A DNA stretch of 64,000 bases from Squalus acanthias. Its lineage: Eukaryota. The notes beneath the pieces are model-generated. The model was not told the DNA's origin. It was given only the letters and a program-made list of their open reading frames with translations, and did no database searches. The position numbers and the translations under genes are program-made. Numbering within the stretch: the stretch's first letter is position 1; the number at the start of each line of letters is the position of its first letter. The DNA is taken from contig CM059432.1 in NCBI GenBank assembly GCA_030390025.1, forward strand, positions 30,568,001 to 30,632,000, read 5' to 3'. Of this stretch, positions 1-64,000 are shown piece after piece.

Positions 1-120
1 GCAATATTGGCTGCTGCGTTTCCCACATTACAACAGTAACTACACTCCAAAAGTACTTAATTGGCTGTAAAGGGCTTTGTGACGTCCGGTGGTCGGGAAA
101 GGCGGTATATAAATGCAAGT
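1..120 (+). mobile_element. 3' part of tRNA-derived Deu-domain SINE (SacSINE1-like)
   Basis: Matches the 3' half of the full copy at 61205-61672 (attggctgctgcgtttcc...acattacaacag...ggctgtaaag...tatataaatgcaa). Confidence 0.7.
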
Positions 121-320
121 CCCAGAGGGCTGTGAATGCTGAGTCTTTAAGTATATTCAAGGCTGAGATCGATAGATTTTTGGACTCTAGGGGAATCAAG
201 GGATATGGAGATCGGGCGGGAAATTGGCATTGAGGTCGATGATCAGCTATGATCTTATTGAATGGTGCAGCAGGCTCGAGGGGCCGTATGGCCTACTCCT
301 GCTCTTATTTCTTATGTTCT
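121..320 (+). mobile_element. CR1-type LINE 3' end fragment
   Basis: Tail shared with other CR1 copies here (gaatgg...caggctcgaggggcc...ggcctactcctgctc...ttcttatgttct). Confidence 0.75.
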
Positions 321-565
321 AAGTCAATCTTTCTTTCTTTTTCTTTCAGGTTTTTTTGTGTCCTGCTTCCTACTGGCTTGTAGCCAACTTGGAAATTATT
401 CCAAAACCCAATCGTTTGGATTGTGTGATCTTTGAGTCTTTGTGTGTGTTAGTTCTTTAAAGATTCTCCAAACCTTCACAGAATCTCTCTCTGGAACTGT
501 GCCCAGATTAAATGTTGGTTTGCTATTTAGATATAACGTAATCAAAGAATATCTGATGTTTCTTC

Positions 566-790
566 AGAAATAGATAGAGAGAGAGAGAGACACACAGAGA
601 GAGAAAGACACACACACACACACACAACTAGAGAGACTGAGAGAGAGACACACACAAAATGACAGACAGAAACAGAAAGAGAGAGTCAGACAAACAGACA
701 CACAGACAACAAGAAAGATACAGACAGAGAGAGACTGAGAGAAAGACACACACGCAAAAACACACACACATATATATGCCAAGAGACACA
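566..790. repeat. Compound (GA)n/(CA)n microsatellite
   Basis: Degenerate GA/CA dinucleotide runs; the overlapping ORFs are low-complexity artefacts. Confidence 0.9.
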
Positions 791-947
791 GGGATACTTT
801 TTGTAATTTATGGTCATCCTTTATTTTTGAATCCAGCAGCCTGGGCAGTAGTCTGAAGGAGTGAATCCCCTGGTTGTAAAACCAGCCTGATTATGGGATG
901 AAATCAGGAGGGTTCTATAACAAGGGATGATATGGTCTGATAGATTA

Positions 948-1200
948 ATAAGAACATAAGAACATAAGAAATAAGAGCAGGAGTAGGCCATTTGGCCCTT
1001 CGAGCCTGCTCCGCCATTCAATAATATCATGGCTGATCTTCTACCTCAACTCCACTCTCCTGAACTATCTCCATAACCCTTGATTCCCTTAATATTCTAA
1101 AATCTATCGATCTCTGTCTTGAATATACTCAACAACTGAGCCTCCACAGCCCTCTGGGGTAGAGAATTCCAAAGATTCACCACCTCTGAGTGAAGAAATT
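948..1200 (-). mobile_element. CR1 LINE 3' fragment
   Basis: (taagaaca)n tail followed by the reverse complement of the CR1 3' end. Confidence 0.75.
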
Positions 1201-1401
1201 ACCAGCAGTGAAGGTAAAAATTACCCCCATAAAAAGACAAAGAGAGACAAAGACTGACAGGCAAAGAAAAAGATACAGAGGTATAGAGAGAAAGGATCAG
1301 ACTTTGGTCTGGTACCATTTTTTAGCGCTCGCTCGAACCAAGAGGCCTGAGGGATTGATGAAAATTGGCCCTGGTAATAAATTTGAAGTCCCTTTGGACT
1401 G

Positions 1402-3062
1402 TGTAAGGGTTTGCGTGCGTGTCTCTCCGCCTGTGAGATTCGCGTGGCTCTGTGCAGCCTGTATGTCAGTGCGGGTTTAGGCCTTGTTGCCTGTTCTGGT
1501 CTCCAGCCAGTCTGGGAACACTAGACACACCTGTGAGTGGTTCGAATCACTCGCCCTTACGGTTCTAGACACTGGACTTAGATGCGAGAGCAGTAATGGA
1601 GATGAAACTCATGTAGACTCGGTTGAATGGTACGAAATGGAAAATCTTTATTGCATAATATTCAAGATTACGAAATACATGTCATAAGCACAGATTAATG
1701 ACAGTACAATCTTACACGCAGTTATGTAACTAATTCTAGGGAAACGAGGAACGAACGACACACCGTAAATGGGGGCACACATTACAATTATCCTTAGTAC
1801 TTAAACCCTCCCCTATCAATATCTGTCCTAGCTAGATTCGTAGGATTCGAGACTCATGCTCACCACTCGTGATAACTCGGAGAAATTCCGAATAGCTGAT
1901 CGGATGTTTTCACCGCAGCACCCACGTGTCGATCAGGGGGTCTCCTGGCCCCACTTGTTTACTTGCTTCTGCTCCGGCTAGCAGGCTGGAACGTCTGTTG
2001 TTATGAAGATCTGTGTTGGTTGGTTTCACGCACCAGTCAACACTTAAGAGAATAATCTCTCAGTGTCCGTCATGAGGATCAGTCAATATCTCAAAGAAGA
2101 ATCTTCCGGGGTCCGTTCTTTAAAGTTCAAAGAAGTCTTCCTGGCAAGGAGAAATGTCTATTCGACCTACAGGCGCGGTCGGGGCTTACTGACCGTGGCG
2201 ATAAGTATGGTCTTCGTCTCTTCTCATCTCATCTCATCTCTTCTCGGGCCTTTGGTTCCGATGCCGGTTACCAACACAGGTCTTCGTGACACGACACGAG
2301 GTAGATCCGAACGGATCACAAAGTTCAACAGTCTTTTAAAAGAGACACCAGGCAAACAGGAACAAGACGGCGAGTCAAGAACACAGGAGCAGCCATGAGG
2401 ATGAACACCAGCAAGATAAGAGGATAAGAGAAAGATGGACGGTTTGGGGCTTGCAATTATAGTGCAAAATCTTCCGTTTCCCGCCCAACCTTAATGTCTT
2501 TTCTTTTGTTTGGGTTTGGCGCTCACATGTCTTGTATAGGTGATCTCCGTTTTTAATGGGTTTCGGGGCTACTCGTAAATGTCTGAGTACCTGTTAATAT
2601 TTCTCCCATTGTTTAATCGGTCGGTGTTCTCCCTGGAGGGGTTTTGGGGCCTCCAAGTGTTTTCTGTAACTACCCGCTAACGGCTCTCTCATCGTAGAGT
2701 CGTTGGGATTCTACATATTAATGTCTTTGGATGGGCCCTTGATTACTTGGTACAATAGCCTTTATTCGTACCCGGGAGACCGATTTCAGTATCTATGTGT
2801 ATACTGCAAACCCATGATGTCTCGTGTATTATCTTCAATGTGCTGAATCTTAATCGATCTTGCACAAATGTTTATTGGAACGCCATCTTGTCTGCCTGTC
2901 GAAAAGTCCAGAATGTTCCGCCACGAGGTGCGGCGGCCATTTTACAAGCTGCCTGTGTCCACTTTGAAACCTGACAGCATTCTGCTGAAATAAAAGCTGT
3001 TTGAACGAAACTATGTGTTTTCTCCTTATTTAATAAAATCGCGATATATTGCGAATTCTACA
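1402..3062 (-). mobile_element. Long solo LTR (1661 bp), ERV/LTR-retroelement
   Basis: TGT...ACA termini and a perfect 4-bp TSD ACTG (1398-1401, 3063-3066). Minus-strand TATAA-like (~2456-2461) and AATAAA (~1647-1652) motifs. Shares motifs with the LTRs at 7645-11430. Confidence 0.85.
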
Positions 3063-3347
3063 ACTGTCTGTTCAATAGTTTGAAGCTGATTTCATATTAG
3101 TAACACTTATGATTTTATTTAACCATGAGTGAGAATTAATACATTACTGTATTTAAGCAGCAGTTTACAAAGAACAATTGAGAATTACATTACTCTGTTG
3201 ATCCTTGGGTAGAAGGCGTGGCCCATTCCTCATACCAGCCTACTCACATATGCTTGTACACCTGTCTGCTCTCCTCCTTAGCTCTTCTACACTGAGAATG
3301 ACCCAAATAAAACTGCATGCTTGCAAACTTAATATTAAACTACAATC

Positions 3348-4914
3348 TAGCAAAGCTTAATACTAAAGAACAGTAAAAGGCGATTACATTTGATTATATT
3401 TCAACAAATCAAAAGTTATCAGCGCATTCCTGCAGACAAATAATGCTGTAGACACTGTTTTTCCCTCTCTTCTAGCAATAACAATTAGTTTTTGCAATAA
3501 CAAGGACACATGTGATCGTACATCATCTGGGGAGTCCGAAAGCCATGGAGTGTGCAGAACAGCAGTTCTAACGAAAAGCTTAGGGTCATTTAACTCTAGC
3601 AATGCCTAATCCCTCTAAATATCCTCATAAGCCCATGGGGAGAAATTCAGTATCGCCCCGTTTGGGGTGCGATTATCGGCCGTGCGCAAGGTTTAGCGCC
3701 TGGCGCTAATTATCGCCTCCGACTGCAAACTTGGCTTTTATCGCCCCTGGAGGTGATTGGAGCGCTAAATCAGGCGCTGCACACCTGTCTTAAGGCGCAA
3801 AGGCCGAGGAGCGAGGCGCTAACTCAGAGCGCGAGTGCAGCGCAGGTGATGTCAGTTAGCGATGGAATGCAGAAAAACTGGCGCCGGACAGTTCTTAAAG
3901 GGGAGGCTCGATCTTGCTCTCCAGCCACACCCTGCTCATTGGAGCCTTGAATCTCGGCCTGGAAAGACCTGTGACTACATTTTCCAGCCAAGGACTATGG
4001 AGAGGGTGAGAGAACGAGCTCAGCGCTTCAGCGAGCGGGCCCTGGAGGCTCTGGTTGGCGCGGTGGAGCACAGAAGATCTATACTCTACCCTGAGAGTGG
4101 CAGGAGGTCTTTGCCACGCGGCTACAGAAGAGTGTGGAGGGAGGTGGCTCAGAGCATCTCCTCCAGGAGCATGGTGACCAGGACCCATATTCAATGTCGC
4201 AAAAGTTCAACGACCTCTTCTGCGCTCCACCGTGCCAACCAGAGCCTCCAAGGCCCGCTCGCTGAAGCGCTGAACTCGTTCTCTCACCCTCTCCATAGTC
4301 CTTGGCTGGAAAATGTAGTCACAGGTCTCTCCAGGTCGAGATCAAGGCTCCAATGAGCAGGGTGTGCCTGGAGAGCAAGATCGAGCCTCCCCTTTAAGAA
4401 CTGTCCGGCGCCAGTTTTTCTGCATTCCATCGCTAACTGACATCACCTGCGCTGCACTCGCGCTCTGAGTTAGCGCCTCGCTCCTCGGCCTTTGCGCCTT
4501 AAGACAGGTGTGCAGCGCCTGATTTCGTGCTCCAATCACCTCCAGGCGATAATTAGCGCCAGGCGCTAAACTTTGCGCACGGCCGATAATTGCGCCCCAA
4601 ACGGGGCGATACTGAATTTCTCCCCATGGGCTTATGAGGATATTTAGAGGGATTAGGCATTGCTAGAGTTAAATGACCCTAAGCTTTTCGTTAGAACTGC
4701 TGTTCTGCACACTCCATGGCTTTCGGACTCCCCAGATGATGTACGATCACATGTGTCCTTGTTATTGCAAAAACTAATTGTTATTGCTAGAAGAGAGGGA
4801 AAAACAGTGTCTACAGCATTATTTGTCTGCAGGAATGCGCTGATAACTTTTGATTTGTTGAAATATAATCAAATGTAATCGCCTTTTACTGTTCTTTAGT
4901 ATTAAGCTTTGCTA
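3348..4914. repeat. Large inverted repeat: arms 3348-4077 and 4216-4914, 138-bp spacer
   Basis: Direct reverse-complement match; the ORF track shows identical ORFs at 3384-3602(-) and 4660-4878(+). Confidence 0.97.
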
Positions 4915-6591
4915 AGGGTGACTGGCTTTTTTTCAATACCTCTCCATCCCTCCATCTCAACCTCACTCTGTGGCCAGGGGGTCTTAAAACCCCAATGCTC
5001 AACACTCATCCAACACCTATGGCCCTCTCATGAAACACACATGCACATTCCACACTTTGCATACATTAAGGGCTATTCAACTATGGGAGGCACATCAGGC
5101 AAGACCATGGCTGCATACATTAAGGGCTATTCAACTATGGGAGGCACATCAGGCAAGACCATGGCTGCATATATTAAGGGCTATTCAACTATGGGAGGCA
5201 CATCAGGCAAGACCATGGCTATATATTTACTCAGACGCCGTCCTTTTTCTTGCAGGCCAAGCTATCTCATAATAGGAGACAGCAGCAACGGATGGGTGGA
5301 GGGTGGCCTCAGCTGCAATCCCTCAGCGATCTTGAGGCGCGCGTCCACAGGATTGTGGCAAGCCAGGTGATCGGTCCCGTCGCCCCTGGAGAGGCCGACC
5401 CCGTTCTGGACAGCAATGGTAAGGTCATCACCTTTTTCTCCTCTCTCATTCCACTTGTCCCTCACAACACCAGCCTTTGACACTTTCAATCCAACTTACT
5501 AAATCGCTGCACTCCTTCCTCACTTACTGGCCCCCTTGTCTTCACGCTAAAGCCACTCTTGTACCTCCCTGCTTTCAGATGGTGATTCACCAGCTGAGGA
5601 GATGGGCCCTCAAGCTGCCAGTGGGAGTGAAGTTGCAGGCGAGGAGGAAGAGGAAGCCGGAGCATCAGCGCTACCCTCTCCCGAGGAAGCCCATGCCCAC
5701 ACTGGGAACACATCTTCCCTGGAGGGGAGCAGGGGGGAAGGGTCTGATGAGGGTGAAGCCCCAGTACCCAGCGGGCTGCAGCAACGCGATGGGGGTAGGG
5801 AAGCTCGGGAGCCTTCTCCCCGGAGGGAGAGTAGGCCAGCGAATCCTGCTGCACTGGACGTAGAGGAGGAGCGGCTCATCGCTGAAATGAACACCCAGGC
5901 GGTGGACATGCACATTCAGCTCATGGGTGCAGTGGGAAGGGTGCCCGAATGCATTGATGCACTGGCAAGGAGTGTGGAGCACTTCGCTGTAGCACAGGCG
6001 GATGCCACGCTAAAGCTTAGTGCTGCAATTCAGTCACTGGCTGCCGTGATCCCATCTCAGAATGCTCTCATGCAGACTCAGATTGAGGCCACGCAAGCAC
6101 TGACTGCTGCCATTGTTGCTGGATCGGACACATTTCCCCGGGGCTCTCACCGCGCCGCAGCAGGCCAGCAATCTGTGCTCCAGCAGATTGCTCCGGATGC
6201 TGATGTGCTGCCCCGTGGGAGTGCCAGTGTGTCGGTCGAGCAGGGAGTTGCTGTCCTCTCTCAAGATGACAGCATTCCTGCTGCCACCACTGTCACTTCC
6301 CCACTGCACTTACCACCGCCTGTAGCCCAGACTGCTGCCGCCCATGCAGAGTTGGTGCAGTCTGCAGCCGGGCCCTCCAGGCCCAGAGCTGGTCGAGGCC
6401 GTCCTTCAAGGGCATCTGCAGTCTCAGGTTCTGACAATCAGCAGCCTTCCACCAGCCTTGCTGCAGCCACTGGGGCCCCATTACGGAGGAGCAGTAGGGT
6501 GGGAAGGGGGGGAAGTGCGCAAGGGAAGGAGATCACCCTCGAAGGGCAAAAAGTAGGAGGTGTGACGAAATGTTGGTCAATTTTTTATTAA
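3997..6591 (+). pseudogene. Harbinger Myb/SANT-like DNA-binding protein gene, 3 exons (3997-~4218 plus remnant 4915-4917; 5256-5418; 5579-6591), disrupted
   Basis: Exon 1 encodes MERVRERAQRFSERALEALV...WREVA...QCRK(K)FNDL (Myb/SANT-like; 1-bp frameshift near 4203). Splice sites: AGG|gtgact at 4918, tgcag|GCC at 5256 (AKLSHNRRQQQRMGGG), G|gtaagg at 5419, and ttcag|AT at 5579, in frame with the 329-aa ORF. Exon 1 is interrupted by the inverted duplication. Confidence 0.85.
5058..5220. repeat. Tandem repeat, 3 x 54 bp, in intron 1 of the Myb-like gene
   Basis: Unit tgcatacattaagggctattcaactatgggaggcacatcaggcaagaccatggc starts at 5058, 5112 and 5166. Confidence 0.95.
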
Positions 6592-7644
6592 AGGCCGAGG
6601 TTCATGTTCAAACTTTTGTTTAGTGTTTTGGACATTATCTCCAGGTTGTGAGAACCAGTTATGTTAATGAATGATTTTTTGTGTTTGTTTCTATTAGTTT
6701 GTCATGAAAAAATGACACACACAGAGTTTGTAAAATAAATAAGTTTTTGTATTCAAAATGTACATGTTTGGTCTTTGGAATCATTGCTGCCTTGGCTGGC
6801 TTAGGGGTTGCGGGTTGGTTTCATTCATGTTGTCTCCATGGCAGAAGCCATTTCCTCAGTAGGGGCCTAGAAGCGGCTTGCTATCAGCCGTTGACGGACG
6901 GCCCTTGCAGTTTCAACATTGTGGGCCTCCCTCCCGTCTTGGTGCTGCTGATGATCATCCTCCTCCTCTTCCTCCTCCTCTTTCTCCTCCTCTTCCTCCT
7001 CCTCCTCCGGTGGTGCTCCAAGGCCTAGTGGCATTGGCTGGGTCCTGAGGGTTGCCAGGTTATGCAGCATGCAGCACACAACTATGAAGAGGGAGACTCA
7101 CTCAGGCGAATACTGCAGGGCTCCTCCTGAGTGGTCCAGACAGCGGTACCGTTGCTTGAGCACGCCGATCGTCTGCTCAACGATGTTCCTGGTGGCGAGA
7201 TGGCTGTCGTACCGCTGCTCAGCAGGGGTGTTGGGGTTACAGAATGGTGTCATCAGCCAGGTGCACAGTGGATAACCCTTGTCCCCGAGGAGCCAACCAC
7301 TTGGCTGATGCGGTGCCTGGAAAAATTCTGGCACAGTAGTCTGGCGCAGGATGAAAGCATCATGGCTGCTGCCAGGATAGTGGGCATTGACAGCAAGTAT
7401 CAGCTGTCTGTGGTCACAGACCAACGGGACGTTTAAGGAGTGGAACCCCTTGCGGTTTCGGAAAACCTCTGCACTCTCATGCAGTGCACGCAATGCCACA
7501 TGCGTGCAGTCAATGGCGCCCTGCACCATGGGGAAGCCCGCTTTCCTCGCAAAGCCCATTGCGCGTTCATGCTGTTTGGCCCAGGTCATCGGGAAAGAGA
7601 TGTACTGGCGTCTCCTTTTATAGAGGGCATTTGTGACCTGCCAG

Positions 7645-10023
7645 TGTAGGGGGTGGTGGTGTGTGTCAGCTTCACCTCTGACTTCTGAGCGGTTCGAATC
7701 GCTCCCACACCCTTGGTTCTAGACCTATTTGGGGGTTGTGACAAAAAGTGCAGCAGACAACTGGTTTTGATGCAAGAACTTTGATCTTTATTTAAGAAAG
7801 TAAAACACAACACAAACACTCTTAACACTCTAAAAATGGGGAACACTTCGGTACAAGCGAGGGAAATAACATTAGAAGAATACTTCACCCCTCCCAATCC
7901 CACTTCGCTAGCTAGGTTGGACTCCAGAGGACCAGGGATGATACTCACCAGAATCCTTGACAGTTAGGTTAGTTCGCGGTTTTGGGGTTCACTCTATATG
8001 TCGGTTTGTGTCTGCCGTAACCCGTACGCAGTAGAGGACTTCAACTGCGTATCTGGTCAGTCTTCGCGAGTCCGCTGATGCGATAGGGTGCGTATTGGAT
8101 TTATCAGGTGAGTACCCACTTTTCTTTAGTTTAGAAGTAGGGTTTAGAGTTTTTTAAGGGAAAATCTTACCCAGGGGTAAGTCAGGAGTAGATTGTAGAG
8201 TGGAAACTTTGCGGTTCTTTGGTTTTTCTTCGAGTTGGTTTTCTTTGGTCGCGGTGGCCCAAATATTGATACTTGGGGGTAGAAATTAGGTTGCGCCCCA
8301 TTTGGGGCGCAAATATCGTCCGGACGCAAATATTAGCGCCTGGCGCTAATTATCGGCACTGACAGGAAACTTCACTTTTACCGCCCCGGGAGGTGAGTGG
8401 AGCGCTAAAGCAGGCGCTGCACACCTCTCTTAAGGCGCAAAGGGCGAGCAGTGAGGTGCTAACTCGGAGCGCTGGCGAAGCTCATGTAATGTGAGTCAGC
8501 AATGGAACACACACACAATGGCACGGGCCAGTTCTTAAAGGGGATGGTTAATCTTGCTTTCCATCCACATCCTGTTCATTGCAGCCTTGAATCTCGGCCT
8601 GGAGAGACTTGCACATCAAATGTGCTGGAAAGTACAATGGAGAGTACCAGGCAAAGAGCTCAGAGTGCAGCTCCCACAGTCTCTGCTAAATCGATACAAG
8701 GAATGGCAAATCAAAATGAACCTGCAAAGTGCTGCTCAGTACCCAAAACTCCTTCACACAACGTTGAATCTCTCCAGAAGTCTCTCCCTCTCTCTCTCAG
8801 AATGCGTAGTTCAAAAATGCCACCAACAATAAAAGACAGGAAGAGGCCCCCTTTAAATAGCGCCCCCCCCAGCCCCACAGCGATTGATAGCGTTCCAGTC
8901 TTCTGGTCGTTGGAAGCGCCAGGCGGTAAGGCAGGGGGCGCCACTCAATTTCTGCTACGGGGCGCCACAAGGGCGTTGCACCATGGAATGACGTCACAAT
9001 CTGCGCGCGCAGGTGGTCGCAGCGGTAAGTTTTAGCGCCGCCGCACAATCTCAAGTTAAGTTCTCGAGCGGCGCAAACATCGCTGCGCCCGGGCGTTAGC
9101 GGCTTTGCGCCCCATTAGCGCCCTCTTAAGGCGCTAACGGGAGGCGCAACCAAGTGAATTTTTACCCCTTGGTGTTTGGTTGGTTGTTTCGTGAGGGCCT
9201 TATTGCCGCGAGGTGTCCGGTGGTCCCTGAGGCGGTCGTTCTGGTTTCTTCTCGTGTCAGCCTACTTTGTTGGATGGTCTGGCCTTCGAGCTGTCGACCC
9301 CCTGGCTGGACACGGAACGCTGAACGGTGTTGGTTTTAGAACTGTGTTGCGGAGAATGCCTCCGTCGATGTCTTCTTGTTCTTCCTTCCTCCTCTTCTTC
9401 TTCAGCTTGAGAACGGGCCTTCAATTATACCCATTGAAGGTTCCTTATCTGCGCGCCAAATCAGGTCTCGGTCTTTGTTAGTTTTGGCGGGCTCGTTAAC
9501 GGTAACTGGTTTGTTAAGGTGTGAAGTGGTTCCGGGATGGCCCCCATCCTGTCGATTTGCCACTTAATCGGAGTTTGATTGTTCTTATGTTTTGGGTTTT
9601 CTTGGCTGGGCCTATGATTTCTATAGAGTACGCCGAAGTAATCTGTTTTAATGCACGTCTTAATGGGCTCTGTTACTTGGGGTGGAGACTGTTTTTCCTC
9701 GGGTTTATTGTTAGGATGCTAATGTCTGATAGGGGCCGATTTACACTCCCAGCGAGATCATGCGGTTCCCCAGACAGTTCCCATTAGCTCCAATACCCAA
9801 ACTGTTTTTTACAGAGGTTGATCCCACCTTCCTTCACAGCCTTTTTCTCCCTTAAAAGCCCAGACATGTTTTAAAAGTACCAAATCTTGGTTTTTGCTCA
9901 AAAGGTTCTTCGGTTAGGCCCAATGCACGTCATCACCCTGTAATAGCTAGAAAAGAGTCCAAAGTCTCTTTCCTTAGGGTTTTCTTAGAGTTAGGGGGAT
10001 CTGTGAATTTTGAGAATCTTACA
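7645..10023 (-). mobile_element. Long LTR (complete, ~1.49 kb net of the MITE), first unit of a tandem LTR pair
   Basis: TGTAGG...CTTACA termini; colinear with 10024-11430; minus-strand TATAA (~9425) and AATAAA (~7787). Confidence 0.85.
8276..9168. mobile_element. Harbinger MITE / internal-deletion derivative inserted in the LTR
   Basis: TIRs GGGGTAGAAATT / AATTTTTACCCC and TSD TTG (8273-8275, 9169-9171). Both ends align with the ends of the 3637-12336 element; absent from the sister LTR. Confidence 0.92.
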
Positions 10024-11430
10024 GCTCCCACTCCCTTGGTTCTAGACCTTGGACTTATTTGGGGGTTGTGACAAAAAATGCAGCAGACAACTGGTTTTGG
10101 TGCAAGAAACTTTGATCTTTATTCAAGAGACAAAATATAACACAACAATCTTAACACTCTAATAAAATGGGGAACACTTCGATACACACGAGGGAAATTA
10201 CAGCAGAAAAATACCTCACCCCTCTCAATCCCACTTTACTAGCTAAGTTAGGCTTTAGAGGACCAGGGATAATGCTCACCAAACGAATCCTTGACAGTTG
10301 AGCTGGTTCGCGGTTTCGGGGTTCGCTGGGTGTGTTGGTTGGTGCCTGCCGTACCCCGGACGCGGTAGAGGACTTCGACTGCGTGTCTGGTCAGTCTTCG
10401 CGAGTCCGCTGATGCGGTAGGGTGCGTATTGGATTTATCGGGTGAGTACCCATTTTTCTTCTGTTAGAGATAGGGTTTAGAGTCTTTTTAAGTAAAAATC
10501 TTACCCAGGGGTAAGTCAGGAATAGATTGCAGAGTGGAAAACTTGCGAAATCTTCGGTTTTCTCCCGAGCTGGTTTTCTTTGGTCGCAGTGACCCAATAT
10601 TACCCTGTTGGCTGGTGGTAATATTCGGTTGGTTGTTTCGTAAGGCCCTTGTTGCCGTGAGGTGTCTGATGGTCACTGGAACTGTTGCTCTGGTCTCTTC
10701 TTGTGTGTTGACCTGCTTCTAGAACTGTGAACTTCTTTGAACTCGATGAACTCCTGAGAACTGCCGAGAACTGTAGAGCTTGTAGAGAACTTGTTGTAAC
10801 TGTGTAACTGCTGAACTGTCTTCTTGAGAAAACAGGCCCTCAATTATACTAATTGGGGCCTCCTAATCTGCGCGCCAAATCAGTCCCGGTTTATTGTAAG
10901 ATTTTGGCGGGCTCGTTAATAGTAACTTGTTTATTATTGTGTGAAGTGGTTTCGGGAGGGTTCCATGAGCTGTTGAGCTCTTACTTGATTGTAGTCATTG
11001 TGCTCAGGTTTCGAGTTTCCTGACTGGGCCTGAGATTTCTATGGAGTGGGGCGAGGTGATTTGTTTTATGCAGGTTTTGGATGGGTCCTGTAATTTGGGT
11101 GGGGACTGCTCTTCCGTGGGTCTATTGTTAGAATGTAAATTGTCTGATAGAGGCTGAGTGACGTTAAACAGTTCCCCAGACAGTTTGATTAACTCCAATA
11201 CTCAAACCGTCTATTACAGAGGTTGAACCCATCTCCTGTTGCAGCCTTTTCCTTTACAAGCTCAAACATGCCTTTTTAAAATACCAAATCTTGGTTTTTG
11301 ACCTAGAATCTCCCTCTGTTAGGCCCAATACATTTTATCACCCTGAAGTGGTTAGAAAAGAGTCCAAAGTCCTTTTCTTTAGGGCTTTTCTCCGAGTTTT
11401 GGGGGATCTGTGAATTTTGAGAATCTTACA
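10024..11430 (-). mobile_element. Long LTR lacking ~56 terminal bp, second unit of the tandem pair
   Basis: Ends gaattttgagaatcttaca like the first unit and starts at gctccca (= 7701 of the first unit). The pair is flanked by CCAG (7641-7644) and CCGG (11431-11434). Confidence 0.85.
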
Positions 11431-12624
11431 CCGGATACAGCAATGGACCGTGAACTGGGAGATATTGGCGATGTCCCCAGTAGCTGCTTGAAAGGAGCTG
11501 GTGGCATAAAAGTTTAGAGCCACTGTGACCTTCACTGCCACCGACAGAGACGTCCTGGTCCTCAGTAGAAGCTGCAGATCTGGCTGCAGCAGGTGGCAGA
11601 GCTCAGTGACCACCTCCTTGCTGAAGCGCAGCCTGCGCAAACACTGCTCCTCAGACAAATTAATGTAGGAGAATTGTTCCCGGAATACCCTCGGAGGGTA
11701 AGGTCTCCTGTACAGAGGCCTGTTGGCCCTCCTCCATCTGGCCATGATTGCCATTCTCTCTCTGCGTCTATGTTGCCTCCGATTCTGCAGGCGCAGGACG
11801 ACGCCCCGAATCAGTGCAGCCCCCTAAGTATCTTGTTAATCAAAGTAATGAAGGCCAAATCCAAAAGTACCTGCAAAGTGATGCTCAGTAGCCAAAACTA
11901 CTTCACACAGCATAGACTCTGTGCAGAAGTCTCTCCTTCTCTCTCTCAGAATCTCTCTCTCTGTCAGAATGAGTGGTGCAAAAATGTCTACCACAGAAAA
12001 AGCCAGGAAGAGGTCGCCTTTAAATAGCGCCCCCCCAGCTCCACACCGACTGGGAAACATTCCAGTCTACCTGTCGTTGCTTGCACCAGGCGGAAAGGAG
12101 GGGGGCGCCACTCAATATCCGGTCCGGGGCACCACAAGAGCGTTGCACGCTCGACTGACATGAAGATCTGCGGGCGCAGGAGATCGGGGCGGTATTGTTT
12201 AGCGCCGCCGCAAAATGTCTGGTCAATTTCACGAGCGGCGCAGGCATCGCCGCGCCCGGGCGCTAGTTGCTTTGCACCCCATTAGCGCCCTCTTAAGGCG
12301 CTAACGGGAGGCGCAAATCAACCGAATTTTTCCCCCCATATGTTTACAGCCCTCGGGCCTCATCAGCATACTCAGCAAGAGCTGCCGGTGCTAGTCATGC
12401 CTGCACAGGCAGCTTGCCCGAGCAAAGACTTTAATGTTGGGCCACCTGCTTCGCCAGCAGTGGATCTCAGGTAGGACCCGGGAGTGGAGTGCGCTATGGG
12501 GGTGAGGCTGATTGCGACTCCTGTGGAGTCGGTAGAGCTCTCCTGTTGCACAATTTGGGTTGAAAATATATTTAAACGGACATGTTTTTAGCGGCTTGTT
12601 ACCTGTTGCTTACCTGTTAGCTGT

Positions 12625-13040
12625 TGGTTAAGCAACGCCTTGATTTCAACATTCTCATTTGTTTTCAAATCCCTCCATGGCCTCGCCCCTCCCGATCTCT
12701 GTAATCTCCTCCAGAGATCTGAGATATCTGCGCTCCTCTAATTCTGCCCTCTTGAGCATCCCTGATTATAATTGCTCAACCATTGGTGACCGTGCCTTCT
12801 GTTGCCTAGGCCCTAAGCTCTGGAATTCCCTGCCTAAACCTCACCGCCTCTCTTTCCTCCTTTAAGACGCTCCTTAAAACCTACCTCTTTGACCAAGCTT
12901 TTTGTCACTTGCCCTAATTTCTCCTTTTGTGGCTCGGTGTCCAATTTTTTGTCTTATAATACTCCTGTGCAGCGCCTTGGGACATTTTACTACATTAAAG
13001 GCGCTATATAAATACAAGTTGTTGTTGTTGTTGTTGTTGC
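12625..13040 (+). mobile_element. L2-type LINE 3' end with (TTG)n tail
   Basis: Degenerate RT C-terminus (RYLRSSNS...GDRAF...PKLWNSLP) and tail ggcgctatataaatacaagttgttgttg. Confidence 0.7.
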
Positions 13041-13240
13041 TTATTTTCCACGAATTTTAAAAAGAAGTCCTTAACAGGTGTTAGGCCCTTAATTTATGTC
13101 CTGCCTTTGACATCCAAAAAAAGGGCCCCACAAATTTAGCAGTGGGACCTATGCTTGTGTAGATTGGGCGCAGACCATCCCACTGCTAAATTGACACGCT
13201 TTACGCCTGGAAACGAGCACAACGCATACCAATTTCTACC

Positions 13241-13660
13241 AAAAGCTTGGTCAAAGAGGGAGGTTTTAAGGAGCTTCTTAAAGGAGGAGAGAGAGACGGA
13301 GGGGTTTAGGGAGGGAATTCCAGAGCTTAGGGCCGAGGCAGCTGAAGGCACGGCCACCAATGGTGGAGTGAAGAAAATCGGGGATGCGCAAGAGACCAGA
13401 ATTGGAGGACAGCAGAGATCTCGGAGGGGTAGAGGGCTGGAGGAGGTTACAGAGCTTGGGAGGGACGAGGCCATGGAGAGAGTTTTAAAATCGAGGCGTT
13501 GCCAGACCGTGAGCCAATGTAGGTCAGCGAGCACAGGGGTGATGTGTGAAAAGGACTTTGTGCGAGTTAGGATACGGGCAGTAGAGTTTTGGATGAGCTC
13601 AAGTTTAAGGAGGGTACAAGGTGGGAGGCCAGCCAGGGGAGCATTGGAATAGTCGAGTTT
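13241..13660 (-). mobile_element. L2-type LINE 3' fragment
   Basis: ORF begins LADLHWLTVWQRLDFK, typical of the L2 RT C-terminus. Confidence 0.7.
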
Positions 13661-13789
13661 TGAGATAAGAGAGAGAGATGGAAAGAGAAATTTGTTCAGG
13701 TTTTCAAAAGAACTAAGATTTCATAGCTGGAATTTTTCCTTGCTCCTCTGTGAGGATCATTTATGCTCCACATTAGTTGATGCAATTTT

Positions 13790-14120
13790 TAATCCAAACT
13801 TGTCAGCATGGATTCATGAAAGGAAGGTCATGTTAAACTAACCTGCTGGAGCTTTTTGGAAGCAGTGCTGAAAATCTATGACAGAGTAAATGCAGCTAAT
13901 ATTACAAGCCTAGATTGTAAGCCGTTTATCCAGGTTCCAATCAGTAACTAAAGACAGGAGTAAGGATTAGTGAAATAGGAGGTAAGGTAGGCTGCTGGAT
14001 TTTAAATTAATTTAAAACAGGAAACAGATAGTCATAAATGGGAGTTTTTTAGACTGAAAATAGGTTATGAGCAGAGTATGCAAGGATCTGTCTTGGGAGC
14101 CTTGCTATTCTTAATACACT
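13790..14120 (+). mobile_element. Old CR1 RT fragment
   Basis: cagcatggattcatgaaaggaaggtcatgt (QHGFMKGRSC) motif, highly decayed. Confidence 0.55.
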
Positions 14121-14133
14121 AATATACGAGAGG

Positions 14134-15075
14134 AAAAGCAAAATACTGTTGATGCTGGAAATCTGAAATAAAAACAGAAAATGCTGGAAATACTCAGCAT
14201 CTGTGGAGAGAGAAACAGAGTTAACGTTTCAGGTCGATGACCCTTTGTCAGATATATTAGTGGACCCCATTTGGCTTTGTTTATGGTGAGGCTGAGGCTG
14301 AGGCTGCGCTTTTATAATGTCTACCAGCTCAACCCTGACAGAGCCAGTTTCTCCTGCTCTCAACAGAGCCTTCCCTGTCTCATTCTTTTCCTCTGCAGTC
14401 CATTCAACATGTATTTCTCTGTCTCCCCTACACCGTCTGTTCCCCTCAACAAGTTTTCCTTTCCCTCTTGGGTGACCGCTTTGCGGAACACCTCCGTTCA
14501 GTCCGTAAGGGGGACCCCGAGCTCCCGGTGGCCTGTCACTTTAATTCACCGCTTCACTCCCACTCTGACCTCACCGTCCTCGGCCTATTACACTGTTCCA
14601 CGGAAGCTCAGCGTACGCTCGAGGAACAGCACCTCATCTTTCGTTTAGGCATGCTACAGCCCTCTGGACTCAATATCGAGTTCAACAATTTTAGATCATA
14701 AGCTCAGCTCCAATCACATTTATATTTTATTTTATCCACCCTTTTATTTGTTCCCCCCCCACCTTTTTTTTCCTCCTAGAAGCTGGCAGCTGTCCTTCAT
14801 TCTGCCAGTGGATTTCACACTTCATTCAGCCTTAATCTGTCACATTAACACCACCTTGCATATCTCTTAATGTCTCTTAATGTCTCTTCATCTCCCCCTT
14901 TGTTCCTTTATCCCCTCCCCCTTTTCCCAGCTTTACCCTGGCCTTAAATCTATTTGATTTCCGGCTCTTCCCAGTTCTGATGAAAGGTCATCGACCTGAA
15001 ACGTTAACTCTCTTTCTCTCTCCACGGATGCTGCCTGGCCTGCTGAGTTTTTCCAGCGTTTTCTGTTGTTATTTC
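14134..15075 (+). mobile_element. Penelope-like fragment: inverted pLTR (14134-14252), GIY-YIG C-terminus (14468-14701) and 3' pLTR
   Basis: GDRFAEHL...PVACHFN...EQHLIFRLG...GLNIEF. Hammerhead-containing terminal repeats lie in opposite orientations at the two ends. Confidence 0.8.
14970..15015 (+). ncRNA. Minimal hammerhead ribozyme motif
   Basis: CTGATGA (14977-14983), stem II aggtc/gacct, GAAA (14998-15001), palindromic aacgtt stem III. Confidence 0.75.
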
Positions 15076-15221
15076 CTTTCCCTCTGTTGTGTAAACAAGA
15101 ATATATCTCCCTTACATAGGATTACATAGGATATACGGCACAGAAACAGGCCACGGCCCAACCAGTCCGTGCCGGTGTTTATGTTCCACTCGAGCCTCCT
15201 AGAAACATAGAACTATAGAAA

Positions 15222-15647
15222 ACGGTGGCATAGTGGTTAGCACAGCGCCAGAGACCCGGGTTCGAATCTGACCTCGGGTGACTGTCTGTGTGGAGTTTGC
15301 ACATTCTCCCCGTGTCTGCGTGGGTTTCCTCCGGGTGCTCCGGTTTCCTCCCACAGTCCAAAAATGTGTGGGTTAGGTTGATTTGGCTATGATAAATTGA
15401 CCCTTAGTGTTAGGGGGGATTAAATATGTGGGGTTATGGGGATAGGATGGGATATGTTAGGGGGAATTAAATATGTGGGGTTACGGGGGTAGGGTGGGAT
15501 ATGTGTACTGTGGGGATTAAAGCAGGGACAGGGTACTGGATTTGGATGATCAGCCATGATCGTATTGAATGGCGGAGCAGGCTCGACGGGCCGAATGGCC
15601 TACTCCTGCTCCTAGATTCTATGTTTCTATGTTTCTATGTTTCTATG
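15222..15647 (+). mobile_element. HE1-like V-SINE (tRNA head, V domain, CR1-derived tail)
   Basis: A-box tggcatagtgg and B-box ggttcgaatc. V-domain tgtgtggagtttgcacattctccccgtgtctgcgtgggtttcctccgggtgctccggtttcctcccac; (ttctatgt)n tail. Confidence 0.85.
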
Positions 15648-16250
15648 AAAAATAGGAGCAGGAGTAGGCCATTCGGTCCTTCGAGCCTGCTCCGCCATTC
15701 AATATGATCATGGCTGATCCTCTATCTCAATACCATATTCCCGCTCTCTCCCCATACCCCTTGATGCCTTTTGTGTCTAGAAATCTATCTATCTCCTTCT
15801 TAAATATATTCAGTGACTTGGCCTCCACAGCCTTCTGTGGTAGAGAATTCCACAGGTTCACCACCCTCTGAGTGAAGAAATTTCTCCTCATCTCAGTCCT
15901 AAATGTCCTACCCCGTATCCTGAGACTGTGACCCCTCGTTCTCGACTCCCCAGCCAGGGGAAACCTCCTCTCTGCATCCAGTCTGTCTAGCCCTGTCAGA
16001 ATTTTATACGTTTCAATGAGATCCGCTCTCATTCTTCTAAACTCTAGTGAATACAGGCCTAGTCGACCCAATCTCTCCTCATACGACAGTCCTGCCATCC
16101 AAGGAATCAGTCTGGTGAACCTTCGCTGCACTCCCTCTATGGCAAGTATATCCTTTCTTAAGTAAGGAGACCAAAATTGCACACAGTACTCCGGGTGTGG
16201 TCTCACCAAGGCCCTGTATAACTGTAGTAAGGCATCCTTGCTCCTGTACT
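15648..16250 (-). mobile_element. CR1 LINE 3' fragment (RT C-terminus)
   Basis: VRPHPEYCVQFWSPYL...LEFRRMR...RRNFFTQRVVNLWNSLP. Confidence 0.9.
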
Positions 16251-16859
16251 CCTCCCGTCTGTCCTCATCTAACTCCTATCAGCATAACCCTCTATTCCTT
16301 TCTCCACCATATGCTTATTTAGCCTCCTCTTAAATGCATCTATACTATTAGCTTCAACCACTCCCTGTGATAGCAAGTCATTCTCACCACTCTCTGGGTA
16401 AAGAAGTTTCTTCTGAATGCCCTATTTGATTTCTTGGTGACTATCTTATATTGATGCCCTCGCTCTTCTTGCCCCCTCCTCGCTCCCACTCAATAGGGTC
16501 TCTCTCTCTCTCCTCAGCTCCGATATGAAGTGCTACTCTGGCCCACCCACTCAATCGATGCCTCTGTCTGTCTCTGCAGCCAGTCTCCCTCCCCCTAATC
16601 AGGGATGTCTCTCTCCCTCTCTCCCAACAGCACCTATTTCTCTGTCATTTCCCAGGCTGCAGCATTGCTGAAATAAAATTTGTTTATTGAGACAGACTCC
16701 TGCACTCATAGATGCTTGATTATCGTTGGTCATACTCGTGGTTCCAACGTTTTAGGCTGAGCCCAAGTCAAAACAAAATCCTCAAAACCCCTCGCATTCC
16801 TCTAAGGACACTGGTAAGTTTGCAAATAAAAAGCTTTCTACTTCTGTCTTTTGAACCCC

Positions 16860-17110
16860 TTCTGTTCCATTACTTTCCTTTTCCTCCCCCTCTGTCTTCA
16901 CTTCCCTTTTCCTCTCCATTACTCTCACTTCGCTTTTCCTCCCCCTCTTCCCTCACTTCGCTTTTCCTCCCCCTCTTCCCTCACTTTCCTTTTCCTCCCC
17001 TCTTCCCTCACTTTCCTTTTCCTCCCTCACTTCCCTCACTTTCATTTTCTTCCACCTCTGACCTCACTTCCCTTTCTCGTCCTCCTCCCTTCCTTTACTT
17101 CTCTGTTGCT
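16860..17110. repeat. Polypyrimidine minisatellite (cttttcctcccctcttccctcactt-like unit)
   Basis: Several imperfect ~26-27-bp CT-rich units. Confidence 0.8.
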
Positions 17111-17666
17111 CCCCCTCATTGTTGTGATATTCTTTACCAATCACTTCACAACATGCTCTTCGTTGTCTTTCTCCAGCTGATACAGATGCATTCTCAGATT
17201 TCTCTCTTACTATGGTAGATATTGGTTGCATGCTGATAACAAAGCTTCACTATTTATGAGCATGGTTTGTATAATCGGTTGAGGAGACTACTTGTTTGTT
17301 GAACCTGGCAAAAATCCACCCTAGAGTCCTATGCCATTGACCTTTCACACTCACCAATCATGCTACTTTCCAATTCTACTATCCTTTCTCCTTCTGCTTC
17401 TTCACCCTTTGAATGGCAAACAGAATTGACAACAATTGCTATGCCTGAGCTCCTCAACCCTGATAACTGTATATATAATGCAGTGCTACTCTTGTTGCAC
17501 TTTCCATTTCCCTGTGTACCTGAGGCCCTCATTCATATGCATTTGTGAACTTCTCACAACCTTGAAATATCCTTTTGACAACTGAAATGATGCCTTACCC
17601 AACTTTAATTATGCTTAAAGAAGAACTTATATTTATATAGCGCCAGATTCTGCTGAAAAATAAAGG

Positions 17667-19078
17667 CATAGAAACATAGAAGATAGGAGCAGGAGTAGGC
17701 CATTCGACCCCTCAAGCCTGCTCCGCCATTCAATGCGATCATGGCTGATCATCCAAATTCAGTACCCTGTCCCTGCTTTCTCCCCATATACCTTGATCCC
17801 TTTAGCCTTAAGAAATATATCTAACTCCTTCTTGAATATATTTAATGAATTGGACTCAACTGTCTTCTGTGGTAGAGAATTCCACAGGTTCACCACTTTC
17901 TGGGTGAAGAAATTCCTCCTCATCTCAGTCCTAAATGGCTTACCCCTTATCCTTAGACTGTGACCCCTGGTTCTGGACTCCCCCACCATCGGGAACATCC
18001 TTCCTGCATCTAGTCTGTCTAGTCCTGTTAGAATTTTGTAAGTTTCAATGAGATCCCCTCTCATTCTTCTAAACTCTAGCGAATACAAGCCCAATCGACC
18101 CAATCTCTCTTCATACGTCATTCCTGCCATCCCAGGTATCAGTCTGGTGAATCTTCGTTGCACTCTCTCCATGGCAAGAACATCCTTGCTCAGATAAGGC
18201 GACCAAAACTGCACACAATACTCAAGGTGTGGTCTCACCAAGGCCCTGTACAACTGCAGCAAGACATCCTTGCTCCTGTACTCGAATCCTCTCGCTATGA
18301 AGGCCAACATACCATTTGCCGCCTTAACCGCCTGCTGCACCTGCATGCTTACCTTCAGCGACTGGTGCACAAGGACACCCAGGTCTCGTTGCACTTCCCC
18401 TTTTCCCAATCTATTGCCGTTCAGATAATAATCTGCCTTCCTGTTTTTGCCACCAAAGTGGATAACCTCGCATTTATCCACATTATACAGCATCTGCCAT
18501 GCATCTGCCCAATCACCCAACCTGTCCAAATCATACTGGAGTTTCTCTGCATCCTCCTCACAGCACACATGCCCACCCAGCTTTGTATCATCTGCAAACT
18601 TGGAGATATTACATCTAGTTCCCTCGTCTAGATCATTAATATATATTGTGAATAGCTGGGGTCCTAGCACCGATCCCTGCGGTACCCCACTAGGCACTGC
18701 CTGCCACTCGGAAAAAGACCCGTTTATTCCAACTCTTTGCTTCCTGTCTGCCAACCAGTTTTCTATCCAAGACAATACCTTACCCCCAATCCCGTGTGCT
18801 TTAACTTTGCACGCTAATCTCTTATGCTGGACCTTATCGAAAGCCTTCTGAAAGTCCAAATACACCACATCCACTGGTTCTCCCTTATCTATTCTACCAG
18901 TTACATCCTCAAAAAATTCCAGCAAATTAGTCAAGCATGATTTACCTTTTGTAAATCCACGTTGACTTTGTCCGATCCTGTCACTGTTTTCCAAGTGCTC
19001 TGTTATTACATCTTTTATGATGGACTCTCGTATTTTCCCCACTACCGATGTCAGGCTTACCGGTATACCTATAATTCC
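17667..19078 (-). mobile_element. Young 5'-truncated CR1 LINE with uninterrupted RT ORF (17759-19042)
   Basis: 427-aa ORF with VVYLDFQKAFDKV, GVPQGSVLGP and FADD, plus CR1 3' tail. Confidence 0.95.
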
Positions 19079-19759
19079 CCTACCGATGTCAGGCTTACCG
19101 GCTTACCTATAATTCTCCATTTTCTCTCTACCATGACACACGCTGTTATTTATGTGCAAATTGGCCAGCAATTTGTAGCAAGCAGGAGATTGCGAATCGC
19201 CACAAGTTGGTGTCCGATTTGCGCCACTCCACTGTTAGCTTCGCGAAAATGCCATCTTGCATTTAACCTCCCGGTCAGCTTCATGAAGTTGCTGCATTTG
19301 CCCATTAACTTGCCATAGAAATATAAGTCTAGTAATTATCGATGTATTTACCCTTTAACGACGTGATAATTGTTAATGGCTGCCAATCAACTCGCCCAGA
19401 AAATATACAATTATAAGTGTGGAGTCTCATTCTTTGAAAATGTGAATTGTTTTAGGAGATTTTAAAAAGGTTAAATTTTAAATGTTTACATTTTTTTCTT
19501 ACTTTTCCTTTCTGTTTCTTTTTTTCCCTTTCAACCAATCTTTCTTTCCCCTCTCTGTATTTCTCTTTCTGTACCTGATTTGACATTGAATTCACCCACT
19601 CTAATTCACTCTCCTCAGTCCTTTCTGTGTTTATTTCTCAATCCTTAAATCTCATTGGTTAAGGAGATAGACTGTTATCCCATTGTTCACCAAGGTCTCA
19701 GATTCCCTGTTGCCCTTGCTGCACCATTATCAGCTTGCATTTCCAGCAACTTTTGAAAC

Positions 19760-20015
19760 CTAAATGTGAGGAAAAACTTTTTTACGTAGCGAGTGGTGAG
19801 GACCTGGAACTCGCTGCCGATGGAAGTGGTGGAAGCGGAAACACTCAATGTTTTCAAGGGGAGACTGGATATAAAGGGGGGATTGGAGAAGGAAATAAAT
19901 TGCAGGGCTACGGGGATAGAGCGGGGGAATGGGACCTACTGGATTGCTCTACAGAGAGCTGGCATGGACTCGATGGGCTGACTGGCCTCCTTCTGTGCCA
20001 TTATGACTCTATATG
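19760..20015 (+). mobile_element. CR1 3' fragment
   Basis: VVRTWNSLP.EVVEA motif and tail as at 35800-36045. Confidence 0.7.
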
Positions 20016-20603
20016 CAATTGTATGTCTAACGGGGCATGCCATGAGATGCCCCTCTCCTGCAATATCTGCCCATAGCATCTTTTATGACCTCAGAACATC
20101 CCAAAGCATTTTACAGCCAATTAAGTATTTTTGAAGCAGCCAATTTGCACACAGCAAGATCCCACAAATAGTAATGACAAAATAACCAGATAATCTGTTT
20201 TATTGATGTTGGCTGAGGAATAAATATTGGCCAGAACAATGGGAGTAACTCCCTACTCTTCTTCAAAATAGTGCAATAGGATCTTTTACACTGGCAGACC
20301 AAGATGGCTGCTGCTAGGCTGGCAGTTCCATAAGAAGCTCTTCATTGCTTCACCTCTATCCATGGGAATCTGCTGCAATCCTTTGCCCTTTCTCTCCCAA
20401 ATCTCCTCGCTTCCACTGTTCAAGTTCCCCTGGCTTCCAGTTGGTGCATTTTAGCTCTAACTACAAGTTAACTACAAGTTAACTGTTTCAAACTGCTATT
20501 ACCCATTCCCTACCCCTGCTCTCTGCTTCTCTCGCTAAGCTGCTGAATTCTCTTCTCAAATTTGGTTTCCGAATTCCTGTACTTCTCTGGACATCAAGGC
20601 TAT

Positions 20604-21785
20604 GGCTGGAATTTTGCGGGGGAGGGGGGGTCAGCAGGCGGGATAAGTGGCGGGTCGGGTGGCAAAATGTTTTTTTTGACAGCGAATCGGAACCCCGCTG
20701 TCAACCCTCCGCCACGCACCTTTCCCAATGTTGGGTCTGTCAGCGCTGAACAGACCCGACAGGTAGCGGCAGGGGATTAATTAAGCTCATTATTACCTTG
20801 TTGACAGATCATTAACAGGCTTTTTCAACTTACCTTTTCACTTTAACTTCATAGCCACAGGGACCACACTGTTCGGGGACCACGGCTGTCAACCTGAGGC
20901 GGGAGTTCAGTGGCCATTGCTCCAGCTGATTCTTTGACAGCTTCAAATGTACAGTAAAAGCTCCCACCTGAGAGATCTTCACTTTCCTCAGCCATAAGCT
21001 GTTGCTCAGTCCATTTCCAGCACAGATTCTGCAGGCTTTCCACTTTCCACTCTCCATTCACTCTCACCTCATTGGAAGAAATCTTTCACCATTGACCGAA
21101 TGCTTCAGTCATCTGTACTTCACCTGCCATCTATTATTCAATCAACATCGGTGCCCTTTATGCTGTCTCACCTTGGTCCTCAGAATCAAACCACGATCAG
21201 CCCCAACACCAGCAGCACTAGGCACACCATCCTTCTCCACAATCACCTGATGCTGCACAGGACGGAGGGCATCAGCACCCGAGCACATTGCTGCCCAGGA
21301 GGCCAGGGATGGCCTCACCATGGCCAGATTTACTTCACTTGATGCTGTACACTCTGGCTTCCACTTGATGCGCCAGGTTGGCAACAACCCACATCAACAC
21401 CATAAAGCATCCCTACAATGCCCAAGCCATTCCTTTCACACTCACCGCCATTGCGGGGGGTACCGTTATGTCTCACCATTCACTGCAATTCACTAAGCCA
21501 CTTCCAAAGGTGCACACAAATCTGTCCAAGAACGCAAAGTGTTGAAAATAAAGGTTTCAATGTTTGACAGCACATTAACAGAAACTTTACATGAACATTG
21601 GCTGAAACACCCAAGTGGCTACCCTTGTGTGTTGTTAGTTGGTATGATTGCACTGGGATGACGGTGAGTGTGAGGGGTGGCTAGCGAGAAGGGAATGTGA
21701 TAATGTAAATAGAGAGGGCTGGGTGGAGGTGCAAGGTAAGTTGGTGTGAGTATGGATGTGCAGGAGTAGGGTAGGGAAGGTCATG
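20604..21785. mobile_element. Truncated non-autonomous Harbinger (same family as 26595-28368)
   Basis: Starts GGCTGGAATTTT; colinear with 26595-27790. Confidence 0.7.
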
Positions 21786-22457
21786 AGCAGCAACCCCAAC
21801 TGTCCCACCCTATTCTCTCGCCATCCTTCCCGCCCAGCGCGTCCGCTGGGGGATAACCTTGCAATTCTCCTCTCCATCCAACTGACCTCTCCTAGCGCTG
21901 ACCCTGTGAGCACTGGCAGTGGATCAGCCATCACTGATCCTCCCCGCATCTCCCTCCAGAATATCTGTTCACTTGCGAACAAGGCCTTTGCCATTCATGA
22001 GCTTATTGTGGATGATTGCATCGACATCATGGCCCTGACGGAAACTTGGCTGAGGGATGATGACACCTTACCCTTAAATGAAGCCTCCCCGCCTGGCTAT
22101 ACCTTCCACCACTTGCCCCGCCCAGACCGCCATGGTGGCGGTATGGCTCTCATCACCAAATCACAGCTTGGTCCCCACACTCCTCTGGCACTTTCTCCTC
22201 CTTTGAGCATCTCACCTTATTCCACTCCTCTCACCTCTCATTTAAAACTCTCGTTCTCTACCACCCACCCAAGTACCATAAAAACTATCACCAAGATATC
22301 TTCACTGCTTTCCTCTCTCAGCCTCTGCACCGAGCGACTTCTCAGTGATTTCAACCTCCATCTCAATTCATCATGCTCTCTCTCCTCTGAGTTCACTACC
22401 TTCCTATCCTCCCTTAATCGCTCTCTCCATGTAAACTCCCCAACCCATATTCACCTG
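21786..22457 (+). mobile_element. L2-type LINE apurinic endonuclease fragment
   Basis: ISLQNICSLANK...DIMALTETWL...HGGGMALI...DFNLH. Confidence 0.8.
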
Positions 22458-22904
22458 TGAAGTGCCTTGGGATGTTTTACTATGTTAAAGGCGCTATATA
22501 AATACAAGTTGTTGTTGTTGTTATCCATCTGAGAGGACAGAGTCTTTATTTGATGTCTCATCTTAAAGACAGCACCTCCGACAGTGCCGCACTCCCTCAG
22601 TACTGGACTAGAATGTCAGCCTAGATTATGTACTCAAGTTCCTGGAGTGAAAACGAGAACTTTCTGACTCAGAGGCGGGATTGCTACCACTCAGCCAAGG
22701 CTGATAATCTTAGCAATTAAATTATCTTCTATTTAGCTTGAAATTGGTCCCTGCTGCTCCAACTAAAATGAGCTAATGTCCTCAAGGAGATCAAACTGCT
22801 GCTGATGTCACTAAAAATCTGTACGTCTCTTACTTCCTTCATCGTTGGTGGGTCAAAATCCTGGAATTCCATACCTATCACAATCGTAGAAATGCTATCA
22901 CCAT

Positions 22905-25225
22905 AAAGACTCATTCTCACCAATCTACTGTTGCAGATGCATCTGTCCATGACAGCATTGGTAGAAGTAACCATCGCACAGTCCTTGTGGAGACAAAGTC
23001 CCATCTTCACACTGAACCCTCCATCGTATTGTGTGGCACTAACACCCGTGCTAAATGGGATAGATTCAGAACAGATCTAGCAGCTCCAAAGTGGGCATCC
23101 ATGAGGTGCTGTGGGCCATCAGCAGCAGCAGAATTGTATTCCACCACAATCTGTAACCTCATGGTCCGGCATATTCCTCACCTACCATTACCATCAACTC
23201 AGGGGACCAAACCTTGTTCAATGAGGAGTGCAGAAGAGCATGCCAGGAGCAGCACCAGGCATACCTAAAAACGAGGTGTCAACCTGGGGAACTGCAACAC
23301 AGGACTACCTGCATGCTCAAAAGCGGAAGCAGCATGCTGTAGACAGAGCTAAGCGATCCCACAATCAACGGATCAGATCAAAGATCTGCAGTCCTGTCAC
23401 ATCCAGTCGTGAATAGTAGTGGACCATTAAACAACTAACGGGAGGAGGAGGCTCCATGAATATCCCCATCCTCAATGATGGCAGAGCCCAGAACGTGAGT
23501 GAAAAGACAAGGCTGAAGCATTTGCAACCATCATCAGCCAGAAGTCCCGAGTGAATGATCCATATCGGCCTGCTCCTGAGGTCCCCACCATCATAGAAGC
23601 CAATCTTCAGCCAATTCGATTCACTCCACGTGATATCAAGAAACGGCTGAGCGCACTGGATACAGCAAAGGCTATGGGCCCCAACAACATCCCGGCTGTT
23701 GTGCTGAAGACTTGTGCTCCAGAACTTGCCGTGCCTCTGGCCAAGCTGTTCCAGTACAGCTACAACACTGGCATGTACTAGACAATGTGGAAAACTGCCC
23801 AGGTATGTCCTGTCCACAAAAAGCAGGACAGATCCAACCCGACCAATTACCACCCCATCCATCTACTTTCAATTATCAGCAAAGTGATGGAAGGTGTCAT
23901 CAATAGTGCTATCAAGCGGCACTTACTCACCAATAACCTGCTCACCGATGCTCAGTTTGAGTTCTGCCAGGACCACTTGGCTCCAGACCTCATTACAGCC
24001 TTGGTCCAAACATGGACAAAAAGAGCTGAATTCCAGAGGTGAGGTGAGAGTGACTGCCCTTGACATCAAGGCAGCATTTGATCGAGTGTGTCGTCAAGGA
24101 GCCCTAGTAAAATTGAAGTCAATGGAAATCAGGGGACAAACTCTCCATTGGCTGGAGTCATACCAAGCACAAAGGAAGATGGTTGTGGTTGTTGGAGGTC
24201 AATCATCTCAACCCCAGGATATCACTACAGGAGTTCCTCAGTGCAGTGTCCTAGGCCCAACCATCTTCAGCGGCTGTATCAATGACCTTCCCTCCATCAT
24301 AAGGTCAGAAGTGGGGAAGTTCGTGGATGATTGCACAATGCTCAGTTCCATTCGCAACTCCTCAGATAATGAAGCAGTCCATACCCACATACAGCACGAC
24401 ATGGACAACATTCAGGCTTGGGTTGATAAGTGGCAAGTAAGATTCATGCCGCACAAGTGCCAGGCAATGGCTATCTCCAACAAGCAAGAGTCTAACCACT
24501 GCCCCTTGATATTCAACAGCTTTACCATCGCCAAAGCCCCCACCATCAACATCCTGGTGGTCACCCTTGACCAGAAACTTAACTGGACAAGCCACATAAA
24601 TACTGTTGCAACAAGAGCAGTTCGGAGGTTGGATATTCTGCGGTGAGTGTCTCACTTCCTGACTCCCAAAGCCTTTGCACCATCTACAAGGCACAAGTCA
24701 GGAGTGTGATGGAATACTCTCCACTTGCCTGGATGAGTGCAGCTCCAACAACACTCAGGAAGCTCGACAACATCCAGGACAAAGCAGCCCGCTTGATTGG
24801 AACCCCGTCCACCAACTTAAACATTCACTCCCTCCACCACCGGCGTACCGTGTCTGCAGTGTCTACCATCTATAAGATGCACTGCAGCAACTCGCCAAGG
24901 CTTCTTTGGCGGCACTTCCCAAACCCGCGACCTCTTCCACCTAGAAGGACAAGGGCAGCAGGCGCATGGGAACACCAACACCTCCAAGTTCCCCTCCAAG
25001 TTACACCCCATCCTGACTTAGAAGTATATCGCCGTTCCTTCATCGTCACTGGGTCAAAATCCTGGAACTCCCTACCTAAGAGCACTGTGGGAGTACCTTC
25101 ACCACCTGGACTGCAGCAGTTCAAGAAGGCAGCTCACCACCACCTTCTCAAGGGCAATTAGGGATGGGCAGTAAATGCTGGCCTTGCCAGCCATGCTCAC
25201 ATCCCAGTAATGAATAAAAAATAAA
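22905..25225 (+). mobile_element. CR1-group LINE (second family), degenerate ORF2 and 3' tail
   Basis: KAMGPNNIP, NYHPI.LLSIISKVME, ALDIKAAFDRV, GVPQCSVLGP and FVDD, with frameshifts and stops. Confidence 0.85.
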
Positions 25226-26594
25226 CTAAAAGGGTTTAAGAGAGAAGCCCTCCACCACCTTCTCAGGGCAACAGGGGATGGGCAATAATAGGGACCTGTC
25301 AATGTTGCCAATATCCTAAGAACAAATAAAAAGAAACTTTGCTTAAGAATAAATGATATTAACCTGGACACATTTTTGGTAACATAGACGGTAGTTCAAT
25401 GCAAATTGCAAGAAGTCGGTACTTTAGCACATTATTGTATACACATTCTACAAATAGAGCACCGATCGTAACAATAGTCAGTCACTACTGGAGTTCAAAA
25501 GTCACAGCATATTCTAGCCTGAGTCATTGTCGCTGGGTCAAAATCCTGGAGCTCCCTACCTAACAGATTGTGGTAGCACCTTCTCCACTTGGACTGCAGT
25601 GGTTCAAGAAGGAGGCCCACCACCACCATCTGAAGGGCAGCTAGGGAAGGGCAATAAATGCCGACCTTGCCAGCGACGCGAATAATGATGAAAAAAAATA
25701 TTGCTGCCTTTTCTATCTCCTTCGTCTTTCGTTCTACAACAGTAGAATTCTTCAATGAATTTAACTAGGTGTAACAGTTTCCCTTTATTTGGCTGTGTTT
25801 TAAAGCAGTCTTGTCAGATTTATCTAGCTTAATTTGTTTGCAAAGCTCTGTGATTAAACTACGCTTTGGAAATTCACTAGCACATTATTTAGAATTCAGC
25901 AGATAAAATCAAATTCCTCAAGGGAGCAGCTGCAGTGGAGTCAGTGGGCTTGTAGCTGGGCCATCACTGTTGGTTTTCCTAGTAGTTTAATCCCCGGATA
26001 GTTGAAGGGCCACACGACGACTGCAATGAGCAGTTTGATTTGTACGATTGTACTGAAGCTTGCGGCTCTGGTTTTGACATAGACGACTCAAGACCAGATC
26101 ACGGCACAAGGCAAAGTAGATGTGTGCCTCAGGACTCACAAGAAAGGGTGATTTCATAACCATAACTCAGTCACCACGCTTGCTGCATTTTACAGGTAAT
26201 CCGTTGTGTGAACTGCTTTGAAACATTGTAAAATGATTCGGCATATATAAACGTAAGTATCTAAAAGTATATATATTATTAGAAGCTCAAAGTCTAGAAG
26301 CTGTCGGACTATTTCACATGAAGGAAAAAGCACAGTACTGAGATCATCATAATTCATCTTTGTGTCTGATTTTCAAACATTGTGGTGCTTTTTTATAGGG
26401 CTCTTTGCAGCTTTATTACATCCATGTTGATGTATGACATCTTTTTCTCATTTGATCAAAATCATTGTCGTGCAAAATAAGCTCTTCAATTCATTAAGTT
26501 AAACATTTGAAACAGATCTACTTGACGTTTGCCTCAAGGCTCCATGTGTTAAGAAACTGTTTGGCAGCTGCACCAGTTCATTTGCAGAGTCAAG

Positions 26595-28368
26595 GGCAGG
26601 AATTCTACCGGAGCTCAGCAGACGCGATGGGTGGCGGGTCAGCTGTTCAATTTTAAATGATTGACAGCGGGCTGGAAACCTGCTGTCAAAACGTGCACAC
26701 TGGACTTTCCCGATGTCGGGTCAAGCAGACCCGACAGGCAGCGGCGGGCAAGGCATTTAAAATCATTAGTGGCTTGTTTACAGCCACTTAACAATGCTTT
26801 TTTCCCAGCATTTTGAATTCGACAGGTTGCCCACTGGTTTCCCGCAGTGTCTAGACCTCGTCTGTGAAGCTGAGGTGGGAGGCGACTTGCCATTGTTTCA
26901 GCTGATGAGTTGACAGCTTCAAATGTCAAGTCAAAGCTCCCAGCTGATTGAGATATGTTCCCTTAGACACTAGCTTCTCTAAACTGCATTTCCACTACAG
27001 ATTCAGAATGCTGCAAGTCTTTACACAAGTCTCCATCCAGTCTGACCTCATTACCTTGCCCACCATTGACAGATCACTTCTGTCATCTCTACTTCACCTG
27101 TCATCTATTCCATCAGCATCGGTGCACTTTATACTCTCTTACCTTGGTCCTCAAATCCCACCACGATCAGCCCCAACACCAGCACCACCAGGCACACCAG
27201 CAGCACCAACAACAACACCAACCTTCTCCACAATCAACTGATGCTGCACAGGACACAGGGCATCAGCACCCGATCACATTGCTGCCCGGAGGCCAGGGAT
27301 GGCCTCACCATAGCCAGATTTACTTCACTTGAAGCTGTACACCCTGGCTGCCACATGATGCGCCAGGTTGGCACCACCCCACACCAACACCATAAAGCAT
27401 CCCTACAATGCCCAAGCCATTACTTTCACACTTATCACCATTGCTGGGGGTGGGGGGGGGGGGGATGGTACCCTTATGTCTCACCATTCTCTGCAACTCA
27501 CGAAGCCACTTCCAAAGGTGCACACAAATCTGTCCAAGAACACAAAGTGTTGACAATAAAGATTTCAATGTTTGACAGCACATTAACAGAAACTTCACAT
27601 GAACATTGGCTAAAACTTACAAATGCCTACCCTTGTGTGTTGTTATTTGGTATGATTGGACTAGGATGAGTGTGAGTGTGAGGGGTGGCTAGTGAGATGG
27701 GAAAGTGATAATGTAGATAGAGAGGGATGGGTGGAGGTGCAAGGTAAGTTGGTGTGTGTAAGGATGTGCAGGAGTAGGGTAGGGAAGGCAGAGTGATGGG
27801 GATGTGATGAGAGGCACAGCAGGATGAGGTTGAGTGTGGCTTTGCAGTAATGTTTTGTGAACTACTGAGATCATTGAAAGGTTTGCGCCACTGCAGCCAG
27901 GTCCTCCTGAAGACATCTCTGCTTGTGTCCTGTGCAATATGCAACCAGGCTGCGTTAGTCTCCTGGGAAGGTCCCTTCCGCCAGTTGGAAAGGAAGAGAA
28001 CCTCCCTGAGTGCTGTGACTCCCTCCATAAGCATATGGAGGGAGTAATGAGAGAGCCTGGGTGCAGCCCCGCACCTCTGTGCAGTTCTTGTCAGTGTTTG
28101 CAGCACCTCTATGCTGTAGAACACTAACAGCACAAATGTCAAAGTAAATTTGCGCATGGTCCCTTTAAGGAAACCGGCTGATGACGCATCAGCAAATGAC
28201 GTCATCAGACCCGCTTCCTTCCTTTGGCCGGGAAACGCGCTGGGCGGGCTTAACATGCCCAATCAGGGGAATGTCATTTCAGAGGCTGGGATGGAGACAG
28301 GAGCAGGGCCGGGACCTGCCACCGTCGTCGCCCGCCACGGACCCGCTGAGGTAGGGAAAATCACAGCC
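26595..28368 (-). mobile_element. Non-autonomous Harbinger with decayed Myb/SANT exon
   Basis: Imperfect TIRs GGCAGGAATT / AATCACAGCC and TSD AAG (26592-26594, 28369-28371). Minus strand encodes APRLSHYSL...AAWLHIA...RTWLQWRKPFNDL. Confidence 0.8.
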
Positions 28369-31300
28369 AAGGAATCTAGCTGGTCTCTTCCTTTCACCTG
28401 TTTCTCTTTCCACGAATGGAGCTGTCACAGAGACCTAAGATGCGTCAGTAGTGGATGGAACTGTCAGGCCCCAAATCCCACATCTCCTGGGCCAGCAGGG
28501 TACGGTGAGGAGCCGTACTGTGTACCTTCAGTATTAATGCAACAATAATAATAATAATGGGAGAGGACAGCATATTTTGCTCTTGGGGCAACACAGTTCG
28601 GTAGAATTTGGACCTCATTGCACCCATATTCTGAGTGGAAAGAGGTCCAATTTAGGTGGCCAACCTCCTGTGCTCGAATATTGTCAGAGACACGTTTGAC
28701 ATAATTTTGGTTCTGGCGCTTTAGAGGCGTTCCTGGTGTAAATCTAAATTAGGCGTTAGGCCCCTTACATCTGCTAATGTGGGGCCTAATGCCTATTTAA
28801 GGACCCCTTCCTAAAATTGGGCTGCCCTGACTGGAGCAGGGACCAGGCGAGCTCTGCTCAGCTTTTCCAGGAGTAGATGCAGCCTAACAAGCTGTTGCCA
28901 CCAAATGGCAAGGTTTTCTTCACAGCACTCCTTAGGGCTGCCGCCGGCCCACGGCCACCTCATCACTTTCTCCTTCCCCCACCTCCCAGCATTTACCTGA
29001 GGGGCGCTATTGGCATTGCAGCGTCCTCGAAATTGACCTCCGCTTCGCTAGCAAGCTGCCTGGGGATGCGTGGTCGGTGTCTGCAGCTTGCCGGACCTGT
29101 TAAAATTAGGCCGGAGGACGTATATTAATCTGGCCTCGGGCTTGCCAGTTTGCAGCAGCCTATTTAATTTCTAATCCAGTATGCAATGCCCAACCTTAGT
29201 TGAGCTGAGAGTCATACACAAAGTGGAGTCATATGTAAGGCAGTCTACGTAGGGGTGGCAGAGTCCCTTCCCTGAAGGACATTAATGAACCAGTTGGATT
29301 TTGACAACAATCTGGTTGCCTTCACAGTGATTTTTTGGTGCTAGCCTACAAACCAGAGCACTCCATGATGTAGGACTGAGCTAGCCCGACAAGAGAGGAA
29401 TTCAATTTCACAACTTATCATGGTGGGATTTGAACTCATGAGCTCTGGTAGCTAGTTCAGTACCATAACCACGGGACTACCATAGCCAATTCTCCAGTCA
29501 TAGCTCAGTGCTCTGCATAAATTTGTACTGAGCCACCCATACAAGGAGGAAACCAGGTTTGATCATTTGTCTGTGCTGAGTTAGCTCATCTCAGTTCCTG
29601 TATCATTACTGGGTCAAAATCCCAGAATTCCTTACTTAGTGCCATTGTGGTAGGACCATCAACAAAAGGAATGCGTTTCAAACAGAAGGCCCACCATCAT
29701 CTTCACAGGGAAACTAGTGATGGCTATAAAGCTTGAACACAGAGCACAGAGCCTGAAGACAGAGCTGGGTGAACGCAATCGGACTGGATCGCAAGCAGAG
29801 TGGAAGAGTTTGGTGAGAGCAGGAATTTGGTGGAGAGGAGGAAGGCAGCTGAGGCGTCTAACTGAAAAGGAGGAGTGGAGCCACAGAACCCAAGAACTCT
29901 AAGTTAATAGGCCCGAGAGCGGACCTGCAGGATAGTGAGATGAGTGGCTGGAGATAAAGGTAGGTGCGACAGCCAAGAGCCCGGATGGGAGCGCAAGCGT
30001 CAGGGAGCGAGATAAAATAAAGTGTCGTCAGTACAAGGGAAGGAGCTGATTGGTGAGTAGCAGGTATTTTTTTAAGTTTTGAGTTTATTTCTGTTAAGTT
30101 ATTTAATAGTCTATTAAATAGAGGCAAGGCAGGGCACCTCAGTCCCACGGAATGCACATCTTGTGCCATGTGGGAACTCCAGGACGCGTCCCATATCCTG
30201 GACAAGCACATGTGCAGGAAGTGTCGTCAGCTGGAGGAGCTCAAGCTCCAGGTTTTGGAGCTTGAGCCGCAGCTGGCGTCACTACGGTGCATCTGTGAGG
30301 CTGAGAGCTACGTGGATAACACGTTTCAGAGGTGGTCACCCCGCAGCGCAAGAGTGTGCAGGCAGAGAGGGAATGGATGGCCGCCAGACATACAAGGAGG
30401 ACCAGGCAGGTAGTGCAGGAGTCCCTTGAGTGCATCTCACTCTGTAACCAGTACTGAATACTGGTGCGGGCGATGGATCCACTGGTGAGTACAGACAGAG
30501 CCAAGTCCACGGCACCACGGGTGGCTCAGCTGTACAGGTTGGGAGGAGGAAGATTGTGAAAGCAATAGTGATAGGTGATTCGATAGTTAGGGGAGCAGAC
30601 AGGCGTTTCTGCGGCCGCAGACGTGATTCCAGGATGGTATGTTGCCTCCCTAGTGCCAGGTTCAAGGATGTCACTGAGCGGCTGCAGAACATTGTGAGGG
30701 GGGAGGTTGAACAACCAGATGTCGTGGTCCATATCGGTATCAACGACATAGGTAGAAAGAGGGATGAGGTCCTTCAAGCAGATTTAGGGAGCTGGGAAAG
30801 AGATTAAAAAAACAGGACCTCAAAGGTAGTAATCTCCGGATTACTCCTGGTGCCACGAGCTAGTGAGTATAGAAATAGAAGGATAGAGCAGATGAATGAG
30901 TGGCTGAAGAGATAGTGCAGGAGGGAGAGCTTTAGATTCCTGGGACATTGGGACCAGTTCTGTGGGGAGGTGGGACCTATACAGGCCGGACGGGTTGCAC
31001 CTCAACAGAGCCAAGACCAATGTCCTCGAGGGGGCATTTGCTAGTGCTGTTGGGAAGGGTTTAAACTAACTTGCCATGGGATGGACACCAGGATGTAGCA
31101 TTAGAAAGGAGAAACAAGGTGTACAAAGGATTGGGAGAGACAGATAGCACTAGAGTAAGAAATAGTACGGTATTAGGTGGGGTCAGACTAAGAGAGAATA
31201 CAAGAAGGTCTAAGATAGGTTTACAGTGCATGTGTGTAAACGCACAAAGTGTGGTAAATAAGGTTGGTGAGCTGCAGGCACAATAGCCACATGTGAATAT

Positions 31301-31375
31301 GATGTCGTGGCAATAAATGAGACCTGGCTCAAAAAAGGGCAGGAATGGGTACTAAATATTTCTGCAGAAATATTT

Positions 31376-33251
31376 CCTGTGTGAGAACCTCTCTGGGTAC
31401 GTCGAGGGCATCCTGAAACCCATCGTACAGGGAACCCCCAGCTTCTGTCGCGACACTACAGACTTCTTGCAGAAACTCAGCACACATGGACCAGTTGAAA
31501 CAGGAACACTCCTCGCCACGATGGACGTATTGGCACTCTACACCAATATCCCCCACGATGACGGCATCGCTGCGACAGCCTCAGTACTCAACACCAACAA
31601 CAGCCAATCTCCAGACGCCATCCTACAACTCATCCGCTTCATCCTTGACCACAATGTCTTCACCTTCGACAACCAGTTTTTTACCCAAACACACGGAACA
31701 GCCATGGGGACCAAATTCGCACCCCAATACGCCAACATCTTCATGCACAAGTTCGAGCAAGACTTCTTCGCTACACAGGACCTCCAACCAACGCTGTACA
31801 CCAGATACATTGACGACATCTTCTTCCTTTGGACCCACGGCGAAGGATCACTGAAAGGATGACACGATAACATCAACAGGTTCCATCCCACCATCAAACT
31901 CACCATGGACTGCTCCTCAGAATCAGTTTCATTCTTGGACACACGAATCTCCATCAAAGACGGACACCTCAGCACTTCACTCTACCGCAAGCTCACGGAG
32001 AACCTCACGATGCTCCACTTCTCCAGCTTCCACCCTAACCACGTTAAAGAAGCCATCCCCTATGGACAAGCCCTGCGAATACACAGGATCTGCTCAGACG
32101 AGGAGGAACACGATGGACACCTACGGACGCTGAAAGACGCCCTCGTAAGAACGGGATATGACACTCGACTCGTCGATCGACAGTTCCGACGGGCCACAGC
32201 AAAAAACCGCATAGACCTCCTCAGAAGGCGAACACGGGACACAACCAACAGAGTACCCTACGTCGTCCAGTACTTCCCCGGAGCGGAGAAACTACACCAT
32301 GTTCTTCGCAGCCTTCAACATGTCATCGATGACGACGAACACCTTGCTAAGGCCATCCCCACGCCTCCACTACTCGCCTTCAAGCAGCCGCCTAACCTCA
32401 AAAGTACCATCGTTCGCAGCAAATTACCCAGCTTTCAGGAGAACAGCGACCACGACACCACACAACCCTGCCACGGCAACCTCTGCAAGACATGCCAGAT
32501 CATCAACACAGATACCATCATCACACGTGAGGACACTACCCACCAGGTACATGGTACATACTCATGTGACTCGGCCAACGTTGTCTACCTCATACGTTGC
32601 AGGAAAGAATGCACCGCGGCATGGTACATTGGCGAGACCATGCAGACACTGAGACAACGTATGAACGGACACTGCGCAACAATCACCAGGCAGGATTGTT
32701 ACCTCCCAGTCGGGGAACACTTCAGCAGTCAAGAACATTCAGCCTCGGATCTGCGGGTTAGCGTTCTCCAAGGCGGCCTTCGAGACACACGACAACGCAA
32801 AATCATCGAGCAGAAACTGATAGCCAAGTTCCGCACCCATGAGGACGGCCTCAATAGGGATCTCGGGTTCATGTCACGCTACAGAACGTGACTCGACATC
32901 GTTGTCTGTCTTTCCAGTTTAAAAAAAAAATCACAACAAAAAAAAAAGTTAAAAGCTTAACTGCAGACGGCAGCATTTGACACGTTGGACCCCCTGTGAC
33001 CCACCTCATTGCCTTAGCTGTACTCTGATGGGTCTTTGATGTAATGCCTCCCTAACAGATTGTATCTCTGCAGACAAATTGTTCTCTGTGTATATATACT
33101 GTGTAATAGATTCACTCACTGTACCTTTACCTGAAGAAGGGGCAGAGCTCCGAAAGCTCGTAATTTTAAATAAAACTGTTGGACTATAACCTGGTGTTGT
33201 GCGACTTCTCATTTTTGTCCACTCCAGTCCAACACCGGCATCTCCGCATCA
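31376..33251 (+). mobile_element. Penelope-like element, 5'-truncated (RT + GIY-YIG endonuclease + pLTR)
   Basis: GTAMGTKFAP and RYIDD; VVYLIRC...WYIGET...RMNGH; one frameshift near 31858. The CR1 sequence resumes at 33252. Confidence 0.92.
33125..33165 (+). ncRNA. Hammerhead ribozyme motif in Penelope pLTR
   Basis: CTGAAGA (33131-33137), stem II ggggc/gctcc, GAAA (33152-33155). Confidence 0.7.
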
Positions 33252-36200
33252 TGGATATAAGGTGTTCAGGAAAGATAGGGAAGGAAAGAAAGGAGGTGGG
33301 GTGGCAGTTTTGATTAAAGAGAATATTACAGTGCTGGAGAGAGAGGATGTCCTGGAGGGGTCAAGGACCGAATCTATTTGGTTAGAGTTAAGAAACAGTA
33401 GAGGTGCCATTACACTACTAGGTGTATTCTATAGGCCACCAACTAGTGGGAAAGATATAGAGGAGCAAATTTGCAGGGAAATTACAGAGAGGTGCAAGAA
33501 CTATAGTGATAATGGGGGACTTCAACTATCCTAATATAGTAATAGTGTAAAGGGCAGAGAGGGGGAAGATTTTCTGAAGTGTGTTCAGGAGAACTTTTTT
33601 GATCAGTATGTTTCAGGCCCAATCAAAAAAGAGGCATTGCTAGATCTGGTTCTGGGGAATGAGGTGGGTCAAGTGGAACAAGTATCAATAGATGAACATT
33701 TAGGGAACAGTGATCATAATATCATAAGGATTAGATTAGCTATGGAAAAGGACAGGGAGCAATCTAGAGTAAAAATACTTAATTGGAGGAAGGCCAATTT
33801 CAGTGGGTTGAGAACGATCTGGTCTGGGTAAATTGGAATCAAAGATTGGCAGACAAAACTGTAATTGAACAATGGGCTGCCTTTAAAGAGGAGATGGTTC
33901 AGGTACAGTCGAGGTATATTCCCACAAGGGGGAAAGGTAGGGTAACCAAAGTCAGAGCTCCCTGGATGACGAAAGAGATAGAGAGTAAAATGAAGCAGAA
34001 AAAGGAGTGTATGACAGATGTCAGGTTGAGAATGCAAGTGAAAAATCAGGCTGAATACAGAAAGTTCAGAGGAGAAGTGAAAAAGGAAATAAAAGGAACA
34101 AAGAGAAAGTATGAGAATAGATTGGCAGCTAACATAAAAGGAATTTCAAAAGTCTTCTATAGGCATATAAATAGTAAATGGGTAGTAAGAAGAGGGGTGG
34201 AGCCAATTAGGGACCAAAATGGAGACCTATGCAAAGAGGCAGAGAGTATGGCTGAGTTACTAAATCAGTACTTTGCATCTATCTTTACCAAGGAAGAAGA
34301 TGCTGCCAAAGTCATAGTGAAAGAGGAGGTAGTTGAAATACTGGATGGGTTAAAAATTGATAAAGTGGAGGTACTAGAAAGGCTGGCTGTACTTAAATAG
34401 ATAAGTTACCAGGACCGGAAGGGATGCATCCTCGGATGCTGAGGGAAGTAAAGGTGGAAATTGCAGAGGTACTGGCTATAATCTTCCAATCCTCTTTAGA
34501 TACAAGGGTGGTGCCAGAGGACTGGAGAATTGCAAATATTACATCCTTGTTCAAAAAAGGGTGTAAGGATTAAACCCAGCAACTACAGGCCTGTTAATTT
34601 AACTTCGGTATTGGGGAAGCTTTTAGAAACGATAATCCGGGACAAAATTAACAGTCACTTGGACAAATGTGGATCAATTAAGGAAATCGTGTTTAACTAA
34701 CTTGAGTGAGTTTTTTGCAGATGCAACAGACAGGGTTGATGAGGGCAATACGGTTGATGTGGTGTACATGGACTTCCAAAATGCATTTACATAAGAACAT
34801 AAGAACATAAGAAATAAGAGCAGGGGTAGGCTATTTGGCCCCTCGAGCCTGCTCCGCCATTCAATAAGATCATGGCTGATCTGATAAAGTGCCATATAAT
34901 AGGCTTGCCAGCAAAGTTGAAGCCCATGGAATAAAAGGGACAGTGGCAGCATGGATACGAAATTGTCTAAGTGACAGGAAACAGAGAGTAGTGGTGAACG
35001 GTTGTTTTTCGTACTGGAGGAAGGTGTACAGTGGTGTTCCCCAAGGGCAGGTATTAGGATCACTGCTTTTCTTGATATATATTAATGACTTGGACTTGGG
35101 TGTACAGGACATAATTTCAAAATTTGCAGATGACACAAAACTTGGAAGTATAGTGAACAGTGAGGAGGATAGTGATAGACTTCAAGAGGACATAGACAAG
35201 CTGGTGGAATTGGCAGACACGTTGCAGATGAAATTTAATGCAGAAAAGTGCGAAGTGATACATTTTGGTAGGAAGAATGAGGACAGGCAATATAAACTAA
35301 AGGGTACAATTCTAAAGGGGATGCATGAACAGAGAGACCTGGGGGTATATGTGCACAAATCATTGAAGGTGGCCGGACAGGTTGAGAAAGCGATTAAAAA
35401 AGCATAAGGGCTCCTGGGCTTCATAAATAGTGGCATAGAGTACAAAAGCAAGGAAGTTATGATGAACCTGTGTAAAACACTGGTTCAGCCTCAACTGGAG
35501 TATTGTGTCCAATTCTGGGCACTGCACTTTAGGAAGGATGTGAAGGCCTTAGAGAGGGTGCAGAAAAGATTTATGAGAATGGTTCCAGGGATGAAGGACT
35601 TCAGTTACGTGGATAAACTGGAGAAGCTGGGGTTATTCTCCTTAGAGCAGAGAAGATTTGAGAGGAGATTGGATAGAGGTGTTCAAAATCATGAGGGGTC
35701 TGGACAAAGTAGATGGAGAGAAACTGTTCCCATTGGTGGAAGGGTTGAGAACCAGAGGACACAGATTTAAGGTGATTGGCAGAAGAACCAAAGGCGACAT
35801 TAGGAAAAACTTTTTTACGCAGGGAGTGGTTAGGATCTGGAATGTATTGCCTGAGAGGGTGGTGGAGGTAGATTCAATTGTGGCTTTCAAAAAGGAATTG
35901 GATAAGTACCTGAAGGAAAAAAATTGCAGGGCTACGGGGAAAGGGCGGGGGAGTGGGACTAGCTGAAGTGCTCTTGCAGAGAGCCAGCACGGGCGCGACG
36001 GGCCAAATGGCCTCCTTCTGTGCTGTAACTGTTCTACGATTCTATAAAGTTAGCCTTCTCAGTATTGCCCACATCCTGAGAACAATTTAATAAAAAAAGA
36101 ATTTCAGCGAGTTTACTGGTGGCGGTTTTATAATTGACCACAAGCCTCTGGGATCTTGAAAATGAAAATAACCCCCTCAATCACTGTCCAGGGGCCTCTG

Positions 36201-36349
36201 CCTGAAACTTTACATGTGTGGACCGCAGATGAGGACAGTCGTGCCCTCAATCAAAATTCCCACTGATACTCACTGGCTAATCTCACAATGAAGAATGGCT
36301 GAGATATAGGAACATGCAAATTCCGGAGTAGGCTATTCAACCTAGTTCA

Positions 36350-37070
36350 GCATAGTTTATCTGTATCTGCCCTATCATTTTAAATACGCCGATTAGATCA
36401 CCCATCAACCTTCTAAACTAAATGAATAACAAGCCATGTTTATGCAACCTATCACCATATAACCCTTTAAACCCCGGTATTATTCTGGTGAATCAGATCT
36501 GTACCCTCTCCTAGAACAATATATTTTTCCTGAGGTTCGATGAAAATACTGAACACAGTACTCCAGATGGAATCTGACCAAGACTCTGTACAACTGAAAT
36601 ATCACTTACTCACTTTTGTATTCCAATTCCTTTGAGATAAAAGCCAACATTCCATTCGCCTTTTTTTTTTATTGTTTGTACCTCTGCACCAGCTTTTAGT
36701 GATCCCTTTTCTCCTCTACAGTTCCCAGTCTCTCACCATTAAGAAAATATCCCATTTTGTCTTTCTCAGATCCAAAGTGGATGACCTCACACTATCCCAC
36801 AAGGAACTCCATTCTGCTATAGTTTTGCCTACTTACTTAATGTCCCATTGAAACATTTTGTCCCCATCTACACAATTAACTGTGCCTCCTAACTTAGAGT
36901 CATCTAAAAACTTGGATATGCAACTCTCTATTCATTTATCTAAGTTATTGATATATATGGTGTAAAGCTTAGGCCCCAGTATAGATCCCTGGGGAACACC
37001 ACTTGACACATCCTGCCAATCAGACTACATTTCCTTATTCCTTAGTCTTTATCTTCTACCTCCCAACCAA
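36350..37070 (-). mobile_element. Old CR1 RT fragment
   Basis: Decayed reverse complement of the region intact at 18000-18760. Confidence 0.65.
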
Positions 37071-37289
37071 TTATCGGGAAGGCTGCTGCTGCCTGTGGGA
37101 CAGTATTACATCAAGATGTATTCATCTTGCAAAAGTTTATATGTGCCAGCACAGAATTAGGCTACCATATTTATCAATGTCACTGCATTGGATAAGCAGG
37201 AAACTTTGGTGACAGAGCTGATATTAAAGAGTGGGACAGGTTTTCTGATGATTTAGGAGCAAAGTTCTCCTAGCAAAAACTTGTTTCTT

Positions 37290-37419
37290 CTGATGGAAGG
37301 TCATCGACCTGAAACTTTAACTCTGTTTCTCTCTCCACAGATGCTGCCTGAGTGTTTCCAGCATTTTCTGTTTCTTTATTTCATTTCAGATTTCCAGCAC
37401 CAGCAGTATTATTCGTTTG
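37290..37419 (+). mobile_element. 130-bp hammerhead-bearing Penelope-type insertion
   Basis: 14-bp TSD aaaacttgtttctt (37276-37289, 37420-37433); begins ctgatggaaggtcatcgacctgaaa. Confidence 0.8.
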
Positions 37420-38059
37420 AAAACTTGTTTCTTGTTTTCAAGCTAATTCAATATCAAATTTTCACCTCCTTCCTTGATGCTTCCATGTTCTTTCAGCTTA
37501 GCTGCTTTCCTTTTGCAAACGCTCTGATAAAATCTTTCCTGAAAATCAAGATCCACAACATTAGCCGCATTACTGCCACTCTGCCAGTCCTGTCTCACCC
37601 TTAAGATATTCCAATAAACAGCTATGCATGACTTACCTTCCATAAACCCACAATACCTTGGATTTATTGCCTCTACTCACAGTAGATGTACTTCATTTAC
37701 TTTTTTCATAATGAGCGTCAATATTTTTCACAGTGTCAATCTCTGAGATAGCTACATGCGCAGGGTCATACTTGCAAAACAAAGACAGATTTAATACTTT
37801 GAAGCTGTACCTGACACTAATTTAGTATATTCATGCGATTGATATTTCTTAATCTCTTTAAATATTACAGATGTCAGGAGAAGTACAATGTCATCAAAGT
37901 GTTAGATGGCAGTCAAATGCTTTTATACTTTTTGTTACCCAGCGTCTGCATCAGTCGTTCCCAGGTAAGGAATAACACAACTTAAAAGCGCAGCAAAATT
38001 CTATCTAATTCACAACAATGTGCTCTTGACTGTGACCTCTGACCAGAGAGCTGTAATGC

Positions 38060-38310
38060 CTTTTACTGCCACTTCAATTCAGTGCCTCTGGTGGAGGTGG
38101 GCTCTAGGCCTGGGTCCAATAGGTGCCACAACGCACCAGCAACCTCCTGAAGGAAGTGTAGTCTTCTCACTCATTGTTCATTGGTGAGATCCAGCGAGGA
38201 GCACCTTGAGTACCTGGGCTTGGGCACCAGATGCCTCCTATGGTGCTTGACACGTTTTGTGGCCCTCAGAGGTTCCATAACCTCCATCTCCTTCCTCATC
38301 ATAAGTGCAG
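38060..38310 (-). pseudogene. Ancient Harbinger transposase N-terminal remnant
   Basis: SSLDLTNEQ*VRRLHF resembles SYINLSEEQCLRRLRF of the 11431-11754 segment. Confidence 0.5.
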
Positions 38311-38651
38311 TAAAGGAGCATTGCCAGCAGAAACACTGTTCTTCTGCCCTGTGGTGAACCGTATTGTGAAAAGAAAACACAGTACCAGGAGTAATGCTGA
38401 GATAAGTGTCGAGGTAAACCTTGAGGTAAACAAATCTTTAGCAGATGAAAAATCTTTAGCAGCGAAGTTGCCACCATTGCAGTAAAGGAGGCCTTTTACA
38501 ATACTTCCACCTGTCTGCCGATGCCTAGCAATCGGCCGCATTTCTGTTATAGAGGTGTTTGTTAAGGTAGGGAGGTCACAGGCGGTAGGAGAGGGAAATG
38601 GAGCAGGAAGTACTACTGGTTCATTTTAGTTGGATTTGCATGAGGCACATG

Positions 38652-39393
38652 GGGGGAAAAATTAGGTCGCGCCCCGTTTGGGGCGCAAATATCGTCTGGA
38701 CGCAAATATTAGCGCCTGGCGCTAATTATCGCCACTGACTGGAAACTTCACTTTTACCGCCCCGGGAGGTGAGTGGAGCGCTAAATCAGGATCTGCACAC
38801 CTGTCTTAAGGCGCAAAGGCCGAGCAGTGAGGCGCTAACTCAGCACGCGAGCGCAGCGCAGGTGCTGCCAGTTAGCGAGGGAACACAGACACACTGGCGC
38901 CGGCCAGTTCTTAAAGCGGGGGGGGGCCCAACTGTTAGGATCAGTAGGCAAAACTACCTCACAAAGCGTTGACTCAATGCAGAAGTCTCTCTTTCTCTCT
39001 CTCCGAATCTCTCTCTCTCTCTCAGAACGAGTGGTGCAAAAATGTCAACCACAGAAAAAGACAGGAAGAGGCCCCCTTTAAATAGCGCCCCCCCCAGCCC
39101 CACAGCGATTGATAGCATTCCAGTCTTCCAGTCGTTGGATGCGCCAGGCGGTAAGGCAGGGGGCGCCACTCAATTTCCGCTCCGGGGCGCCACAAGGGCG
39201 TTGCACCATGGAATGACGTCACAATCTGCGCGCGCAGGTGGTCGCAGTGGTAAGGTTTAGCGCCGCTGCACAATGTCTAGTTAAGTTCCCGAGCGGCGCA
39301 AACATCGCTGCGCCCGGGCGTTAGCGGCTTTGCGCCCCATTAGCGCCCTCTTAAGGCGCTAACGGGAGGCGCAACCAACTGAATTTTTACCCC
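38652..39393. mobile_element. Harbinger MITE (same family as 3637-12336 and 8276-9168)
   Basis: TIRs GGGGGAAAAATT / AATTTTTACCCC and TSD ATG (38649-38651, 39394-39396). Confidence 0.92.
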
Positions 39394-39879
39394 ATGGGAT
39401 TTTAGTGGGAAGCACGACTTGCTTTTTTGTAATTGGGCGGTGAAACTCCACTCGGCCTCCTTGACCCGTTTCCCTCCCCTGCTCACATGGAAACCACCCA
39501 AAATCGGGTTATAAATGGGAGGAAAATCTGGGCCAACATTTCTTATTGTCAACTGCTAATCTCATTCTGGTTCAGAGACAGACAAAATAGATGGATGATT
39601 TATAGCACCTGTGAGTTTTTTTTAGCTTATACTTGGAATTCAAAAGCAATTATTATTCACAAAAAGATGTCATTATGCAACTATTCTAACAATGGCCAGA
39701 GCATTCTGTTACCCAGTCTCAAAACTTATAAATACCAAAATGCATGCATAGTCAAAATAAATTAATATTTCCAGTATGCAGTAAGCCATTGAATAAAAAT
39801 TCTTGGTTGTGTTTGTGCCAAGGTTGTTTCTTTATCTAACTCATGTTTATTAAACGAGCCATGTCTTTATTTAAGAGAA

Positions 39880-40250
39880 AGAAGAACTTGCCTTTTTGTA
39901 GCACCTTTTCATAACTTCAGGAGGTTCCAAAATGCTTCACAGCCAATGAAGTGCTTTCTTGATATGTAGCCACTGCTGTAATGTAGGGAAACGCATCAGC
40001 CAATTTATACGCAGCAAGGTCCCACAACCAGCAATGAGGTAAATGACTAGATAATCTGTTTTAGTGATGTTGGTTGTGGGATAAATATTGGCCAGGATAC
40101 CAGAAGTCTTCTGCTCTTCTTCGAATAGTGCCATGGGATCTTTTACGTCCACCTGAGAGGGCAGACGGGGCCTCGGTTTAACGTCACATCTGAAAGACGT
40201 CGCCTCTAACAGTGTAGCACTCCCTCAGTTCTGCAATGGAGTGTCAGCCT
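39880..40250 (-). mobile_element. Deu-domain SINE
   Basis: Reverse complement of the 61205-61672 family. Confidence 0.75.
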
Positions 40251-41144
40251 GTGAGAGAGACAGAGAGAGGTTTTCACTGCGTTTCCGGCAAAGTTAAAGA
40301 AGCGGCGTGGGAGCAGCTCCAAAGAAATCCCCAACCAAAGGAATAGGTGAGAGAGAGAGAAAAAGAAAGTGTGACAAGGTTACACAGAACAAGAAGGAAA
40401 GAAAAATATACAGAAACTGTGTGAGGCACATACAGAATAGAGGAATCAATGAGAAAGGCACAATCGGGAGAGTGTGAGAGAGTTGGAGACAACGTAATTT
40501 TAATTGGCAGATTTTTTTTTAAGTGCCCGTGTTCTGCCTCCCTCACCCCATCCAGTATTGGAGTAGGTTGCAGCTGGTTACTGTAACAGCTGGCGATGCA
40601 GCTGGCAAGTGCTCAGCTCACCGACATCGTTTTAAATTACAGTTTGGTTTAAAGTGCCAGTCAGCAGAGCACGTGGCAACTGTTTGAGCAGCTGTTCCAG
40701 CTTAAAACCTTCTTTGTTCTTAGTCGGGTTGAAAGAGGCAGAACTGACAGCATACTGATTAAACTGAAAGTTTTATGGTGTGACACTCATAACATTGCGT
40801 ATCCTTTCACTTACCATGAGCAGTGCTATGGGAGGTCCACGAGTGTATACACATGTTTTGTGTCTAATGTAAGGCAGTCACAACTCAAATCTGAATGTCA
40901 TATGCCACGCATCAAAAGTCACACTTCAAAATGTCACACTTGACTACAGATCGACAAGAACCTTTTAAAATAAGTGCCAGTCATTGACATGTAACCTAAA
41001 ATTTAAAATCGATTGCAACAGCCCTCTGATTGATCTTGACAGTTTACAAGGAGCAACAGGTATCTGGATTTGACTATTAAAAACATCACCAAAATAGCAC
41101 AATTGCAATTCTGGCCACAGTCTAGCCATGCACAATAAAAAAGA

Positions 41145-41600
41145 AAGAACTTGCATTTACATAGCACCTTTTACGACCTCAGGACCTCCCAAAAAACTTT
41201 AAAGCCATTTTGAACTGCAGTCACGTTTGTAATGTAGGAAACGAGGCAGCCAATTTGCACACAGCAAGATCCCATGAACAGCAATGTGATAATTACCAGA
41301 TAATCTGTTTTTTAGTGACGTTAATTGAGGGATAAGTATTGGCTAGGGCACCGGGGAGAGCTCAACCTGCTCTTCTTTGAAATAGTGTCATAGGATCATT
41401 TACGTCCCCCTGAGAGGACAGACAGAGCCTTGGGCTAACGTCTGATCTGAAAGATGGCATCCCCAACAGTGCAACGCCCCCTCAATAATGCACCGAAGTG
41501 TCAGCCTAGATATTATGCTCAAGACTCTGGAGTGGGACTTGAAACCACGACCTTCTGACTCAGAGGTGGCGTGCTACCCACTGAGCCACTGCTAACAATG
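41145..41600 (-). mobile_element. Deu-domain SINE, full length
   Basis: Tail, central domain and tRNA head (gggacttgaa...ctgagccac) all present. Confidence 0.8.
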
Positions 41601-41739
41601 CCATGGGATATCTATTTACGTTAATAATCAGGCTAAGATCCTGAAATTATGCCATGGGATTCTAACATATGAAAGCTTAATGGCCTCAAGCAAATACGGT
41701 GCCTCAAGCATACTTCAACAACAAGAACAACTTGTATTT

Positions 41740-42162
41740 ATAGAAACATAGAATCTAGGTGCAGGAGTAGGCCATTCGGCCCGTCGAGCCTGCTCCACCA
41801 TTCAATACGATCATGGCTGATCATCCAAATCCAGTACCCTGTCCCTGCTTTAATCCCCACAGTACACATATCCCACCCTAGCCCCGTAACCCCACATGTT
41901 TAATTCCCCCTAACATATCCCATCCTATCCCCATAACCCCACATATTTAATCCCCCCCTAACACTAAGGGTCAATTTATCATAGCCAAATCAACCTACCC
42001 CGCACATTTTTGGACTGTGGGAGGAAACCGGAGCACCCGGAGGAAACCCACGCAGACACGGGGAGAATGTGCAAACTCCACACAGACAGTCACCTGAGGT
42101 CAGATTCGAACCCGGGTCTCTGGCGCTGTGAGGCACCAGTGCTAACCACTATGCCACCGTGT
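41740..42162 (-). mobile_element. HE1-like V-SINE
   Basis: Near-identical reverse complement of 15222-15647, including its internal duplication. Confidence 0.85.
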
Positions 42163-42179
42163 TGCCTTTTTTTTGCCGT

Positions 42180-44300
42180 GTTGCGTATTTATATAGCGCC
42201 TTTAACGTAGTAAAACGTCCCAATTCACTTCACAGGATGTTTTAAGGAGCGTCTTAAAGGAGGAAAGAGAAGTAGAGAGGTGGAATTCCAGAGCTTAGGG
42301 CCTTGGCAGCTGATGGCACGGCCCCCAGTGGTTGAGCGATTAAAATCGGGAATGCACAAGAGGCCAGAAGTAGAGGAGCGCAGATATCTCAGGGGGTTGT
42401 GGGGCTGAAGGAGATTACAGAGATAAGGAGTGGTAAGGTCATGGAGGGATTTGAAAACAAGGATGAGAATATTAAAATCGAGATGTTGTAGGTCAACGAG
42501 CACAGGAGTGATGGGTGAACAGGACTTGGTGCAAGTTAGAATACGGGCAGCAGAGTTTTGGATGACCTCAAGTTTACGGAAGGTGAAAGATGGGAGGCCG
42601 GCCAGTAGTGTATTGGAATAGTCAAGTCAAGTGGTAACAAAGGCATGGATGAGGGTTTCAGCAGCAAATGAGCTGAGGCAGGTGCGGAGTCGGGCGATGT
42701 TATGGAGGTGGAAATAGACGGTCTTAGTAATGGCGCGGATATGTGGCTGGAAACTCATCTCCTGGTCAAATACATATAACACCAAGGTTGCGAACAGTCT
42801 GGTTTAGCCTCAGACAGTTGCCAGGGAGAGGGATGAAGTCGGTGGCTAGGGAACAGAGTTTGTAGTGGGACCGAAAACAATGGCTTCGGTATACCCATTA
42901 TTTAGTTGGAGGAAATTTCTGCTCATCCAGTACTGGATGTCAGACAAGCAGTGTGACAATTTAGAGACAGTGGAGGGGTCAAGAGAGGTGGTGGTGAGGT
43001 AGAGCTGGGTGTCGTCAGCATCCATGTGGAAACTGATGCTGTGTTTTTGGATGACATCACCGTGGGGCAGCATGTAGATGAGAAATAGGAGGGGGCCACA
43101 GATAGATCCTTGGGGGACACAAGAGATAACGATGCGGGAACGGGAAGAGAAGCCATTGCAGGTGGCGCTCTGGCTGCAACTGGATAAATAAGAATGGAAC
43201 CAGGCGAGGGCAGTATCACCCAGCTGGATGACGGTGGAGAGGTGTTGGAGGAGGGTTGTGTGGTGAACCATATCAAAGGCTGCAGACAGGTTGAGAAGGA
43301 CCACTGTCACAGTCAAATAGGATGTCATTTGTGACTTTGATAAGAGCCGTTTCGGTACTGTGGGAGGGGTGGAAACCTGATTGGAGGGATTCAAACATGG
43401 TGTTCCAAGAAAGATGGGCACGGATTTGGGAGGTGACAGCACATTCAAGGACTTTGCAGAACAAAGGGCGGTAGTTTGCAAGGACGGAAGGGTCATGGGT
43501 TGGTTTTTTGAGGAGAGGGGTGATGATGGCAGATTTGAAGGAGCGGGGGAATGTACCTAAGGAGAGAGGACCGTTAACAATATCAGCTAATATGTGAAGG
43601 GAAGTTGGGTGGTCAGCAGTTTAGCGGGAATCGTGTCAAGGGAGCAGGAAGTGGGTCTCATGGACAAGATGAGCTCGGAGAAAGCATGAGGAGAGCTAGG
43701 AGAGAAACTAGACATAGGTGCGAGTTCAGGGCTAGGGCAGGGAAGTTTGGCCCTGTGGGCGAGGGGAAGGGAGAGAAGCGGCAGAGGCAGCTGATTGGAT
43801 GGTCTCAATCTTAGTGACAAAGAAGTCCATGGGCTCCTTGCACTTGTTGTTGGAGGTGAATGTGGAGGAGACAGGGGAGAGGGGTTTAAGATGGTTAGCA
43901 GTGGAGAATAGAAGCCGGGTTATCTTTGCATTCCAGAATGATCCTGGAATAGTGAGCAGTTTTGGCAGACGAGAGCAGGACCCGATAATGCTTTATGTGG
44001 TCCAACCAGATCTGAATGTGGAATGACTAAACCAGTTGTACACCATATCCATTCAAGTCTGCGTTCCTTGGACTTTAGGGAGCAGAGATGAGGGCCGGGG
44101 GGAATGACCAGGGTGAGAGAGAGTAATGGTTTTAATGGGGACTAAGGCATCAAAGATGGACGTGAGGGTGTGGTTGAGCAGATTGGTAGCTGCAGAAATG
44201 TTGTGGTGAATGGAGGGTCAAGGCTAAACAGCTGGGATTTTGAAAGTGCAGTTGTAAGTGAATTGGAAAGATTTTCCAGGGGTGGACACAGAAGGAAGTA
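42180..44300 (-). mobile_element. L2-type LINE, degenerate ORF2
   Basis: CSLDTIP, QSGFHPSHSTETAL, LSAAFD, VPQGS and ADDTQLY motifs across frames. Confidence 0.85.
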
Positions 44301-45664
44301 GGGTTGGGAGATATAGCTTTGGTAGCAGTCTGTTGGAAGGGCCAGAAACTAAGCTGGGACCCAGATAAACTGGGTCCTGGCTTTATGTTGTGGATCCTGG
44401 GGGTGGCGGGGAGCCTCAGTGGGACCGGATACATGACCATTTGCATTGAGTAGGTGGGCTTGGAGACTCACTTGATCGGGAGTTCCAACTTTCCTGCCCC
44501 TCAGTGGGACCAGATACAACGCTAGCAGAGGTACGCCTGGTCAGACCAGTTGTGTCTCCCCAAAAACTGGTGGTTGTGAGTCCCACCCGGGGGTCCAGTT
44601 GGAGGAACAATTCGACAGGCAGGTGACCTTAGTCTTGCGGGCACCTACCATTAGCAATCAAATGAAGGACCCTCACCCTGACTGTAAGAAAGCATATCCA
44701 GTCTCCAGTTGTCCCTGTCTCCAGTTTTCTCCATCTCCAGTTGTCTCTATAAAGCGCATGTGGTTCATCTATAGGATGTCATGCTGGAGCATATAGGAGC
44801 ATATGGCTATGTTTAAAGTCTGTCAGTAACAGCAGTGGAGGTGGGTATATCTCAGCAGTCACAGCAGGATGTGCTCCACAGCGAATTTGCAGGGTCAATG
44901 AATACAATCTGAATTCCTTACTCCACTATTGTAATAAAGGAGTTAAACCATTTTCTTAAAGTCCACTTTCAAACTTTAATGAGGAGAAGAACTACTCTGG
45001 TTGCTATGGGTAGCATCATGGTAAGACCTTTCATGAAGATTTCCTCTAGTGCTTAAGCTAGCATCTATGGTTTTGCCCGAAATACAGACCAGAAGGAAAT
45101 TTTCATGAACACATTTAACATGTTACTACACACACCGTAACTCCTCCCTTCCAAGTGTCCCAGAAAATTATTCGGACCTGATGTTAGCAGAAGTCTTCTG
45201 CTTGCGGAGATTGTGTTCTGAACCCACAGTGGAATAGTTTCCCATTTTGCTTCTGGAAGATTATCAATGCAAATGGACTTTCCCTTCCCTATCCCCACAG
45301 CATCTAACCTGATTTTGGTTCAACAATGTTATGGTAATATGATACGCAGATATGGACGGCTTACTTGATATCAATTAATTTCCAATGTACAGATATTGGA
45401 ATATAGTTTGAATAAATGTTTCCCCCTTCCCAACGCAGTATGATTGTTTTAACAGTATTATTGATTTCTGTCTCCCTGGGGGAACCAGTTTTATTTGCTC
45501 TCAGCTCAGCCAATTATGACATGAGAAGTAACACTGATATTACAGTACTAAAGCTACTCCAATATTAGGAACAAATGTGTTGGTGTAATAGTATGCTATA
45601 AAACTAAAATATATGCTGAGGAAACAGTTCTTCAATTGAACGAGCAAGCACCCTTCATATCCAC

Positions 45665-46300
45665 TCTAACAAAAGTAAAATACTGCAGATGCTAGAAAGC
45701 TGAAATAACAACAGCAAATGCTGGAAATACTCAGCAAGCCAGGCAGCATCTGTGGAGAGAGAAACAGAGTTAACATTTCAGGTCGATGACCTTTCATCAG
45801 AACTGGAAGATGTTAGAGATGAACAGGTTTCAAGCAAGAAAAGTGTCAGGAAAAAGCGGGGGGCTAGGAAAGAACAAAGGGGCGAGGTCTATGACAGGGT
45901 GGAAGGCATGAGTGATTAAATGACAAAAGGGATAATGATGCAAAGCAAAAGGAGGTAATAATGGGACAAGTACAGAAACAAAAGATGGGTCCAGAGGAGG
46001 TGTAAATAATTATAGCAGATTGGGAGGATAGCATGGAAAATCTGGGGAAGCAGAGAAGGTTGCTGTGGTCTGGGAATGTGGCAAAAGAAAGGCTGGTAGA
46101 CCCCAAGGCTGCGGACCACCTGCTGGCCGAATACTGATAGGAGATCCCCACCCCAAGCACCAGGCCACACATCCTCCACTCTCAGTGGCTCTTGTGTGGC
46201 CATTCTCCATTACCAGCACCTGCTGTCTGAGTGAAAATGGGAGTCGTGGTTAAGATCTAAAGTTTAACTCAATGTTAAAACCAGAAGGCTGTAAAGTACC
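45665..46300 (-). mobile_element. Penelope-like 3' fragment with hammerhead (45768-45803)
   Basis: Minus strand reads LGTLQPSGFNIELN, then ctgatgaaaggtcatcgacctgaaatgttaac. Confidence 0.7.
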
Positions 46301-47559
46301 TAGTAGAAATCCAGTCTTCGGCCAAATAAAATGCCAGTTTTTCTGAAGCTCCAGAATGGATATTGGGAACCAGGTAATTTGCTTTTTTATGGGAGCAATG
46401 CTTAGGGAAGAAAGGAGAGGTGAGATTGGTTGAACAAATTGCAAACTTTATAGATAAATACCAAGGGCTCAGTTGGTTAAAACTGCCATTCAGACGTGGG
46501 ACTTCCTGATTTGAATCCAACTCAGATTAATAGGTTAAAGGTCTCTGCTGGCTGTAAGAATCTCATCTGAAGTGAGTACTGGCACCCTCAATGCATTTTC
46601 TATAGATATGGACCTGCAGTACAAATCTGACCACTGTTTAGCACAAACGAGCAACCAGAGTGGGAGAGGACATAAATATGGCTGGAACAGCTGGCTGGTC
46701 ACCTAAGACTGGGGATTAGTTGCATGGTAGGGACATTCTCAAATTGGAAGAGTTCTAATACTTACCACTGACATCCCTCCCCCGCTAGGAGCACAAACAA
46801 AACCCAAATAAGTACAGCAACTTTTCTGCTGCTTTTCAATGCCTTTCTTTGAGAGGCCAACATGGCGATTTTTCAATTTAATTTTTGCGGCTAGCTTCTC
46901 CCAGCCATTCCAGGGAATTATGTTGTCACACAACTTCCCAATATCAGCTGACTAACAGGCACTTTATCTGGATAGAAAGTAGAGAAGTCATTGATTGAGC
47001 ACTGGAAAACTTAAAACACACATATGCAGATGGTTAGATTTGAAGAACAGATCCGTATGTCAAGGGAAGTTTGAGTTTTGAAAGCCAAGTTATTAATCAA
47101 GTTATGCCTCAGTACAAACTGTCAGTGGAATCAGTCTGTTTTGCAATTTATTCCTGATTTGTATTTTCCTTTAGTGCTGCCATCCGTCACATTTTCTTTG
47201 TCTAATCTCACAAAATGATTGCACAGTTGATAGAAAGAGTAAAACAATGTGGAGAATATGGATGTTTTTTAAATTGAGAACCTGAGGTAAAGAGGCAAAG
47301 CCCATAGTGCAGGCTGTCACCAAGGTAAAACCGAGTAGAGCAGAAGATCAATCAAGAAATAGTATTCAGATGATGCCAAGATAGTGTTATAAAGGCTTAT
47401 AGATTGTAAGAGGAAGGGATGAATGAAGGTGATAAGGAGTTCCACAGATTTAAGATCTGGGGAAAGAATGAACTGGAGCACAGTCTTGATTTCAACAGTG
47501 TAAGGAGCAAGGTAAGTGTGGTGTATGTAGATCTTAGGAAGAAGAATGAAGCTGAGGCT

Positions 47560-48010
47560 TGGGAGGTTAAATTATGAGGACGGGTTGTATCAACTTGGCT
47601 TGTATTCCCTTGAGTGTAGAAGATTGAGGGGTAATCTGAATGATGTTTAAAATGCTAAAATGATTTGATAGCATAGATATGGAGAAACTTTTTGATCTGG
47701 TGAGGGAATCCAGAACGATAGGACAAAATCTTAAAATTAGAGCCAGGCCATTCAGGAGCAAAATCAGGAAGCACTTTTTCACATAAAGGGTAGTAGAAAT
47801 CTGAAACTCTTTTCCCTAAAAAGGCTGTGGATGCTGGGACAATGGGAGCTTTCAAGACTGAGATCGATAGATTTTTTGTTAGAAAGGGGTATCAAAGGAG
47901 CAAAGGTGGGTAAATGGAGTTGAGGTGCAGATCACCCATGATCTAATTGAATGGCGGAGCAGGCCCAAGGGGCTGAATAGTCTACTCCTGCTCCGAGTGT
48001 TCCTATGTTC
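47560..48010 (+). mobile_element. Old CR1 3' fragment
   Basis: Decayed RT C-terminus and CR1 tail. Confidence 0.7.
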
Positions 48011-48189
48011 CTCAGAAGAGAGGAAAGTCCAGGAAAAAAAATGTCACAATAGTATTTATAAGTAGAGACAACAGACAAGAAAGATTGGTGGGAAGCAAAA
48101 GGTAAGAGAAGAATCACCTATCAGGGAGCAAATTTTCTCTTGTGTCAATGTATGGTTGAACTGCGAGAAGAGCTCAACTAGCTATGGAT

Positions 48190-49108
48190 TCTTAGGCAGT
48201 CCCTCGGAACCAAGGATGACTTGCTTCCACATTAAAAATGAGTTCTCAGGTAACTGATGAGTCCAATGCGGGACCTACAGTCTCTGTCACAGGTGGGGCA
48301 GACGGTGGTTGAAGGGGCGGGTGGGTGGGGTGGGTGGGGTGCTTGGGTTGACGTGCGCTCCTTGCGCTGCCTGCGCTTGGCTTCCGCTTGCTCCCGGTGA
48401 AGAGACTCAAGGTGTTCGGCGCCTTCCCGGATGCTTCTCCTCCACTTTGTGCGGTCTTGGGCCAGGGATTCCCAGGTGTCGGTGGGGATGTTACACTTTT
48501 TCAAGGAGGCTTTGAGGTGTCCTTGAAGTGTTTCCTCTGCCCACCTGGGGCTCTCTTGCCGTGTCAGAGCTCCGAGTAGAGCGCTTGTTTTAGGAGTCTC
48601 GTATCGGGCATGCGGACGATGTGACCCGTCCATCGGAGCTGATCGAGCATAGTCAAAGCTTCGATGCTGGGGATGTTGGCCTGAGCGAGAACACTGACGT
48701 TGGTGCGCCTATCCTGCCAATGGATTTGCAGGATCTTGCGGAGGCAGCATTGGTGGTACCTCTCCAGTGCTTTGAGGTGCCTGCTGTACATGGTCCATGT
48801 CTCTGAGGCATACAGCAGGGTGGGTATCACTGCTGCTCTGTAGACCATGAGCTTAGTGCCGGGTTTGAGGTCCTGGTCTTCAAACACTCTCTTCCTCAGG
48901 CGACCGAAGGCCGCACTGGCACACTGAAGGCATACGAGAGCATGGGCCTTACACTAAACATCCGTAAGACAAAGGTCCTCTACCAACCTGCCCCTATCAC
49001 ACAATACTGCCCCCCGATTATCAAAATCCACGACAAGGCCTTGGACAACGTGGACCACTTTTCATACCTCGAGAGCCTACTGTCAACAAGGGCAGACGTC
49101 GATGATAA
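48190..49108 (-). mobile_element. RTE-clade LINE, 5'-truncated with 5' inversion
   Basis: TKLMVYRA.V.PTLLY.SETW...LRWTGH..RM and a C-terminal C2H2 (CPTC...H). Inverted segment ~48925-49108; TSD agctatggat (48180-48189, 49109-49118). Confidence 0.9.
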
Positions 49109-50326
49109 AGCTATGGATAGTTCCATGATGGAACTCAAGAATACAAAGGTATAAAAGGAATGTGGTGGTAGATGTAATGGTTATGTTACTGGTTTGCTAA
49201 TGTCCTTCAGAGAAGGGAACTTGCCACCTCTACTCAGTCCTGTAATTCTGTTTCATACATTGTGGCAGCTCTTTATACCCTCTGAAATAGCTGAGCAAGA
49301 CACTCAGTTATACCAATAATGACTAGGTAGACATTATTGGACAGGAGTCCCACCACTACCTTCTCAGGTTAGCTATCGACGGGCAATAAATACATCATTG
49401 CCTTCTGAGAACAATTTTATTTTTAACTATTTGAAATTTGCTCCAGCTGTTAGCTACCTCCAACTAGATTGTACAGGTATGGAAAAATCTCCTCAATAGT
49501 TATCACACTCGATTATTAGGGAAAACCAACAAGACTGAGAACAGCTGTCATTGTTCCCTATAAAAATAGCACCACACCGAGTGCATCCGAACATCGTCCA
49601 ATGCCGCATTGTCGATTGTTCTGGAATTTTCTATATATTGAACCATTCACTGCAAAATTAGAACGATTCTCAAGACACTTAGAAAGCCTTTGAAGCAACT
49701 GAGAGGTACTTAATCATGGTGCAGTCAGCTTGGCATGTGGAGTACGACAGAGCTTTGTTTATTTTCAGAAGTTACTGTCTCCTGAATATCAGCCTCCACA
49801 AGACAGCATGCTTTCAGTCCCAATTAGCTGTCATCCCAGAAGTCCAGAAAGCATTAACTGCATTCCTTTCATTTTTTTAAAGATGGGACTCAAGTCTTCA
49901 GTAGCTGTTCTGAAAAACTGTAAAGTAAATTAGAGAGATGGAAACCTTCTGACCTTTGTGTTGTGTAAGAAAATATTTTCTGATTTACTATCATCAATTC
50001 AGCTCTTTCTGCTCATTTGTGCTTTCTGTCTTGGGCAAGTGACAATCCCTCTATTTCTCACTGGATACAGATTTTGTTTATTCATTTTATAATTCATTCT
50101 TGGGGTGTGGGCTTCACTGGCAAGGCCAGCATTTATTGCCCATCTCTAGCTGCCCTGAGCAGGTGGTGAAACAAAAGAATGGCTTGCCAGGCCACTTCAG
50201 AGTCAACCTTGCTGAGGGACTGGAGTTACACATAGGCCATATCAGGTAAGGTCAGCAGGTTTCCGAAAGGACATTCACAAAGCAGTTGCAAATTTTTATA
50301 ACAATTCACAATAAATTCATGGTCAC

Positions 50327-53300
50327 TGTGGTAACACTTTTCAGCTTCCTGTATGACATCACTTCCTGTAATCAGTCCAGGATAAATACTGGACTGATCA
50401 GTTAGCTCTGGAAGAGGCATAGGGTAAGATCTCTTTTGTATGCAGCACCGTTTTAAGTTGATTAAAGCTTACATTAAGTTTACCACGCGTAAGGCTCATT
50501 CTTACGACAATTTAATCAACTTTGGAAAAACTTCGCACTCAAACTTTTTGGACGAACTCGGAGTTAAGGATCCAGGGAATCACCCATCATGGAAAACATC
50601 CTTAAACCATCGCGTCTTGACTTGGACCCAAACACCCCAGCAGCCGGTAAGGTGTGGAAACACTGGTATCGCACGTTTGAGAATTTTCTTGAGTATTGCA
50701 AAGCTGATGATAACTCAAAGTTGCGGATACTCATCAACTGTGTCACCCCGAATGTATTTCAGTATGTGGAAGACTGGGACAGTTATGAGGAGGCAATTCA
50801 GACGCTTAAGAGACTATATACTAAGACACCGAATGAGGTCTATGCTAGACATCTACTAGCTACAGCCCAACAAGGGCCGGAGGAATCCATTGATAAATTC
50901 CTCCAAGAGCTTCGCAGACTTAGTATGGACTGTAACTTTCGGGCAGCCTCAGCTGAGCTATACCGCGAAGAAATGATCCGTGATGCGTTCATCTGCGGGC
51001 TTGCCTCCCCATTTATACGCCAGCGTCTACTGGAAAGTAAGACACTTGAGCTGCAGAGAGCTTATGACCTGGCTTGCTCTCTAGATCTGGCAAAAAGAAA
51101 TGCAGACCTTTTTACAGTGCCCAGACCTCGGTCTGCTGCCTTAACTACAGTCAGGCAATTTAAGAGGCCACAGGTGAACTCTATTAGGGAGGACTTTATC
51201 CCTGACGATCGATCTGATGACTTCACTGATGAAGAGGATGATGACCCCACTGTGGCAGCCTCTTGGCAATCTAAGAAATGCTTTTTTTGTGGTGATGAGT
51301 TTCACCCTCGGAGATTCTGCCCTGCTCGCAATGCGTTTTGCAGTCATTGCAACAAAAAGGGTCATTTTGTAAAGGTTTGCCTATCAAGAGCCTCTACGAG
51401 GGCTTATCAAGCTAAGTCCTACCGAACTGCCCCAGTAAGGGCCTATCAGGATGTTCCAACTAAAAACTATCATGCTTCCTCTCGGGTTTTTTCTCGAAGA
51501 AACACACCTAGAATTTCAGCCACTCTTTGTGCAACGACACCAATTACAGCTGCTTGTCCTCAGAACCTATTCCATGCAGCTACAAAAGCATCAATTAATG
51601 GACATACTTTAGATGCCTTAATTGACTCAGGTAGCACTGATAGTTTCATTAGGGAACAGACTGTTGCACAGTTAAAGCTACATGTTTTTCCATCGGACCA
51701 GGCAGTTGCGATGGCTCAGTCATCACTTAATACCAGAATTTCTGGCTTCTGTGTAGTTGAAATAATGCTTAAAGGTCACAGGTATCCCTCCACCCGGCTT
51801 TCGGTGCTCAAGGACTTATGTAGTGATCTTATCTTAGGGCTGGATTTTCAAAAGCAGCATAAGAAGCTTACCATTGAGTTCGGCGGATCCAAACCTGAAC
51901 TCACTATTTCTAATATACGACCTCGATTACCGTTCTGTGCCTTGTCAGCAGCTTCACTGGATGAACCCTCACTGTTTGCCAGTATCCCTCCTCGATGCAA
52001 ACCGATTATAACAAAGTCACGCCGTTTCAGTCAGGAAGACCAGTCTTTTATTGCGGCTGAGATTTCTCGGCTTTTAGCAGAGGATATCATCGAGCCTTGT
52101 TCGTCGCCATGGCGCGCCCAGGTCGTTATTGTTAAGAACCCTCTACAACCTCACAAGAAACGGCTGTGCATTGACTATTCACAGACCATCAATCAGTATA
52201 CGGACTTGGACGCATACCCATTGCCGCGCATCGATGATATGGTTAATAAATTGGCTGAGTACACGGTGTTCTCGACTTATGATCTGAAAAGCGCCTATCA
52301 TCAGGTACCCTTGAAGGTCTCAGACAAGCAGTATACAGCCTTTGAAGCCAATGGGCGGCTGTATCAATTTCGTCGCCTCCCCTTTGGGGTCACTAATGGA
52401 GTGGCTGTCTTCCAGCGAGCAATGGATGACCTGGTCAAACAGGAAGACTTGAAGGATACGTTTCCTTATCTGGACAATATTACTGTCGCAGGTCGCAATC
52501 AGCAGGAACATGACGCCAATCTCCAACGATTTTGGGATGCACTCCAGCACCGTAATTTGACATTGAATGCGGCTAAATCCATTGAGTCACAACCAACTAT
52601 CAACATCCTTGGCTATTGTGTGGGCAATGGCATCATTAAACCTGACCCTGAAAGGCTTCGCCCACTCCAAGAACTCCCGCCACCTAAGAATCCGGCCTCC
52701 TTGCGCCGGGCCCTCGGCCTGTTTGCATACTATGCGAAATGGATTCCTAACTTCTCGGACCGAATCCAACCTCTACTGAAGGCCAGCATATTCCCACTAG
52801 ACACAACGGCTGTTGCAGCCTTTAACCTCCTGAAAAAGCAGTTGGAGAAAGCGGCTCTTCACTCCATCGATGAGAGTCTTCCTTTCGTGGTTGAGTGTGA
52901 TGCCTCGGAGGTGGCAATCTCAGCCACTCTGAATCAGGAAGGTCGTCCGGTGGCATTTTTGTCCAGGACTTTTCAAGGGGCTGAGCTACATTATCCTCCA
53001 GTCGAGAAAGAAGCTACAGCCATCATAGAGGCAGTACGGAAGTGGAGTCATCTCCTGGCTCGCCAGCACTTTACCTTAATCACGGACCAGCGATCGGTCG
53101 CCTTCATGCTCGATAATCGAAAACGGACCAAAATTAAAAATAATAAAATCCAGCTTTGGCGGCTGGAATTGGCCTCTTTTGGTTACACCATCCACTATCG
53201 ACCTGGCAAGGAGAATGTGGCTCCGGATACCCTCACACGAGCATTCTGCTCCGCCATGGCACCCTCTACGCTCGTAGACATCCATGATGGGTTGTGTCAT

Positions 53301-54746
53301 CCAGGCGTTACTCGCATGCTGCACTTCGTGCGGTCCCGAAATCTCCCATTCTCTACCGGGGATGTAAAGAAGATGTGCTCGGACTGCAGAGTCTGTGTGG
53401 AATTGAAACCTCGGTTTTTCCGCCCCTCGGGTGGTATACTCATACATGCGACCCAGCCAATGCAAAGGCTTAGCATCGATTTTAAGGGGCCGTTGCCCTC
53501 TTCGACTCGCAACACTTATCTATTAACAATGGTTGATGAGTATTCTCGTTTTCCGTTTGCCTTTCCCTGCCCCAATATGCTGACAACCACGGTTATCAGC
53601 TGCCTTGAACAGGTATTTGCTTTCTGTGGCATGGCATCCTATGTTCATTCAGATCGGGGCCCTTCTTTTATGTCGGGAGAACTCAAGGCCTATCTCTCGG
53701 AACGGGGTATTGCTGCCAGCAAAACGACGCCTTATCATCCGGTTGGGAATGGGCAAGTCGAGCGTTTTAACGCTATCATCTGGAATGCGGTACGTCTGGC
53801 TTTGAGATCTCGGGGCCTACCCAACCAGCATTGGGAAGCAGTACTTCCAGACGCATTACACTCCACACGGTCCCTCCTTTCGACCGCCACAAATACGACG
53901 CCTCATGAACGGTTCTTCCGATTTCAGCGTCGCTCATCCTATGGGACATCTCTCCCGTCGTGGCTGACTGCACCGGGACCAGTGCTACTCCGAAGATATG
54001 TCCGGGCGTCTAAGAATGACCCCCTGGTAGATGAGGTTGAGCTCACTGACGTCAACCCTACCTACGCCTATATTCGGTATCCTGACGGTCGGGAATCTAC
54101 CGTGTCATTGCGGGATCTGGCTCCCTGCCCGCCGAAACATAGAGGGACACCAGGGGATGATATTGTACCAGGCACATCTCTGGGCTTGCCAGGTGCCTCT
54201 CATCATGATCGGGATCTGACGCCGGCTGGTACCTCACTCCAGCGTGCCGACCTGGGGCAGACTGACTATGAGCCCGTCGGGGCTCGCACGCGCAGCCACG
54301 ATCAACCCTGTACCGTACGCTCAGAAACGGATCTGCCACAGCCCTGCCCGACACCCATTCGGGTACCAGTACACAGTCAGGATCGTTCTGACCCCTCACA
54401 GAGCGGGCTGGAGCACTCGGACTCTGGTCCATGGCCCGCAGCGGGTAAACGGGCTAGGGGCCCTCTACCGCTACGAGAACCCAAACGGGTGCGGCTCTCC
54501 CTCATCCAACGGCTACGAAATGGAGGGAGCATCCCGGCCTCCTAATCTTTTGGGGGGGGAGAATGTGGTAACACTTTTCAGCTTCCTGTATGACATCACT
54601 TCCTGTAATCAGTCCAGGATAAATACTGGACTGATCAGTTAGCTCTGGAAGAGGCATAGGGTAAGATCTCTTTTGTATGCAGCACCGTTTTAAGTTGATT
54701 AAAGCTTACATTAAGTTTACCACGCGTAAGGCTCATTCTTACGACA
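50327..54746 (+). mobile_element. Intact Ty3/Gypsy LTR retrotransposon (Mag-like Gag)
   Basis: Identical 183-bp LTRs (50327-50509, 54564-54746, TG...CA), 5-bp TSD GTCAC, and a purine-rich PPT (G-run + agaa) at 54552-54563. Confidence 0.98.
50589..54545 (+). CDS. Gag-Pol polyprotein (Gag with two zinc knuckles, aspartic protease, RT, RNase H, integrase), 1318 aa
   Basis: CFFC..H..C/CSHC..GH..C knuckles; LIDSGS protease; RLCIDY, DLKSAYHQ, LPFG and YLDN in RT; CDAS...EKE...TD RNase H; HHCC plus D-D-E (IDFKG, SDRG, VERFN) integrase. Confidence 0.97.
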   Translation: MENILKPSRLDLDPNTPAAGKVWKHWYRTFENFLEYCKADDNSKLRILINCVTPNVFQYVEDWDSYEEAIQTLKRLYTKTPNEVYARHLLATAQQGPEESIDKFLQELRRLSMDCNFRAASAELYREEMIRDAFICGLASPFIRQRLLESKTLELQRAYDLACSLDLAKRNADLFTVPRPRSAALTTVRQFKRPQVNSIREDFIPDDRSDDFTDEEDDDPTVAASWQSKKCFFCGDEFHPRRFCPARNAFCSHCNKKGHFVKVCLSRASTRAYQAKSYRTAPVRAYQDVPTKNYHASSRVFSRRNTPRISATLCATTPITAACPQNLFHAATKASINGHTLDALIDSGSTDSFIREQTVAQLKLHVFPSDQAVAMAQSSLNTRISGFCVVEIMLKGHRYPSTRLSVLKDLCSDLILGLDFQKQHKKLTIEFGGSKPELTISNIRPRLPFCALSAASLDEPSLFASIPPRCKPIITKSRRFSQEDQSFIAAEISRLLAEDIIEPCSSPWRAQVVIVKNPLQPHKKRLCIDYSQTINQYTDLDAYPLPRIDDMVNKLAEYTVFSTYDLKSAYHQVPLKVSDKQYTAFEANGRLYQFRRLPFGVTNGVAVFQRAMDDLVKQEDLKDTFPYLDNITVAGRNQQEHDANLQRFWDALQHRNLTLNAAKSIESQPTINILGYCVGNGIIKPDPERLRPLQELPPPKNPASLRRALGLFAYYAKWIPNFSDRIQPLLKASIFPLDTTAVAAFNLLKKQLEKAALHSIDESLPFVVECDASEVAISATLNQEGRPVAFLSRTFQGAELHYPPVEKEATAIIEAVRKWSHLLARQHFTLITDQRSVAFMLDNRKRTKIKNNKIQLWRLELASFGYTIHYRPGKENVAPDTLTRAFCSAMAPSTLVDIHDGLCHPGVTRMLHFVRSRNLPFSTGDVKKMCSDCRVCVELKPRFFRPSGGILIHATQPMQRLSIDFKGPLPSSTRNTYLLTMVDEYSRFPFAFPCPNMLTTTVISCLEQVFAFCGMASYVHSDRGPSFMSGELKAYLSERGIAASKTTPYHPVGNGQVERFNAIIWNAVRLALRSRGLPNQHWEAVLPDALHSTRSLLSTATNTTPHERFFRFQRRSSYGTSLPSWLTAPGPVLLRRYVRASKNDPLVDEVELTDVNPTYAYIRYPDGRESTVSLRDLAPCPPKHRGTPGDDIVPGTSLGLPGASHHDRDLTPAGTSLQRADLGQTDYEPVGARTRSHDQPCTVRSETDLPQPCPTPIRVPVHSQDRSDPSQSGLEHSDSGPWPAAGKRARGPLPLREPKRVRLSLIQRLRNGGSIPAS

Positions 54747-56689
54747 GTCACTTTTATCAATACCGGCTTTTTATTTCCAGATTTTTAAAACTGAATTCAA
54801 ATTCTCAAACCGCCATGGTGGGATTTGAATTCTGGATTATTAGTCCAGGTAGTCGGAATTACTCGTCCAGTAACATAATCACTTCACTATCGTACCTCAT
54901 TACTCCCTTTCTGCAGGCATTGACTCAAAGAGATCTGGGGGATGGGGGTTCAGAGCCTCCCAAATTGCTGCCCGGGCATAAAATTGGCACGGGGCAGGGC
55001 CTGTTATAGAAACTGCCTCATTTTCATGCCCATTGATTTCAAGGAACCTGGTTTGTATTATAGCAAGTGTGCATACTGATTACTTGTTAGGATGTAGTTT
55101 TGCTCATCATTGTTGATGGGTACTTTTCAAACTGCCCATCTCATAATCCTGTTAAGATAGGGTTGCTCTGTGGCGGATCGCCACCTAAACGGGCGCAATC
55201 CACTTTTCCGTCCGTGGACAATAAATCGGGCACCTTGCCTTTAAGGCGCATGCTGCCTTTAAGGCAGGAAAAAAGGAGTGGGCGTCGCCCTCAGTGTGAA
55301 CTTAAAAAGAGCGGGCGTCGCCCTCAACCAGTAGGGTTTTGCAGAGAGAAGTTGTAGCAGCCATTTTGCCAAGGAGTATGTAATTAAAAGCCATGTGCTC
55401 CACATATTGACTCGGCCTCAATTCGTGCTTCGCGGCAGCCACAATAGCTCCTTAAATATTACATTTGATTTTTAACAGAGAAGACCTGGCATTACAGTAA
55501 CAGGAAGCTGTGGAAACTGTCCTGAAACATGTGAGACAAGGGGAGGTGGAAACAAAGTTATAGAACAGTAAAGAGGATGCAGAAAACCCCAGGCTATGCT
55601 GCTGGGAAATGGCTGCATCTTTCGCAACCCACCACATATTGGTGCCTCATGCAGCTGGTGCTATAGTGGTTCAAATGGGTTCAAATCCCATTATAGCAAG
55701 TTATGAAATTGCATTTAATAAATCTGGTTATTTATGGGTTGGTTCTAGGAAATAATGCCTATGACAGTATTGCCCATATCTTGAGAATGAAATAAATTTT
55801 AAATAAGGCAACCAGTTAAGTTGCTGCGATACAGCCTTCGAGAAAGCAGAGCTGAAAAGTAGTGTACAAATTCTGTTCACTTTTCATTGTGAATGATTAT
55901 ATACTCAGGCACAGCATGTTACTGACAGGGCAGTCAACATTTACTACACTTGTTGGCATTCAACTTGTAATTGGATGGCATGACCAAGTGTAACTTTTCC
56001 ATACAGTACAGGCACTTGAGTTGAGGACCCAGAAAGTATTCCTGAGTCTCAGATGTACTTACTGTAAGCATTGGACTTAACTGCTGTTACTGTCAGTCGT
56101 GGATTACTTGCATGCTTTATCGCTTTTCCACAACGTACATTGCAAAAACAAGTTTATAAATATCACGAGTGGTTATGAAACATCTCCAATACGGCAAGCA
56201 CTACTTCATTGCATTGGAAATCAAAGCAGAAAATGCAAGTCACTTGGGCGGAGGCGGGAGGATTTTCCATGGGGTTCAATTGCTTTAATGTCCACTGTAA
56301 CTCTGGCGGAAGAGCCGTGGTCAGCCCGGAAACCCGCCTCCCCCCCCAACCCCCCGCCAATTTACTCCTTGTCAGAACTGCTGAGAGATCGTCAACGGAA
56401 ATGTTAACCTACCTTCCTGGATTAACCCTGGATTAATAGTTAACATATGCATGGTTAATGTAATCTTCTGGATTGGTTTTGATTGCCTGAGGGGGTCATA
56501 GAGGAATTTTCCGGAGGTTTTTTTCACTTATTGGCCCTGTTTTTTTTCTCTCCCAAAAAATTATATGGCTACAGTGGGGGAAGAAGTGGGGTGGGGGGGT
56601 GGGGGGAAAGGAAGTATCTAGTCATGATGCTTCAGGCCTCATGAGTGTGGGGCAGGCTTGATGGACCAGCTGGTTTTATCAAGGAAATG

Positions 56690-56930
56690 GTAGCATAGTG
56701 GTTATGTTACTGGACTAGTAATCCATGAGACCTGGACTAATGATCCTGTAGAGAACACAAGTTCAAATCTAACCATGGTAGCTGGGGAGTTTAAGTTCAG
56801 TTAATAGATAAATCTGGAACAAAAAGCTACTATCACTAATGGTGACTATGTAACTACTGGATTGTTGTAAAAACTCATCTGGTTCACTAATGCCCTTTAG
56901 GGAAGGAAATCTGCTGTCCATACCCAGTCT
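56690..56930 (+). mobile_element. tRNA-derived SINE fragment (second family)
   Basis: gtggttatgttactggactagtaatcc...gttcaaatc...ggttcactaatg; related pieces at 49170-49400, 50090-50326 / 54752-54885 (-) and 58790-58940. Confidence 0.55.
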
Positions 56931-56944
56931 TCCAAAAGGCTTTT

Positions 56945-57650
56945 GATAAGTGACAGGAAACAGAGAGTAGTGGTGAATGTTTTTTTTTCGAATTGGAGGA
57001 AGGTATACAGTGGTGTTCCCCAGGGGTCGGTACTAGAACCACTGTTTTTCTTGATATATATTATTGAGTTGGATGTGAGTGTACAGGGTACAATTTCAAA
57101 ATTTGCAGATGGCACAAAACTTGGAAGTATGGTGAACAGTGAGGAGGATAGTGATAGACTTCAAGGGGACATAGACAGGCTGGTGGAATGGGCGAACACG
57201 GTGCAGATGAAATTTAACATGGAAAAGTGCGAAGTGATACATTTTGGTAGGAAGAACGAGGAGAAGCAATATAAACTAAAGGGTACAATTCTAAAGGGGG
57301 TGCAGGAACAGAGAGACCTGGGGGCATATGTGCACAAATCGTTGAGGTGGCAGGGCAGGTTGAGACAGATTTAAGATGATTGGCAGAAGATCCAAAGGCA
57401 ACATGAGGAAAAACTTTTTTATGCAGCGAGTGGTTATGATCTGGAATGCACTGCCTGAAAGGGTGGTGGAGGCAGATTCAATCATGGCTTTCAAAAGGGA
57501 ATTGGATAAGTACCTGAAGGAAGAAAAATTGCAGGGGTATGGGGAAAGGGCAGAGGAGTGGGATTAGCTGAAGTGGTCTTACAGAGAGCCGGCACAGGCT
57601 GGACGAGCCGAATGGCCTCCTTCTGTGCTGTAGACATTCTATGATTCTGA
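56945..57650 (+). mobile_element. CR1 RT 3' fragment with internal deletion
   Basis: Close match to 34965-36045 but lacking ~35390-35760. Confidence 0.85.
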
Positions 57651-57724
57651 TATCTTTCTATCCACAGGTCTCTGCAAAAATGATGGTGCTGCTCCATGAA
57701 TCAATGGAGAGCATTTTCTAGCAG

Positions 57725-58170
57725 GAAAGAACTTGCATTTATTTAGCACTTTTCACAATCTCAGGATGTCCAAAAGCACTTCATGTTCCATTGAATTGTT
57801 TTTGAAATGTAAGCACTGTTTTAATGTCGATAAATACCACAGTCAGTTTGTGCATAGAAAGCTTGTACAAACAACAATGAGGTCAATGACCAAAGATTCT
57901 GCTTTAGGTGGTGTTAGCTGAGGGATACATTTTTGCCACGACCCTGGGAGAACTCCCCAACTCTTCTTCAAATAGCGTCCACCTGAGAGGGCAGAAAGGA
58001 CCTTGGCTTAATGTCTCATCCAAAAGATAGCACCTCCAACAGTACAACACTTCCTCAGTACTGCACTGAATTTTCAGCCTAGATTATCCACTCATCTCTG
58101 GAGTGGGACTTAAATCCCCAATCTCCTGATTTACAGGGAAGTGTGCTACCACTAAGCCATGGCTAACACC
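57725..58170 (-). mobile_element. Deu-domain SINE (old)
   Basis: Decayed reverse complement of 61205-61672. Confidence 0.7.
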
Positions 58171-58365
58171 TAAGCAGGGCGAAAAGCATTAGAAATACGT
58201 GATTTACACAGGAGAGTTAGTCATGTTTTTTAGGTTTAAGCTCGGTAAGTGTATAGTTAGCAGCTGAACGCATGGCTCAGTTGAGTTCTGACTGATTGCA
58301 CTATTGTGTGTTTGTTATAACATACACAAGTTTCCAGAAAATGCATGGAGGAAAATTGTTTTAAC

Positions 58366-58735
58366 CTGTCAGACTAGACAGACTAGATGCAGGAAGGATG
58401 TTCCTGATGGCGGGGGAGTCCAGAACCAGGGGTCACAGTCTAAGGATAAGGGGTAAGCCATTCAGGACTGAGATGAGGAGGAATTTCTTCACCCAGAGAG
58501 TGGTGAACCTGTGGAATTCTCTACCACACAAGGCAGTTGAGGCCAATTCATTAAATATATTCAAGAAGGAGTTAGATATATTTCTTAAGGCTAAAGGGAT
58601 CAAGGGATATGGGGAGAAAGCAGGGACAGGGTACTGAATTTGGATGATCAGCCATGATCGCATTGAATGGCGGAGCAGGCTCGAGGGGCCGAATGGCCTA
58701 CTCCTGCTCCTATCTTCTATGTTTCTATGTTTCTA
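58366..58735 (+). mobile_element. Young CR1 3' end (same subfamily as 17667-19078)
   Basis: Nearly identical C-terminal peptide GESRTRGHSL...GEKAGTGY. Confidence 0.9.
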
Positions 58736-58955
58736 CTGAAAAAAAATGAGTAAAATTTAGGTGTCATGCAACACCCTCTTAGGTTTGAGGGTCTGGTAGT
58801 GTCGTGGTTATATTACTGAACAAGTAATCCAAAGGCCTAGCCTCATAATCTAGAACCACATAGCAGTTTAAAAACCACCATGGCAGCTTGTGAATTAGAA
58901 AAAAAACCAAAATCTGGAAATAAAAAGCTGGTATCAATAAGTTCCCCCAAAGCTC

Positions 58956-59715
58956 GAGGGCGAAATTGGGTGCCTTTGCGCCTCCCGTTAGCGCCCCCGG
59001 GGGACGCTAACAGGGCGCAAATGGATTTGCGATCAGGCGCGGCGCTGACAGCGACTCCCGCCATATTCGGCGGGAGTTTTGTGGCGGTGCTAGGCTGTTG
59101 CGCCCCGCTCTCCTTCACCCGGAGATCGTGACATCATCACTGTGCGCATCGCCCCGGTAGCACCCCCGACCCGAAATTGACTTCCGCCCCCTGCAGCAGC
59201 GCCGGTCGAAAACACCGACAGCTGCAGGAGGCGTGCATCAGGCGGCCGGCCACTTCGGGGGCGAGGATTAAAGGCGAGGTGGCCGAGGTAAGTAAAAAAA
59301 ACCCTTACCTTTCTTGTGCCAGTTTTATCACGGGTTCCTGCCCGCAATCGATCAGCCCGGCACTCAGCTTGAGTGCCGGGCTGATCGCACGGGATTGCAG
59401 CTACCCTGGGGGTCCAGGTAAGCACTTTTTAAATTGCAGAGCCTGCAGAGATGGCCCTTCCCTTTAAGGGAGGGAAGGAGCCTTTGAACGTGGCTGCGCT
59501 GCTCGGCCCAGTGTGCAGCGCTGCTGAAGTCTCCGCCTCGCCTGCTGCCGATTGCGCTCCAAGAAGGAAGTGGAGCGCTTGATTTAGTGTTCCACTTCCT
59601 TCTTGGAGCGCAAAACCGAATTTTTCAGAAGTTTGAAATTGTTAGTGCCTGGTGCTAACTTTTCAAACTTTTAAAAATTAACGCCCCAAACAGGGTGATA
59701 GTGAATTTCTCCCCC
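58956..59715. mobile_element. Harbinger MITE, related subfamily, opposite orientation
   Basis: Ends GAGGGCGAAATT / GAATTTCTCCCCC; subterminal gcgcctcccgttagcgcc shared with the family; flanks CTC/CTA. Confidence 0.75.
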
Positions 59716-59719
59716 CTAG

Positions 59720-60260
59720 TCTCTCACCATATTCCAATTTGTCTATTTCTAACCCTAAGTGGATGACCTCAGACTTGTCCACAATAAATTCTGTCTGCCA
59801 TAGTTTTACCCACTCAGTTAATCTGCCTATGTCTCTTTGTAACTTTCTGCTCCCATCTTACTGTGCCACCTAACTTATTGTCATCTGAAAACCTTAATGT
59901 ATAACTCTATATCTTCATCCAAGTCATCAATATATACGGTGAAAAGCTGAGGCCCTCGTACAGATCCTTGGGGGACATTACTTTTGTCTGCCAAACATTT
60001 CCTTTATCCCTACTATCTGTCTCTTACCTCACAACCAAGTTACCAACCCATGTCACAAGGTTAACTCTAATGTTGTGTCCTGTCATTTTTGCTAATAATC
60101 TCTTATGCAGAACCTTATCAAATGCCTTCTGGAAATCCATATAGATAACATAAATACACACTTACTTATCCACCATGTTAGTGATCTCCTCAAAAATTTA
60201 AACGAGGTTAGTGAGATAATGAACTACTTGTTTACAAATCCATGTTGACTCCCTTTGAAC
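59720..60260 (-). mobile_element. Old CR1 RT fragment
   Basis: Decayed reverse complement of the CR1 RT core; continues at ~61020-61190 and 61680-63060. Confidence 0.6.
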
Positions 60261-60448
60261 AAGTATGAGCTGATCAAAAACAAAAATGTGCCTTTACATA
60301 GCGCCTTTCACATCCTCAGGACATCCCAAAGTGCTTTACATCCAATATATTACTTTTGAAGTGTAGTCACTATTGTAATGTAGGAAACGCAACAGCCAAT
60401 TTGCACACAGCAAGGTCCCACAAACAGTAATTAAATAAATGACCAGAT

Positions 60449-60756
60449 CCAGCATCTGCAGTATTTTCTTTTTGTATTAGTGTTTAATTCACTGCCACCT
60501 CTCTTCCAGGAATGCCCACCTTGAAGAAGTTCTGCTCTTCTCTGTGACGGGATTTCCGTTTGTCTCTTTTACCTTGTTCATCTTCATTGCTTTCTGTCTC
60601 CCTTCTCGTGTTTGACACTTGCTTAAAAATCTGTTCCATTTCCTGCTTTTTTCCAGTTCTGACGAAAGGTCATTGACCTGAAATGTTAACTCTGTTTCTC
60701 TCTTCACAGATGCTGCCTGACCTGCTGAGTATCTCCAGCATTTTCTGTTTTTATAT
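60449..60756 (+). mobile_element. 308-bp hammerhead-containing retrozyme-like insertion inside a Deu SINE (~60280-61020, -)
   Basis: 13-bp TSD taaatgaccagat (60436-60448, 60757-60769); ctgacgaaaggtcattgacctgaaatgtt at 60659-60687. Confidence 0.8.
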
Positions 60757-61204
60757 TAAATGACCAGATAATCTGTTTTAGTGATGTTGGTTGAGGGATA
60801 AATTTTGGCCAGGACACTGGGAGAACTCCCCTGCTCTTCCTCGAATAGTGTCGTGGGATTTTTTACGTTCACCTGAGAGGGCAGATGAGGCCTCAATTTA
60901 CCATCTCAACTGAAGGGAACATCTCCAACAGTCCTGCACTTAAGGATTATGTGCTCAAGTCTCAGGAGTGGTATTTGAACATGCAACCTTGTAACTCAGA
61001 GGTAAGAACCAATGCTGACATGTGGTCTGTCAATGATGATAGATTCCACAACTGATGTTAAACTGATAGGTCTGTAGTTTCCTGATTCCTCTCTCTCTCC
61101 CTTCTTAAATAATGGAGTGACATTTGTAATTTTACAATCAAAAGGCACAATTCTTGAATCTAGAGAGCTGTGGAAAATTATGACTGAAACTTATTTCCTC
61201 ACCT

Positions 61205-61672
61205 TTGGTGTCAGTTGTGGCTCAATGGGTAGCATTCTTGCCTTTGGGTCAGAATGGTTGTGGGTTCAAGTCCCACGCCAGAGATTGGAGCACAAAAATC
61301 TAGGCTGAAACTCCAGTGAAGCGCTAAGAGAGTGCTGCACTGTCAGAGGTGCTGTCTTTCAGATGAGACGTTAAACCGAGGCCCTGTCTGCTCTGTCAGG
61401 TGGATGTAAAAGATCCCATGGCACTATTTCGAAGAAGAGCAGAGGAGTTATCCCTGGTGTACTGGCCAATATATATCTCTCAATCAACATAACAAAAACA
61501 GATTATCTGGTCATTATCACAGTGCTGTTTGTGGGAGCTTGCTGTGCACAAATTGGCTGCTGTGTTTCCTACATTACAACAGTGACTACACTTCAAAAGT
61601 ATTTCATTGGCTGTAAAGTGTGTTGTACATCCGGTGGTCATGAAAGGTGTTATATAAATGCAAATCTTTCTT
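61205..61672 (+). mobile_element. Deu-domain SINE (SacSINE1-like), full length
   Basis: tRNA head (tggctcaatggg; ggttcaagtccc), conserved central domain and L2-like tail tatataaatgcaa. Confidence 0.8.
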
Positions 61673-63064
61673 TCTTTACCTATTTTGTTTAATACCCTGG
61701 GGTGGGAACCATCAGGACCTGGAAATTTGTCTATCTTAAGTCTCACTATTTTCTCCATTACTATCTTTTTACTTATACTAAATTAACTAAGTTGTTGTTC
61801 TTGATTTATTTGTAGGTTCCATTGTGCTGCTGGTATCTGTCCTCTTTGTCCATTGTGAAAATAGATACAGTATTCATTAAACAAACCTATCACTTCCTTA
61901 TTGTCCATTAGTCTTTTATGCAGCTGTCTTTAATGGACCTACATTCCACATTCCCCTTTCCCTTAATATATTGATAAAAATTGTTGCTAATAGCTTTGAT
62001 ATCCCTTGCAAGTTTTTTCATATTCCTTTCTACATCTCTTATTACTTTCTTTGTATCCCTTTATTGCTTTTCAAAGCTCTCCCAGTCCACTGGATTTCTA
62101 CTTTTCCTTGCATTCGTGCCTTATCGATATCCCTTTCCAGTTCTCTTTGGTCTTCTACATTCACTGCATTTCCTCCATTTACCATGTCTGTTGCCTTCTC
62201 AAAGAATTCTATTTGGTTTGAAAGCATAATTGTCCCTTTTGAACTCCGTCCTGGTTACTTCTAATTATTTTCTCTTTATCTAGTTATCAATATTGACCCT
62301 CTGCCTATTTTCTTAACTTTTCTATTCCTCCTAAATATAGTATATCTCCATATGTTCACTTTCTGCTCTTATCCAGTTTGCAGCCAGATTTCTTTATTGC
62401 TATTTAGTCTAGATCTTCCTGTAAAATAATTGCTTTCAGTCCCCCAGTTTATTCTCCACACTCTGTGCATTGCAATAATTGCACTTTAACTATCTACTAC
62501 CTTTCCCATGATTTCTTTTTGTCTGAACCAATCTATTTGATTTCATCCATTTGCTCCATATCTCTTTTGCTAAATATGTTCTGCATTATTATTATGCTCA
62601 TCTATTTCTCCCTTCACCATTAACTAATCCTGGTTAGTTTTATTTTCCTACCCTCCCATCCCCCATCTCCCACAATCACTACCCTGTTTAACCACTTTGT
62701 CAGCATATTAGCTTCCGTCTGATCAGATGTAGCTCGTCTTTGCGTAATAGCTCCCCTCTGTCCCAGAACTTGTGCCGATGCCCAACAAAGTGGAATCCCT
62801 TTTCCTGACACCACACCTTTAGCCATGCATTGATTTCCCTCATCTTCCTGTCCATCCCAGCATGGCTGGGTAAGTAATTCTGAGATTATCACCATGAAGG
62901 CCTGCTTCCTGATCTCCTAAATTCATCTTTCAAGTTTTTAGACCTTTCTTTACCTAACTTGTTACCTCCCAGGTGGACCATGATGACTGGTTGCTCTCCC
63001 TCCCCTTGCACAATTCTTTCCAGTGTACGCGATGTGTCCCTTACCCTAGCACCTAGGAAGTAAC

Positions 63065-64000
63065 TTTTTTTTTATTTGTTCATGGGATGTGGGTGTCGCT
63101 GGCAAGCCCAGCATTTATTGCCCATCCCTAGTTGCCCTTCAGAAGGTGGTGGGGAACCGCCACCTTGAACTGCTGCAGTCTGTGTGGTGAAGGTACTACT
63201 ATAGTACTGTTAGGGAGAGAGTCCCAGGATTTTGACCCAGTGACTATGAAGGAACGGCGATATACGTCCAAGTCAGGATGGTGTGTGACTTGGAGGGGAA
63301 CTTCCAGATGATGGTATTCCCATGCACCTGCTGCCCTTGTCCTTCTAGGTGGTAGAGGTCGCTGGTTTGGGATGTGCCGAAAAGCCTTGGTGAGTTGCTG
63401 CAGTGCATCTTGTAGATGGTACACACTGCAGCCATGGTACGCCGGTGGTGGAGGGAGTGAATGTTTAAGGTGGTGGATGGGGTGCCAATCAAGCAGGCTG
63501 CTTTGTCTTGGATGGTGTCGAGCTTCTTGAGTGTTGTTGGAACTGCACTCATCCAGGCAAATGGAGAGTATTTCATCACATTCCTGACTTGTGCCTTGTA
63601 AATGGTGGAAAGGCTTTGGGGAGTCAGGAGGTGAGACACTTGCCACAGAATACCCAGCCTCTGACCTGCTCTTGTTGCCACAGTATTTATGTGCCTGGTC
63701 CAGTTAAGTTTCTGGCCAATGGTGACCCCCACCCAGGATGTTGATGGTGGGGGATTCAGCGATGGTAAAGCCGTTGAATGTCAAGGGGCAGTGGTTAGAC
63801 GCTCGCTTGTTGGAGATAGTCATTGCCTGGCCCTTGTGTGGCGTGAATGTTACCTGCCACTTATTAGCCCAAGCTTGAATGTTGTCCAGGTCTTGCTGCA
63901 TGCAGGCATGGACTGCTTCATTATCTGAGGAGTTGTGAATGGCACTGAACATTGTGCAATCATCAGCAAACATCCCCACTTCTGACCTTATGATGGAGGG
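63065..64000 (-). mobile_element. CR1-group LINE (family of 22905-25225), runs off window
   Basis: FADDCT...IYKAQVR...SLHHRR, same 3' tail. Confidence 0.85.

Follow-up and report, generated by a model that had tools for sequence, protein, structure and literature searches.

A local inverted duplication inside a dead Harbinger transposon, a probable scar of fold-back break repair

In a stretch of 64,000 nucleotides of Squalus acanthias DNA, called the window below, the left end of a Harbinger transposon is followed by an inverted copy of itself. We interpret this structure as an inverted duplication that arose locally in a Harbinger, now dead, probably when a DNA break was repaired by folding back, and that probably has no selected role in silencing. 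We assign this reading a probability of roughly 0.8. The geometry, the letters at the junctions, the loss of 12 nt, the local origin of the copy, the independent decay of the arms and the breakage of both transposon genes are read directly from the data, and they are the basis on which we infer the repair pathway.

The left arm, which is the original, lies on the plus strand at positions 3348-4077. It consists of 289 bp of host flank, the left terminal inverted repeat (TIR) starting at 3637, the subterminal region and the first 81 nt of the Myb coding sequence, whose ATG is at 3997. The right arm, an inverted copy on the minus strand, occupies 4216-4914. Between the arms is a spacer of 138 bp (4078-4215, plus strand), which is the remainder of Myb exon 1 and carries a 1-bp deletion near 4201-4204. 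An earlier sequence-only reading had proposed exactly these arms, this spacer and this arm content, and the alignment confirms them. The left arm matches the reverse complement of the right arm in 687 of 699 aligned columns, with 12 substitutions (BLAST E-value 0.0). In addition, the right arm has a 1-bp deletion and a 30-bp deletion, the latter between short direct repeats and corresponding to 3716-3745 of the left arm. Host flank (3348-3636, with 0 differences from its inverted copy at 4626-4914) makes up 41% of the arm (289 of 699 columns). Transposase sequence is absent from the arms, and the 81 nt are their only Myb coding sequence. The predicted RNA fold of 3348-4814, which covers most of the inverted repeat under a limit of 1500 nt, is a single long stem of -1319 kcal/mol. 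The observed/expected CpG ratio is 0.86 for the arm and 0.48 for the window, and the CpG-rich arm may contain an active promoter.

The duplication is located in a full-length but non-functional Harbinger at 3637-12336 on the plus strand. The element is flanked by the 3-bp target duplication CAT (3634-3636 and 12337-12339), as is usual for PIF/Harbinger, and is bounded by short imperfect TIRs, in which about 12 of 14 letters match if one extra G is allowed in the terminal run. PF13359 and PF13873 both score above the Pfam cut-off, which identifies a DDE transposase together with a Myb/SANT gene. Myb exon 1 (3997-4217; PF13873, E 9.9e-07) is frameshifted and interrupted by the duplication, and its final codon is found with an altered splice donor, GTGACT, at 4915-4923; family contigs have GTGAGT. 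A protein search with exon 1 gave 0 of 283 candidates at E 1e-5. A predicted exon 2 at 5256-5418, with AG before and GT after, was placed from splice signals and reading frame, and a predicted exon 3 at 5580-6591 is an open frame with no Pfam match. All Myb exons are on the plus strand.

The transposase is encoded on the minus strand, convergent to the Myb gene. Its C-terminal part is at 6867-7640 (PF13359, E 1.2e-28) and is interrupted in frame by a TGA at 7100-7098; its N-terminal part is at 11431-11757. The two are split by an LTR-like TG...CA insertion at 7645-11430, which has the target duplication CCAG/CCGG. HARBI1-type homologues are found for this transposase, and the best matches are shark and ray proteins with at most 71% identity (340 candidates). 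None of the 340 candidates is a full-length transposase closer than 71%, an absence that is weak evidence on the existence of active copies. Both genes are broken, the Myb gene by the frameshift, the 12-nt loss and the altered donor, the transposase by the TGA and the 3.8-kb insertion. The element is a Harbinger by target duplication, TIRs and gene content, but it is not autonomous.

Several repeats are observed within and around the element. The insertion at 7645-11430 consists of two direct units that are 76-85% alike, with a Harbinger MITE (8276-9168) nested in the first. Myb intron 1 contains a 54-bp unit repeated three times (5058-5220, 99% alike). Upstream, an LTR-like TG...CA element at 1402-3062, with a 4-bp ACTG duplication and its sole TATAA on the minus strand, ends 285 bp before the left arm. 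Farther away, decayed Harbinger-like sequences are found as a Myb-like frame that carries a motif similar to FNDL (27630-28262, minus strand), a transposase fragment (38075-38266, minus strand) and a diverged MITE-like element (58963-59714). The reverse transcriptase and GIY-YIG-like frames at 31356-32888 are Penelope-like by eye. A Gypsy-like LTR retrotransposon, so labelled from reading its translation, lies at 50327-54746. Its 183-bp LTRs are 100% identical, its open frame runs for 1325 codons and its duplication is GTCAC, 5 bp long, which marks it as a very young insertion.

Two non-autonomous Harbinger elements are found on the plus strand of the window, at 8276-9168 with the target duplication TTG and at 38652-39393 with ATG. 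Both had been named as family members whose shared sequence a hairpin RNA from the arms would target. The first MITE is 81% alike to the arm and the second 85%. Of about 400 words of the arm at each length, the MITEs share 3-17 at 21 nt and 0-11 at 24 nt; so few shared words rule them out as main targets. The family in the contigs of public sequencing runs is closer to the arm than either MITE. Its abundance was judged by contigs that run from the TIR end into unlike flanks, not by summed contig depths. There are 253 such contigs in run X1, 306 in X2 and 573 in X9, three runs of DNA type, with an agreement of about 0.4. With hundreds of insertion flanks, the locus described here is therefore a small part of a large family. 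According to PMC9179366, Harbingers were not found in elephant shark and a check of other cartilaginous fish is called for; the abundance of the family in the runs examined bears on this call. The target duplications at 3634, 8273 and 38649 are CAT, TTG and ATG (CAW on one strand), not TAA/TTA.

Comparison of the arms with the family majority reveals where the copy came from. Among the rows listed, we hand-picked 12 at which the right arm differs from the majority. Nine of these differences are common to both arms, six of them at positions where the majority reaches at least 94%, and the remaining three occur in the right arm only. Because six letters unlike the family majority are found in both arms, the copy was made locally. 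Since the duplication each arm has acquired about five private changes, a count of tentative polarity that excludes sites 4060 and 4070. The polarity was taken from family-majority rows, counts of change types and the two MITEs, and it is weak near the ends of the alignment. The left arm shows an apparent A-to-G excess. An origin of the arms from two different family members was also considered and is ruled out by the shared private letters.

The differences between the arms are not evenly distributed. The inner 379 columns contain all 12 substitutions and the two deletions and differ at about 3%. The outer 320 bp (289 bp of flank and 31 bp of TIR; 3348-3667 versus 4595-4914) contain 0 differences. 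This clustering, a pattern noticed post hoc, has a P of 0.002 without weighting; once CpG and GC are given weights, P becomes 0.012-0.028. A single event followed by uniform decay does not explain the identical outer 320 bp. A recent conversion from arm to arm, perhaps after a cut at one of the two left TIRs, or a collapse of the consensus could have produced it. Such a conversion would be centred on the boundary between TIR and flank.

Both junctions of the copy can be read. At the inner junction, 2 bp (4216-4217) are common to the exon end and the template (4076-4077), and a longer imperfect match was not found there (3 of 12 letters). The outer junction, 4914/4915, is blunt with no microhomology. 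Family contigs carry 12 extra nt, four codons reading TRVV, between the FNDL motif and the exon-final R before 4915 (20 contigs in X1, 19 in X2 and 3 in X17). The copy has therefore replaced 12 nt. Both of its boundaries are unrelated to the transposon end, and no target duplication surrounds it. The sequence-only reading had placed the copy at the end of Myb exon 1, after FNDL and directly before AGG/GTGACT. The position and the adjoining AGG/GTGACT stand. The insertion is not clean, given the 12 lost nt and the family donor GTGAGT, and the loss of one A near 4201-4204, which family contigs retain, puts FNDL out of frame with the ATG.

These junctions have the form expected of a fold-back insertion. 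Microhomology is found at the priming junction next to an inverted template, even though 2 bp can be chance, and the second junction is of the end-joining type, blunt at 4914/4915 and with 12 nt missing relative to family contigs. In the hybrid model presented in PMC11724301, the two ends behave differently: a microhomology serves one as its priming site, and end joining captures the other. Applied to our locus, a DNA break would have fallen where Myb exon 1 ends, leaving a free 3' end (4217) that would fold back over a loop of 138 nt and prime on the 2-bp match at 4076-4077. Synthesis would proceed backward for about 730 nt through the subterminal region and the left TIR into the host flank. 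Finally, the new strand would come free and be attached to the other end (4915) by a blunt join, at the cost of 12 nt. The yeast fold-back products reported in PMC11724301 measure from 2 to about 150 bp. Because 700 bp is far above this range and priming on 2 bp is weak, a template switch during replication fits equally well, and it would give an identical scar.

The position of the duplication at a transposon end raises the question of whether the transposase was involved. Alternative transposition or abortive gap repair might have made the duplication, or a cut at one of the two left TIRs might later have led to homogenisation of its outer part. The identical tract 3348-3667 spans the TIR/flank boundary, the expected site of such a cut, and alternative transposition of maize Ac is described to yield inverted duplications (bioRxiv 10.1101/2020.01.07.897926). 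However, the Ac composite insertions of that report have borders at the transposon terminus together with target duplications, and neither is found here. The junctions are inside exon 1 and the host flank, with no duplication. An origin as an Ac-type composite insertion is argued against, because the junctions are not at termini and a target duplication is missing. Furthermore, the CAT duplication of the element is intact and no excision footprint is seen. We consider a transposase-driven origin improbable. The two left TIRs face each other around a 989-bp unit (3637-4625), which is in principle a transposase substrate. This unit has not moved here, because its flanks are CAT and ATG, which are inverted and form no direct duplication.

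The structure could also be an artefact of assembly, in whole or in part, for example through a chimeric inner junction that combines a normal and an inverted haplotype or through collapse of the flank consensus. Among the 20 public sequencing runs listed, four (X1, X2, X9 and X17) were aligned to 4078-5057. A contig of X2, which may be the sample that the window derives from, bridges the outer junction 4914/4915. It covers 4798-4953 with one mismatch and one gap, and has 117 and 39 letters on the two sides. No piece that bridges the inner junction is among the 32 contig pieces listed for the four runs, beside which 35,447 more exist. Thus, of the two junctions that the sequence-only reading had proposed, the outer one is bridged in X2 and the inner one lacks a bridging piece among those 32. 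A contig of X1, a run read to about 55%, covers 4793-4914 and continues with 13 unlike letters, presumably the left flank. Neither the X2 nor the X1 contig breaks at 4914, where two arms predict a fork. This may reflect carriers and non-carriers, cleaning of the contig graph or a partial artefact. In X9 (organism D), no contig lies over 4840 and no junction piece is among the 8 listed, a coverage gap that is uninformative. X17 is one of five runs guessed to be RNA, all with small shares of 0.09-0.18. Its contigs leave 4705-4869 uncovered, and the 8 pieces listed for it differ from the window at 4-10 letters per 80-125, which speaks neither for nor against transcription.

The unbridged inner junction, the unforked contigs and the zero differences between the flank arms are what an artefact might leave. 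Against it stand the outer junction present in short-read contigs of X2, and the balanced private changes of the arms together with the 30-bp deletion between short direct repeats, which are unlike a read chimera. The missing fork can be explained by graph cleaning or by X1 being a non-carrier read only to 55%. An artefact seems to us quite improbable.

The sequence-only reading had compared the locus to maize Mu killer and proposed that its transcription would yield long dsRNA against the family. Small RNAs from such a hairpin would then silence related elements in trans, as was proposed for Mu killer. The structural likeness stands, namely the inverted duplication of one end and the facing TIRs, with two subterminal copies facing each other like the two TIRA copies of Mu killer (PMC3440606). 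The single long predicted stem of 3348-4814, the CpG-rich arm and the small divergence of the arms from the family majority, only a few percent, are compatible with such a function, and in mouse oocytes a transcribed LTR inverted repeat is reported to give RNAs of 21-23 nt (PMC6944382). The silencing function itself is unsupported, with no transposase in the arms, a stem whose perfect pairing is in the flank and a dead host element. Myb coding sequence in the arms amounts to just 81 nt, host flank takes up 289 of 699 columns, and the perfectly paired part of the stem is this non-transposon flank and not the part that would target the family. All 12 substitutions are in the transposon part and 0 in the flank, the reverse of what selection on a targeting stem would leave. 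From the TATA-like word at 3894, with an inferred and unmapped start, the stem would be only about 150 bp long and contain mismatches.

The genomic context also argues against a killer. The dead host element is one among at least hundreds of related insertions, whereas Mu killer came to light in lines with a single copy (PMC3440606). Dicer of jawed vertebrates is reported to handle long dsRNA poorly. A Dicer loop that inhibits RNAi is reported in a preprint to be conserved from sharks to mammals (bioRxiv 10.64898/2026.02.19.706781), and mouse somatic cells are described to dice long dsRNA poorly (PMC6391682). The TATAA of the upstream LTR-like element, a weak point, is directed away from the arms, and other nearby inverted repeat pairs are present in the window, as results from ordinary repeat density. 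The sequence-only reading had relied on a model of Mu killer in which read-through from the flank gives the hairpin, and PMC3440606 disputes this model. Searches of open-licence literature listed no vertebrate killer locus for a DNA transposon. A Harbinger killer is thus very unlikely, and we hold it to be equally remote that germ-line transcription from the two facing Myb-side promoter regions gave small RNAs that silenced a Harbinger subfamily in trans.

We regard the duplication as real, and most likely as an ordinary scar of fold-back repair, left in a transposon that is both dead and abundant. Seen in this way, it is a long insertion of the fold-back type whose junctions can be read cleanly, and its interest is modest. 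Were it shown to silence the family, it would demonstrate that one hairpin can start silencing in a lineage whose Dicer is regarded as inefficient in RNAi. A killer allele could possibly be polymorphic, with the outer junction in X2 and none in the listed X1 pieces; carriers and non-carriers would then be directly comparable.

Among known systems, the host element resembles vertebrate PIF/Harbinger as described in PMC9179366 by its TIRs, its 3-bp target duplication and its combination of a DDE transposase with a Myb-like gene. The TIRs given there are usually 25-50 bp, whereas here a match of about 14 bp is found and both genes are broken. Maize Ac killers and composite insertions (bioRxiv 10.1101/2020.01.07.897926) are alike in that a transposon end forms an inverted repeat that can include host sequence. 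They differ in that the composite insertions are terminus-bounded with 8-bp target duplications, neither seen in our locus, and that siRNAs were shown for them.

Maize Mu killer, as presented in PMC3440606, likewise arose naturally when one end of a DNA transposon with two genes was duplicated in inverted orientation, and it carries the same TIR twice. Its arms contain about 1.3 kb of the transposase gene, and it was found by dominant silencing of an active element (PMC3440606, citing Slotkin et al. 2005). In contrast, the arms described here contain flanking host DNA and the beginning of Myb, the partner gene, and the rest of the element is still attached. Like killer loci, our locus arose when part of a DNA transposon was naturally duplicated in inverted orientation. 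Its arms hold no 5' part of the transposase gene, which lies at 6867-11757. On this single point of structural likeness it should not be filed as a killer locus.

The yeast fold-back insertions of PMC11724301 are 2 to about 150 bp long and use a 10-bp imperfect repeat, whereas the copy here is about 700 bp with a 2-bp microhomology and its pathway is deduced from sequence alone. The likeness concerns the construction itself. In both, the template is local and next to the break, a loop separates the arms, the priming junction shows microhomology, and the second junction is of the end-joining type.

Follow-up and report, generated by a model that had tools for sequence, protein, structure and literature searches.

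The window (the whole 64,000-nt stretch of Squalus acanthias DNA analyzed here) carries an intact and very young Ty3/Gypsy LTR retrotransposon at 50327-54746, whose 5' and 3' LTRs are identical; all of its features given below lie on the plus strand. The target-site duplication GTCAC at 50322-50326 is repeated at 54747-54751, and between the two copies run the 183-bp 5' LTR (50327-50509, TGT...ACA), a single gag-pol open reading frame (ORF) of 1318 amino acids (50589-54545), a polypurine tract (54552-54563), and the 3' LTR (54564-54746). The ORF encodes Gag followed by protease, reverse transcriptase (RT), RNase H, and integrase, which is the Ty3/Gypsy domain order, and the TG...CA LTRs, target duplication, and polypurine tract are end features of the same group. 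Among relatives with a solved structure, the closest is the Ty3 RT (E 8e-49). The C-terminal tail of the ORF (54130-54545), about 130 amino acids rich in Pro, Ser, and Arg, has no Pfam match, and most relatives have an ORF about 100 amino acids shorter than that of the window element.

An earlier note on this DNA, made from the letters alone, had described Mag-like twin zinc knuckles and no visible chromodomain. Both CCHC knuckles are present (51279-51380; amino acids 231-244 and 251-264), as they are in 63 of 70 aligned relatives, and the likeness to Mag holds for these Gag knuckles only. We found no Pfam chromodomain at E 0.1, and none is listed for any of the 120 nearest relatives listed. 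The RT active-site motif is YLDN (52467-52478), aligned to YLDD of Ty3; the 120 nearest proteins listed comprise 90 with YxDN, 22 with YxDD, and 8 without a match. YLDN is found here in an actively multiplying family, although the like change in Ty3 (D214N) is lethal for transposition while keeping some polymerase activity (PMC5371799). Among the papers listed in a literature search, none dealt with YLDN RTs. RTs of the YxDN type offer a lead of their own into polymerase chemistry, and any link to priming is conjectural.

The best 150 Gag matches in the 3.7-Gb genome are all 100% identical, which indicates that the element family is young. The junction between LTR end and primer site occurs 2247 times genome-wide, counting together subfamily A, to which the window element belongs, and its sister subfamily B (96% identity overall, 84% in the LTR). 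A third family in the genome, family C, was found through a protein search and has about 70% DNA identity. The relatives that carry names are elements of corals, shrimps, a copepod, and a tunicate.

Several further arrangements were seen along the way. Four LTRs at a 4247-bp spacing (G000:C1:562430-575197, L114-L117) form a tandem array of three elements with common LTRs; such LTR-sharing arrays have been described for integrase-independent insertion of Tf1. At L083 (9004-11901, minus strand), a Gypsy element with integrase before RT, a Gmr1-like order, adjoins a member of the clade. Animal retrotransposon contigs also turned up inside bacterial metagenome-assembled genomes (L207-L215), likely as host contamination. 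In the window itself, 48232-49154 and 56901-57374 are fragments resembling RT regions of non-LTR retrotransposons, which we take to be RTE- and CR1-like, with several dispersed short repeats close by.

Pairing between the LTR and the primer site

The earlier note had proposed that the element is primed by its own RNA, on the grounds that the sequence following the 5' LTR is complementary to the LTR. This complementarity is exact: after one unpaired A (50510), the putative primer-binding site TTTAATCAACTT (50511-50522) is the reverse complement of AAGTTGATTAAA (50455-50466) in the LTR, hereafter called the arm, which ends in the poly(A) signal ATTAAA (50461-50466) and has its second copy at 54692-54703. 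The 12-mer occurs three times in the window (both LTRs and the site) against an expectation of 0.01, and the primer site is the only one of 4054 internal start positions with at least 10 bases complementary to the LTR. The TGG of a tRNA-type site, which the note had reported missing, is indeed absent from the primer site, and one TGG begins at +14 (50523-50525), counting from the first base after the LTR. No Rfam match was found in 50300-50620 and no tRNA gene within the window.

Folding of 50455-50530 gave -16.5 kcal/mol (z -3.04, equaled by 0 of 200 shuffles), with weaker z in longer windows (-2.57, -1.07, and -1.68). The helix between arm and site is predicted at 0.88 for RNA starts at 50411, 50440, and 50455 alike. 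A short hairpin, GCTTA/TAAGT (50467-50479), begins at the first base after the arm and is predicted to stack on the primer helix; a hairpin of at least 4 bp from this base occurs in 14 of the 19 families described below (sum 79, shuffled maximum 72). A second hairpin in U5 (about 50487-50505) contains the stem CGTAAG/CTTACG (50488-50493 and 50501-50506) to which the earlier note had drawn attention. Its halves are complementary and lie between arm and site as described, but it did not hold up as a general feature (loop-only z -2.57 to +0.7).

Covariation across families

LTR/site covariation in related elements had been suggested as a check, and we assembled relatives accordingly. Of 80 metagenome loci, 44 with possible 5' sequence were screened for LTR pairs, as were six of nine further loci. 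Twenty-five metagenome loci gave a scorable LTR end, the rest having no 5' end or no recognizable LTR end and being left unscored; with the three families of the window genome this made 28 loci, in which the LTR end was fixed by an LTR pair in 22 and by motif, a partly circular procedure, in 6. They were reduced to 19 family representatives with 15 distinct 11-nt cores (LTR ends set by motif in 6 of the 19).

Pairing was kept throughout. Over the 12 positions from +2, 20 loci pair at all 12, seven at 11, and one at 10, and the register is fixed: +1 pairs in none of the 19 representatives and +2 in all of them. From +2 to +12, 204 of 209 possible pairs form, compared to a mean of 157 and a maximum of 179 when arms and sites were permuted; from +13 to +17, the figures are 67 of 95 against a mean of 37 and a maximum of 55. 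None of 10,000 permutations reached either value, although the families are related and these counts are therefore not probabilities. From +18 to +25, pairing is at chance (39 of 152, permuted mean 39). Because the LTR end is set by the 3' end of the primer, annealing has to occur no more than a few bases from it. The abrupt start of pairing at +2, together with the ragged far edge, fits the 3' end of a primer.

Matched changes fall in separate supported subgroups of a quick tree, whose outgroup was Gmr1-like only: one in L035, L036, and L039, and another in L037 versus L059 and L033. L033 and L059 share 98.2% identity across 4.2 kb; compared to L059, L033 has G>T in each of its two LTR arms and C>A in the site. 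TGG is absent from the first 8 nt after the LTR at all 28 loci. The TGG near +14 of the window element is missing in 17 of the 18 other representatives, with none earlier than +29, and at this position the sister subfamily often has TTG A; 13 of the 19 representatives have no TGG before the first ATG. One of 30 family C copies (L170, G000:C4:34.39 Mb) has 5 extra bases between LTR end and primer site.

Variants within the genome

Within the shark genome, compensation was tested genome-wide at one pair. None of eight primer-site variants was compensated, all having a normal arm, and none of seven 5'-LTR arm variants (two of them duplicates), all having a normal site. Most of these uncompensated variants are probably mutations that arose after insertion. 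One of the seven arm variants carries its change in both LTRs and still has a normal site, the outcome to be expected when new copies take their arm from the parent's 3' LTR. The mismatch of subfamily B at the 12th base is corrected in two otherwise normal copies, compared to one or two per transversion in the control; correction is thus about at the transversion background, which argues that a long primer tail is not routinely copied. Variants within the genome lend self-priming no support.

Fold-back copies and LTR deletions

Plus-strand DNA that ends in a site copy could, we predicted, run on along LTR sequence. Among 2253 A and B junctions with the first 11 site bases intact, six deviate at the 12th base: three continue into the reverse complement of the LTR, two have a single T>A, and one has an internal deletion. 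One family C junction, from a set left uncounted, also runs from the site into the LTR reverse complement. In subfamily B numbering (TATA-like box at 67, arm at 141), the inverted stretch reaches back to 96 in L165, to 35 in L166, and to 1 in L167, while L179 has 297 nt inverted through U3, the polypurine tract, and the 3' untranslated region (UTR) before returning to the plus strand. Perfect 5-bp target duplications flank L165, L166, and L179 (4 of 5 bases match at L167), so at least three of these fold-backs are integrated products of reverse transcription. Only one of the four, L165, ends near the RNA start predicted from the TATA-like box (box +30), and it does so within a 7-of-8 microhomology; the other three extend into U3 or farther, which means that they were not templated by a normal RNA 5' end.

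Four elements (seven pattern matches) carry a deletion in both LTRs that runs from an AGCTT close to the start of the LTR up to the one at the 3' end of the arm. In all four, the AGCTT that holds the deletion junction is the one across which the cut is predicted, between 50466 and 50467. Such deletions would be expected if minus-strand DNA ended at the predicted cut and landed on a 5-nt look-alike. The four may not be independent: two of them double as fold-backs, and the three with a common 40-nt duplication may come from one source. Together, the fold-backs and deletions, as read from inserted copies, favor plus-strand DNA ending at the site and minus-strand DNA ending at the arm, but they are no proof of which RNA was the primer.

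A variant of subfamily B (L165, L166, and L181) carries a 40-nt copy of the LTR start and a second polypurine tract just 5' of the 3' LTR. At L023 (about 1382-1501), a subfamily A copy is inserted within the LTR of a B variant with this 40-nt duplication.

Where the RNA may start

The earlier note had predicted, on a Tf1-type model, an RNA start at about 50455, the first base of the arm. This now appears doubtful. Eight runs consulted for RNA evidence consisted entirely of contigs and showed no RNA start, RNA end, or poly(A) junction. The element has a TATA-like box, GATAAATA, at 50381-50388, and family C has TATAAATA in a similar place; in families A, B, and C such boxes lie 74, 73, and 91 nt 5' of the arm, whose -30 region has none in these families. 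The box would put the RNA start near 50410-50413. Scanning 11 other LTRs gave only two weak matches; of the 14 LTRs scanned in all, 10 have no such box 5' of the arm apart from two weak cases. Pairing above chance to +17 indicates that RNA upstream of the 12-mer is needed in many families. On balance we lean slightly toward an RNA start upstream of the arm, about 45 nt before 50455, as judged from these sequence features. An Initiator at the 5' end of the arm was by eye indistinguishable from background, the only invariant base being the G that pairs with +11 and the LTRs being T-rich.

GATAAATA fills the 8-nt loop between the halves of a perfect 10-bp inverted repeat (50371-50398), and TATAAATA also lies within a short inverted repeat. 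We considered a primer built by splicing inside the LTR and rejected it: the next AGs follow the GTAAG at 50424 by just 22 or 34 nt. (The arm's AG, checked in this connection, is present in 15 of the 19 families.) In L059, L037, L055, L090, and L091, TTACCT recurs in a T-rich stretch 30-45 nt 5' of the arm; it is the reverse complement of a 5' splice site (AGGTAA) and may mark an antisense splice donor.

Self-priming and its alternatives

Taken together, the covariation, the fixed +2 register, the lack of TGG, and the fold-backs strengthen the earlier note's proposal of self-priming, which still rests on sequence. We consider self-priming in some form likely, and the 5' copy of the arm the probable primer. 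By this route, the 5' arm (50455-50466) would fold onto the site from +2 to +13, with weaker pairing to +17, and the RNA would be cut directly 3' of ...AUUAAA, at the junction with the small stacked hairpin, probably by the element's own RNase H, as in Tf1. RT would extend the new 3' end over the unpaired A, U5, and the 43-nt loop, and the short minus-strand DNA would jump to the matching R stretch, which sits at the RNA 3' end with the hexamer on one side and the poly(A) site on the other. Plus-strand DNA would end in a copy of the primer, which may rarely anneal to or run along LTR sequence and so give rise to fold-back copies. A difference from Tf1 is that the RNA may, by a slight preference, begin upstream of the arm, leaving a primer 5' tail that needs trimming.

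The primer could instead be the arm copy near the RNA 3' end, on the same or a co-packaged RNA and cut after the hexamer. Three of the four fold-backs reach U3, and L179 was copied from 3'-end RNA where it crosses U3, the polypurine tract, and the 3' UTR; an upstream start would also leave R sequence for strand transfer. However, plus-strand DNA that mis-anneals to 3'-end RNA would yield the same kind of copy, and the prediction for the local 5' helix is the same whatever the start. The LTR deletions, moreover, break at the arm 3' end, as they should if that is where the first DNA stops. We therefore regard priming by the 3' arm as unlikely, though the least unlikely of the alternatives.

It could also be that the helix serves to hide the 5' poly(A) signal while some host RNA acts as the primer there or close by. 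Covariation would also follow from selection for pairing of any kind, and the hexamer is predicted to be paired in its 5' context (unpaired 0.00-0.11) and partly open in its 3' context (0.07-0.65), so the masking that the earlier note raised is indeed predicted for the window element. Across families it is less general: AATAAA or ATTAAA is present in only 11 of the 19 arms, two more have lost the hexamer through a change that is not compensated, and in two it sits in the loop, outside the helix, yet the eight arms without a canonical hexamer still pair. Masking does not need a fixed start at +2, a host RNA would have to track 15 cores, each matching its own LTR, or be replaced by as many host primers, and the fold-backs represent plus-strand DNA switching at the end of the site. 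We judge such a scheme improbable; masking is a plausible extra, likely a side benefit in most families according to the predicted folds, and not the cause of the fixed register. Least probable of all is priming by a tRNA or half-tRNA with an incidental LTR match. The TGG at +14 of the window element speaks for it, but a tRNA would need TGG at the site, where none of the 28 loci has it within 8 nt, and most representatives have none before the first ATG. A half-tRNA faces the same difficulty as other host RNAs, in that the site follows its own LTR over 15 cores.

A broader reading, which we offer tentatively and think possible rather than likely, is that a widespread animal Gypsy clade (cnidarians, crustaceans, tunicates, and vertebrates) invented self-priming independently of Tf1. 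It would use an internal primer, in a helix that reaches 16 bp at most (roughly what the RT cleft spans) and that hides the 5' poly(A) signal and, cut on both sides, yields the primer; its RT would carry a natural Asn for the second active-site Asp, a change lethal to Ty3 transposition, and the fold-backs would be a fossil record of intermediates. If self-priming is correct, a large group of animal elements without chromodomains primes itself, with more than 2000 near-identical copies in one vertebrate-sized genome; independence of tRNA would then have arisen again, and these elements would be freed from control by tRNA fragments. It would also account for the failure of tRNA-based annotation to find a primer site. 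Exact cut-site predictions and a ready compensatory test come from the natural covariants and fold-backs.

Comparison with known systems

To our knowledge, self-priming is proven only for Tf1-type chromoviruses of fission yeast. Mag elements usually use tRNA primer sites. The window element and its relatives share two CCHC arrays and animal hosts with Mag and differ in having no TGG in the first 8 nt at any of the 28 loci. Most of the relatives resemble Cigr-1 of Ciona, with its one ORF of about 1200 codons, in their ORF. Two CCHC arrays are usual in Micropia/Mdg3 as well as in Mag (PMC2577118), and chromoviruses were unknown from protostomes or urochordates as of 2008 (PMC2577118).

Efforts to name the clade gave little. 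The Atlas names were generic (Gag/CCHC) and the cluster names uninformative, the supplements of PMC6238403 had clade labels but no motif matches, and viral contigs yielded no relative. The excerpts of two surveys of animal Gypsy clades (PMC6238403 and PMC8556966) do not mention primer sites. In the literature covered, which took in few subscription papers, little from Repbase or GyDB, and neither the Saci-2 nor the Cigr-1 description, we found no report of self-priming in a group of animal Gypsy elements without a chromodomain; it may have been mentioned before.

Skipper has neither a tRNA nor an LTR match (PMC5006619). Self-priming has been predicted for Tj1 (PMC4600332), Tf2 (PMC5341516), and, in plants, Tcn1 (Gypsy) and TAR (Copia) (PMC6317226). 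The window element resembles Tcn1 and TAR in having at least 10 bases, from 0-5 bp after the 5' LTR, that are complementary to the LTR (PMC6317226). These belong to other lineages and hosts, and both are cases of prediction only; to the extent that the prediction holds, they show that self-priming arose outside Tf1/sushi at least once.

Tf1 itself primes with the first 11 nt of its own RNA after an RNase H cut (PMC7175516), and about half of its cDNA retains a single-stranded copy of the site at the 3' end (PMC11042837), which fits the fold-back copies seen here. Like Tf1 and Tf2 of Schizosaccharomyces pombe, Tj1, and Tf1/sushi elements generally, the window element has no tRNA site and at least 11 bases just 3' of its 5' LTR that pair with its own LTR. 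It differs from Tf1/sushi in its lack of a chromodomain, its twin CCHC knuckles and YxDN RT, and a pairing that reaches up to 16 bp and usually covers the poly(A) hexamer; compared to Tf1, its flanking duplex is a local hairpin, and its RNA may start upstream of the primer. The Tf1 RNA forms a three-duplex structure, and the Tf1 group has chromodomains (bioRxiv 10.1101/2022.12.06.519325). A corresponding "pretzel" pairing between the loop and the sequence after the site was at chance here (122, compared to 126 in shuffled sequence). We conclude that the element likely works like Tf1 but, lacking both the pretzel and the chromodomain, is not placed here within Tf1/sushi.
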